Source: Fimicolochytrium jonesii (taxonomy: Eukaryota). Taken from it: a DNA stretch of 64,000 nucleotides. The translations under genes were made by a program, and so were the position numbers. Of the stretch, positions 1 to 64,000 are shown piece after piece. The stretch is taken from contig NW_026515686.1 of NCBI RefSeq assembly GCF_025526975.1, positions 434,001-498,000 on the forward strand. Direction: 5' to 3'. Position 1 is the first letter of the stretch. Every line of letters begins with the position of its first letter. The notes under the pieces were generated by a model. The model was not told the DNA's origin, searched no databases, and saw only the letters and a program-made list of their open reading frames with translations.

Positions 1-1179
1 TGTGAAAGCCTAAAGGCGACAACCGTGACGATGAAAGGTCCGTTCGGTTTCATGGTCTGGATATTGACACCAGTGCGGAGATCCCAACCTTCTGTATCTC
101 GTGGTGCTCAATGTACTCCAGGTATTGTTGTTTGTAAACAGCATACAGGAAGCTTTTTTGGTTCTTCAGCAGAGTCTTCGAACATAACCGATCGACTTCC
201 GCCCAATCTCCGTCTGATGGTTTGTCGATTCGTTTGTGGGATGGTCGATGATGTAGAGGAAGCAGCAGAGATGAGAAACTGGGCATAGAGACGGAAACTC
301 GGCTCCTCCGTCAACCATGTCCCTCATGCCGGCATGCAATCCCAAAACTCACCCAGCACGGCCTTGCGCATGCGTCTTATCTCGATCTGCCGCTCTTCGC
401 GCTCATACGTCTTAACGTTGGCCTCGTCCAGCAGGGTCATCTTGGACGCATGGTACCCGCCGTCATGGAGGTACTGCACCACCATGCGCACAATGTCCTG
501 TTGGTCAAATGATTTGGAGATGCTCAGCGATGAAATGCCACGCACAAGGCCCGATACGTTTGCCCGAAAATCGCATGTCGCCTGCAGTTCATTGACAGTT
601 GATCCCATCCCCCGAACCGCAACATACCTCCTTGATGCGCTCCTCATTCACGTTGAAGATATCGTCCGTTGGCCGTATCGCTGTCGGCTGTATGCCGACA
701 TGCTTCTGATTTGCCGCAATCGTCACCAGACTGCTCACCGCAATATGGAGGGACACGAATCCCGACGTTAGCGCCTTCCATGTACAAACTCTCCGACCAG
801 GCCCCCACATTCCCCTCACGTGGGAGCTCCCACGGTGCAAGCTGACAGCGCTCAACCAATCGTACAGTAACCCGTCCCCTCTCTCGCTTTAGGCTCCTCA
901 CCTGCTCCGCCGCGACTCCACCGTCGTCCCCGTTGCTGTCTCCTGTGCCACTGATGTCTCCGAGCTCCGCAGCGGCCGCTCCTCCGGATCTACCACGGTC
1001 CCAGCCTCCATCGCCCGCCCCACCGCTGCTTCCACCTCCTTTTTCGGCGCTGTCAGGCCGTTATGATCTTGAGCAGCAACGAACCATAAGATATGCGGGC
1101 TGTGAACGACATGAACGGAACTTTGAAGACCCTGACGGTTACCTGTGGTAGCAGCCTCCGTCGACGTCGGCTGAGACAT
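1..1179 (-). CDS. LisH/CTLH-motif protein, 5' part of a multi-exon gene that runs off the window start (such proteins often end in WD40 repeats)
   Basis: ATG 1179; exon pieces joined through GT-AG introns give DIVRMVVQYLHDGGYHASKMTLLDEA (LisH) and IRRMRKAVL.GDWAEVDRLC...FLYAVYKQQYLEYIEHHEIQKAF (CTLH-like). Confidence 0.75.
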
Positions 1180-2467
1180 TCGGCCTCCGCTTCTCTCCTA
1201 GTGTTCCAGGTCTATGTTTTGTGTCGTTAGCTCTTCCAAGCCTGTTCGAGCTGTTTCTGGCGTCCCGCAGGAATGCGACACTTGTTGTTCACAAAACTCT
1301 GACGTTCCGGCGCCGAAGTTGGACAGCCTCCCACCGATACTGGAGCTGAACTTTATGTATATATATGTGAGGTAGTGACACTCAAGTGTCAAGCGGACCT
1401 CTAGTGTTTTCAATGGAGCTTGAATGGAGCTCAGAATGGAGCTTCTTTACGCGGCCGGACATCCCTGCAGTCATCCCCCCACCTCCAAAAACACACAGGT
1501 GTCTTGGGCTAGACGTAGCAAACCACCGGCAGCATGCTTTGCCCTGTTTCACCCAGCTTCCGTTTGAGCAAACCAGCTTGGACGTCTTGGACGGTTTCGA
1601 ATTCGTACGGGAAGTGTTATTGTTCCTTGGCAATGCCAGCTGTGGAAGCTCTGCTTGAGAAACCGCCTACATGGTGAGTACCACCCAGCTTTGCTAGACG
1701 CACTGCTAATGGTATTTGGACCACTGGCTCAAGTAGGGAAAGGTTTACTGCTGTTTCGCAGTCCAGAAGTGTTATGGGAGGGTATCGAGCACAGACTACT
1801 ATATGGAACAATTCTGCACGCCATCGGCCTTCCTGTTATCCCTGGCGACGAGAACGAAGGCCTCACGGATCTCCCTATCAGACATCCACGCATACGCAGT
1901 GACCAACCATCAACGCTCGAAAGGTCAGCGGCATTTGAGGCGAAACGTGACGAATCGGAGATCGAATGCAGCCCCGCCACAGGAAGGCAGCAGCCTTGGC
2001 GGAGATGGAGATGGTTGGGATGAACCGGGACACCGAGGGGGACTCGGCATGCGTCAGGCGTGGAAAGGTACCGTTACATCTGGGAGCGATTTTGCATTCG
2101 AATCGACTCAGCATAGCCGGCAGTCGCTGGATGACCCACATTCGATCAAGATCAATCAGAGATCGCCGGATCGTGGCCTTGGTCGTGCGCTCGAAAGAGC
2201 AGGGCGATGCGGGAGCATGCTATGTGGAAAAGGTGTACGTACGTACGTCGTAAATCGCTGCGGCAGCGAGAGAGAGTGGACGAAATGGCATGGTCAATGA
2301 TGAGCGGTCGCCCATGGGCGCAACGGAAGCCCCAGGGCTCAGTAACTTAAGACTCCGCTTTCGAACTTGACCCCTGAAGCCCGACATACCCGCACCCCAC
2401 CAACCACCCACAAACTCACCCATACCCTCAGCCAACACCCACTCCCCATCCTCGTCAAACAAGCACA

Positions 2468-3705
2468 ATGGGCGGCAAAGGCAAAGGAAAAGCCAGAGTA
2501 GTAAGTACTCTGTGTTTGCCGGAAACCCCATACGCGAAGCGGAATGGCAGAGATGGCAAAGATTCTTGCGACGGCGGCACGATTCGGATATCGGGACCGC
2601 CAGGTTGTATCCCGCAAGCTGCGGTCCTATTTGGAAGGCCTGTTCCATTGTATGTCACTTCCGAGTCCTGACCAAGTATGTTTTGAAAGGCTTTTGCCGA
2701 CAGCCCCTACTTCAAATTCGTGGGGATGACTTTCATGGCGGTGCTCCGAGCCTTCATCTACAACAACAACAGGGACTACTCTGGGGACGACTCGACCTTC
2801 AAGGACATGCGTGTCCTCACCGGTCCGCTGAAGGTGGACATCTTCGTCCCGGCCGACTGCAAGGAGTGGCGCTGGACGGCTGTCCGCAGGTATGTCCAAC
2901 TGTTTGTGTGCTTATTTTCTGTCCCTGGGGTGCTGACGAGCATTCTTCCATACACAGTGAGGTGAAAGGCATGGGTCATGCCACCCATTTCCAAGGCCGT
3001 TACCATTGGAAATGCGTCTTGCCATCCGCCAGTGCCAGCTCGTTGGGCCTGGGCGGTTTGGGCCGCATGAGGATTGACGGTGATCCACAATGAAGTCCTT
3101 TAGCTTCTCACGCTAAGGATCGCTCCTCTGTGCTAAACTTGAAACAAAACATGCCATACGTATACACAAGCATCCTGGCATCCGCCTTCACGAATGTCGC
3201 TCCGCATCCATGGCACAGATGTACAGTACACGACTCGGCTGGCGTTCGCCTTTGGGACACCTGGCGCCGCATACTATACGCGTCGCCTCACCGTTTTGAA
3301 CCCTCACCTACATCTCACGCCTCGCGAACGCCTCACGCGTTGGGTCCCCGTTTTGAAACGTTACTTGCAATCCGTTTCCGGTCGACGACATTTCTAGATC
3401 ACCCAAACCTCTCTGCTCACTGGTGCAACAATGCAGAGGCCGTTATCTTTGGGCCGAGTCACTTTGCGGTTATGCGTCGTTATCAAGATCACCGGCACGA
3501 ACTACCTAGACAGCTACGACGACATCTATGGGGTGGGGAGTTGTCCAAGAAGATCATGGATCGCCTTCTACTCAGTAGAACGGGCCAGGCATATGCCAGA
3601 AGCGCAGTGTTCGTAGCAATGCGCGCCGAGATCCTCGCGACGATACCGGAGGCGGACCCGCTGCAGAAAGATACCGTAGTCCGTGGGGAGATATTTCTCC
3701 GTTGA
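2468..3705 (+). pseudogene. Hypothetical intron-containing gene, probably disrupted
   Basis: Donors GTAAGT (~2501) and GTATGT (~2890), acceptor CACAG (~2958); protein-like frames 2720-2889 and 3130-3705 separated by an in-frame TGA near 3091; no recognisable domain. Confidence 0.3.
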
Positions 3706-4856
3706 CGTGACGCGAGCTAGACTCCGCCCTTCACCTGCGCCTCATACATGTCTCCAGAGGAAAGTTGGAAGTTGATCTGAACACGGGGCTTTGCATCAAG
3801 TGAGTTTCATCCGAACCCATGGAGTCGCCATGAGTGCTCTCCAGCATTTGACGGTCTTGGAAGTATTCCTCCGAAAAAAGGAACGCGGTGAGTCTCTGCC
3901 CTTATAGGGTGAAGGCGCACCGCTTTCCTTTCCTTGGAGACGTCTTCGCTGGCTTCATGTGAAAGACGTTGTCGCGGGATAGTCTGCATGTGCAGTCACG
4001 CCCGTGGACGTGGACATCCGCAGTGACGGTTCACATCCCGTCATTTCAACCGCAGTGGAATACAAATACATGGGGTCGGAGGGCGGACCGCTGTCCATCT
4101 GCTTACCATTAAAAGCCATCATTCGAACGCAAGCAAAATGCCGAAGCGCAAAAGCAGACTACGTGGGCGGAGTGAGGGTTCATTCTCTTCGCCGATTCTC
4201 GAGGCACGGCAACCAGAGTGCGGAAAAGAAATTTGAATGAGCTGCACATCCGCCGGAATCTCAAGACATGAGGGACGGGGCATTCGTCGTGTCAAATCTT
4301 ATGAGCGACGGAGATGGATGTGGACCCACCTCTGCAAAGACCGACATATCGGAGAAAATGTTCTGAGCTGAGTGGCTGTTTTACGACGACTACGACGACA
4401 CGCCTCAAGTAGTCTGAAGAGACGACCGTTTCCATACATGATAGTCGGCGATCCGGGACTATGCCGCTGGAGACGCTAAGCTGATGAGCCAACGACGGTA
4501 CATTCACGCACCGAAGGCCGGCTGAGGGCGTTTTGGGATATCCCGGTCATGTGAGTGTCAAAGTGCTTCGGAATACAAATCGACGTCTGACCATTGAGCT
4601 CTGTACGTCGAAATTTAGCGAATATCTGGCCATAACATGAGATGGTGATTCAGGAGCACCAGGAGTTCTCAATGAGGAAGGGCCTTTGACATTGTGCGGA
4701 CAAACAGAGGTCTTCTCAGAACTACATTTATTACAGTCTCAGTCCTCACGAGCAACAACAAAACAAAGTTTTCGAAGCTAACTTGCATGTACAAAATATT
4801 AACATCTTCCTCGTCATAACATCGTCAACTACCACACCCTGCTCGCGGCGCATCCC

Positions 4857-5441
4857 TCAAGCCGGAACGATAGCCAGCACCGAACTACAAGTCTTACACC
4901 TATGCACCTGGTCCTGACAGCCGGGACTACACAGCGGCACAAACGCCATCGGCCAGCAAAACAAAAACAGCAACCCACTCGAAAGCCACGCCTTCAACCC
5001 CGGTCGGCCTCTCACGCTCGTCTGCACATTCGCGTTACATCTCGGGCAGTACATCCGGAGGGACTCGCGTACGTTGACCATGACGATGCCGTCCGAGACT
5101 TGGTACATGATGGGTACGTTGGCTTGGACGGTGTAGAGCGGGCCTGGGTGGTGGGTGTAGTAGTCGGCGGGGCTTGGATAGGCGGGGGGCGAGCCGCCGG
5201 CTATGCCGGGGTACATGTTGGATGGGACGAGTTCAGGGGCATGGTGGGGCCGGGTTGCGAGTTGCGTGTTTGGAGGGTGGGTGGGGGCTTTGTGAGGGGG
5301 TTGGGGTTTGCTGGTGGTGGTGGTGGAGCTGGAAGAAGCGGCGTCGTAGGAGGGTGGGAGGTCGGTGGAGGAGGAGGCTGTTGTGGGGTCGAAGTCGCTG
5401 TGCTCGCCCTTTGGCACTAGAGGTTGTTTCTCGTCAGACAT
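4857..5441 (-). CDS. LITAF-like zinc-ribbon protein
   Basis: 194 aa; Pro-rich N-terminus with PPSY/PPAY motifs, then CPRC, a hydrophobic stretch and HRCKTC, the LITAF signature. Confidence 0.92.
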   Translation of the reverse strand: MSDEKQPLVPKGEHSDFDPTTASSSTDLPPSYDAASSSSTTTTSKPQPPHKAPTHPPNTQLATRPHHAPELVPSNMYPGIAGGSPPAYPSPADYYTHHPGPLYTVQANVPIMYQVSDGIVMVNVRESLRMYCPRCNANVQTSVRGRPGLKAWLSSGLLFLFCWPMAFVPLCSPGCQDQVHRCKTCSSVLAIVPA

Positions 5442-6081
5442 TACGTTGGTGAAGAGGTTTATAAGGTGATTTGGTTTTCAAGTAGAATAGATCGGTTTGA
5501 GTTTTGAATGAGGGTATGGGGTTGATAAGGGAGCGAGGCAGAGATAGAGCGAGCTTATATCTGTTGTTACGGGATGTCAGTCTTTCTAATGGCGGTGCCT
5601 TCGAAGGGGAAGAACGACGTGGAGGTCACTTGTTATTCCTTGGCATTTCGCCCCCACGCGATGGATGATGACAGTGTGGCTTGGCTCCTCCCACGCAGCG
5701 CGCGGCATCATATCCACCGTCACCCAGCCACCCGTTCCCGCATATTCGACATGGCTGGGACAAAGCCAGATGAACAAACTGCTCCACTTGCACTCAAAGT
5801 CCAAAAATCACATTTTTCGATGATCGAAAAGAACTCTCGAGATGATACCAACATATCGTTCATGAAAAGAAAAGAAAAGAAAAAGATTGATACGCCTTAT
5901 GTGGGGTTATCGCTACGACAAAAATGTGATGTACAAGGTGCTGGCGTCTATGTACACAGAGTGAGAGCGTTGCACGATCTATGGAGTCCATTATCTGTAC
6001 GACGATTGGGGGGTGTTATGGACGGTGTGTCGTGGTGAATGGCGGATGTGGTGTTGCGATCAATGTCCTCGCATTCTTTCT

Positions 6082-6853
6082 TTATACGGTACCGGCGAGG
6101 GAGATTTGGAGGTGGACCTTGGGGATATGTCTGTGCAACGCGTGGTGGAGCTGTGAACAGGGAGAAATGTCATGTAGGTCAGATTTGGGTGTCTCCAAAC
6201 AACAATCCACAAGAACGCCAATAGCTCACCTGCAACTCAACATCCTGCGGCTGCTCCGTCGCCTTGCTCAAATCAAACTTCGCCTTTCCAAACGACTTAT
6301 CCTCCACTCCATACGTATCCTTATCAAACAGCTCCACCGTCAGCGTCGGGTCCGCCGGGTGCACCTTCTCCTGATGCTCATGCTTCTTCCCCTTCTCCGC
6401 CTGCGCCTTCTCGGCCGCAGTCGGCTCCTTATGCGTCTTCACAGCATGTGTGCTCTGGTTATGATCCACCGCGATCCCGTTCAGACTCTCCGTCCCGCCA
6501 ACGATGATCTCGAACGTTTCGTTGAAGGGGACGTCCACGCCGTCTTTACGGTCTTTGTGGAGCGAGATGAACTTTTGCGCGCCTTGCCGGAGCACGACGT
6601 AGAGTTGGTGGTCGCCGCGGTCTTCGGGGGCGGGCGCTTTCACGCCCAGGGCTTGGATGATCTTGACGGTGAATTTCTTGGGGTGCGCAAGGAGTTCGGG
6701 GGAGGCGGCGTTGACGGTGCCTGTGGGGTTGTTGGCTTCGGCGGCTTCACGCTCGGCGGCGTGCTTGGCGGCGATCTCGTGTGCGGCGGCCAGTGCTCCG
6801 GGGTCTTCGGCGACCGCGCGGGTGATGCTGGGTGCTGCTCCTGTGGTGGCCAT
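6082..6853 (-). CDS. C2-domain protein (2 exons: 6853-6230, 6150-6082)
   Basis: FTVKIIQALGV...FNETFEI...LTVELFDKD...DKSFGKAKFDL; intron GTGAGC..CACAG restores the C-terminus LHHALHRHIPKVHLQISLAGTV*. Confidence 0.8.
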
Positions 6854-7501
6854 CTTTGTTGTGATCTGTGGTGTGGTGTTGGTGAGGGGAGTGTGGGTTG
6901 GGTTGTTGCGAGTTTCGTTTTTTTTTTTCGTATGGCTGGGAGAGGGCGGCTCGCAGACCTCCCTTCCTTTTATAAGAATTCCGAATGCGCATTCGACGTG
7001 GGAATCTTCCGGCAACACCCAGAGGGCTTGCTTGCCTCATTCTCTCAGCCCGGCGTGCTGCAGTCGTCCGTCATTATTGGACGCAATCCCAGTCTAATCA
7101 AACCCACCAGTTCACCTCGCCATCTTCATTAAGAATCCCACCATTCCCTAATCATTTCTGCCCCCCAGTTTGGTCTTCCCTCGCCTGGGCAGGGAACATG
7201 ACGTAAGTAGGCACATGCAACGAAGCGAGTCAGCCCGGCCGCCTAAATGACTCCAATCGGCCCGGGAATCTGGAAACCGGAAGCTTCCAAATAGGAATTT
7301 CTGATTCATTCATAGCGTCATGGTGCTAAGCCCTCCAATCAACAGAGTCCACGCGAAATAAACCATTCCTCACGTGACGCTGCCCCTCAAGTCTCGACCG
7401 CCGCTTGCGACAGCAGGCGGCTAACTCGTAGCGTCAACTAACCCTGCCCTACTCTTCTTCCCTGCCCGCCATACCTCCGAAAAAGCGCATCGAGTTCCGT
7501 T

Positions 7502-8484
7502 CTCGGTACAGAGCCGTATGCCTCCTCGTCGTGGCTCGGGGGAACGGTTGTTGAGCTCGTCACCAACGCCGCAGTCTCAAGCCCTCAGACCGCCGCACGC
7601 AAATCACTGTCCCTAGTGCTTGGGAGTGCCGCTGTCGAGACCCGCCCCGGGCACCGGGAAAAACTTGCGCTCGAAGAGCGTAATATTTTGCAAGCGATCT
7701 CGGGGGGTCTTCACATGCCTACATATCTAGGTTTACTTGTATTACCAACCGTGGGCCCCTAGGACTCTACGTGACTGGCTATCCTTGCACCGAGGACGGC
7801 ACGAAGATCGCGCCGGGAGCTGGCGCGCTGGCGACCATTCGCCGAGTCGGTTCACAATTGATGCTATGCCTTGCGGCAAGCCTCCACAGCTTGCACGCTC
7901 TTCAGCCGTCCGTTTTACACCGCGACATTAGGCCCGAGAACATCTTTCTCGACAATCACGGTAGGATTCTCTGTGTCGATTTCGGAGTGGCCCGTGCTCT
8001 CACCGACAGCAGCATACGTTCATCATACGCCGGCACCGAGAAATACATGGCGCCCGAGGCCGGCACAAGATACGCTCGGCCTGCCGAAGTTTTTTCGCTA
8101 GCAGGCGTGTATGCAGAGATCCTTTGTATCATGCTCGGATACTTTCCTGCGAATTCTTTAGACACCGAGATGGCGAACGGTGCCTGGAAAGGCAGAACAG
8201 CGCGTACGAAAGGGTTGGAATGGCTCTCCAAAGAAGTGACAGCTGACACGTCTCTTGAACCTGACCTGTCTCTTGGCCCTCTCCTTGAGTTGATCAAGAC
8301 GATGCTTCCCATCCATCCGCACGAACGTCCAAAGGCAGGTGACGTGCACGATAGCTTGCGGGCTTGGCGGACCGACTACGTCTGCTGCAGTGCAGTGCTC
8401 ACTAATGAGCACGACGACATCGTCACTCCTCCGTCGCCCGAAAAAGGACCATCGGGATCCTACGCGCGGGTGTATTCATCATGA
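7502..8484 (+). pseudogene. Ser/Thr protein kinase, frameshifted
   Basis: C-lobe intact (HRDIRPENI, DFG, GTEKYMAPE); N-lobe pieces (AARKSL..ALEERNILQAI; YLYYQPWAPRTLRDWL) lie in two other frames with no intron to join them. Confidence 0.75.
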
Positions 8485-9633
8485 TCTGGGTGCGAAATGT
8501 CCCCAATGAACGCACCCGTACCGTCCTCATATGATTTGCATATTAGCAGAACCGGCAACGCCAAGTAGAACGCACCCCTCCCTGTCCTTTGTCATTTCTG
8601 CATTGTAATGGAGGGCCTGCTTCTTCAAAATCAGATTCAGCAGAAACACTGTGGAGCTCCGGTCAACTCTCCATGCCAGTGCTCGATGTTCCATGATGTC
8701 ACGTTCATTACTGTATCCTTCGTGACGCCCTGCCATATGCGAGGAGCCGATTGCTTTCTGCTGTTAAGGGTGTGCTAAGCCAGCCAGTGAGGGCAGGCGA
8801 GAAATGGTGAACTCCGCAGGGAAATCGACGACATGCGACTCGGCATTGGTGACGAGAAGTGAATGCGGGAATGCACTTCAATAGCGATCACGCGTTCATT
8901 TGTCTCCCCCAAGCATCCATGCACAAGCTTGTCGACTTCCACCGGAACCGTTCCGACGCATATGCACCCCCTTGCCTTCACACCCACATGTTTGTCCGTC
9001 TCCAAAACCATTCTGCAGTTCTTCTGCCTGATCTAGCCTTCCGGGTGAACCTGAATACCGTTCAGGTCGATACATGCTGTTCAGTCCACAGACATGAGGG
9101 GGCTCCGTCACTGAATATCGTGAACGCCAAAAGGCTAAAAGTCTACTTCGATGGACGCGTCAATTGACATTTTACCCCTTGACGGCACTCATCCAGTCAA
9201 CCATAGAACCTCCAGGGACAGGGGATTGTCTGCAGGCCCGCCGCGCTCGTCATTATTTGCCCCTGCCAAACAAATCATCGAACAGAAAAAAGCTAGAAAG
9301 CTACCGCGGTGGTGGCAGAAAATGCGGGACGCGGAAAGCCCGGACGGCGCCTATGAGTTTTTCCCGCCGTCTTTTTCCTGAAGCTTAAAAGGTAACAAAG
9401 GTGGCGCCCCGTACCTTCCGGCGGATTCTGCTTGACGTCGTTTTCGCACTAATCCCTTGACGTACTAGAGAAGGTGGCACGGCACGGGCTAAACATTTTG
9501 CGTTGCGTGTGTGCTGCGATCCATACCCAAACTCTGGTTAAGTTTAACTAAGTTGTTCTATCGCTTCCTATCCGGGATCTGTCCAGCAACATCAAATTCG
9601 ACCCACCGAGGATATACAGTATATAATCCACCA

Positions 9634-12431
9634 ATGTCGTCCACCGCCTCCTCCTCGGGCCCGTCGCCGTCCACATCAACCAGCTTCGACTCCGAACGCA
9701 CCGTGAACGCCATGCACACATATCACCACCTCCCACCAGCGTCCGAGCCCGATCACATCCAAATGCAAGATACCGCTGCGGCCGCCGACGACGCGGATGA
9801 TGCCGCCGAGTATGAGACCAAAGATGACGCGGAAACGTGTTTGCTGGAACTGCCCCGGCCTGTGACTGCCTCCGCGCGGCGGGATTCGGTGGCGGAGGAG
9901 AAGAGGAAAGCTGTCGCGGCGGCGGCGGCGGCGGCCGACATCGGATCTGGGAAGAGTGGCGATGGGAAGGGGAGTGTGGCCGCCAAGGCGTGGAATCTGA
10001 CGATTTGGACTGCGGTTGTGATTGTGCTTTTGGCGATGGTTTTTGAAGCGTTGCGGACGGAGTCTGGTAAGCACTGTTTTTTTCTGGCAGTGGTATGGGA
10101 CATTGGACATCGGGGTTTCAAGTCAAACCCCGGATCTGCGACGGCCATTTTGACCTCACGCATCCTTCTCTCTTTCTGTCAGACCCAGACACATGCGATA
10201 CCCAACTAGCCGACGCCAACTGGGTCACCATCCCCTCCGCCTCCCGCACCTGGCACACCGAAACCTGTTTCCTCCAATCCTACACCGCCAAACCCGCCCA
10301 ACAATGCCTCCACTCCAGCCGCATCACCATCATTGGCGACTCCACCGCGCGCCAAATCTACCATTCCCTCAGCGCACTGCTCAAATCCCGCTCCCCACTC
10401 GAAATCGCACAAAAGGGCGATCGCCATTCGGATCTGACCGAGGCGGCCCCGGGGAGTATTGATCTGGCGTTCCATTGGGACCCGTTTTTGAATGTCACGG
10501 ATTGGCGCGTGCCTGGGTTGGACGCGCGGGTGGGGAAGATTGAGAGGGGAGGGAAGGACTCACGGAACTCGTTGATGCTTGTGAGCGCTGGACCGTGGTT
10601 CATGAAGTACGGAGGCACGACCGGGTTTCAGGATTTCTCAAGAGCGGTGGAGACCATGCTTGCGGGAGTGGGCGGATGGGTGGAAGGGATCCCTGATACG
10701 ATGGTGGTGCGGCCCGTCAACCCCGTGCATCCCGATAAACTGGACGACGCTCGACGGTCAACCATGACGCCCGCGAAGGTGCACCAATATAACAAGTACC
10801 TCATGACAAAACTCGGCGACCCGGCCACCCGGCACGAACTTCATGTCCCGACGTACGTTGAGGCGCTATATGCGTCTGTCCCGGAAGACCACACCGCCGA
10901 TGGATTTCACTACGATTGGCCGACCGTGGCCAACGAGGTGCAGTTGTACCTCAACAGAATGTGCAATGCCCGTTTGTACGCAGCGAATCCGGCGGGCAAA
11001 ACGACTTGCTGTGTAAAGTACGCGCCCATCAGGACTCAACAGTGGATATCCCTCGCTGCATTGTTCCTCATCGCAGCACTCGGGTGGGCCTTCACCACCT
11101 GCGACTCACCCGCCAGCAAATCCCTCGCAAAATTCCGCGCCGCCCACCTCTCCTCCCCCCGCACCAGCACCGACCTCCTCCTGCTCACGTCCGTCCTCCT
11201 CTACATGCTTGTAACCGACCGCACCTCCCTCCTTTCGAAAGTCAACAAAATCTACTCCACCCCCGTCTTCACGCTACTCACGCTCCTCTGGCTCCTCCCG
11301 GGTCTCATAACCGCGACAACGGAAAAAGACACATCCTTCATGAACCGCTACCAGACGGACGAGTGGAAAGGGTGGATGCAGCTGGCGATCCTGATATACC
11401 ACTACACCGGCGCGAGCCAGATCACACCCGTGTACGCCTTCATCCGGTTACTGGTCGCGAGTTACCTGTTCATGACGGGGTACGGGCATTTCTTCTTTTT
11501 CTACAAGAAGAAGGTGTACACGTTCACGAGGGCGGCCACGACGTTACTAAGATTAAACGTGTTGTCGGTCGCGATGGCGTATGTGATGGACAAGGACGTG
11601 CTGTTTTACTATTTTGGACCCATGGTCTCGTTCTGGTTTCTGGTGCTGTGGGTGACCATGTGGGCCGGCCACACGCACAACGACAACACGCGGTTCATCG
11701 TCGGCAAGATCGTCTTTGCGGCCGCGGTCAGCAGCGTCGTCGTCCACACCGAATGGGTGCTCGCGACCCTCTTCAAAGCGTTGGAGATGGTGTTTGCGGT
11801 CAAATGGAACGCGACGGAGAGTCTCTTCCGCCTCCGGCTGGACCATCTCATCGTGTTCAGCGGCATGCTCACGGCGCTGGTCGTCGCCAACACGTCCGGA
11901 AAGACCGTGGAGCGGTTCCGCCCGTACGCGATCGCGATGGCGGGCCTGGTTCTGCTCGCGTATACATTCATCGCGTTCACATCGCCGTCGAAATTCGAGT
12001 ACAACGCCCTGCACCCGTACATCTCGCCACTGGCCGTCATCGCATTCACCGTGCTGCGCAACAGCACCGCGGGCCTGCGCGGCACCACGTCGCGGCTGTT
12101 CAGGCATGTGGCGAAATCGTCGCTGGAGCTGTTTCTGGTGCAGTACCATGTGTGGCTGGCTGTGGATACCCGCGGGGTCGTTGTGCTGCCGTTTGGGCGG
12201 GTGCCGCTGTTTGGCGACTTTGGAGGCGGCGGCAGCTCGATGTCGGTGTTGACGCTCACGTTATCGTCGGCGCTGTCGTTTATCGTGTTTGGGATTGTGT
12301 TTTTCGCTATTGCGGAACGGTTATCGGATGTGAGCGCACGGTTGGTGGATGCGATCGGCGGGCCGAAAGCGGGGAAATTACGGACGGTGGGGGTGCTGGT
12401 TGCTTTGGCGGCGTGGAACTGGTTGTGGTGA
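9634..12431 (+). CDS. CAS1: Cas1p/CASD1-family O-acetyltransferase (SGNH-like domain + 10-TM acyltransferase); intron 10067-10182
   Basis: IIGDSTARQ, DGFHY, MNRYQTDEWKGWMQLAILIYHY, AFIRLLVASYLFMTGYGHF, YYFGPMVSFWF, SLELFLVQYHVWL. Confidence 0.93.
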
Positions 12432-12758
12432 GGGATTCCAAACTGCACGGATAGTTCAGGGCAACGAGAACAAGGTCATCTAACAGAACAATGGGGCCAC
12501 ACACGTGCGGAGTTCAGATGGGTAACGGCCATATATATTATTACGTGGAAAGGGAGATTGTAATCTTGTCCATATAACTTATATTTATCGTAGAGGAAAG
12601 TCTCTCTTCACCAAGGACTCGTGTGTAGAGATAGGAACAGACCCCCATTCCGAACGTGCATTCAATGTTGAAGCAGTCTCCCGACGCCATCACCCATCAT
12701 CCGCAACGCTGCAAATCGGGTGTACGAAAGGACAAAATAGAAAAAAGAAATTGATGAC

Positions 12759-12829
12759 TGCCAAAGGGCGGAATCGAACCGCCGTCCTCACGGCCACAAC
12801 GTGATGTGCTGCCACTATACCACTTTGGC
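12759..12829 (-). tRNA. tRNA-His (GTG)
   Basis: Reverse complement folds as a cloverleaf: GCCAAAG/CTTTGGC acceptor stem, TCACG-TTGTGGC-CGTGA anticodon arm, GGTTCGATT T-loop; T-rich Pol III terminator at ~12741-12750. Confidence 0.96.
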
Positions 12830-13284
12830 TTGTTGTTTCAAGGACAGACGGTGGGATACAATCTGAACTTAAATCCGCCCATAGAGACGAATATGAGCTT
12901 CATGTTGATCCGCTTGTTTTCCTTATACCTGGCCATGCGCTTTGTCAAGTTGGTTTGGATACCATGCGGAAGATTGGTTTTAGTTTTTCCTCTAATTGGA
13001 CCCAAAAATCAATTATGGGAGGATGGCTCTTCCAACTTCAACGGACAATAACTTGACAACCAGACAGTTTTCAGACTTGACTACTGTGTAGGTTGAATAT
13101 GCTCCTGCTTCCGGGCAATCCGACCGTATCACTCCCATGAGCTGCCGTCCAGTATGTGTGGTTGTCAATTAAAGCCCTTTGGTAAGCGATTTTTCTAATT
13201 GTTTACAATTGAAACGCGTGCGTTCCGAAAACTTTTGTCGTGGTACTGTATGTGTACTTGACGTCGCTTACTCTCTTTCCAGCC

Positions 13285-16167
13285 TTAAACGTATCTATCC
13301 TCATTCACCTCCGTGTTCAGCTTCCTTCGCGAACGTGCAATACAACCGAAAGGAGGAGGAGCCATGTATGGCTGAGTGATTCCCAGGGTTGCACGTCGCT
13401 CCCGAGAGTTCAAACGAGCCTTAAGCAAAGAAATCTCATTGGCCTTTCTCACGAGGGTTTGTAAGGTGGCCTGTTGCAGTTCAGATCAATCACATACGGA
13501 AAGACTATTAGGCACGTAGTTGTGAACATGACGAGCAAGCACCTGCTCACCTCTACACGTAGTAAAGAGTACACCCCATTCTCCACGATTGCCAGGTTTG
13601 ACAATGAACGCGGCAGCTTGAATCGCTTGAGTAGCCCGGCACAAAAAACTCCTTCGGTGCGCCATCTCAGCCCGTACACATAGGATGACCAATCTGGGGT
13701 TGTTGATAAGTAACAAGAAAAATATATATATGGAATCAACGAAACGGAATTGGGCAACAGCAGGTCCGACATTCACTTCGTGTGCACATACCATAGCTCT
13801 GAATGCCCATCACAAACAATCCCCCGATCTTCTCCGACAAAACCCCAGAATTTTCAAGACCGAAAGCGAATACGATTTCCATCAGACATTCCAATAGATC
13901 GACACGGTCCAAATGAAACTTAGCGAGTCCAGGCCGGGGTAGCCCGCCTGATCGGAGGCACACCAGCCCCTCGAGCTGGTCGTTCGTGTCGGCCAAAGTG
14001 ACGCGAAGGTCCAACTTTTGCCCAGCCGTGGATCTCTTGCCGATTTTCCCAGTCCTGTTACGGGCCACGATGCTTCCCAGGCTTTGGAGCTCACCCTCCT
14101 CAAGAAGCCACCGACTTTGTGTTGGATCGATCAGGGACTTGACCATGTGAGCAGTAGTGGCGTTGTCAGCCGTGGCTTCGGATGCCGGGAGCTTCAACCT
14201 CATAATGCTCGAAGCGTACTGTTGCACGCTTCGCCTGGACCAATCAAAGTCAGAAACTTGCCAACTATAACGCACCAGGCTTTACAATCAAGACCCGGTG
14301 CCGCACACTCACCGTATCTCGTTCACCCGCGCTGATGGAGATGCGATTTTCTCAATGGTGTCGATAACATTGGATGGATCCGTCTTCGCAACGACGTTGG
14401 TTCAGTGCACAGCCATTACCTTAGGTAATGGCTGTGCACTGAACCAGACGTCTGCGATCTGGTCCATAAGATCTTGAATGGATTCGCGCAAATCATCCTG
14501 GACGTCCTCCAGCCGTACGTCTTCATGGAAGTCTGCAACAATCTCTTCCCATTCTTTCTGATTGAAGGAGCCTGGATTGGATGTAAATTCATGATTCGAA
14601 CACGAAGCGCGTACAAACATTGACCGACGCGAATCAAATAGAAAACGAGTCCTCTCCTTTCTCAGTCCCCTTACCTTGCAAGATCGGGTCCATTTCAGTC
14701 ACGTCCAGGATTCCCCAATACAAGGGGTTCAGTGTTTGGTCTTTGGTCAGGACGGCCTTTCTTGCCTCCCGCAGCGTCTCGGCCACATCTTTACCCGTGG
14801 AAAGGATCCATGTTCCAAAGTTCTTCTCGCCCTTCCGGCTTCGCTGGTTGTGGGGAGGAAAGGCGTCCTTCCAAGTTTCTGGATGGTTGAGGATCAAATG
14901 AAGACGGCCATCCTCCTCCTTATCGTGATCCACATCTTGTTCCGGGTCTTCTTCCTCGTCACAGTCGACATCACATCCGTCACCTTGGACGTTTTTCGGA
15001 TCATTTTCGTTTGGAACATATCCAGAAGCAGCGACTGCTACGTCATCCCTGTCGTCTTCGTCCAAGGCATCCCCCACAATGTCTTTTGCTGCCTTTGAAG
15101 CAAACTTGGTCTTATATCCTGAAACAGCCGTCTTTGTTGCTGCAGCTCGCGCCCGTGTCAACCGCTGCAACGTCGCGAATTGATCACTCGATAAATATGC
15201 TTGGAGGTTTTGAACGGTGGTGCTTGTCTTCTACAATGAAATCGAATACGAATGAACGCAATGTGGTCAGTAACGGCCGGTAACAAGCTATGAGCCATTT
15301 GAACAGGGTAATTGAAGTAATTGAAGAAACTCGGACAATGTCCCCTCGAGGCACCAACGACACCGAACACTACATCCGAAGACGTATTAACTACCGCTTT
15401 GGCCATAACATCTGCAGCTGCGGACATTCTTCCACCAAAGTGCAGCTGTGCACCCTCCCCTGGCAAGGATCAAACGGGCCGGAAGGCGTGGCAGGATCCT
15501 CAATGCTTTTACACATTTCGCGGCCTAAGAAAGGGTAGCGCCAGGGTGCGGGTCCAGAAGTTCATGCTCCTTCGAATGAAGTTCTGGATTACCACGGATG
15601 CACAGCGGAAATGCTCAGTGACCATGGGATACCCAGCGGAAATATCCGCTGCCATGACAGCTGGTGATCCTCTCACCCCGAGAGGTTAAAGCGGGCGTAA
15701 GCGTAGCAAGAACCTCCACGTTTTTACACGTTCGCGGCCAAGAAGGGTGGCGCGGGGTCTAGTAACAGACATCTCCTCTTTCCATCCCAACCCCATACTT
15801 ACGTTCTCCAGGTTCTTCAGAAGCTTGGTCACTTTCTGCTTGGATGCCTTCCCCGTAATCCCATCCTCGAGGAGGGTCAGTTCTTTGATCGCGAGGCGCG
15901 TAATATCCTCCAGCGTCCATTCAGTTTGTGGTCGGGCTTCGATTATGTAGTCCGCAAAGTCGATCACTGACCACTCAGTGGTGGACGTCCAGTACCCTAT
16001 CAGGTTCCGTTAGCACTGGTATCATGCCCTGCGCAGCGAAATTTCAGCAACATACCAGAGAATTGGAGTCTCTTAAGCGAATAGTCTGCTATGCACACTA
16101 TCTGTCTCGGCCTCTTCAACTTTGCGTCCGCGTCTGTGAAACTTTTACGCTTGAGCTTAGGGCCCAT
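13285..16167 (-). CDS. Multi-exon protein with a C-terminal PD-(D/E)xK restriction-endonuclease-like domain (Crinkler-type REase family of early-diverging fungi)
   Basis: ATG 16167; spliced pieces YWTSTTEWSVIDFADY, an acidic linker, WILSTGKDVAETL..LYWGILD, GELQSLGSIVARN..GQKLDLR..EGLVCLRSGG..KFHLDRVDL, VMGIQ, YVYGLRW..FKLPRS; stop at 13285. Confidence 0.65.
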
Positions 16168-16560
16168 CGCTGGCGACGAAGAAGTCGATCGAGGTCGAGA
16201 GAAACGTGGATCGAACGCGCACCGACGCGCGAGATGAGGTATAGGCTCGTAAAGACTAGACCGTAGTAGTTGCAATGTAATGGGTAAATTATTCGAAATG
16301 GAATGGCTCTACTTGCTTTATTCTTTGAAAGGGAATGCACGTAGTAAATGGAGCGAACGATGAGAAGTGGAACGACGCGAATCGGGTTTCATCCAATTCA
16401 GCACTCTGAACTATTGTGGCGCAGTCGGTCAAGCATTACTTATGTAGGCCCGATTAGGTGCGGCAACCAGACGCTCTCAGTCGGTGTGACTGAAGCTTTC
16501 TGTCGCACTTTTCTCCTCGCCATCGCCTCTTTTCGCTGCAGAAACTTTGTTACAACACAC

Positions 16561-18034
16561 ATGGGTAATTCAAAATTGACGTATGTACGGTCGTGGTTAG
16601 GTCTCTTCGTTCTATATCTGAAGCTCTTTGGCAGGAATTATCGTTCAAATGCTGTGCATGACCGGTTGCCGGAAAAGGGCAGCATTGGAATGCGCCAACT
16701 GTTTTGGAACGAGCTCGGCTATGCTCTCAAAGATTCGGAGGCAAACGCTGCCATCTGTCGATTCCTCAAAAGACGTCACAAATACTACCACGGGACGAGC
16801 ACCTTGTTACCGGACGCGGTCAATGAAGCACGGATGTCAGTTGTCGATTACATACAACGGCATCCAGAATTATCAAACTACGAGAAGGACCTATCCCCAT
16901 CTTCAGCTTCACTGGATGATCGTATCCTGCAGACAAAGGAAGAGATTGAAAAGGAAGAATCTTATTTGAGCGCTGAAGACGACGATGACGATTTTGATGT
17001 TAAGCGACGGTCAGTATTTCTTTTCCCATCGGATACATGCCTTTATCTTAAAAACAGTCTTCTGAAGGATGCATCACACGAAGCAAGGACCGTTCCCCGA
17101 GCTAGAGCCGCGCGGCAAGCTAGGGCAGCTCACCGATCGCCTGGCAGATGCCAGCATTGACGAAGACACGAAACAAGCCAAAGCAGATGCACATCAGAAA
17201 GGTACAATCAAAGTATTATGCTGATATCAAGCAAAAACCCTTTGCTAACATCATGACAGAATTTCCCCCTTATGTTCCAGAATCCATTGTTGGCACTCTC
17301 CAACGGCTGAAGGAAGGCCGCTCGGACTATGTGGAGAACTTGATCGCCTTTTACAAGCTTAGGTCGGAAGGTGCATTTGCCGGGCATGAGGACGAATGGG
17401 TTCTGATCCACGATCAGTCCATTGTCCGTTTTTTTCCAAGCGAAGATGATATCATCGAAGTGGTGGACGAACATCCTGGTGGTGCTTTTCAGCCGGTGAA
17501 TGACAAAAATCTGCGAGGAGAGAAGAAGAGGGCTGTAGCATGTATTCCAGGTGCCCAGGCGGAGTTCAAGGTATCACCTGTACTTTGTTGTATTCTTGAG
17601 TAATATCTACAACTCGCCTTCTGCAGGTTCCTTTGGAAGTACGAATTGACAATCTGAAGGGACACGCTACAAATATTAGCATTGAGGATGTCTGTTTTGA
17701 TACAGGGTGTCCGCGCACGACTTTGCAACACCATCATTTGATTCAACTTGGCAATCCGGCTACTACAATTGTGTCCTTCCGGGGTCTGGGAACAGGTTCG
17801 GGCACCTGTTTCCGTGCTACAGTGTCTGGCATCAATCCTGCTCAAACAAAATGGAGTCCGAAGATGAGGATCGATTTCTGGAGTGAGGAGTCTAACGACG
17901 AGTGTCTGCTCGGTTTCGACATTTTGCGGCATTTTGCTATCGCATCTTTACCGACCGCCGGAACGCCAAGTCTACTTATCGCCTCCAACGAAGTGGCGTT
18001 GAAAACCAAACTAGGCGGCGTTCACGCGAATTGA
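16561..18034 (+). CDS. Multi-exon protein ending in a retropepsin-like (clan AA) aspartic protease domain
   Basis: Last exon has CFDTGCPRT and CLLGFDILRHF; the preceding exon has GHEDEWVLIHDQSIVRFF; introns near 16581, 17010, 17202, 17571 (the second junction is ambiguous). Confidence 0.7.
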
Positions 18035-18468
18035 GGCATACCGACCAATTGATGTTTGCATAAATGGGCAGATTCCGTTTTGGTTGACGGCTCGCTGTTG
18101 ATCCGCCTCGGAAATACCCCTGCCGGACAGCAAAGTTGACTACGAGGCGGCAACGTGTCCGATGAGGTTAGGGCATGGTGGGAAAACGCCGGGGTTCTTC
18201 CATGAATGTATGCATGAATGTAAAGTAATAAAGGAAATAAATGGCGTTGAGAGCCAGGTAATCAAGTATACAGCCACTCACAGGGTCTCTAGGGTATAAA
18301 ATGGAGCGCCCCAGGAGGCCTTGTATGGCAATTCGGGTTACATCGCCGTCTACCTGTGGCAACAGAGAGACATCAACGTCACTCCATGCCCAAGACCCAT
18401 TCGTCTCAAACTATCGATAATCAGAACATAAGCTTTTCAGATCAAGGTACACTGTAAAAGCCTACGAC

Positions 18469-18917
18469 ATGGACGACGCGCTGTTGAAGGACGCATTGGT
18501 GCGTTTTTCCAGCAAGCCTGCTCATCTCTCGCAGCTATTGAGCGTGGTGCGCAGGCAGCGGAGCGGGGGAACCCACGTCTCCTTGCGGTTGATTGACTAT
18601 TTTGTCGTCACGTACGCCAAGGAGAAGCCCGTGGTGTACACCGTGGGCGACCAACCCGTAGATATCTATCTACAAGAGCTACCAAGCCAACCAAGAGCGG
18701 TTCAAAAAGCGCTGCTTTGACCCTTTCGCACGCGGTTCCGTCACGGAATGGACATTTGCTGGGGAGCGCATCAAACACGAGGCAACTGTGTTTCATGCGG
18801 TGGGCCATTGAGAACAAAGTGCTGGACTACGTCAGAGACCACATGCAAACCATCTCTGAAGCGACGGTGAAGGACACCACCATGAGGAAGTCCCTGCCGC
18901 AACGCAAAAGGGGCTAG
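18469..18917 (+). pseudogene. Conserved NCLDV hypothetical protein (SLRLIDxFVxxYAK..FDPFxR..QLxFxRWAIEN family), 2 frameshifts
   Basis: VSLRLIDYFVVTYAK; removing the TATC duplication at 18663-18670 gives DIYKSYQANQERFKKRCFDPFARG; after a second shift near 18770, RQLCFMRWAIENKVLDYVRDH. Confidence 0.85.
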
Positions 18918-18955
18918 GAAGCTCGCCCGACCGCAGTATCTGGCGACTTCAGAAA

Positions 18956-19759
18956 ATGGACGACATGGTACGCAAGCTATTTGAGGAGCTGCTGGAAGAC
19001 GTCAAGAGGTTTGACGACAAGGCGGTGGGTGTCCGCTTGCAAGAGGCGTACGACGCCCTCCCGTCGATGCAAGCCGTCATCGAAGGCCTCCGCGACCCGA
19101 CGTCCGACCTTTCCAACGCCATACCCCAAGGACCCTGGGTGTTGGCGTCCGACGCACGGTTCCCTCGCCCGTGTCAGTCCTGGGCCTCCACGGGCGTGTC
19201 CACGGAAACGTCGCTGGATGCCTGGTGGACGAACGTGGCGGACGCTGCGGCACCCACGCGATGGCGATCGTGCGGCGGAAGTCCCATTCCGATCGCCGCG
19301 TCCCATGGATGGCCAAAACTGCCTCCCGCTGGCCAGTCTGCGCCATCGCCACCCGGGCCTTCCACCAGGCCTGATGGGTCCGCCGGGGCCACTAGTCAGG
19401 GAGAAGCTGGGTGTTTGGGAACGACGGGAACAACGACTTGGAGACCGCATCGGGCTGGAAGGAATGCCCGGAGCCCCTCGCGGCAGCGTTCCAACACCTC
19501 GGGATAGACGTCCCGCCCGAATTTGAGCATGTCGCCGGCGTGGCCACTTGGACCGCGTCCGCCCGCTGAGATCGTCCACGCCGTGCCCAACCCCGGTCTG
19601 GCCATGAAGACGTTGGAAGGCATGTCGTTTCAGGAACTCGCGAACGCGGCTTCGCTGACGCCGTGTGTGCAATACAGCTCACACGCAACGGTTAAGGAGT
19701 GGCATCCAGCGAACATGGACGACGCCCGATGTCTCTTTTTTCTACGCCCATGGCGGTGA
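18956..19759 (+). pseudogene. Unknown intronless gene within the viral block, multiply frameshifted
   Basis: AAAATG start 38 nt after the previous stop; MDDMVRKLFEELLEDVKRFDD..; the protein-like sequence switches frames and ends ..CLFFLRPWR*. Confidence 0.5.
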
Positions 19760-20119
19760 CTGCGAGGGAGTCTCTCCCCTCAGTGTCAGGAACCGCGTGG
19801 ACGACACTCGCCTGCTAATTTTCACCCGCGCCTCCACGCAAGCCGCGGCGGCTACGGCGGCGCGCTTAGAAGCTCTCTCGGAGCTGAGGGGAAAGACTCT
19901 GGATAGGTCAAAGAACGGCTGGAAAGTGAAAGATCCCAGCGGCGATCTCATGTGGACCGTCTCATCGGTCCGCTTCGGCGTTGGGACTCGGAGCGACGCC
20001 TCCGATGGCCGACGGTCAACGTGTCCTCCGTGTAAGGGGTTTGCGTGAGCGGACCCAAAGTTGGCATCTCGCAGTAGACCTATAGCATCTTGCAGTGAGG
20101 AGGACATAGACGTGTCGCA

Positions 20120-21780
20120 AGTGCCCCCTGGGGATCTATGCGAGGAATTTGTGACAGATGGCGAGACAGCCCGCGAAATAGGACACCACCTTGCCACGCG
20201 CTTTCCGACAGCATCAGACCGGGAGGGGACTGTTATGTTTGGTCACCTTTCACTGCACGGCGCCTTGATGAACGCCAGCGGTCGCATCCATTTAGGGGAA
20301 GAGATCACCGTCCAGACCCTCGAAGGGTTCAAACGCGTGTTCCTGGGCCATTTCCACCGCCACGCAAGTTACGGCCGGTATGGGCGCGTCATGTACGTCG
20401 GCTCCCCCGTCCAGTTGAGTTTCGGTGAGGCGGGCGACTCGGACAAAGGATTCATGGCCTACGACCCTAGCGCCGACGCTTGGACGCTTCACCGAAACCC
20501 GCATGCCGTGCAATACGTGCAGCTCACCGTCGCGGAGGCCAGGCATGCGGTGGACGTCAAGAACGACGGGCTTCGCGGAAAGCTGGTGCAATTGAAGGAC
20601 GATGGCCAAGAGGAGCCCCGGGACATGGACGCCCTTCGCCGGGAACTGCAAAGCACTCTACGAGTGAAAGGGGTTGCCGCTATTCGTCGGACGACCGGGA
20701 ACACCAAAAACGGTAACCCTATTCCTAACCCTGTCACCGGGAACGACCTGATGGACTATGCTCGACAATTCGCCTCGCTTCAAAAGGGATGGACGCCGGT
20801 CGTGTACATGGCGTACTTGACCAAAAAGCGGGATCAAATCAAGGGTTTCGGGCCTGGTGCCAGCGCCGGCGGGCGACCGTCTTTCGTCGCCGGCTTGAAG
20901 GCCATCACCGTGACGAACTTCCTGGGCATAGAGGGACCCGTCATCTTGATTTCCGAAGCAAGGTGTCTCCCGGCATGTGGGTCATCCAAAGGGACAACGG
21001 CGCGGGGAAGACGACTCTGTCCGAAAGCATCCTGTGGTGCTTGAACGGGACGTGTGCGAGGGGCGATTATCTCCACGAGAGGAAAGTCGTGAATCAGGTC
21101 ATCCATGCCCACCCGTCGGTGACGTCCTGCGAGGTCAGCGTCGCTTTCGTCAACGGGTACACCTTTACTAGAACTAGGTCTCTGACCAAGAAGCCGAGGC
21201 TGTGGTTTACGTTCCCCGACGGCGCGCACACCGAAAAGGGGAACATCCAGGTCACCCAGAAGCTGATCGAAGAGCTCCTGGACGTGGACGCCGACACCTT
21301 CCGGAACACCGTGATGCTGACCTCCAACCAGAGCGTCTCATTCACCAGCTCCAACGACGCGAGGAGGAAGTTCATCGACGACCTGTTGGGTTTCGCCGTC
21401 CTCGAAGACTACGCCAAAGTCATGGCGGACGACCTGGCCCAGCTGAAAGCGGAGTTGAAGGTCGTCAAGGGCGCTCTTGCTGAGCTGAGAGGAAATCAGG
21501 TGGCCCAGATTCCGTATCAAGAAAGGAAAATCGCCGAGTTGGAAGGGCACCTGCAGACAGCGAGGTTGGAAGCTGAGAGAGCGACGGAGGAACAGACACG
21601 AGAAATGCGTGAGGGACTCTTGAGAATTGCGGCATTGTGGGACAGCCTGAATAAACATGCCGCGGCCACGTCAGCTGCAACTACTCCGACAGCGAATGCA
21701 AAATGTCACGGAGGACCTAGACGCCGCGCAGGTCATGAAACAAGGGCTCTCCTCTGAGTCCGCCCACTTACGCGCGGAGG
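20120..21780 (+). pseudogene. Mre11/SbcD nuclease - Rad50/SbcC ATPase fusion, truncated at both ends
   Basis: VMFGHLSLHGA, RVFLGHFH and YVGSPVQLSFGE..KGF (SbcD C-half) continue in frame into LKAITVTNFLGI; frameshift ~20940; WVIQRDNGAGKTTLSESILWCL (Walker A), TQKLIEELLDVDADTFRNTVML, RRKFIDDLLG, coiled coil. Confidence 0.88.
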
Positions 21781-21886
21781 ATCTGGAAACAGGACCTTCA
21801 GACCTGGAGTCCTCAAAGGCGTCCGAGAACACAAACACCGGGACGATGTCCGCCGGACAGCCTTTCGCCGCCACCCTGGTCCTCGC

Positions 21887-23075
21887 TTAGAGAGCGATTT
21901 TGTAGGCCATCCCTTGTGCCCCCGCTGTGCCCGCCACACCCGCGCCGTAAGCAGCTCCTCCAGCGCCTCCAAGCGCTTGCATCGCGACTGTGGATTGATA
22001 TTCGTACTGATACAGAAGGATGGCGAGACCCCCACCCCCACCTCCGCCGCCGCCAATTGCGGGCACCGCCGTGCCCGACGTCCTCACAAACGTCGCGCTC
22101 GCGCCGTTGCCCCCGTTCGCCTGAATGGTTCCGGACCCGGTCACAGCTTGCGCTGCAACGATGCATACCCCCGCCCCGCTTCCGCCGCCACCAGACGTAG
22201 ACGTGCCGGCCGCCCCGTTGGTGGTCAAGCCGCCTCCACCGCCTCCGGTTCCCCTTGTGATGTACACCAACATGCTGGTAAGCAAAATGCGCCCATTGAA
22301 ACACGAAGGCATCGTTGCCATGATGGCGGGTCCACCTTCAACAGCGCTGATGACGTTGGCTGTCCCACCGGCACCTCCCGTCGTGGTGGTGCCTCCCCGG
22401 CCGCCAGCCCCACCTTGTCCGCCCGCCGTATAGTAAGCGGTGGCTGCCACAGCCGCCGTCCCGTTTCCGTTGGTATTCGTGCGTCCCGCACCCCCTGCAT
22501 ATCCTGAACCCAGGACCGTCGTCAACGCCGCGACGTTCTGGTTACCAGCCGTGGCTCCCGAAGCGCTCACACCGTTGAACGCAATCGCCCCGTTGAGGTC
22601 AATGTCCCCACACGATCACCCGCCACCCCGCTGTATTTAAGACCACGCCCGCCGGCACCGTCAGGTTGTTGTACACCATGTTTCTCACCAACGTGGCGTT
22701 GGCGGCGAGAGACACGTCTCCATCTGTCATGGCCGCACTGGGGAAGACCCCCGATGCGGAGGCGGACAGGGACGCATACGACACCACGTCCCACTTCCCG
22801 TTGTCCCGCGATATGACATGCAGACTCGCATAGGGGGTTTCCAGGACAAATCCCGGCAGCCCGCTGATGGTTTCCGTGCCGACGGATCAATCACCACTGG
22901 ATACTCGTCCTTGGTCACTTTGAACACTTTGTACATCTTTCCAGAAATGCCCGTAGCGCTGGGGAGGCTCACGGTGACCTGCGCCGCAGATGTGTCACAC
23001 GCTACAAAATAGTCCGTCGGGACCCTTGTAGCGCCACCGGCGACCGTGCTGAACCTTCGAGAAACAGGAGCGACT
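21887..23075 (-). pseudogene. Glycine-rich virion fibre/spike-like protein, frameshifted (~22875, ~22600), 5'-truncated
   Basis: DYFVACDTSAAQVTVSLPSATG..KMYKVFK..VVIDP.GTETISG..VLETPYASL..SRDNGKW, then YNNLTVPAGVVLNTAGWRVIV and Gly-rich GGGGGGSG..IQANGGNG..GGGGGGGG. Confidence 0.7.
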
Positions 23076-25110
23076 ATTCGTCACGTTCCGTTGGTCTTGG
23101 GTTCCGGACGCGACAGGATCTCGTCCGCGGAGGGTGAGTTGGACGTCTACAGTTGTCGATCCACGACCCCGTCGCGGACAAAGACGGGCCCAGCGGCCCG
23201 ATAGCAGATTGGCTACGCCACCTCCGCGGCGTGGCGCCCAGATCGAGGGATTCCGAACGGCGACCGTGCGGGCGTCGGCTGGACGCGACGGCAGGACGGG
23301 ATGCCATCTGCCGAGACCCTGCCGAAGGTCGCTTTGAAGGCCTCGGCAGACTCCTTTGAAATCCGCACGGGCTCTGCATCCGCTTTGGCGTCCATCGTCC
23401 CGGTGATGACATTGCGCCCCACGGGAGATTTCACCTTCAGCGGCAACGTATCTGCGAATATCTTGCAAGTGGGTACGAAGCTAATCACGGGAGACGGCGT
23501 GACGGAAACCGAAGGCCCGCTCGTCCAAAAGCTCAGCGGAAACTCGGGCAGCTCCACCCAGTGGTACGGTGCGGACACGGATTACCTTCAGGTGGGCTAC
23601 GCCGGCAATGGGAGGTACATCGTCGCGACGGGCGACGCGACGGCTGGGAGGGTTCCAGGAACGCTCAGCCTGCAAGCTGGCGAAGGTAACGCGGACCAGG
23701 TGGTATTGGATGCAGACGGTTCTGTCCATGTCAACGGCGGCGCACTTCACGCGGCAAATGACCTTAACGTCGCCGGAAGCGCCGCGGTGGGAGACGAAGT
23801 GGTGGCAGCCGCGATCACCGCGCATACCGTTTCCGCCTCAACGTCGATGAACATTGGGTCGCTGGTGCTTTCAGACGCGGGATCCACCGGCTCTTTGAAC
23901 TTGGGAACTGCCCAAGGAACCGTCGCGTCGCTCGTCGCCAGGCAGTTGCGTCTCCTCGCCAGTCCCGGCTCGCTCACGGTTGCCTACGATGCTGCACATT
24001 CCACGTTCCGATGGACGCCAGCGGAGCTGGTCAAGGGATGACCTTGGCCGCCCATGCGACAAGCAACCTCTCCCTGACACCGGACGGGGACATCGCCCTG
24101 ACGTGCGGAACGACGCGGCTGAACGGCGACCTAGCAATCATAGGGGCGGTCTCCACCAGCGCAATGACCGTCGGCGGGCCCCTCACTGCTACGATGTTGG
24201 CGTTGGCGTCCGGGGGTGTGTCTCTCGTCCAAACGGGCGGTGCTTTACAGGTCCTCGCACCTTCAAGCAAAATCACACTGTCAGCGGATGGGGGCGCGAC
24301 GAACTTGTCCGTTGGGGTGAATTCAGACGGCGTGTGGGGTCTCTTTGGGAACGCGCCGCTCACAGCCAAGGGGGGTTGGGTGTGGATGACCATGTTTACT
24401 TCCGCGCCGGCGCTGGTGGACCTTGCGTTTCGTATTCCGGTCTGAGCGTGCAAGGTGGACCCCTGACGGCGACTGGAGGTGCGTCCTTTGAAGGCAACGT
24501 CCGGTTTTCTGGCAAGGTGACCGGGACATTGGAGATCGCCGGAGGGTCTCTTCGCCTCACGACGGATAGCGGGGACACGCTGTGCCAATGCCAGGCGACG
24601 CAGGCGACTTCCAATGTGCCCTTCGGAGTGGGCACCGCCGTGAGCGACGAGAAAGCCTTCGCGGTGGGCAACGCGCTGGTGGTAAACACCAGGGACGGGG
24701 TGATTGACCTCATGGGGAGCACCTTAATCAACGGCGCAGATCCGGCCACCCCTGGTGCCCTCTGCACCAAGAGGTACGTGGATGCTTTGCTTCGCGGTTT
24801 CGTGGTCAAGCCCGCCGTGCGGGCGGCATCCACTGTGAACCTTGATCTGACGTCTCCTGTAGGTAACTTGGCGGACGCGGCTGTGCTGCTTGCATCGGGT
24901 GACAGGGTTCTCCTCTGGCACCAGACGAACGCTGTGGAGAACGGAATCTACGTGGTGACGCCCCAAGGTTATGCCGCCCGCGCCGGAGACCTTGCCATCG
25001 GCACTTTCGCCGCCCAAGCTTTGGTGTATGTCATGGAAGGTACGTACGTGGGCAGATCGCTAATCTGTATCTCCCCCTCCACGGCGTGCGTGGTCAACAC
25101 CCACCCGCTG
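23060..25110 (+). pseudogene. Large beta-rich virion fibre/decoration-like protein in several frames, truncated
   Basis: Pieces 23301-24041, 24011-24445 and ~24420-25110; the last has TKRYVDALLRGFVVKPAVRAASTVNL..GDRVLLWHQTNAVENGIYVV..RAGD..VYVMEGT, typical of phage/giant-virus fibre proteins. Confidence 0.72.
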
Positions 25111-25564
25111 GGTTCTGCACATCACCCCAAAATGTTCTTCGAATGGTTCCTTTTAGAAGATTTCGCGGTTTGCCTTCCTTCCATCGAGTCCAGCTCACTA
25201 ACGTGCTTCAGATCTCGCAACATCTCAACCTCTGTGTTCTACGCCTGTAAACAACATCGATGTACGCTCGCTTGTACAGTTCGGTTCTCTATCCGCGGGC
25301 ACCATATGCTGATCAGCCGTCACCACTCGGTCTGATGTTACGCCCAATTCACCATTATGTTTTGCTCTCTGCAGATCTTATTCACTCAAATGTGAGAGTC
25401 GATGTAGGCTATGTGGGGTTCTACATTAAATTAGGATGTCCGCGCCAACCCCCAGCTATTGGTATATTGCATGTCGCGGGGTTCTGGGGGCTCAACAATT
25501 CATCTGGCTTCGGCGCTACTAGCTAGTCTAAGGGATATGGGAGGGAACTTTCAACGTCTACAGA

Positions 25565-27141
25565 TCAGAACAGGTTCTGCGTAAGCTTAAAGATGCTAGT
25601 GGTGTCGGCAGCAAGGACCGTCTTGTCAGCCAACGTGACGACCGAGGTGCTGCCAGTAGCGCCAACGTGATAGTCCGTCAGCTTGGCGCCGCTCTTGATG
25701 TCGTAGATGCTGACGGCGCCTGCAGTGTAGTACGCCGTCTGAGTATAATCAAAAACGTACAGACGTGTCGCAGCGACGCTGATGCCCTGCGGCTGGTTTT
25801 GCATAGCGATGGTCTTTTGCGAAACAACCTTGAAGGTGGTCTCGTCGATGGTGTAGAGGATGTTGCCACCGAGACCGTAGAGGGTGCCTCGAAGGGAGGA
25901 GAAGGAGGATGGCGATGATCTGGTGAACTTGAGCGCCGCGCCGAAGGCGCCCGTCTTGGCGTTGAAGCGGAGAAGGTTTCCATCAGGTCCGGCAACGTAC
26001 ACAAAACCGGCCTCCACATACAGATCAATAGGTTGCTGGAAGAACGGGAGTGGGTAGGGGCCCTTGGTCAGATCCAGCTGACCCTTGTTGGCAAAGGCGG
26101 CATCGGGTGTTCCGTTGGCAAGCCACTTGTAGATGGTGGTGCCGTGCACGGCAAAAACATTCCCGGTCTCATCGGCGCGGACTTCGACGGGTCGGTATTG
26201 CGCACCAAAGTCGTAGACAACATCGTACGCGGCAGCACCGAAAGAGGCGTAGCGGGTGATCTTGGTGTTGTCCCATCCAACGTACAGCTTTCCGTCCTTG
26301 CCGACGGCCATGGAAGCGATAGCCTGTGCTTGCGGCGGGGGCATTGGCTTCCAGGTGCCGAGACTGCGCACACGGTTAGCGACGGTGAAAGGCACGGATT
26401 TGGTGACGAAGGGCTTCTTGCTCCCGAGATCGGCCTGGACGGTGAACGTGTGCTGGCCGTTTGCGAGAGTGGATGTGTTCAAGCGGTATTCTGGGCCAGG
26501 ATACACACCGGATGGAGATGTAGGACCTTGGTCGACCCGTCCGCGGGCATTGGTCAAAGGCAAATCGGTGTTGAAGGTGCAGCCGATGGTGACGATTCCC
26601 GTGCTGAAGATGTCACCGCAAGAGGCGGCGGGGGCAATGCGAAGGATCAAAGAGCCATCGGGCTTGTTGCCGATGTTGTAGATGTTGTTGTAGCGCTGAG
26701 GGATTATGTCGAGGTTAGAGGCACACTATCGAAGATGCGTGACGGAACCGAGAGCAATACTCACGATGAAGAATTTGACGGTTTGAGGCAAGGGCTTGTC
26801 AAGAGTGGTGATGGGCGCATGCCACTTCCATGTCTTGGAAGCTTGCACAGGAGTTCCAGCAACGTTTACGCTAGTCTTCCACTGAAAGGTAAATGGCGCT
26901 GTCAGTTGGCATGTGCAATGACGGTTTTGCTCGCAAGAAAAGAGTTGCTTACATCGTCGACGGACCACTCAAGAACCACATCGGCTCTTGGGAACGTTGG
27001 GGTGAGGTCTTGTACCGTGGCGTCCAAGAACACGGCAGCTCCGGTGACGGACAGCACACCAGTCCAGTCACCGAGAGGCGCCTGGGCGACGACGCATGAC
27101 ACGGCGAAGAAAATGGATGCGATGGTAGCGAGGAAGTGCAT
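25565..27141 (-). CDS. Secreted protein with an Ig-like domain and an NHL/beta-propeller-like C-terminus (3 exons)
   Basis: Signal peptide MHFLATIASIFFAVSCVVA; introns GTAAGC ~26952 and GTGAGT ~26764; YRLNTSTLANGQHTFTVQA..VPFTVAN; repeats SMAVGKDGKLYVG, VRADETGNVFA, PIDLYVEAGFVYVA, PQGISVAATRLYVFD. Confidence 0.75.
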
Positions 27142-27449
27142 CGTGATGAATCAGAATGTGAGACGGGGAAGAATGCGTTGCTGTTTCTCGAAGAGCCATC
27201 ATCCCTCGCCTTTTATACCCGCGAATGCATTGGGCGAGGCATAAGAGGGGCACCCGACCCACCCGCACGGCGCATTGTTTTTTCGGGTTTGGGGTTTTGG
27301 GGTCGTGCCCCGCTTGCATGCCATCTCCAAGTGCAGTCGGGAAAAACTGGCGAGGCTCCCTTTGCATACAACAAAGCCTTGTTGTTTACATCAGAACAGC
27401 GAAAGATTTGAGTCCTCAAAAAAAGCAGTAGGCGAGCTTTCGCAGCAGT

Positions 27450-30400
27450 TTGGTGCTGGAAGAAGCTCAGACTGAACTTGGGGATGATGTTACTGGAGTG
27501 ACCGCAGAGTCTAGCCCGAGCTCTGGAGACATTTGGGGACGCTGTTACGGTTCTGCGCTGCCTAAACTTGGCATTCAGGCCCCGCCTAGAAAAAAAACTT
27601 GCATCCCGCCTGATCCGTTTGACAGCCGGTTTCCCGTTTGCGCATCGAACGGAAGAGGCCGGTCATCGCAGCACGCCTCCGTTTGGTTGGAGGGGGTGCA
27701 TTTCGTCTCCACCAACTTACAGGCGTTGTTACTGTTGTTCGAGTCGAGGGTGTCTGTAAGATGGGATCTGCCTGATTTTGCCGTGCGAGTGGTAGACGAA
27801 AGACGTCCTTGCTGCAACACAGAGAAGTTGAGAGAAACAAAATTGCGTCGTCGATTGTGGCCTTAGAGAATCGTCGCGCAAGATCTTTCTCCCGCCGCCG
27901 CCGCGCTGTCGAATTGTGTCAATGTGCTGCCGAATGACATTCCTGACTGTGAATGCAATGTGGTCCGGGGTTTGTTTCTCGACATGGACTCGAGCCGGGC
28001 CATGTTCATTTTTGAAGGTACAGAGGAAATAGAAACGTGATGCAAACGTTGACGTATCTACCAGATCTGACTACACCATTCCCTGTCAACGCCTTTCCGG
28101 GTCGAGGTCTGTCGAGCCGCTCGCTTGAGACCGTTGTCGCCTTCCGTGCTTCGAATGCTTCACTGTGTTCCGAATGGCAGGAGGCTCAGTTCTGCCTCGA
28201 TCGCCTTCTAGAATGAATCGACATTAGCATGGACTAGCCTGCCCAGCATCTACGCTCACTTATCCATGAATTTGCGGAAACATTCCGTACGCACTCCCTT
28301 CGAAGGATTCCTCCCCCAGTCCATCTTCCTGATCACTCTGTGGTAGTGTACAGATAGTGGTATCAATCCCACCGTCGTGCACATACTATTGATGCCACTG
28401 CCACAGCCGCCATCTCAAGACACCTCCCGTCGCTCGCAAATGACTTTGGCCTAAGTCCCTTCCAAGAATCAACCCCTCTCATGTGAACCATTCTGCATCC
28501 ATCTCTCGCTAGGCCTCATGCTATCGAGTTCGTTCCACGGGCTGACAGTGAGCGGCGTGTACCTCCACGACCTCTAGGTTCGTCAATATTACTTCCCTTT
28601 CCGGTAAATGGCGCCCGAGATGGAAATCGCTCGGTTCCGAAAGAAGTTTCTGGGTAGGACGTTGTTGATAGATTGGGCGTTTGCCGCGAGGTTCCCACGA
28701 CCACTTCAAGGGTAAAGCTCATGCGAATCTGTGGACCGCTCCGCTCAGGGTGACTGCTTGACAGTATACATGGCACGAGTACGTCGTATGCGGTAATGCA
28801 CAGGATTCAAATCATACTGACCGAATGGGCGCCGTTGTATGCGGTGTCCGCAGCGGAGCAGTAACTGTCAGCGGCGTTGATCTGAGCGATGTTAACAAGT
28901 GAGTAGACCTTGGCGGTATCAAAATTGCGCGATGTGGTGACAGCGCCGGAGCTGTAAGCATCCGCATCAACGTTCGTAGGTGTGTTCAAAGTCGAGTCCT
29001 TAGCAGACGCGTAGGAGGCTGGCGCAGCTCTCGGCATTACTCTGCGCAGATTGCTGGGTGTAGGCATTCAATGTGGTGGCGTTGTGCTGGGGTGAGCGCT
29101 ACTGCATCTTACTAGCGTGCGGCTTTGGCGTCATTGATATCGAGTTCGGGCACCGGTTTCTCCTCATCGACGAAGTCCATAGCGCGCGGGGAAATTGAAA
29201 AGTCAGCACGGGATCGATGCGCCTTTGGAAGCAAAGGCTCGATGGGACAAATCGGAAGCTGTGAAACACTGCGTTAGCCACTGGTCACATATATTTCAGG
29301 ATTCTGTGATGCAAAGAAGTAAACTTTGCTTACCTCAAAGTTCCGAGCAAACTCCCGGAGATCGGCAAATATGACTTCCATGGTTGCGCGATAGATGCGG
29401 TGCGCTGATGGTTGAAGAGCCATGTCTTGCCGTCCTTCGGTGACTGACGCAGGTATCTCAGGGAAGTACGAAGCTAGAGCTTGACAGAAGGTTTCGGGTA
29501 TCACATGGATCCTGGGCTTATATGTCGGGTTTCTCATATGTACGCGGCTGGTTCGTTAGCGCTCCACATGTAGCCGTGGGAGCGAGCCGTGTAACACGAG
29601 TGGTGTGCTCGCCGAGCCACATTGTTGTGCAGCAGAGTCCACATGGTCGGGGGTTTCGGAAGTACTCCAATCTATGAGGGTCGACGACAGTGAAGGGCAA
29701 GGACAGATACTGAAAGTCAGGTGGTGTATTTTGATCAGGCGCGAGCGAGTCCCGCTGCATCGAAAAGAGTTCACTTCGACTTGGCAAGGCGACGCTCAAA
29801 GAAGCAGATGAATAAACTACGGAAAAGTCTGGTCGCTTGGGGAGATGTCCGCAGCCGCGATCCCGCAAGCTGGGCGAAGGATGGCTTCGCGGATAAGGTC
29901 GGACTTGGCCGATGGAGTCGAAGTATTCCTGTGCTTGCCACGCCGGGCAGTCTGTCCCACCATTCGCCTTGCTCGTGAAGGAGCTTGCGCGCGTACCTAG
30001 TTCACGGCCAACATTGAGAGAGGTTGTTCCAAACATCAAATCCCATCCCATCCCAAAAAGGTACAAGGAACCGGTGTTGTTTCTGTCATTTTGTCCTTTT
30101 CTGACAGCAACAGAGTCTGCCATGGGGACCTTGTGATGCTCCTCCCTCTTTCACTAGGAGCAAACGTCTCCTATGACCGATCATGCTCCCCTCAGCAAAA
30201 GTTAGGCACCTGACGCCTCGCACATAATCTTCAGAGATGTCGACGCGCATTGTTGTTGTAGTTACTGTTGTTCGAATTATGGAATAAAAAGTCTCCGGTC
30301 CATATCTTGTAAGCTCTGTGGTTCTATTTTGTAATGTGATGTTATAAGTTGCTTCACCCGTCCCATGGTGCATCCCTGAATATTGCTAGAAACCCCGCGC

Positions 30401-32950
30401 TCCGATGGCTGGTAGCTTCTCCACGAGCCTGCAGCTGACCACATTGGCCAATCAGACCAGGTTCCGACACTAATAGCCTGTGTTGATAGAACGTAAAGCT
30501 AACTCGAGAGGCCAGATCATTAATTTGGAGGAGGATGAGGCCGCTGCTGCGTTTTTGTCTCCGACCTTGATGGCCCCCGTGCTCTTCACTCTCTGCGGCC
30601 CCGGTGTGGCATTATCCCAACCGTTCGCTGGCCTTTCCTATTCCCATACGCCGCGGTGAACCTTCCCAGCTCTGCGTTGCGTTCATGTCAGGATCTTTAC
30701 GCTGACTTGAACCGTTCATGCCGATCATGCAACCTTTCAATTCCTTTCCGTATCGCAGATCTTCTTCACACAGGTCGGCCACCTCACAGGTTGGTTACTC
30801 GTTCTCCTCGTCCAGTCGTTGGGTAGTGGATTAACGTTCCGATTCTCCTGGTTCATTGGCATCGGTTCCCACCAAACCGCCAGTTCCAATGTACACGGTT
30901 TATCCGACCGTTTAGTGTCCTTGCCATATTTTTTCAGCTCCGACGACGGTGACATCCTGAAAAGTGGAAACTTATCCTCCACCCGACCTCCTAACTGGTT
31001 CTGCTTCTATTAACGACGCGTTTTGCCGAGGTCACCGCAGAAGGCCCCCGACAACGTTTGTGTTTCCGGTGTGGCCCGCCCTTCTGCGGCATCAGATGGA
31101 GGCCAGGATGTGCGTAGCGTGTTGCACCGATAGAACACTGCGTCCTATGCAAGCGTGGTCGTTTCTCCCTCCCCTCAGGGCCCCACCAAGCAAAATGATA
31201 ATCGTATAAATAATCGACGGCGGTCATTTTGTGGACTTTCGGATTTGGGCGACGGGATTCTTCGCAACATAGCTCGCTGTCCCGCGAGAAACGCCTAGTA
31301 GAATCGTGTTTGACCTTGGGGGCAATAGCGAGCTTCGTTGCATCCAAACTGTTGGCCTTCAGTTCGCGTGATACTCAAATGTTCGTGCGAGGTGTCTCGA
31401 AAGGTAGTCCCGGCCATCGTCCCACCGCTACCGTCGAACGTTCGATTGATGACGCTATGCGCCGCTTGGTTTTAATGACGGTTCGCGAAGAAGCGCGCAT
31501 CAGTTGCCCAGGAAACCCCCCGACATCCAAGATAGCAGGTGCTGACGTCTCAGACGGCTTTTACTCCACGGATACTCCACGCGTAGAGCCTTGCGGATCA
31601 TGATGAAAGTGTCGACGAGAATCGAATTGTGAACGTCCTTCCACTGCTCGTCCGTGGGCTCGCTCAAAATATCCAGGTCTATATCTTGCACCGTCAGATG
31701 CTTGCGGTGACGGGCCGCATGCTGTACGCTTGCTGCTTCCAAGACGATGCGTATGTCTCGCACGGCTTTTTTCTCGCGGCTAGTGGTCTCCTCCCAGGAC
31801 TTGTCCTGCTTCGCTGCTTCGCAGCAGAGATGTTGGCGAGAATGGAAGATGTGGTGTTCTACGCGTCCAAAGTATCGATAGATCGTGTGCAATATCGGGC
31901 GTCTTACTCTTGTCATAATGTATAGACTTGCATCGGAAAAAGTAGTGTGTCGCGCAGGAAAGTTGATATTCGAAATGGAGGAGGGTTGACTGTGAAACAC
32001 GTTCAAAGTAAGTTACACGTTCAAAGTAAGTTACTGGCCGGCTGTGCTTCCACATGTCTTTCACGAAGTCTTTTTGCAGTTAGGTTGTTCATCCCTCCTC
32101 CTACCCGGCGCCGCCATAGCCGAAGGATCCACCCTTCCTCACGCCAGGAAGTTCCAATACGATCTTCTTGGACATCGGCTGTTTGCTTAGAGAGGTAAAC
32201 TGTCGGGCCGGCTTTAGGTGCTTTTGTGACTGAAACATTGGCCCGCGGTGCGCAGAAATAGGGTGGATTGCGTGGGGGTTGCCGCGCGTCTTGTTCCGTC
32301 ACCGACGGTGTAAAGGTGAAAGTGTCACATGGGAACGTCCAGAAAGTCATTTTTGGTTGGGGGGCCGGTTCTTATGTCGATTGTATTTTTCGCAGTCGTT
32401 ACGCTGACAGGTCCAGTGGTCCCACCGACAGCGGTGTACGCAGATTTTGAATTCAGCGTTCTCCCGGTGGGCGTCCGCGATCGGTTTTGCGAGCATCGCC
32501 GTCGGCCTCGTGAACATCCCCATCTCCCCGTGTCATGTGGGTGTCTTGCAGACGGGATAAAAGTTGCTTTTCGGGGTTCTCCAGTCCATCGCCGCCTCTG
32601 GGGTTGTGGCCCGCGCGTCTTCTTGTCGCCTGCACCGCCGTTGCCGTTTGGGAGGCCTTCTTGCGGGCAATTCTCTTTTTATTCAGAATCAGAAGAAGGA
32701 GGTGTTTTTGGTTTCCATATACTCGTCAGACGGTGTGTGATACCGTGTGGGTTGTGGGCAGTGTGCTCCCGGAGGAGACGCAACAAGCGATCTTCCGTTG
32801 TGTCGAAAAACTGCTCAGAACGTTCCCCCCTGGCATCCTCCGTGCGAAAAGGGGGGCTTTTAAGGTATCCTTCTACGCTCTGGGGTCGTCTGGTTCTGCG
32901 CCGACGGCTGGCTTCTAAGCCTTCTATTATGCTCCTGAACCTGTGACTTC
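27450..32950 (-). other. Degenerate coding remnants, unresolved
   Basis: Scattered protein-like minus-strand fragments with splice-like signals (e.g. 29274-29537, 31500-32006, 32679-32954), interrupted by stops; no domain recognised. Confidence 0.3.
31997..32034. repeat. 18-bp direct tandem duplication
   Basis: ACACGTTCAAAGTAAGTT x2. Confidence 0.9.
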
Positions 32951-33795
32951 GCAAGTTGGAACGCGACCGTGGAATGTGACCTCATCCGATTGCGGTGTAG
33001 GCGTAACAAAGTCAGCCCTGCACAACTATGGCGTCGAAAGGGAGGTCAGAGCGACTATCGCACATCTGTTCGGGGCGACAGGTTTTCTCAGTTGATCGAT
33101 CAGTAGCGAAGAACGCCCTTCAGCCACATCAACCTCACGCCTTGTTTGGATGCGGAATCGTTTACTGCAACGGTCGTCTTCGCATTGTATTTTGTCTCGG
33201 ATTAGGTGTGACTGATAGGATACCGGCCAAAGTTCGAGCTCACTCTCATCTCCGTATCGCCTCAAACCTCTTACAGTGGGGGGGCCGAGGGTGTTCTGAG
33301 AATGCTTCCCAGGTCGATCTTTGCTGGCGCCGCACTGAAGCTAGATATGACGCCCAAGGTCGCGTTTCGTCACCGTCTTTCGCAGCTCCGCCAGAACATG
33401 ACCGCCAGGTATCGGACATTGCCACAGGACATACTGTACCGCTCATGCAGGTTATGCCGACTCGGGCAGAAGGAAGGTCCACAGCTGTTCGATTTCGATG
33501 CTCGGAGTAGCCGTGGAAATCGACAAGGTGCTCGGCGTGGGAAAGTGCTGTTAAGGGAAATGCGGTCAGTCACCGCGACTGCAATTGCCCTACCCTGCAA
33601 GATGGCGTGGCGTCCGCCCCGGTCATCTTCTCAAGAAGACGAGTACATACCTGCACAAACGGGCTTTGGGTGTTGCAGAGATTGTCGGAAGGTTGTTGGG
33701 GGAATATGCCGCGGAAGCTGTCACGCCAAGTTTGACACCATGAGGGAGAGCATGCTGAGGGTACGGGGGAGACGTGGGTATATCTCACATACAGT

Positions 33796-34858
33796 ACGTT
33801 CGCGCAGTTGCGCCGCGACAACTCCGCCGACGCTTTTTCCACCGCTCCTCTTTTCAACGTTGCTTTTGGGAACGGCGAAACCACACACACCCAACTGACC
33901 TGAGCCTTTGTGGGACATCTAAACCAGGTATGAGGAGCAACGCTAGCTGGTCTGTTTAGGGCAGTAAGTATTTGGATTGCTGACCTTTACCAAGCAGAAC
34001 TCCTGAAAAGCGCCAACCCCCAAACAACGTGCTACTAGCAAACCTTCGGCGCCCTGCAAAAGTGGAAGAAGCCCTCCTAGGACATTGACGCAAAGGGTAG
34101 TAGCATTCCCTGACGGGGTCGGTGTGGGACCCAGGTGGGCAAGGATAGGCAAGACCTGTGATGTCGATGTGTTTGTCAAGCTTCACCTTGAGCTGACCGT
34201 GTGCATTGCGGGCCCGCTGGGCTAAGGGGATGACCGACTCAGCGAGGACAAGTCCCTCTGGTTCAGCAGTAAATCGAAAGAACTTCATTGTGCGTGACCG
34301 CTTTCCACCTGTTTTCCCAGTGCTGTGATAGGTTGGGGCCCCACCATTGGCCATGGTGTAGATCTGCACCTCCTGCAAAATGGTAATAAGCTTGTCGGCC
34401 GCTGCCTGTATGTTTGGCTCTTGGTTGTTGCGGAACATAAACAATGTGGTACCGGCATTTGACGTGCGAGCCTTCCCCTTTCGCAGATTCAGCACCCCTG
34501 CTTCTTTTGCTTCCAAGGGTTGCAGGGCTCATTTCATGTCTGATTCCATATATCGCAAAGCACATGGGTTTCCCTGTCCTTTGCCGCTGCACGGAGCAAC
34601 TGGTTCGGGGTCTGTGGCATCTCTCTAAAACTCATTCCCAAAGTCAATATGGGCTTCCCGGTTCTGAACTTTGGAGGACACCTTCATCATACCCTTTGTG
34701 TCAATGTGCAACAGACCAGCTAGTGTCCCATACCTGTTTTAGTTATCCCGCAAAGTCTCAGGTCAGTTGGGTGTGTGTGGTTTCGCCATTCCCAAAAGGA
34801 ATGCTGAAAAAAGGAGCTGTGGAAAAAGCATGGGCGGAGTTGTGTACTGCCCGAATGT
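33796..34858. mobile_element. Non-autonomous TIR-bounded element with ~150-160 bp imperfect inverted repeats and an internal ORF fragment
   Basis: 33796-33955 is the imperfect reverse complement of 34711-34858 (shared core GGCGAAACCACACACACCCAACTGACCTGAG); internal minus-strand ORF 33956-34516. Confidence 0.75.
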
Positions 34859-35265
34859 GAGCGCTGAGTGTCAGGTCCTGTGAGAGAGGTGAGAGCAGCT
34901 ACAGTATAATATCTATCGCGTGGGAAGGGGTTCTAGTTCACCGCCGTGGGACCAACCCGCGGCTCCTCCGGCTTAGGTGCACACCCAAGGGACCCGCCCG
35001 CCTGCGTGTTATCACGTACTGGAAATTGCAATATCGGCCAAAGACGGGTCCACTCCCCGCCCGCTGCACGCTTGTCGCCTACAAGCTTCAAGAGAAGGGT
35101 CAGGGCGCTGTCCAAAACCCACAGATCCCGTCTATCAATAGCACAATATCGGTCCGTGACGGAGCTCTCCTCCCGTTCTCATCCTTGCTGAAGTCGCTCT
35201 AGTCAGTTCAGCACACTCCGGATACCCGCCAATATCGTCACCATCACCTAGGTACCGTACCCAAA

Positions 35266-36642
35266 ATGGTGCAACTAGTGGACGACCCCGCCTGCATCTA
35301 CGGCCCCGCAACCAACGACACCACCTTCGCCGGCGCCCTCGGTTCCTACCACACCGCCGTCCGCGCCTGCAACGGCGTCAACTACCGCGCCTTCTCCCTG
35401 TCCGCCGCGTTCGCAAACCTCCTCATCGGGCTTGTCACAACCTTCTACTGCTACCGTTTCTTACCCCACCGCCGAACGCCTTACAACATCGGAACGCTCC
35501 TCATGCCGGGTTTGGCTGTCTGTGGAGGCGTGATCGAGGTCGTCAACGCTTTCACTTGGTCGCAGTTCTGGGGACATCCCGATGTAGGCCACGTTGCAAA
35601 GATCTTTTATTTCGCAGCTTCTTTGACGGCGGCGTTGGTCCAGAGTTATCGCATCGATGTGATTTTACTCGTTACGGGGAAGCCGAGGGTTTGGGCGAAA
35701 GTGGCGGTTGTGCTGCATACGATTTTGGGCGCGATCTGTGGAGCGGTCTCGGTTGTGATGTGGTTTATAGGCGCTCATGGGAAGAAGCCTTTGATTAGTT
35801 ATTCTTATCCGTGAGTATTGCGTGAGCGAGAGTGAGCGGGCACGAGCGATAGCGAAGCGGTTCTTAGCGCACGCAGCTCAACCTGCTTGTCGCGAGCGGA
35901 GCGAGCGGAGCGAGCAGGATGTCGTTCAAACATCCTGCTCAACTATCCATCGCTTCGCTTCGCTCATTCATCCATTCACCATCCAACCTTTCGCCTCGCT
36001 TCGGATCCCATCGCTAATCTCTCGATTCTTCTGGTTCCCTTTTAGATACGCCTTCTACCTAACGTACGTAGCCTGCCTCGACACGGTCCTCTCCCTCCTC
36101 CTCCTCCGTCTCTTCTACAAACACACCGCCCTCGTCCGCTCCTACGACAAACTCACCCTGGCGGACGTCAAACTCTATTCCCAACGGTTCCAATTCGCCG
36201 CCATCGGCCAACTCTTCGTGCTCATCATCTCCGCGGCGTTGTACTTGCTGTCGAGCGGGACGAACACGATGGGATACTCGTTTGGGACGTTGAGCAGTTT
36301 GTCGGTGCCGGCTGCGATGGCGATCATGGTGTTTTCGATATTTACGTTGCAGGGGATGGAGAGGAGGCGGACGGGAGGGAGTAGTGTGGCGAGGACGGGG
36401 TTGAGTACGGGGTTGAGGACGGCGGAGGGGCCGGGGAAACGGAGTTCCCTGGGGAGTTCCACGTATGTATCGACGTTTCATTCGCAGCTCTTCTATCGAA
36501 CTGTTCGTACTCATGACATCCTGTCCATTCGTTTCACAGCGCGGGACTGACAACAAAACCGTCATTAACAAGAACGGAGTCATTGGGCCACAAGCCGTCT
36601 CTAATACGACCAGAACCCGTATTGTCCCCCGACCACCCATGA
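35266..36642 (+). CDS. Multi-pass (~7 TM, GPCR-like) membrane protein; introns 35811-36045 and 36463-36539
   Basis: About seven hydrophobic segments; the GTGAGT..TTTAG and GTATGT..CACAG introns keep the frame to TGA 36640-36642. Confidence 0.75.
35822..36005. repeat. GAGCG/CGCTTCGC-rich intronic repeat with hairpin
   Basis: GCGAAGC at 35852, GAGCGGAGC repeats, perfect 11-bp stem 35912-35922/35930-35940, CGCTTCGCTTCGCTC at 35951. Confidence 0.6.
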
Positions 36643-38063
36643 CAGCCCTTGGTATCCTGCGTCGAGACGGGGGCAGATCCTGGAATCCGACGCTGTCCGG
36701 GTGGGATGTGGCGATACGCGTCGGGATACCCAGCATACCTGCCGCCGCCCGTTATGCATCCAACTACGAAATCCATCCCTTTCACCTGTAGCGCCTCTCG
36801 AAATCGATCTGCCGGGCCCAGCGTTTCCTTCGAACACATTCCCCCCGCCCCCGCAGTTTTGGAACCGGCCGCCAGAAAGACCATCCGAACCCGTCCACTT
36901 GGTCATAGATTGCGGCTTTCCCTCCCACGCCAGGGCGCATATACCTGCATCAACACCGGGGCCCTCAGCCACATAGGTTCACGGATGGAGCCATTCGTAG
37001 TTTCATCGGGATATTATGTATACCCTTCATTAATACGCTAGAGGAGGTTTTTTTGGTGTGGAGAGGGTAGAGCAGGTCCGAATAAGATGTCAGTGTTTTC
37101 GACGCTGCATCCTCGACGCTGGATTTCGTCGGGTTTTTGTGTGATCACTTCCTTTTCGTCAAGAGCCGTAACACCACCCTACCGCCCCTTGAGTCCTTTC
37201 ATATGGATTTTGTCATGCCCGCCGGTTATACGTGTAGTGAAGAGCGTTTCACATGGACGGTCGCCGCGGGAGTTCTGGGAAGTTGAGGATTGTTTTGAAA
37301 TGCCTCTATCAGCCACGGAAGTGGTGAAGGGGAAGGATGTTTGGCACACCTTCGTGACAGGGTAATTAATACGGCTTCGGGATCCGTGGTAGCCCTACAT
37401 TTGCCGCGTACATGTGTTACGTGGGTATCGCGGCAGGCTTGGAGCGTGAAGTTGGCTGGCTGGCTTCATTGTTGAGGCGATGTTGGTGGGACATGGCGGC
37501 GGTGAAGAGGGGCCGGCACATCCACACTAATACAGTAATTCCACACTAACGACGGAGTCCCAACGGAGTGCCTGGGGGAAGGACTTGGGAGATACAGTAT
37601 CTACAACGTTGTTGATCGGCGTCGCCTGCGGGAAGCTGGACGGGAAGGGGAAGGAGCCGCGCGGCCTCGCAGCGCAAATTATCACTCGCAGAATTTCACA
37701 CTTCGACCGTCGCAAGCGCAAGGGTGGGTGAGGCTCATAGACTAGACATAGAGATACAGCACTAGACACAACAACGGAAGGCTCGGAGGCTTCTTCTTTC
37801 CTCTCTCTGTGTGCGCACTATCGGGGCAACTTCACCGCTGGTCCCCAGGGGAGTTCGTCGGCTCGGGTCCCTTGTCAGCGTTCGATAACGGCTACCGTGA
37901 TCGCAAAAGGACGGCGCATCCACTCGAGTCCGGGAGGAATAGCATCGGTCTAGCTTAACATCCCTGCTGACGGAGAAGGAACGGACGGAAAAGGGGGATA
38001 ACACCTCTTTCGCCAGACCCATCACACCGCCCCCGCTGTCGACTCCCAACACAGCACACCATC

Positions 38064-40517
38064 ATGCCCACCATGATCCCATCCCTGCTCACTTTGGGTC
38101 TGACCCTCCTCCCCCTTATCGCCGCGCAACCCCTCCCGACCCCAGTTGTCCCTGTCGGACCGGTTATCCCTCCTCCGGTCGTTGTGCCGCTGCCGCCGGC
38201 GGCTAGTCCGGTTGTGAACCCGGGGGTTCCGCCTGTTGTTGCGCCTGCGGCTCCCGGAGTGGCGGCACCTGCGCCGAGTCCGATTGGGCCGGGGGGTTGT
38301 ATAACGATATCGCCGACTTCGTTGTGTAAAGCATGGGCTGGTACGTCATCTCTCTCTCAAACAGTGTGGCCTCCAACGTTCAAGGGAAGCCCATCTAATC
38401 ATCCCCCTCACCACACCCCAACAGGCCAATCCATCCCCCCCTCCCCGCAATTCTACACCACCGCCACCACCTTCGAATCCTACATCACCTCCCAACTCGA
38501 CTCCTCCCCAACCTACATCTCCCAGTTCAAAGCCCAATACGCATGCCCGGGCTACACGGGCACCGGCCGCCGGTACCACATCTCCCTCCTCTGCGGTCTA
38601 CTAGTCGATTTCGCGAGCACGCAGCAGGGTGCCCGGGCGTGTAAAAGCGCAGGGACGGCCTATGTCCCGTTGTGTAAAGGCACAGCGGCCGCCGCGGTGG
38701 CGAGTTTGCAGGCGTTGTTTGGGAATGCCGCGGTTTGTCCCGCCGCTGTGGGAGGCGCGGGCGCGACGGTGAGGACGGTGGGGCAGTCGACGGAGATTTT
38801 CGCGTCGAGGTTGAAGAGCGATACGAACTGTGTCCCAGCCACCGCTGAGGAATGGGGCATGTGCGGGTTCTATTCCGACCCTGAAGCGGCCGCGTACTGC
38901 GCCAACCCGACAACAGCCACCGATGCGTGCTGTGCCGCCCACGCAGCTAAACTCGCAGGTCAACCCATCGTCGTCCCCACCTCCCTCGGCCCCGCCACTG
39001 CCTCCGCTCCCGCTGCCGTACCCTCCCTCGCCAGCACCCCTCCCGGCGTTGCATCAACCACCCCAGGGGTAACACCGACAAACACAGCCTCCACAGCCAA
39101 CACCGCCGCGAAAAACACAACCAACGACCCCGCCCTCGGCCCCGGCGCCATCGCGGGCATCGTCGCGGGTGTCGCCGCGCTCCTCATCCTAGCCGTCATC
39201 CTCCGCATCCTGTACACGTCGCGCAAACAACGCCGCGCGGCCTCAGGGTTCTTCAACGCGCATTCCAACTCCCTCTCGCGGGACGGGAGTCTCAAATACA
39301 ACCACGGTGGGAACCCGCAGACGGCGATGGCGGGCGGAGCCCAAGCGCCGGGCTATAACAACAACCCCGGCGAGCAGAAGTACCCCGCGATGTATGATAC
39401 CGTCCCACGAGGGATGGACGCGGCGGCGGTGGGCGCGATGATGGGCATGGCGCCCGCGAAAGAGGATGTCGGGGAACCGATCCAGATTGCGCAGACGATG
39501 GAGGTCGTCTACAACTACGTGCCGAATCTCGTCGACGAGATCTATCTCTGTAAGTTTTAACATCCTCTTTTCGTTTTTTTTTTAGTCCCAGCGTGTGTTT
39601 TGCTGATGGAGTTTGGGGTTGTGGGGTTGATGCTAGATATCGGCGACCCGGTGATTGTGAAATGCAAGTTCGACGACGGGTGGGGGTACGGGTTCAACAT
39701 GACGACCAAGCAGGAGGGGTCCTTTCCCTTGGCGTGCGTGGCGCCGTATGGGACGGGCGCCGCCAACGCCGCCGCCAACCAACAGCCGCAACAGTACCCC
39801 GAGAATGCACAGCCGCCGTATGAGAATGCGCCGTTTGACTCGTTGGCGAGGAGTAGCTCGTTGGGGAGGACCAATGCGGGGGAGGAGGTGTACCAACAAC
39901 AACAGCAACAACAGCAACAACAACAACAGCAGCAGGGGCAGGGGCAGGGGCAGTACCCACCCCATTTGCACCACCCCCCACCCCCGACCGGCCAACCGGC
40001 GGAACGCAACATGTCCCCGCTCTCGCAGCAGCAGTACTATTTCGGCGGGTACTATTCCCCCGGCGATGCTGCTGCCCCTCCCAACGCGGGCATCGATCCC
40101 GCCGATTCCACCGCGGATAATCCCAACACCAACACAGACGCGACCGCGAACGCCGACGTGGCGCGGCGGGGCACGACGGACACCCACGCGAGCGACCGGT
40201 GGCGCGACAGCCACGTCCCCGCCGCCGCGGGGGGGTACGACGGGTACAATTCGCAGCTGCTGGATTACGATTTCGGGGAGGATGAGCGGGCGCGGGGCGC
40301 GCTTCCGGGTGCGGGAACACATCCGCCGCATCCGCTGCGACAGGAGACACGGGACGCGGAGGAGGCGGGGAGTCCGCAGCTGTCCCCGAGCGAGTTTTCG
40401 ACCGAGAGGGATGGGAGTAGTGGCGCGGGCGAGCAGCAGAAGGACCAGTTTGAGGGATTGCAGGCGAGGAGTCCGAGACATACCTATGCGCCGCCGCCCC
40501 ATGCTTATTATCATTAG
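38064..40517 (+). CDS. Single-pass membrane protein: signal peptide, Pro-rich and Cys-rich ectodomain, TM, cytoplasmic SH3, polyQ tail; introns 38341-38424 and 39550-39636
   Basis: GAIAGIVAGVAALLILAVIL TM; VVYNYVPNLVDEIYLYIGDPVIV..FDDGWGYG..EGSFPLACV is an SH3 domain. Confidence 0.88.
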
Positions 40518-41659
40518 CTGCGGTGAGGGGGATGGGGGAGGGGGAGGAAGGGATGTGGTGGGGGTTTGGCCTGGCTCCGGACTTCCCGACCGGCTCGACA
40601 CCCATCCCTCGACACCGCGGGGATGTAACACTTACCCTCGGTCATTTCGGACGTCCCCTGATCACCAGTGCGCCGCTCCTCCCTCGATCCGGGCGAGGGA
40701 ATACCCACCGGCACCCGACCGGTCTCCCACTCCTCGGAAATCAAAAGCCGCCCCGATAGCACCCACCATCCCGGCGTACCCTCCCATCCCATCGCATAGT
40801 CGTACATAGCCACACATTGTTTACATTCTCAAGCCCTTTTTCGTTTGCGTACAACCTCCCGTTTTTTTCCTTTCCTGGTTACCCATCTCTCTCACCTTTT
40901 TGTGTTGTGACTGACGCCCTCTGTTTTTCTAGATAGATATACTGTATCTCTGACGAGTTTTTTTGCTTGTGGCTGCGCATATATACCATGGATGTTGAAT
41001 TATCTGTTTTTCTCGGTTTTGTGATTGTGGTTTTTCGCTGGATTGATGGTGCGGGTGAGCTTGGGTGGCTGGGTTGGTGGGGGAGATGTGAGGGGTGTGT
41101 TTAGGTTCAGAGGTGTGGGGATCCCGCATGGATTGTTCCCGGGGTAGATCCGGCCGTGTTAGTTCAAAAGGAGTTGATGGGGTTATGAGGTGCGATGCGG
41201 ATGAAGCTGGGCTGGGCTGGAACGATAGCCGGGTCGCACTCCCCCGTGATGGATTCTCGGGGCCGCGTCATTTTTTGAGGGGAGATACGGAGGCGGTTTT
41301 CATGGGGCGTGCACGCAGGATGAGCGAGGATGGAGTGGAATACTTGGACGGCGGGCCCCTCCCCTCCCGTCGTGTATTGATCACCCATCCCGCGCTTACT
41401 CCCCCGACTCCTATCATCCATTCGCCCACTCCCCTCACGAAAAAGCAACGATGAACAACGGGTAGCAAGTTTTTGGATCTTCGTAGAGTGTGTATATTCT
41501 CCTTTCACAACGTATAGGTTTTATGGAACGAGTTTCGGGTGTAAGGGGGTGTGTATGGTTGTTCGACTACACTAGATTCGGATGAAAGAATGAAATGGGA
41601 AAAATGTGTGTGTGAGTAACATGGTCGGTGGGTGGGTGTTAGGTGATGAATGATGAACA

Positions 41660-41862
41660 ACAACCCTGCTCGTTCCGCTCGCGACGAGGATGTTGGGCGG
41701 CGGCGGGCGGGAGTGTAGCTCGCTTCGCTCGCAAAGATCTGACGCTCGCTTAAGGCTCGTTAAGTGCCGGGATTAGGTGTATTACGCCTCCGGCGCAAGG
41801 AACTCGCTTTGCTCGCCCTGCTATCGCTCGGTATGACAGTGGGCTCGCTCTTCTCGTTGCTC
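41660..41862. repeat. Second copy of the CGCTCG/CGCTTCGC-rich repeat, downstream of COX6
   Basis: CCTGCTCGTTCCGCTCGCGACGAG (41665-41688) matches the reverse complement of the 35886-35918 segment; many GCTCGCT units. Confidence 0.55.
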
Positions 41863-41872
41863 ACCTTCGATA

Positions 41873-42778
41873 TCACTCCATCCACCACCTTTTCTCCCTG
41901 ACAAACTCAAAGTGGCCAAGCCCCTCCTTATCCACAATCCCGAGTTCCTCCAAAAGAGGTGTGAGGTCCTTAATGTACGACTGGTACTGCTGTTCGGAGG
42001 AAGTCTTTCCTTTGAGTGCTTCAAGAGTCCTAACAGCGGTCGCAAAAGTGTTTTGCTCCCGAGCCGCCCTCAGCGCATCGGCAATGACCTCAACGGAGGG
42101 TACCCAATCAGTCGAAAAGATATGGTTCAAGCCACGCTCGAGCTCAAAGTCGTCCTGGAGGTTCTGAAAGTGGGCGCGCCAGAAGGAGACGTACTTTTCG
42201 TAGTCGTTTTTGGCGGAGGGGTCGAGGTCAGCGGGCATGGGGTAGTTTGCGAGGGTGGGGTCGAGGTCGCTGTGGCCGGCGGGACCGGTGGTGGCGAGGC
42301 GGGAGGGGGCGGTGAGGAGGGGGGTGGATGCGCGGGCTGAATTCAGAGGAGGTGAAGTGAATTAGTGAGCGGAGTTTTCAGCGTTTACGTGCTAGTTTCC
42401 CCAATCCTCCTATCCGCGCTTATCCTACTCCGGAGGTTCACGGAGGCGAACCACTTCATCAACCACGGGGCGTAGCGATCCCCGAATCCGTTCCCATTCA
42501 GCTGCCGGTTGTCTAAACTACCTAGTCAAGGCATTCCTCCCGTCCGTACGCAGCCTCATTCCCCGTCGATACCCATCCGCCTCAACCGGCCAACTCTCGT
42601 TTTGTGGGGGGAACTGCAGATGTTCCCCACGCCCGCCCAGTAAGCGGTAACGGTCGCGAACAGGCGTCGGAGGGCGAGATGTCGCTAGTTGCCGCGAGGT
42701 CAAGACACACTTACCCAGAGGCCTGAAAGCGACGGCCCTAGCGAGGGAAGGGAGGGCGAAGCGGGCGAGTCTGTTCAT
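41873..42778 (-). CDS. COX6: Cytochrome c oxidase subunit VI (COX5A family); intron 42337-42714
   Basis: Mitochondrial presequence; DDFELERGLNHIFSTDWVPSVEVIADALRAAREQNTFATAVRTLEALKGK..QYQSYIKDLTPLLEELGI. Confidence 0.95.
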
Positions 42779-43537
42779 TGTTGCCAGCAGTGACTGAGGG
42801 AGCGAGCAAACGACGAGGGTAAGGGTTAGGGGGGGGGGAGATAGCTCTGGGGAAGCTTTCATTCATGCACATTGCAGTGGGTGAATCCGGCTGGGGGGGA
42901 AGGGGCGGGAGTGAGGTCACGTGCATGCGCCGCGTTGAAGTGCATTGTATTGCGCCCCCTTTCGTCTCTCGCCCCCCTCGCTCTCCCTCGCTCGCATCGC
43001 ACAGCAATCCGACAGGAAGCGCGTGAGTCATGGCCAAGTCTTGGGCGGAGAGCAACAACTTCTTCTTGGCGAAAGACGCCAGCGTCTGCCATGAACGCTC
43101 ATCCGAGTTGCTACCTTGCATCCTTGAGAGCGATCCATGCAATCGGCCGCTGTTGTCCCACCCGGCCAATCTGCGTGTGGATATATGTAGGATGCTTTTC
43201 GCTCGCCACACGTATAAGCGTCGACGGGAGGAAAAGGTCTGTCTTCTGGCAGGAACCTGTTAGGTGCACGCGGCCTGCTGTTTTCCTCTCACCCTCTCCA
43301 CGGGAAACGTTTCCTGGGGAGGTTTCACATACATGGAGACGGTGGAGAATACCCCCCACATCGGCCGGTGAAAGACTGTCTCAGCGGGGGTTTCCATTCT
43401 CCTCCCCGAGCCTATCCCAAAGTCCATCGCGGAATCATCCTTCAAACCCACAGCCAACGGGAGCACCCACCGCCCGCGAAAAAAAAACCCCCCACCCCAT
43501 CGCCCTCGCCAACAGCGCACCCGCAAATCATACAAGA

Positions 43538-43983
43538 ATGCCCGCCACCCGTCTAATCCACCATCTGCTCCTCGCCGTCGTGCTCCTCGTAAGTTGCTGT
43601 CCCCCATCCCAATTTTACTTATATTCAATTTAAATCTAACAGCCTTCCCCCCGGTCTCCTCACACCAGTCCCTCGCCTCAGGCCCCGTAACCCTCCTCCA
43701 CCTCGTCCGTCGAAACCTACCCCGGGGCAAGAGATACAAGGCGTACATCGCGTTCATGCTGGGCGGATGGGGTCGGTGCCGTTTCTGCCGTTGTTGCTGC
43801 CGGAGGAGCATACCGACGTTGTCGCGGCTTCGGTTTTGTGGGGAATGGCGGGGTTTGTGGTTACCCTGTGGGTTCTGGTGTGGGTTTATTGAGGGAAAGA
43901 TGGGGTTGGGATGGAAGGAAAGTTGGGACGGGGTTGAAGACAAAGCCACCGGCACGAGATTCACATCGGGGGAGTTGGCATGA
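43538..43983 (+). pseudogene. Small membrane protein, frameshifted paralog of the 45466-46131 gene
   Basis: MPATRLIHHLLLAVVLL|intron|SLASGPVTLL..KAYIAFMLGGW, then a shift in the G-run at ~43770 to SVPFLPLLLPEEHTDVVAASV. Confidence 0.6.
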
Positions 43984-44177
43984 AGCCGGAGAAGGTGGAA
44001 CGGATACGGAGGGGCGGCTCCGGATACCGGCTTTTGTGGTCGGCAAAGGGCGGGAGGGGGGAGTGATATCTAGCGTAGCAAGCCGTACCCGTGCTTTCTT
44101 CTTGGCGGGCGGAGAGTGGGGATACCTCTGATGGAGAAAATGTTAGCGTGAAGCGAATGCAATCTTGTGTGTTGAAA

Positions 44178-44764
44178 TCATGCTGGCGCTACTTGACGGT
44201 TTGTGTTTGTGTCGGTCAGTCTCAGCCCTTGCAGCAGCCCACAGCAGCAACCCGTCCTTACGCCGAGTCTGCTCAGCACGCTGCTTCTCCCATTCGGCAC
44301 TCTCAGCTTCCTCCCTCCCCTTTTCCACACGCTCACGTTCAACATCCTCTTGGTTCCATCTCGCCTCTTCCGCTGCCGTGGTATGCCCACCCGATGAGAT
44401 TCTCTGATCGCGAGCGGGGAAGAAGCGACTTGCGGGCTCGTAGGTGACGTGAGAGCAGCATCCCACCCTTCCTTTGCCCTCTGCTCCCTCCTCAATCTCC
44501 GTATCTCATCGCGTTCCTGATCTCTCCGTTCTTGCTCGTCCAACTCCTCGGTTGATGTCTTTGTATCTGGTGCACAAAAGAAAGCCTCTCGAACTCCGAC
44601 AACCCAACCCTCCCACCCACACTATGTGAAAGTTGTGGAGAGGAGGTGGATTGGTGATGGGATTGGGTCGGTTTATTGTTGTTGTTGTGATTGGAGTCAT
44701 GTGAATCAGACGCAGATGCGGACGCCGAGCCTTGAGATGCGGATGCGGCAGCCTCACCAGCCAT
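44178..44764 (-). CDS. Hypothetical low-complexity protein (probably 2 exons)
   Basis: MAGEAAASASQG.. with a putative intron to DTKTSTEELDEQERRDQERDEIRRLRREQRAKEGWDAALTSP. Confidence 0.35.
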
Positions 44765-45465
44765 ACCCCTCAAAACGCCAACATACCGCTCCGTCTGACT
44801 GAACGACTGTTCCGCTAGGGAGGGTTTGGCGTCTCAATACCCCCCTTCTTTCCTCTTCCTGCGTCTCCCCACTCTGCGTCCCGCCCCCATCGTCGACTCC
44901 GTCTCCAGCTTCTACCCCCCTCCTCGCCCGTTCCGGATAACACCCCTCAAATACGTTCACAGTCTCCTCAATCCCACTAACAGCCACCGCCACCCCTCCC
45001 ACGCACACGTCGCGCCCACCCCAATATTATTTGGATAGTACATTCGTTTGACGAGCTTGCGATGTACTGGTCGTGAATGAAACGGTTTGCAAAGGCGGGC
45101 CTTCCCAGGCTATAAGTAGATTTTTCAGTGAGGCCGGATAGATGAGCGGGGGATAGTGGACTACTAGATTCGGGCGAGCGGAAACTCGGCGCTGCTTCGC
45201 GTGATGTGACCTGTCAGTTGCTGTCAGTCGCATCGCCCTCCGCTTTTCTTCTCGACACACCACGAATCAGAGCACTGTCCTCTCCACAGTCAGTTCCAAA
45301 AGAGAAAGACAAACTGGTCTCAAATCTTTCGGACAAGCACGCTCTGCTTTCGTTCCTCTTTTCGCATTATCCATGCAGTCCATCCTTCCACTTCTCTTCT
45401 TCTCCCAAGATCGAGAGCAAGCTCAAACCTCTCGGCGCCTTGCTCAAGAACACGCAAACGATACA

Positions 45466-46131
45466 ATGATGCCTCACAATGAACGAGATTACTTTGACGC
45501 AAACCGACTGCTCGTTGCAATCGTGCTCATCGTGAGTTGGCGTTCAGGACATTGCCCACATCAGACACTTGCATGCCTTTCCTGATGATATTCCTTTTAC
45601 AGGGCATTGCATCTGGGCCGATCTACGCTCTCCGTGGCGCGCACCGATTCCTAGGAGACTTCCTTCCGAAGGGATACCAATGCATGCTACTGGCATGCGC
45701 GTCGGTTCCGTTCCTTCCACTCTTCTTGCCCAGAGAATACATCGACCTCATTACCGATTCGGTTGAATTGGGTACGGCGACCTTTATCTTCATCGTCCGG
45801 GCCATGTCGCTGTTGTGGTGCGCGGGCTTCATCATCTGGTTTATCTCTGGTAATACCTTACTCGGCATTCTCATTCATACGCTATCGTAGAGATGCCTCT
45901 CGCTTATCGTGTTCCGGTTCAATTTCTTTAGTCCTGACGAAGGTGATGGCTATGGAGTTCACCATGGAGGAAGCGGAGAGGAACATGGAGAAGATTGTTG
46001 CTTGCCTCTATATATCCATCGGATTGATCCTTCTTCACGGGCTTTTCTGGGGCGCTGAATGGTTGTTCAAGTATTATGTGAACCGCGTGGGCTCTTCTAT
46101 CTTGGCGGCGACCACTGCCCGGACCGTTTGA
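45466..46131 (+). CDS. Small multi-pass membrane protein (3 exons)
   Basis: MMPHNERDYFDANRLLVAIVLI|GIASGPIYAL..SVPFLPLFLPREYIDL..WFIS|VLTKVMAMEF..; introns ~45532-45602 and ~45850-45931 restore one frame. Confidence 0.6.
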
Positions 46132-46637
46132 CGAAACCGAAGATGATGTCCACTTTCGGCCTTGTTCGGTTCAGGATTGGCAGGACAAGGGCAACAAACC
46201 CGACGCCAGGCTAGGTTAGGAAACAGCTATGAGAGATAGTGCAGCGCGCAACATGGAGAAGCGGAACGGGATGAAGATATGTTTTCGTCGTGGGCAGTGG
46301 TCGGCGAACGGCGTACCTGTAACTTCGCGGCGTGAAGGGAATACCTGTAATCAAGTCTTCGAATACATTTGACCATCAAAGGGCTTTGCAGCAATACGCT
46401 TTAGGCAGAAGAGTGTTTAGATCAAATGCCGCTCATATTGAATGCTATTGCATGTACAGATTTCAAAAAACAGAGATACATCGACGATGAAGTTGACAAA
46501 AACGGTATAAAGCAGGATGAACCATCCTCTTTCCCTCACATCTCGTGGTTATTCCAATGCAAATCCACTCCCACACACCCAAAACGATCTGCCAAGCTCC
46601 CCGTCCACATCCCCACCCATCCCAAAAAGAAAGCGGG

Positions 46638-47042
46638 CTAATGCCCCAACCGAACATACACGCTCGCGCCGCCAACACTCTCCACCAGCCGCTCGCCGCT
46701 GTCCGTGAGACCGCTCGCAGGTGGGAACGCGAGGTAGCTGTCGCTGCTGATGTGGTGTTCGTGCGCATCGTGGTCGGCGAGGTCAGCGTCGACGGTGAAT
46801 GTGGATGTGGAGGAGATGGTGGTCGGTAGGATGGTCTCATTGGTCAGGATTGTTGTTGTAGCGCCGTGTGTGTTTGTAGTGAAGACATCGGCCGACTGGG
46901 ATGCGAATGGGGCGGTCATTGAAGCTTGACCGGCAGCTGTGGAGTGGGTATTGCGTCGCGCGGCGCATCGAGGGTGGAGGAAGCCTAATGCGCTGGAAGA
47001 TGAACGGGCGAGCTGGACGGCGCGGAGGGTTGCGGATGCCAT
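46638..47042 (-). CDS. Small protein with a mitochondrial-type presequence, unknown function
   Basis: MASATLRAVQLARSSSSALGFLHPRCAARRNTHS; CAAACATG start context; 134 aa. Confidence 0.55.
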   Translation of the reverse strand: MASATLRAVQLARSSSSALGFLHPRCAARRNTHSTAAGQASMTAPFASQSADVFTTNTHGATTTILTNETILPTTISSTSTFTVDADLADHDAHEHHISSDSYLAFPPASGLTDSGERLVESVGGASVYVRLGH

Positions 47043-48602
47043 GTTTGTCGCTTGAGCCGGATCCAGACTGAGAGCGGGAGATGTGCTGGCGTTTGGTGAG
47101 CGAACTTCTTTCAAAGCAGAAGAGGAGATCAAGTGAGTTTGGCCAACGATGATGCGAATACGCCAACGGACCTTCGGACGATGGGATTGTCGAGTAGAGA
47201 GGCGGCGGGATCGTCCGCGCAGACGGCTTTATACGCCGGCCCTCGTACCCCTGCATATCCCAATGGCCGATGTCGAAGCTCTCATGGCGGATGGCTACCC
47301 AGAGCCCATCCCTCCGCAGCTTTCTCGAGAAAGGGCGCTTTCTCCCGCGTACTCTTTCACCCGCCCAGCACATCGCGGCACAAGAAACGGCTTCCATACA
47401 ACAATCCCTGTCGCTATCGATGGCACTTGGTCCTTGAGTGAACGAAACTGGGCATGGTACGATACACCGCGACACCTCCACGAGGGTCCAGATCCTACGC
47501 GGGGCAACATTCTGTGCCTCATTTCGTTCTCCGTCCCTATCTGCCTACGCGCCGCAGCGACGTTTAGCACATCACCTTTCTACGCCTCCGTCCACGAAGG
47601 ACGCCACGCCCGCCATCGATGAGAGCTCTCTCCGAACACCAATCGTCCGACTCGTGCTTGAACTTATGCTGCGCACATGGCGGATTGGAAAAGGCTATGT
47701 TTCCGGCGGTTGTTGGTACTCGTAGATCTCTTGAACTTGGTCATCCTTTCCTACTGTCCATCATATGCATCGAATGGCGGTCTCTCCAATGCCCATGTCG
47801 TGACGTCCATATACTGTACCGTCTGGGGCAATCGATGAGCAAGAACTGAAGAAGGCAACCACATAAAACCCCGATCGGCAGAATACCATTTAGCAAGGTC
47901 GGTATAACCAGCACGGGGGTGAGATAAGATGCGAAAATCGTGCCATGCGATGCCCAAACGGGTGAACGGAACTAAGCCGGGATTGACGGGACATTAAGCC
48001 ACGTTTTGGCGGGTGCTGTCATTCTTGTGCTTCTCTGCGCGTCTCTTTGGCAGATCGTTGCGCATTTGATGCTCCCACTTTCCGGAAGCGCCAGGGAAAA
48101 AAGGAAGTTGGCGTACAGTATGTGGAAAGAAGCAGATCTCGCTCACCGAAGCCGAGTGGATAGAATATATGTGCACATGTCCATAATCTCCAAGCAGTCC
48201 AACATATCAGTCCAACTACGGTCGCCAACTACAGTAGTCCAGCATATTCCACGGATCCGATATGCCCAGATGACCGACGCACTTTGCAGAACGTGAATGA
48301 GTATCCTCACATCGGACGCAAAGGCCAAAACTGAGGGAGACCAGCAAAACATATATAAAGCTCGGTATGTAGATATGTAGAAACATAGGGATGCATGGGG
48401 TACGGGCATATAAGGAGGGGCTAGACACAGAGTATGAAGAACGGAGGGAATTGGGTTTTCCAAAAGTAGTCGGTGGGGATGGTAAGCCGCGAGCAGCGAA
48501 GAGACGCACATTAGGGAATTAGATCATTTGATGGTGTTTCGAAAATACCCTCGAAGTGGGTTTGTGGGTAAGCGATAATCCACCGTTGGGCTCGCACCGC
48601 CC

Positions 48603-51600
48603 CTACGTCCTGCGCACGAACTCCTTCCTCCTCAACAACTGTGCCTCAATCCATTGCTTCGTCTCCTCAACCTCCTGCGCCGTCAACGTCCCATCATTCT
48701 TCTCCACCTTGACTCTAATCAACCGTATGATCAGCTCGCGGTCCCTGCCCTTCAACAGCTGATGCTCATACTCCTTCTTCAGGCGCGCCACGTCGGCGTG
48801 GTATACATGCTCGCCGACCAGGGCCTTTGCGTGCTTGAACCGGCGCGTTTCGAGCTGTTCCATGGGGACGCCGTCGCCGCCTGCATGGAAGAATTCGAGG
48901 AGGGTGTTGAGGAGGGCCAACGAGGCTGATGTTTGGCGAAGGTTGAGGATCCGGCGGTCGCGCTCGACGGGGCCGTAGAGGGGTGGGATGAGGGTGTTTT
49001 CGACGACGGCGACGATCTCGTCCCAGCAGCGGCGGATTACTTCCTGTGACATGCGTTCGGAGAGGTATACGTCCAGCGTGGCGAGATTCTTGTTAAGGTA
49101 CTCGATGAGCGGCTCGAGGGCGTCGTCAATATCCCGCACCGTGACGGGCTCGTCAATGGGAACGCCCGCGGCGGTGAGGTTGGAGTATTGCGTGGCGGTG
49201 GTGAGGGATGAGAAAAAGGATTTGGATGGGAGTGGTACGGCTTCTTGGGCTTTGATAACGCGGATGATCTCTTCTTTGGCGTATGGGATGATACGGGCAG
49301 TGAGGGAGCGAACGAAATCGTCACGCATGCGTCCAAGTCGCTCTTTACTCCTCCTGAACCAGAATTCGACATCCTCCGCGGCGCCTTCCATCGTGAGACG
49401 CACCAAGACCCGTCCCTGCGGTTCCAGATCGACGTACACATCGTGCGCTTGATGGTCAGCCAGTTTCCGCCGCAACCGCGTTCCCTTTGCCAGATTGACC
49501 ACGGCGTTTCCGGCAAAATCATCAGCCGTGAGGATGTTCTTGGACAACACAGCCACCTCCAGCTTCGTAACCGGCGGCAGCATAACTTCAAACGTCTCAT
49601 CCCATGTCGGCGCAAGTGTGTCCGGGATAGCGCGCGACCGCGCCAATTCACATGCGATACCATTCAATATCGTTGGTCCCACCGGGGGATTCGCCGACGA
49701 CGACCCGGTACTAACGCGGCTGATGGGACTCGACGCTCCACTCCTCGTCAGCGACAAGGGTGTGGTTCTCCCTCCCGTACTCGAAGCAGCAGCAGGTGTA
49801 GCACTCGTCTCAGGCGGCGGAACGACAGTCCCATCAGGTACACGCAGGATGATATACGGGTTGGCGAGCCCGTTCTTGTTGCACGGCTGGAGATTCTCAG
49901 CGTAGGAGAGATGAACCTTCAGAGCACCGCTGACGCATGTATCATCCTCTTCCGCACGTTTGGCTGACGAGGGTGATGATGCGGAAAGCGCTTCGGCTTC
50001 TGCAGCGACTTGTGCGCGATGGCGACGGAGGATGCGGTTCAGTTCTTGGACGTTCATGACGCGGAACATGTCGTGGAGTTTCGTCATGGCGTATTCGATG
50101 TTGCAGAGTTTTACGCAGGACTGAGAAATATCGGGGAGTAAGTATTGACTCAGCACCACAAGTCCGCGCGGAAAACTATCAGGTTGCCGACCGAGACGAT
50201 CACATACCACGTTAGCGATATCCTTTGGACCATTCTGCGCGGTCTTGCCAACCGTCGTAGCAAGTAAACCCTGCCACGACGAGCCGGTGGACGCATCAGC
50301 TTTGATTTCACCCATCGCTAAGGCATCGCAGTAGTTCTCGATGGCCTTGCTGACAGTCTACAAAGGGTCAAATCAAAGCCATTAGTCACTCGCGTCACGC
50401 ATGTAAATCTCCCTCTTGTCCATCATACAAAGAATCCAACATCCTCATCAAGCCAAAGTGGGTGACTTCAACCCCAAAAACCGCTCCACAACATACCTTA
50501 GCAAACCCCTGCATAAACCCCGCACTCTGCACCGGATCACTCCACTCCAACCCCTTAATAAACTCCAGTTCCTGATACACCGCAGAAAACAGATCGGTGA
50601 CCGACGAGCTGAACCCGCCGTCGTTGGGGTTGAGCGGCTCAAACTGGTCGGCTTTGACGGCGTTGTTGACCCATTCGACCGTTTTCGTGGAGAGGTGCTC
50701 GAGCCAGCGCGTGATGAAGGGCGCGAACCATCGTTCGACGTTGAAGCCGGTGTTCGCTGACATGCGTTTTAGGCTGGTGGGGGTGGAGCGAGAGTTAGAC
50801 GTTCATCCGTTTCCATCACCCACATCACATGTCCCAAAACACTAACACCCCAAAACATCACAAAATACATACCCCGGCGCAATCTTAGCATACCGCTCAT
50901 CCATAACCTTCACCTGCCGATACAACTCAAACACCATCTTGCTCCCCGACGTCACCGCCGCATCCGACGATATCGTCTCAGTCGTCGACTCGAGAGTCAG
51001 CACATAGTATTTGAGGTAGATCTCGGTTGTGTGGCGGACGATGTCTAGTTCCCTGTGAATCAACGAAAATGGAAATTTGTGTGAGTTTTAACAAAATCCG
51101 AAGTGGAGTATGCACGGAACACGAGACATGCCGCACGCACCTTTTGAATGCAGTAAAGAAGTACTTGGCATCCGCATCAATCTCCTCACTAATCAACTCC
51201 CCCAACTTCGTAACCCCCTCCACAACCCCCTCAACATCATTCTCATCCAACGGTTTACACAATTCACTCAATTGCTGATATCTTTCAATCGCTGCCTCCG
51301 TCAGTAACGGCTTGATGTAATCCTGGAAACTATTAGTTAATGGGGGATTTCGGGGCGATTCGCGGAATACGGGGTGTTTGACAATCATGCGCAGCATCAT
51401 GATGGTTGTTTCGAGGGCGTCTTTTGGGGTGTTTTTGGGGAAGAAGTCGCGGTACTTTTGGATTTGGGTGCGGTAGTAGGCTTCCATTTCGTTGAGGAGG
51501 GTTACGAGGGCTGGGCGCTGTTGTGTCATCAAGAGATATGTAAATTTAGCCTTTCTGTCCGGGAGACGCGCGATCCCAGAACACACGCATAAAAAGTGCA

Positions 51601-54600
51601 GCATCCACCAATGTATCCTCTCAACATACCTCCCGATGACTCAACCACTTCGGATCATCCTTCATACTCGTCTTCAATCCCTCGAGAGTCCCCACCAGGG
51701 CGCCCTGCGGCACCTCGGCGTTCTTATACCTCCTAAACAGCAGCTCCAAATACGCCATCGCCATAAACGCCTCGGTCAATCCCCACGCACGGCCCAGTAT
51801 ACCAAGCATCGACATACTTTCCGGGCTCAATAACTCGACAGTGAGCTCTGTGATGGAGTTGCCTAGCATGTTCATGTCGAGGACGAGACAGGCGCGGAGG
51901 AGGACTTTGTACATGGCGCGGAAGTCGACGGTTGTGTAGGTGATTTGGGAGAGGAGTTGGGCGAAGGGGTCTTGTTGGCGGGCGGGGCGGGAGGAGGAGG
52001 AGGAGGAGGAGCCGCCGCGTTGGGAGGGTGCGTTCGGGTCGTCTTTGATGGCGGCTTCGATGAGGATTTCGCCGCCGACGTACTTGTCCTTTTCCTTTTT
52101 GCCTAAGCCGTTGAGGGGGTACCATCGCGTTACGGGGCTCTTTCGTCTTGCGGCGTCGATGAGTTCGCCGAAGGATACTTTGATCCGGCCGAGAAATTGT
52201 TCTTTTGCGCGGTCGAAGACTGAGACCATGATCTTATCGGCGGGGTGGTCGCATTGGAGATTGACGTGCTGGTCCCACCGTGGGTTCAGAGAGCCTCTCA
52301 CGGTCTCAGTCTGCATGACCGGCCTGTCTTTACGGCCCTTATCCGCCCTTCGCGCCTCGTCCGTGCCGTCGTCAGGGATGCGTCCATGTTCGATGTCACA
52401 GTAGGCGTCGCGCGTGCGTCCTTCTTTCGCGACGAGCCCGCGGGCTTCGATGACTTTGAAGAAGAGCTGGACGTCGTAGCTGTTTTCGGGTTGTTTGCCT
52501 TTGCTGCGGGAGGGTTCGGGGGTATCTTCTATCCGGGGCCGTTTGTCGAGGAAGCGGGCTTTGAGCATGTCGCTGAGCACGTCGGAAAAGGTGCCGCCGA
52601 TGTTTTGCTCCCAGAGGCCGTATCCGTCGCTGCTGGTGAAGTCTTCGGGTTCGGGGTAGGAGTTGCGGTCGGAGGCGAGGGTGAGTCTGACACCTTCGAC
52701 GTAATCGGGTACGACCAGCTGCAAAAGAGAATAGTGCATTTAATGTCAGTTACAGCACCGAGGTGAACAACACCCAAGTGGCACGGCGAGTGAAAACTAT
52801 CACATCCCAGAATCCTCACCTTCTCATCAATCCGATGCACCCTCTGCTGCGCCACCACCCGTTCCAACTGCTTATCCGCAGCCGTAACCTCAGTCCTCGC
52901 CTTCTGAATCATCTGAGCCTCTCTCAGGTCCGCATCCTTCCGTTCCGCATCAACCCGTTCCTGCTCCCTTCGCTGCCTTTCAATCTCCCGCGCATCTGCC
53001 CGTTCCGCGGCCGCTGTACGAGGCGAGTCAGCCGGTTGCGGTGTGGCTGCCGTGCTGTCTTGCGTGGACGCAGCGGTGCGGGTTGTGGGGCTGGTGGTTG
53101 AGGCGGAGGTAGGTGCTGCGTCCTGTCCTCTGTTTCGCCATGATGCCTTTGTGGAACGAGTTCGTGAGGCGTCTTCGGAAGGTGTATCCCGTGCGCTGCG
53201 TTGTGTGGAGCGAGATGTTGCGCCAGATAATTGCTCTCTAAGCAACCTATCCTTTTCCCGCTCCTTCTCCCGTTCACGTTCGCGTTCCCGCTCTCTAAGC
53301 CTGTCCCGCTCCCTATCTCTCTGATACCGATCCCCATCCCGCGATGCAGACGATGACGTGGGACTCATCGCCGAAGAGGACTCGCCGATCAGTTGATCCA
53401 GACTCGCCAGTTTCTCATCGTACTCTCGTGAGCTGCGGGTGGTTGCGGAGCGAGCGGAATTCGGAGCTGCCAATCGGTCAGAGCTTCTGGTTGGGATGGG
53501 TGCAGACGGAGGTCCTTTCCGTCCGCCCTGCATATCGTCCAGTGCTTTGAGCATGTCGTCGAAGCTCGCGGCTGGTGCACCTGATGCTGATACGGGGGCA
53601 CTGCCTGGGTTGGACGATACTTCAGTGGGTCGTCGCGCAGGCCGCGCCGAGTCTGGAGTTGATCGGGCGCCTCCGCTCGTTGGCTCCCGCCTCTCATAGT
53701 TCCGATCCCGGTACTGAGGTCTCCCGTCACGGTCTCGATCTATTGCGTCCGAGCTTCCGTTCCTCGAAGACCCCATACTGCCTGGTTGAGACCGTCCTGC
53801 AAACGCGCTGTTGGCGGACTCTGTCCGCGGAAGAACACTAGTGCTCGCTGCTTTGGAGGCATACCCACTACTTCCCAATCCGTCCGTCCCGCTTGGTCGT
53901 CGGGAATGTGCCGGGCTATTGCGTGAAGAGCCGCCTAATCTGGGATCGCGTTCACGGTCGCGATCAGACCCGTAGGTTGTAGCAGCTCGCAGTGCGTTGT
54001 CACCCGATGGCCGTCTCCGCGGGTCATCATATGCACTCCGTTCTCTCCCTCCGGCCCCTCCTCCCCTGTCTCCGTTAACGACATCCTCGGATGGTCTCCG
54101 CGATCGCGGCGGACTAGATCTGTAAGACTTTCCGTTTCCATCGACTGCGTTTCCGCTTCCGGAGTATGGTGCTGGCATCGGTGCTGATCTAAGATTGGGA
54201 GGAAAGATGTGTGTCAGGTCAACTTTCTCCAAATGAATGTGAGGGTTGTACCGTCCGCGGCCGTAGTAGAGCGTTCGGACGTGGAATACTCCTGTCCTCA
54301 TCCTCCACGTATCATATCGTCATCGTCACACGACAAGCATGTGGGCGTCCGCCATCGATCACACTATCCCACTCCGCCTTCCAGCACAAGTACCCAAAAC
54401 CATTCCGCTCCTCCCTGCAACTCGAACAACCTAAGCCGAACCCACTCCGAGCCCACTCTACTCACCCATTGGGCTCCATCCTTCCACCATTCTCCCTCGG
54501 CCGACTCTTACTCCTCACACTACTACTCCCCGACGGCCGTCTCTCCCCCTCCGGCCTCCTCTCTCCTGCTCTCGGGTCCTCATACTCGCGGCGCTCGGAG

Positions 54601-54743
54601 CGAAACGCTGGGATCTGCGAGTGTGCTGGTGGTGCTTGTGCTGCAGGTTGTTGGGAAGGTGGTGGTTCGAAGAAGCCGGCGGCGTTGCGTTGGGCGAGCC
54701 GAGGAGGCTGCGACTTTGCGGTTGGCCGAGAGCGGTCGTCCAT
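48603..54743 (-). CDS. Munc13/Unc13-family protein (disordered N-terminus, C2, MUN with MHD1/MHD2, second C2), multi-exon
   Basis: C2: FFKVIEARGLVAK..TETVRGSLNPRWDQ..VSVFDR..FLG; MHD1: WFAPFITRWL..EWVNNAVKADQFEP..SSSVTDLF; C2: LKVHLSYAENL..NPYIIL..DTLAPTWDETF; MHD2: LEPLIEYLNKNL..LLEFFHAGGDGVP. Confidence 0.88.
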
Positions 54744-56931
54744 GGGGTGTGGAGCGACCTGCGGTCGGTCAGTTGCAGTATTAGTTGGGTTCGTTGACCT
54801 CTGAGGTTCAAGTGTCTGGTGCTGGATTGCGGCTTAGTTGACAGTCGGCGGGTGTTGGTGCACCAGTGGAGCCGACAACGTTGCCGTGTGGTATATCTAT
54901 GTTATGTTGGCTTCCCGTTCAGCACGCTCGTCTGTATGCTTGTATGCTGGTATGTAGTTACTCAGTAGTAGTAGGAATAGGGCATGCTTGCACTGCACAG
55001 ACATCTCCGTAGAAGAGGACCTGTTTGAGCGAGCGACCGCATTATCCTCGGCTCAATGTGACTTGACGGACAGCCGTGGCCTCACGTGGCTGCCCCAGTT
55101 GGAATTGATTTGCGTACATTGCTCCTTCAAAGGTCCTCCTCAACATGCCCCTCCCCCGACCACCGAGCGCACTGCCAGCTTTTCCTTCTATCCGGACAGC
55201 TGTGCCCGTCTGCAACACAACCAATAAGCCTGCGTCGTGATGCCACTATATAGTCTCACAACCATTGCCTCAAAATGTTGCCGCTATGGGTGGAGAGCAG
55301 TCAAAGCCGGGAGAAGAATGGAATGAACGGTTCATCGGTCCCGCCTTTCTCAGCACCAGACAGAATGCTTTGTGTCTAGTGATGCAGATGCCCCCCATCG
55401 AAGCTCCTCCATGATCTTTCCCATGTCAAACCCCGCGACGACCAAATGCAGGTTGGAAGTTGGACAGCACTATTGATACACGGACACCACCCTCTCATCA
55501 CTCTTTCTTCCAAGCAGGAAGGAGTTATGACAGTGAGGCTGCGCATATGCACGTCACGCCGAGGAGCTGAGCCCGGCATCCAGAGAGATACCTTCAGGCA
55601 TCCATGTCCATCAGCCCTGCCAATCGTGAATCAACGGACACACAGCTTTCTGTCCTAGTGCGTTGCATGGGGTTATGCTGTGAGTTGTGGCATGTCCTGC
55701 GTAGCGATCGCCCATACCCTCCCGTCGTCAGCCACGCATGCCACTTCGGATGGAGTGATTGGAAGTGGGCAGCGCGTTCAGCCAGCCGGCGAAAAACTCG
55801 CCAGCATGCAAGCGGCGGCGGACCCCCGGTGGCTTTTTGTCTCTTTCCCGCATCAATTCGACAGGACCTTCCCTCGGGAGCGGGATGCAACAACCACACA
55901 AAGGTCTCGCAGCTTCCAGAACAAACCTCGAATCAACGCCCGTCGCCAACCAAAATCCTCTGCCAAGACCTCGCCGCAACCGCATGTCAGAGGCTTCCTC
56001 CGGCAGTCGTTTTTGCAGCTCTGACAGGTTGTGGCCATAAGGCGCGTCGTTCAAACAGGCGGCTGTGCCGGTGTCTTCGTTGCTCGTCATTGGGGGATTG
56101 AGCAATTGTGATTTTTGATTAGCGCTAATCCTGATTTTTGATTAAGGAGGTTATAGAATCGAAGTTGATCGTCGGGATCCCGAAACGCAAGCCAAAACCC
56201 CAGAAACAAGAAACCCCTCATGCCGCGATCCAATCAAAACCTCCTTCCCTTCCATATCGAAATTCAAGCATGTCACCGTCGTCACTCTGTCTGCGTAAAG
56301 AGGACTGAAACCAACCAACCCTCCTTCCATGTCAAAAACCATGCCCTGATCTCTCGTTTGATGTTTTGTCGGGTTCCCGCGGTAATCCACTTCCCCAACC
56401 AAAAACAAGAGGCTGGCCGCATTCTTTCTCTCCACCCATCATCAGAAATCTTCCAGATCTCCGAGTTGGCACCGTAATGATGCGCGGCCTCATCAAGAAA
56501 TTTGACAAATCCCCCGTGCCGCCGGCCGAAGGAAGAAAAAGCGCAGGTCGCCACACCCCGTCAAAATTGAAACAACGCATGGGCGCCAAGCACCGGGCGA
56601 ATGACAGGCGTAGGCGTAGGTGGATATAAGTGCCCTGGAAGTGCTGAGCCCGTGTGGGACGTGGCGAACCTGGGATGTGCTCTTGCGCAGGCAGATCCCC
56701 CCCCCATACGTACGATCCACGCTGCACAGCACACGCTCGATATTAGATATCTTTGGGTTTTCTGGCTGAGCGCAGAAGGGTTGGAGGTGGTATATCTACG
56801 CGGAGTGGATTTTCACAGCACTCTCTGTTCGAACCTTTTCATCACAACCTTCGACCTATACATACGCGCTTTACAACCCATACCACAGCACAACCGTAGG
56901 ATACCTGCCAATACCCACCCACATCACCACA

Positions 56932-57816
56932 ATGGACACCCAAACATCACCATCCTCCACCCAACAGCACCCGTCCCCACCCCAAATCCCGCAATGCAAC
57001 ACAACAACTCAAATCGCCTCCCTCTCTCGCCTCGCCGTGCACGTCCTCCTCCACCTCTTCCCAAACTACGCCCCACACACGAACACCACGCGCCTCGTCG
57101 CATCCATCCAAGCCATCCTCTCCCGCACCCTCATCAAACCCACCACCGTCTTCCTCGCATTAAAGTACCTCGCGGGTGTATCGCACGCTCAGCCAGAGTT
57201 CGGCCTTAGGGAAGTGAGGGTACCGAGGAGCGCGAGTGCGTCGCCGGTCTCGCCGACATTGCCGCAATTACCGATGCCGCGGACACATCAGCAGCGGATA
57301 ACACTCACGCCCCTCCTCATACTCACCGCGGCGATCGCGACAGCCGACTCCTTCCTGAACGACATCCCGCACTCCATGGCGCATTACGCGTACTACAGCG
57401 GGCTGAGCGCGACGAGATTGGCGATGATGAAGAAATCGATCTGCGAGGCGTTGCGGTGGCAGTTGTGTATCGCGGGGGACGTGTTTGAGAAATGGGTGGT
57501 GTGGTTGAAGGGGTTTGCGGTGTGGAGGATGCGGAGGGCTGTGTCGGCGTCGGCGTCGGCCGGATCGGGCGCACTGCCCTCCTCGTCACCGAAAACACAC
57601 CGCCGCCAACTACTTGAACTCAAGATCCGACGAAGCATGTACGCGAAGATCCTCGCAACCTCACCCGCCCCCGCATCAACACCCTTCCCTCCCACAACAA
57701 CAACAACATCATCAGCATTCCTGGCCCTTCCTCCGCCTCCGGGTAACGCGAACCCAACACATGCAATCACGTCATTCACACCGGGCCTCCGAGCTCCGTG
57801 TGTCGTAGAGGCTTGA
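56932..57816 (+). CDS. Pho85/PCL-type cyclin-domain protein
   Basis: ILSRTLIKPTTVFLALKYL..LLILTAAIATADSFLNDIPHSMAHYAYYSGLSATRLAMMKKSICEALRWQLCI. Confidence 0.8.
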   Translation: MDTQTSPSSTQQHPSPPQIPQCNTTTQIASLSRLAVHVLLHLFPNYAPHTNTTRLVASIQAILSRTLIKPTTVFLALKYLAGVSHAQPEFGLREVRVPRSASASPVSPTLPQLPMPRTHQQRITLTPLLILTAAIATADSFLNDIPHSMAHYAYYSGLSATRLAMMKKSICEALRWQLCIAGDVFEKWVVWLKGFAVWRMRRAVSASASAGSGALPSSSPKTHRRQLLELKIRRSMYAKILATSPAPASTPFPPTTTTTSSAFLALPPPPGNANPTHAITSFTPGLRAPCVVEA

Positions 57817-58703
57817 GAAAGCGGATTCCGAAGTGGGCTCGGAGTTGTGCTTCCGAGCCGGCAGTCCGTCATCGGGAGGCTTCGCGTGCCGCTTCTGCTT
57901 TTGTATATATAACACACTCCCCATACACCTCCGACCTCCGATCTGCGAGAAGATGTGTTTTTTTTTGTATCTATATGCTTGTGTATATACCATGGATTTT
58001 GCGATTTTGAATTAGATGAGTGCGGTTAAGGACAACTGGTCCGTAATTTCATTTTGGCGTCGACTGTAGTAGGTCAAGCCGGCAGGTTGATTGGGCTGGC
58101 GTCTGTGGACCTCAACAACTGCCCAACGTGCCAAGGCAGAATGTATGCGAAGTGGGAGGCCTATCAACGCCTGGAGGCCCGGGGCCGACGACGACCTCGT
58201 ATCCGCATCCCGAATGCCCCAGATGCACAATCCGTGTTCCACGAGAAGGTTTTGAGGGAACATTTCTCAACCAACCCTCAATTAGCACTCAACCTTCAAA
58301 AGAATCCCCGGTGCAACCACCGTCCCTCCATGCGATTAGCGCCTGAACTCCAGGTGTCGCCGTGAAGGTTTTACCAGCAAGCTTAACCTTGAGCAATCTA
58401 TCCACCATTCCCTGAACCTAAACAACTCCCGACGCGGAATGTTCCATTCCTCACAACTGTCGCTCTCAATGGATGGGAGGAGTGAATGCATCCCCGAACG
58501 TCTCTGCACCCTGGTGAAACACATATATCATATGTATCCATCCGTTTTGCCGAGTCCTTTTCTCGGTGGGCGCTTGGGTGAAGCTGGTTTTCCAAGTTTC
58601 TCAAGCTTCTCGAGATCAATGCTTTCCTAAAAGCCGCCATCTGTACCCAGCCGAACTGCAGTCGCAAAGATATGACTTTAAACAAGACACCGCCTTTCAA
58701 CCA

Positions 58704-58789
58704 GCTTTCGTGGCGCAATTGGTTAGCGCGTTCGACTGTTACACAAGATAGCAATCGAGAGGTTGGCAGTTCAAGCCTGCCCGAGAGCG
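58704..58789 (+). tRNA. tRNA-Asn (GTT) with a 12-nt intron at 58742-58753
   Basis: GCTTTCG/CGAGAGC acceptor stem, GCGC D-stem, TTCGA-CTGTTA^A-TCGAG anticodon arm, GGCAG-TTCAAGC-CTGCC T-arm; oligo-T terminator at ~58796. Confidence 0.95.
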
Positions 58790-59749
58790 TTTGCCTTTTT
58801 TTGACTTTTTTGAGTCCCTACAATAACGTCCATAAAGCTAGGCCCCCCCTCCCTGAAATCAGCGACTGCGGCTACGCCAAATTGACGTAAGGGACCGACA
58901 TTGATTTCCCAAATACGGGGACCGCTTTATTGATGGACCCTTTATGACTGGACTACTTTCTTATCGAGACGCGACGCGTTTTCATTGCCACTTTGAGCCC
59001 GGGCCCTCTTTTTTTCCACGGGTCTTGCACATGCCATTCCTGCCTCGGTTATTGCTTTGGGAGAGGAAGACCCCCGTATCCTCTCGTATCCCCCCTCGGC
59101 ACCCCGTATCCTCCCTCGGAAACACTGCAAACAGGAAGGAGGGGAAGCAGGGAATATGGGGCGCGCAGCACAGTCACGGCCAGCATATATAAAGAGCAGC
59201 TCAGCAGGCCCCCCCCGCCGCTTCCTGATTTCTACTCATCACGGCGATCGCTGCAGTTGATAAATGACGGGGTAGTTAGATATTTGGCGTGCGCTCATGG
59301 AGCCACTGCCGGTCAGTAAGGGTCTTTCCTCTCTGTGGTGGGAATTCTGGGCTCGCTGGTTGTAGAGAGGTGGTGGGAAAGTCATGGGAATTCTGTGAGG
59401 TGGCCATGGGAGTCGGCTCTATCCGCCAGTGTATAGGTCTACTTTGGTATGTTGACGTACTCTTCCGCTTCCGTCTCTGACCATAATGCCTTTCTCCGAA
59501 CACTGCCCCTAATCGAAAGCAACTTTCTCACTATACGTACAGGCCTTTCACATATCAAGCCGCCCGTGAAGCTCTCCGAGATGCACACAGAAGTGGTGCT
59601 CTCCGAGATGTATCCCAGCGATTCGATGGGGAGAACCGCACTCGTCGCGACCCCTACTCATCGTCGGCCGACGGACCCTCCTCCTCCTCCTCTTCGCTTC
59701 GGGGGAGCCGCTCTTCAACTACAAGCTCTTCAACTACATGAGGGGAAAT

Positions 59750-61790
59750 CGTCTATAGATTCGAGGTGTCCTTCAGCCCCCCCCCCCACCCAACCTTTGT
59801 CGCAACACCATCCACCATCTCCCACACCCACCCACACACCCCACCGTCCCCACAATGGTGAAGCGAAACTATACCAAGCCTGCTCGCGCCGCTGGAGCAT
59901 TGTACTCAGCGGCCGACGACACCCCCGCCACCCAGCGGCTGAAGCGAGAGATCCGCTATGCGGTAGGTGAACTCATAGAATGAGATTCGTTCTAATCTAA
60001 TAAGATAATCATCATGATCTACGTTCTAGGTCCTCGCCCAGGCCTCAGAGGAGAGGCACAACCGGGCCCTCCGCGAGCAAATCGCGGCGATGCGGGAGGA
60101 GCTGCGCGTGCTCAGAGCCGCCGCCAGACCCTCCGCCTCCTCCCACACCCACCACACACCCCACCGTCCCCACAACCACCATGCCGAAGCGCAAGAACAC
60201 GCAAAAACTGCACAAGGACGCCGGCTCAACGTATTCGGCCGCCGAGGACTCGCCCGAAGTCCAAAAACTAAAACGAGAGCACCGCTATGCGGTGATGGCC
60301 CACCTCGCGAGCGAGAGGGAGGTCATTGCTCTCTGCTCGCAGGTGGGGGCCTTGCGGGAACGAGTCCGCGCATTGGAAGCCGCCGCCGCCGCTCGTCTCT
60401 CGGCCTCCTCCTCCTCCGCCTCCTCCGCCCCCGTCTTTCAATCCCGCGCAGCAGAAGACCAACATGACAACCACCGCTCAGCGAATGGCAAAGCGCGAGC
60501 GCATGTACAAAAAGATGCGCAGAACCAGCTTCGGCCGGCACGCGGTCACGCTTCTCCAACGGGACCTGGAAAAGCAACGCCGAAGATCGCAGGAAGCTTC
60601 GGAGCGCCACAAGGCACGCGTCAGGGCAGCCAGCGCAACCACCACCACCACCACCACCACCACCACCGATACCACTCCCCCCCCCCCCCCCCCCCCACAC
60701 CACCACCCCCCCCCCACCCCCCCCCCACACCACCACCCCGGGCAGCAGCAGTTCGCCGGGCCCACCGCAACAGCCGCGGCCGTTTTGGAAGAACGGGCGG
60801 GGTGTTGGCGTTCGGGTAAGTTGAATCACTGTTCACATCCTCTTCGAATCACAAGGATTTCTACTAACTGCATCTGTTTCCTCTCATTTCCCATAATCAG
60901 GGGGTGGGGTTGCCTGTGTTATGCGGTGATGGCCCACCTCGCGAGGGAGAGAACGAAGCCCTGCGAGCCCAAATCGCGGCCCTGACGGCGTCTATGAATT
61001 CGAGGTGTCCTGCCGCCCCCCACCACCCAAGACCACCTGGAGCACCGGCTCCAACTACTCGGATGCCGGGCTGTCGAAAGACGCCCAGGTCGCCAATCGC
61101 AACGACCGGGCCGCGAAGAGGGACCTGTCCAAGCGGCAGCTCCAGCGTGAGAGGGCCAGGAAGGCCGCCGAGCGGTCCACCAAAAGGGTGGCATGGGCGC
61201 CCGTGACCGCAGTCTTTGCTCCCCCTCCTCCGTCCACCCCACACCCCACCACCGCCATCCCCCAACTCCCCCTCACCACCGACACAACCCCCCCGCAACA
61301 GCAGCGGTGGCAAATACAGTACGCCGCCGCCGCCGCACCAGCCGCGGCGGTGCTGGATGCCCGGGTGGCATTTTTCGCGGGTGTTGGCTTGCCGGTAAGT
61401 TCAGATCAACCGTTCAGATCCTCTTCGAATCACATGGATTTTTTCTAACTGCATCTGTTTCCTCTCATCTCCCATAATCAGGTTCCGGGCCCTAACCAGC
61501 TGCCTGTTGAGGGGCCAATGACCGCCGCCGAGGCAATGACCGGTGTGCCTGCGGGCCCGTGTCCCGGTGGAGAAGGCCCGAAGGCCGCCAAAAGGGACCT
61601 CGAGCGCAGGAACCGCGAGCTGGAAGAGGAGCTAGCTACCGTCACGAGGGAACTCCGCGCCCTCCAAGCCGCGGCCGGTCGTCAAGAGGGACGGCCGGGT
61701 CGTCAAGAGGGACCTGAGCAAGCGCCACGTCTTGCGCGCTTATCAACCCCGTCACGCCCTCCATCTCCTCGGATGATGAAGCGAAAGTTG
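59750..61790 (+). repeat. Degenerate tandem array of basic/coiled-coil (bZIP-like) mini-ORFs with duplicated leaders and introns
   Basis: Leader ACACACCCCACCGTCCCCACAA at ~59835 and ~60153; near-identical introns at 60816-60900 and 61395-61481; paralogous peptides YSAADDTPATQRLKREIRYA and YSAAEDSPEVQKLKREHRYA. Confidence 0.7.
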
Positions 61791-63952
61791 ATCAGGTATC
61801 GCGCCGCGGTTTCGGTCCTTCTTTCCCCTTTCCCTTCCATTCCCTTCTACTTTGTTTTGCTTTCTTTTTTTGTGCATAGTTTAGAGATTGTTCGCCCCCT
61901 TCCTTCTTTGTACGTATATATTTTAGAGCAATATGATAACATAACAATGTCAATATCAAAGTCCAAAAATCAGTTCAAGAATTGGCGATTAACCAGTCAC
62001 GCATGGTGCGCCGAAAGTCGGAAAGCATTGCCACGCTAAATCAAATGTTGCGGATGGACGGAGCGGATGGAGGTGGAAATTGTGCTTCAGCGAATGGTTG
62101 ATATGCTCTATGCCGGACTGAAATCCTCACTCTATCTAAACTACCGCGAACTAACTTGACCCGCAAAGATGCGAAACAGCCCATAGGCCCGGGTCCAACA
62201 TACGCCGCACCGTCTGCCCATATCTATCCCCCCCAATGCCTTACGCTCTAAGCCAGCTTCACTCGATTCCAGGCGTTGACCCACCCCGCGAAGCCTCCAT
62301 CCCCAGCAGGACCCTTCCACGCATCCACATGGTCGACAGCGAGGACCTGCACCCTGTATTTGGCCTGCGTCGCCACACCGGCTGCCGATTTCATGAAGGC
62401 AGGCGTGAGGAAGGGAAGAGCTTGATCGCGCTTGCAAAGCCCGTTGGATTGCAGTCTGATGTCCGAAAGATGTCTATAATTTTCAAGTAAAGTGCGTGAA
62501 AGCCGCCAACGAGATAGATCATATCTGAATGCCTTCATCGCTTTTTGTGAAGTCTCCATTTGAAGCCGATTATTTAGACCTGAACTTCACCCCGCGAAAG
62601 CCGCCAAATGAACCGTCTTCGAATCGCCCGTTAAACGAGCTCTACATGATGTAATTCTGCACTAAACCGAGAGTGAAGGTAAACCATATTCACACCCCGC
62701 ACTCTGAAGTAGAGGCAGAATATGAACAAACTCAGTTGAAAGACTGAGCGTTGACCAGCAACGGTGCATTTTGGACCCGCTACGACCATCACCACCTTCT
62801 CGAACAGCCGAAAGGGAAAAGCAGAATTCTGAAACTTGAGGTGGCTGTTGAGCCGATCGAAAAGCACAGTGCAGCAACGCACGCTGGCCTTTCGAGTTGG
62901 TTCGGGCATCCTACACGCAAGCAGACGCACGCATCTACTTCATCATGAACGATGTTGAGTTTTTTTATTCACCGAACCTCCAAATCTCAAGAGCCTGATT
63001 CTACGGCACAAATATATGGGGTTTGCACCTTTCAAAATGGAGCTGTGCATTCATAGCGTGTGCCATGAGAGAAACCTGGCGCCTTTCCTGCAACATGAGT
63101 CCCGTTCAAAGTCCGATGCCCACGATGTCCAATCCGCTCACGCCCAATGCCAGCTGACCATGAACATTTCGTCTCCGTCAAGTTGCGCACGCATGGCTCA
63201 CTACCTACGAACCCCAGTGCTCGGCCTTTGTGATGGTTCTGGCTCGCTTGGACGAGTTTGTGGAAACCGCAAACACGCGAGTCTATGCGCGCATGCCGTC
63301 ATGTCCGAGCCGTACCAATGCCCCGAGGGACCAGGGGGAAGCCGCGATTATGGCAGCTAAGATTTTCTGTCCTGGCTGCCTATTCCCCACGTGTACATCT
63401 TTCCTGTGACGGATGGATGATGTGTGAGTGATGATGCAGGAATGCCCGAGGGCGAACGTACCATGAAGATTAACGCACGCAGCATGGTTAGTTCCGCTAT
63501 CAATGCACCCAACTTTTCTCAGCTGTTCCATAAAGACGAATAATGGCTTTACTACCGCGATTGCCGCGCCCATTGGCAGTTTTGAAAACAGAGGAGTGCG
63601 CGCCGAGCATGCGTAATCTGAGCCGCTGGAATGAAGGTGGTGAAAGCTACATCCCTCATTGACATGATGACCGCTTTTGCTTGCGCAGGTTCAGCTGATT
63701 GCGGCGTCCGCACGACCTTGGCGTCGGGTCTTGCAACGGCTTCATCAGCGTGGGGATTTTCCCATCTGAAAGTGCTAGCAGAAAAACTGATGAGAGTCAG
63801 TGGGGTGTGACAGGGCTCGACATCAATATTGTTGGGCTTACCACGCATCCATTAGTCTTGTCAAACCACTGCAGCGATCCCGACGTCGTCGAGTCCTCGA
63901 GGATATCCGGAGAGGGCGCGACGTTCGGGATGCTTCACACCCGTCTCAATTG

Positions 63953-63988
63953 GTTCGTGTCAGTTCGAGTTCGTGTCAGTTCGAGTTC
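63953..63988. repeat. 16-bp direct tandem duplication
   Basis: GTTCGTGTCAGTTCGA x2. Confidence 0.85.
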
Positions 63989-64000
63989 CGTGCTGATCCT

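Follow-up and report, generated by a model that had tools for sequence, protein, structure and literature searches.

An intronless run of broken open reading frames between two spliced genes raises the question of where such DNA came from. The window, i.e. the whole 64-kb stretch of assembly analyzed here, holds a run of this kind, and an earlier note on this DNA had taken it for a decaying piece of a fungus-infecting giant virus, possibly of an undescribed lineage. The gene family found at its left end (DUF7197), the frameshifts and truncations, and the fungal COX subunit and introns nearby all agree with that reading. We consider it probable that the block is a decayed, rearranged endogenous fragment of a giant virus (Nucleocytoviricota) in a fungal assembly, a relic that most likely no longer has any function.

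The block and its fungal surroundings

The features discussed here are the following.
16561..18034, plus strand: left flanking host gene, outside the insert; 4 exons, 3 introns, 433 aa, stop-free when spliced
18469..18917, plus strand: DUF7197 (PF23827) pseudogene of Nucleocytoviricota type, split over three frames
18957..20048, plus strand: one to three ORF remnants, with stretches whose codon use is like that elsewhere in the block
20172..21655, plus strand: Mre11(SbcD)-Rad50(SbcC) fusion pseudogene, truncated at both ends; the frame changes once, at ~20934
21887..23080, minus strand: fibre/decoration-like gene G, whose C-terminal part is rich in glycine; two frame changes (~22875, ~22610) and no evident start
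23205..25110, plus strand: fibre/decoration-like gene H, reaching to the right border; two frame changes (~24005, ~24375) and no evident start
25565..27141, minus strand: right flanking host gene, outside the insert; 3 exons, 2 introns, stop-free splicings

The block spans 18469 to ~25110 (~6.6 kb) and lies between two convergent host genes. As the earlier note had claimed, it is intronless and its neighbors are not: both flanking genes can be spliced free of stops, the left one across three GT..AG introns (17010-17067, 17202-17259 and 17571-17626), the right one with three possible acceptors that yield 467-488 aa. The last exon of the left gene is weakly aspartyl-protease-like (PF13975, E 0.09) and the C-terminal part of the right gene propeller-like (PQQ_2, E 0.006), both matches falling below the cut-off. 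Both genes are intact and located on the same assembled sequence as the block, which falls exactly between their two 3' ends and breaks neither of them. The COX subunit encoded in the window scored 89-69 bits against 'subunit 6' chains versus ~55 against 'subunit 5A' and, together with the introns, supports a fungal host on sequence grounds. Further host-type genes in the window are Cas1p, MUN/C2 and LITAF, and among the 173 ORF pieces scanned no phylum-level marker was found, so that the early-diverging position given to the host in the earlier note is putative.

The right border is marked by a sharp GC step at ~25120. The left border, somewhere in 18034-18469, has no compositional mark; the nearest change-point is at 19020, and the part of the block to its left is less GC-rich than the remainder. 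GC content is 61.2% within the block versus 55.0% outside. Since GC3 in the block (0.68-0.80) is the same as in long host exons (0.67-0.77), the step is mostly a matter of how densely the DNA is coding, and the shared GC3 was counted against a giant-virus origin. Terminal repeats and target-site duplications at the block did not exceed chance, and Pfam, PHROGs and NCBIfam yielded no integrase match. Two candidate pairs of termini were rejected: a 26-nt inverted repeat (18437/24825), whose second arm lies inside coding sequence, and an 8-nt direct match (18436/25207), which is about chance level for windows of that size. Bacterial promoters and terminators were scored near shuffle levels (4 vs 1.5; 5 vs 6.5).

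DUF7197 as the giant-virus signature

The case for a giant virus is carried by the DUF7197 pseudogene, the only gene of the block that is specific to giant viruses. Its frame changes at ~18670-18677 and again at ~18767-18774, and two of its pieces match PF23827 (E 2e-5 and 1e-5). The closest intact relative, P0016, aligns over the three frames at 39%, 66% and 45%, or at 46% over 149 columns when the pseudogene is read through with X; DUF7197 copies from IMG/VR reach ~35%. The earlier note had described a protein family with the motifs SLRLID..FDPF..RWAIEN as characteristic of large DNA viruses. This family proved to be DUF7197, and it was present in 5/5 giant-virus bins versus 0/14 control genomes. 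Three DUF7197 clusters of the atlas are 95-100% viral, with Nucleocytoviricota the commonest assignment, and 586 of the 598 scanned IMG/VR stretches encode DUF7197, a GVMAG label being carried by 27 of the best 80. In a Foldseek search with the P0016 model, all 13 named matches at probability 1.00 were Nucleocytoviricota (3 further matches had no name). Among 185,579 prokaryote genomes only 20 DUF7197 loci were found, 19 of them titled MAG, and in 7/8 examined loci an NCLDV capsid, YqaJ, Pox A22 or PolB gene was among the neighbors, as mis-binned virus contigs would show. One gene of the block thus belongs to a family restricted to Nucleocytoviricota.

Phylogenetic analysis placed the DUF7197 of the block together with P0016 in a divergent sub-branch (SH-aLRT 98) with long branches. 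A motif scan of IMG/VR specific to this sub-branch gave 7 matches, none of which was DUF7197. Judged by sequence, a divergent and poorly sampled source lineage is supported, and the source is likely an unsampled virus lineage. The motifs of the block copy are those of known DUF7197 proteins such as EsV-1-141, and the fold predicted for its relative P0016 is the same as theirs; unlike them, the block copy is broken and belongs to the divergent sub-branch. Against solved structures the P0016 model had no clear match (best Z 3.4) and hence suggests no role for DUF7197, on which a literature search found no paper. With the N-half of DUF7197 alone, an IMG/VR scan returned 2 loci, both phage and spurious, and a word-based search found nothing among 45 candidates; from an exhaustive search, 3/10 matches were repeat proteins and were dropped.

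The earlier note had also named MCP, PolB, A32 and VLTF3 fragments as worth looking for. These were sought in the 64-kb window along with D5 and none was found. Their absence, like the restriction of the giant-virus signal to one gene, was counted against a giant-virus origin, but a fragment need not keep them. When 1,569 ORFs from 100 DUF7197 loci were compared with the window, they matched only the DUF7197 region, and the ORF remnants at 18957-20048, with codon-score frames +2 (18960-19080), +2 (19560) and +0 (19740-19860), had no match in Pfam, PHROGs, NCBIfam or phages.

The Mre11-Rad50 fusion and the fibre-like genes

On P0001 (1383 aa) the fusion pseudogene covers residues 129-627, on P0005 (1219 aa) residues 132-612. 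It lacks the first ~94-128 residues and the C-terminal ~600-750 residues; beyond its end, a different frame may encode a coiled-coil tail as far as 21890. Frameshift-aware alignment revealed no decayed Mre11 N-terminus upstream of 20170 (scores 26-34 vs shuffle maxima of 36-38). Both domains, matched by phrog_100 (E 2e-21) and phrog_77 (E 5e-27), lie in one chain; allowing for the single frameshift, this chain is collinear with intact fusions. This much of the earlier claim of an Mre11-Rad50 fusion was borne out, while its argument from Mimivirus turned out weak, the nearest relatives with a name or a genomic context being fungal. In a tree taken without Mimivirus R555, the fusion falls in a clade of 1,100-1,380-aa proteins that includes ascomycete genes, grouping with Nemania P0008/P0009 and the intron-bearing L083 (support 99/98) and apart from phage and IMG/VR copies; the nearest rows are P-series fusions, followed by fungal genes. 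The fusion gene was found in 0/8 giant-virus bins, which, together with its grouping with fungal genes, was counted against a giant-virus origin. The best IMG/VR SbcCD matches come from 29 virus records, mostly fragments, none of which carries DUF7197, and a scan with P0001 gave 0/5 in IMG/VR and 0/59 in metagenomes.

Genes G and H stand head to head, and in each of them the codon-score track switches frame twice. The homology of gene G is weak (18/29 identities with an ORF of the 252-kb viral contig L343; phrog_13336, E 0.049), and beyond this homology the label 'fibre' is putative. The C-terminal domain of gene H matches phrog_2647, a head decoration family (E 4.5e-17), and 26 phage records (32-45% among the matches listed), and its atlas clusters are Uroviricota (0.95) and Nucleocytoviricota (0.94). 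The fibre domains had been described earlier as of phage or giant-virus type. The clusters agree, but a domain common to tailed phages too does not discriminate. None of 17 virus records, including 8 giant-virus bins, contained the H domain (a search that had no positive control), which was counted against a giant-virus origin; H alone gave 0/20 against IMG/VR. A single-sequence fold of H reached a pLDDT of 34, and phages gave no match for gene G, the upstream part of H or the ORF at 18953.

The PHROG matches to SbcC, SbcD and head decoration, the 26 phage records and the weak match of gene G to a contig without NCLDV capsid or DUF7197 would all be expected if a tailed-phage or bacterial prophage fragment had moved into the fungus. 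We regard this as very improbable: DUF7197 has no PHROG match and its fold matches giant viruses only, the best 20 phage SbcCD matches are only 20-26% identical to P0005, and among 15 pieces only SbcCD and the decoration domain match PHROGs, with terminase, portal and phage capsid not found.

Alternatively, the block could be a graveyard of mixed origin, in which a scrap of giant virus (DUF7197 and perhaps the ORF remnants) lies beside a decayed fungal-type fusion and phage or bacterial fibre genes that came separately or on another large mobile element. The nesting of the fusion among fungal genes is in line with this, as are the phage matches of fibre H, the less GC-rich part left of 19020 and the fact that no fetched locus holds two of the genes of the block together. 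Yet all parts are intronless, contiguous and similar in GC3, the closest relatives of the fusion (37-46% identical) lack the N-terminal extension of L083, the fibre domain has its Nucleocytoviricota cluster as well, and the giant viruses of fungi have themselves been reported to combine viral, bacterial and fungal genes (PMC13533422). Mixed origin is therefore rather unlikely in our view, and a giant-virus fragment is preferred.

Decay, proposed capture and known fungal fossils

The block is gene-dense and carries disabling mutations. Over 1,620 codons we counted 7 frameshifts (1.44 per kb), 3 backed by homology and 4 by codon score only. Internal stops numbered 0 in the same codons against 0.3-2.5 expected, in segments that had been chosen as stop-free. 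The earlier note held that small indels had broken every ORF. For the four recognizable genes, all frameshifted or truncated, breakage does hold, but the damage exceeds small indels, as the fusion is cut at both ends and the fibre genes lie head to head without clear starts. Of the frameshift sites, three coincide with or adjoin G runs, a fourth is at a GT repeat and a fifth at a tandem 4-nt repeat. With no stops counted, such sites would also fit sequencing error. In an assembly artefact of this sort, a giant virus, live or co-sequenced, would have had its DNA fused to the fungal contig at thin coverage, with consensus errors as frameshifts. This is improbable, since neighboring host exons had 0 frameshifts versus ~9 expected at the same rate (a partly circular comparison, as long exons were chosen), the truncation of the fusion at both ends cannot result from base-call errors, rearranged fibre genes are unlike a live virus, and the block sits exactly between two 3' ends.

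If the block is a giant-virus fragment, a large DNA virus would have reached the nucleus of an ancestor of this fungus. Capture may have begun with the integration of a provirus that deletions and an inversion then reduced, or with end joining that pasted several pieces into a double-strand break. The fragment would then have become fixed in the gap between two convergent genes and, released from selection, would have gathered slippage-type indels. The source virus likely had DUF7197, an Mre11-Rad50 fusion, which may have served repair or recombination of the viral genome, and fibre or decoration proteins on its particle.

This kind of fossil is already known in fungi since 2017-2020, and frameshifted examples are published (PMC7017919, PMC13533422). 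Gong, Zhang and Han (2020) reported 87 sequences in 15 fungal genomes as NCLDV 'molecular fossils' (fundsalpha- and fundsbetaviruses), some with frameshifts or premature stops (PMC7017919). The block resembles them as frameshifted giant-virus gene(s) in a fungal chromosome. However, those fossils were found via PolB, RNA polymerase, D5, MCP and A32, none of which the block contains, so that screens built on these genes would overlook it, nor is it placeable among those lineages. Mycodnaviridae (Myers et al. 2026; PMC13533422), likewise giant-virus DNA in fungal nuclear genomes, range from single-gene fossils to proviruses with mosaic gene content; MCP led to their discovery, and a GVOG7 tree with IM_02 defines them. 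A member would be expected to group with IM_02/MY_02 in such a tree and to live in Chytridiomycota, Blastocladiomycota or a related phylum outside Dikarya. Their full elements reach up to 350 kb and have inverted terminal repeats, unlike the 6.6-kb block with no marker, terminal repeats or integrase match. The endogenous viral region of Rhizophagus irregularis, also decaying and with pseudogenes, measures 1.5 Mb (> 200 times the block) and has markers that place it near Asfarviridae (bioRxiv 10.1101/2023.04.17.537115). With the block, the young record of giant viruses in fungi grows by a further host and probably also by a further virus lineage. It represents a type of fossil that capsid or polymerase screens of predicted proteins would miss, for which DUF7197 offers a short, specific probe.

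Mimivirus R555 is, like the fusion of the block, an Mre11-like nuclease and a Rad50-like ATPase in a single chain; such fusions are patchily distributed and viral spread has been proposed (Yoshida et al. 2011; PMC3175470). That paper lists no fungal case, the words 'fungi' and 'fungal' being absent from it, whereas the clade of the block fusion includes ascomycete genes, and a literature search on horizontally acquired fused SbcCD in fungal genomes found no paper. A bolder and doubtful proposal is that the relic stems from an undescribed fungus-infecting giant-virus lineage, also seen as the intact P0016 and P0001/P0003/P0004/P0005, whose fusion shares a recent ancestor with ascomycete single-chain SbcCD. 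In that case a DNA-repair gene would have passed between giant viruses and ancestors of Dikarya, and marker-less fossils would form a large hidden record of giant-virus infections; to our knowledge, no giant-virus capsid gene has been found in Dikarya. Whether genes have flowed between these viruses and fungi can be tested on the fusion clade common to ascomycetes, the lead most worth following.

Host setting and borders of the block

The block of broken genes (window 18469-25110) is intronless and has a host gene on either side, each transcribed towards it, so that both 3' ends face the block. With their GT..AG introns removed, the two flanking genes read without stops, in agreement with the earlier note, which had placed the block between intron-containing host genes.

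16561-18034, plus strand: left flanking host gene, GT..AG introns, stop-free when spliced
27141-25565, minus strand: right flanking host gene, GT..AG introns, stop-free when spliced
12759-12829: tRNA-His gene
58704-58789: tRNA-Asn gene

The window is eukaryotic, since a Pfam scan revealed that it encodes Cas1p, MUN/C2, LITAF and COX5A-family proteins. Its COX subunit reached 88.8-68.6 bits with PDB chains called 'subunit 6' and about 55 bits with chains called 'subunit 5A'; we take these names to mark fungal and mammalian chains, respectively. A Pfam scan of 173 ORF pieces (sets of 22, 26 and 125, the last picked by codon score out of 745 candidates) revealed nothing that fixes the fungal phylum, so that an early-diverging host is plausible at most.

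The GC content of the block is 61.2%, versus 55.0% in the rest of the window. It drops sharply from 0.63 to 0.48 at the right border (~25120), and the left change-point, at 19020, falls within the block. However, block genes and long host exons have equal GC3 (0.68-0.80 and 0.67-0.77, respectively), and composition is therefore weak evidence of foreign origin. Neither terminal repeats nor a target-site duplication above chance was found at the block. At 21887-21890 the stop codons of a plus-strand tail ORF and gene G overlap tail to tail, resembling tightly packed viral genomes; the 6-bp hairpin at this site is no more than chance would give.

The genes immediately to the left of the block, at 13-18 kb, match no family and have a lower GC content (48-52%); this stretch contains a hairpin of 24 perfectly paired bp and a 1-nt loop (14398-14446). 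At 33818-34843, inverted repeats of 115 nt (89% complementary, 796 nt apart) surround a 190-codon ORF without Pfam match, which looks like a small terminal-inverted-repeat element. Tandem duplicated units of ~580-630 nt, with segments 70-97% identical and low-complexity C-rich tracts, occupy 59750-61736, again without Pfam match.

The DUF7197 pseudogene

Two pieces within 18421-18914 match PF23827 (DUF7197), under its cut-off. An exhaustive search in which the first 83 residues served as query yielded ten proteins, seven of them DUF7197; the other three were repeat proteins and were dropped. The alignment to one DUF7197 protein, P0016, passes through three successive frames, hence the gene carries two frameshifts. 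Read through with X, the window copy shares 46% identity with P0016, 36-38% with two further DUF7197 proteins (P0015 and P0017), and at most ~35% with the best full-length copies in IMG/VR. It joined P0016 in a quick 105-row tree (SH-aLRT 98), with long-branch warnings.

DUF7197 is a giant-virus gene family: its atlas clusters are 95-100% viral, most commonly Nucleocytoviricota, it is encoded in 586 of 598 IMG/VR stretches scanned (27 of the best 80 carry the giant-virus MAG label), and all five giant-virus bins hold one copy each, against none of 14 control genomes. This bears out the large-DNA-virus link that the earlier note had assigned to the SLRLID..FDPF..RWAIEN family. In 185,579 prokaryote genomes the family turned up at only 20 loci, of which 19 are titled MAG. 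In seven of the eight examined, the neighbours included NCLDV capsid domains (two loci), YqaJ, Pox A22 or PolB; the contigs examined look like mis-binned giant-virus DNA. A structure model of P0016 (pLDDT 73) gave 16 BFVD matches at probability 1.00, all 13 named ones Nucleocytoviricota, and no clear match in the PDB (best Z 3.4). When 1,569 ORFs from the 100 DUF7197 loci, capsid and PolB genes among them, were compared with the window, matches fell only on its DUF7197 region, and no hallmark gene was found this way. Our literature search found no paper on 'DUF7197'.

The Mre11-Rad50 fusion and the fibre-like genes

Across one frameshift, the fusion pseudogene (20172-21655) runs collinearly with two intact fusion proteins, P0001 (residues 129-627) and P0005 (residues 132-612). 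No N-terminal nuclease motifs were detectable upstream, and the pseudogene lacks its C-terminal ATPase half, indicating large deletions. Its closest relatives are four fusion proteins (37-46% identity) on contigs of 12-58 kb. A careful tree (45 rows: window, eight proteins and, out of 62 loci, the best 36 without duplicates; midpoint root, no Mimivirus R555) grouped it with P0005 (100/97), then P0001/P0003/P0004 (100/98), L083/P0006/P0007 (96/86) and two Nemania proteins (99/98). Copies from phages and IMG/VR fell outside this clade. In its GT..AG intron and N-terminal extension, L083 resembles a resident fungal gene; the extension may be a targeting peptide. The best phage matches listed for P0005 are 20-26% identical, and none of eight giant-virus bins holds the fusion. 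Given this fungal grouping, the distant phage copies and the empty bins, the fusion alone is no argument for virus origin, contrary to its use in the earlier note. Either the virus brought it in, out of a gene pool that fungi share, or it arrived separately.

Fungal genomes do contain single-chain SbcD-SbcC genes (two Nemania proteins and L083; handles P0006-P0009, L083-L085:9342-12775). We found no paper on fused SbcCD in fungal genomes; a 2011 study describes Mre11/Rad50 fusions and, in the part available, names no fungus (PMC3175470).

Gene H ends in a domain with matches to phrog_2647, 'head decoration' (E 4.5e-17), to 26 phage records, and to atlas clusters of Uroviricota (0.95) as well as Nucleocytoviricota (0.94). 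The domain, which the earlier note took as phage/giant-virus type, therefore does not discriminate between the two; it was not found in 17 virus records. That the block is a phage fragment is very improbable. The sole match of G, 29 residues, lies on a 252-kb viral contig with neither NCLDV capsid nor DUF7197. G and H face each other head to head and neither has a clear start, suggesting inversion or a joining of pieces. A mosaic of parts with separate origins is an unlikely account of the block.

Decay and origin

Seven frameshifts in 1,620 codons (1.44 per kb) were counted in the block, four of them, in G and H, from a codon-score track whose model was trained on the same segments. Host exons (6.3 kb) had none versus ~9 expected at the block rate, a partly circular comparison. 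Internal stops were absent versus 0.3-2.5 expected, which is not significant, and the segments had been picked as stop-free. G runs or short repeats mark several of the breaks, a pattern equally compatible with replication slippage and with sequencing error. The truncations of the fusion favour real decay, as the earlier note proposed. The truncations likewise speak against a chimeric assembly join of virus and fungal DNA, which we consider quite improbable.

Intronless genes, host flanks, one giant-virus gene and broken frames were observed directly, and the block is probably a decayed giant-virus fragment in a fungal chromosome. Its source is likely an unsampled giant-virus lineage; it is not assignable to Mycodnaviridae. 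Virus DNA would have been captured in the nucleus, either as a provirus that shrank afterwards or as several pieces that were joined at a break, and would then have decayed neutrally, presumably leaving a block without function today. Decayed giant-virus fragments in fungi are already known, and the block would be a further case. In the portions available, the sources describe Mycodnaviridae, whose capsid genes were found outside Dikarya only, with five or more PolB clades of giant viruses in fungi (PMC13533422), a set of 87 NCLDV-like sequences, some frameshifted, from 15 fungal genomes (PMC7017919), and a Rhizophagus element containing pseudogenes (bioRxiv 10.1101/2023.04.17.537115). An undescribed fungus-infecting lineage whose fusion has a recent common ancestor with ascomycete SbcCD genes is a tentative idea; the fusion gene that the block shares with ascomycetes is a lead to pursue.
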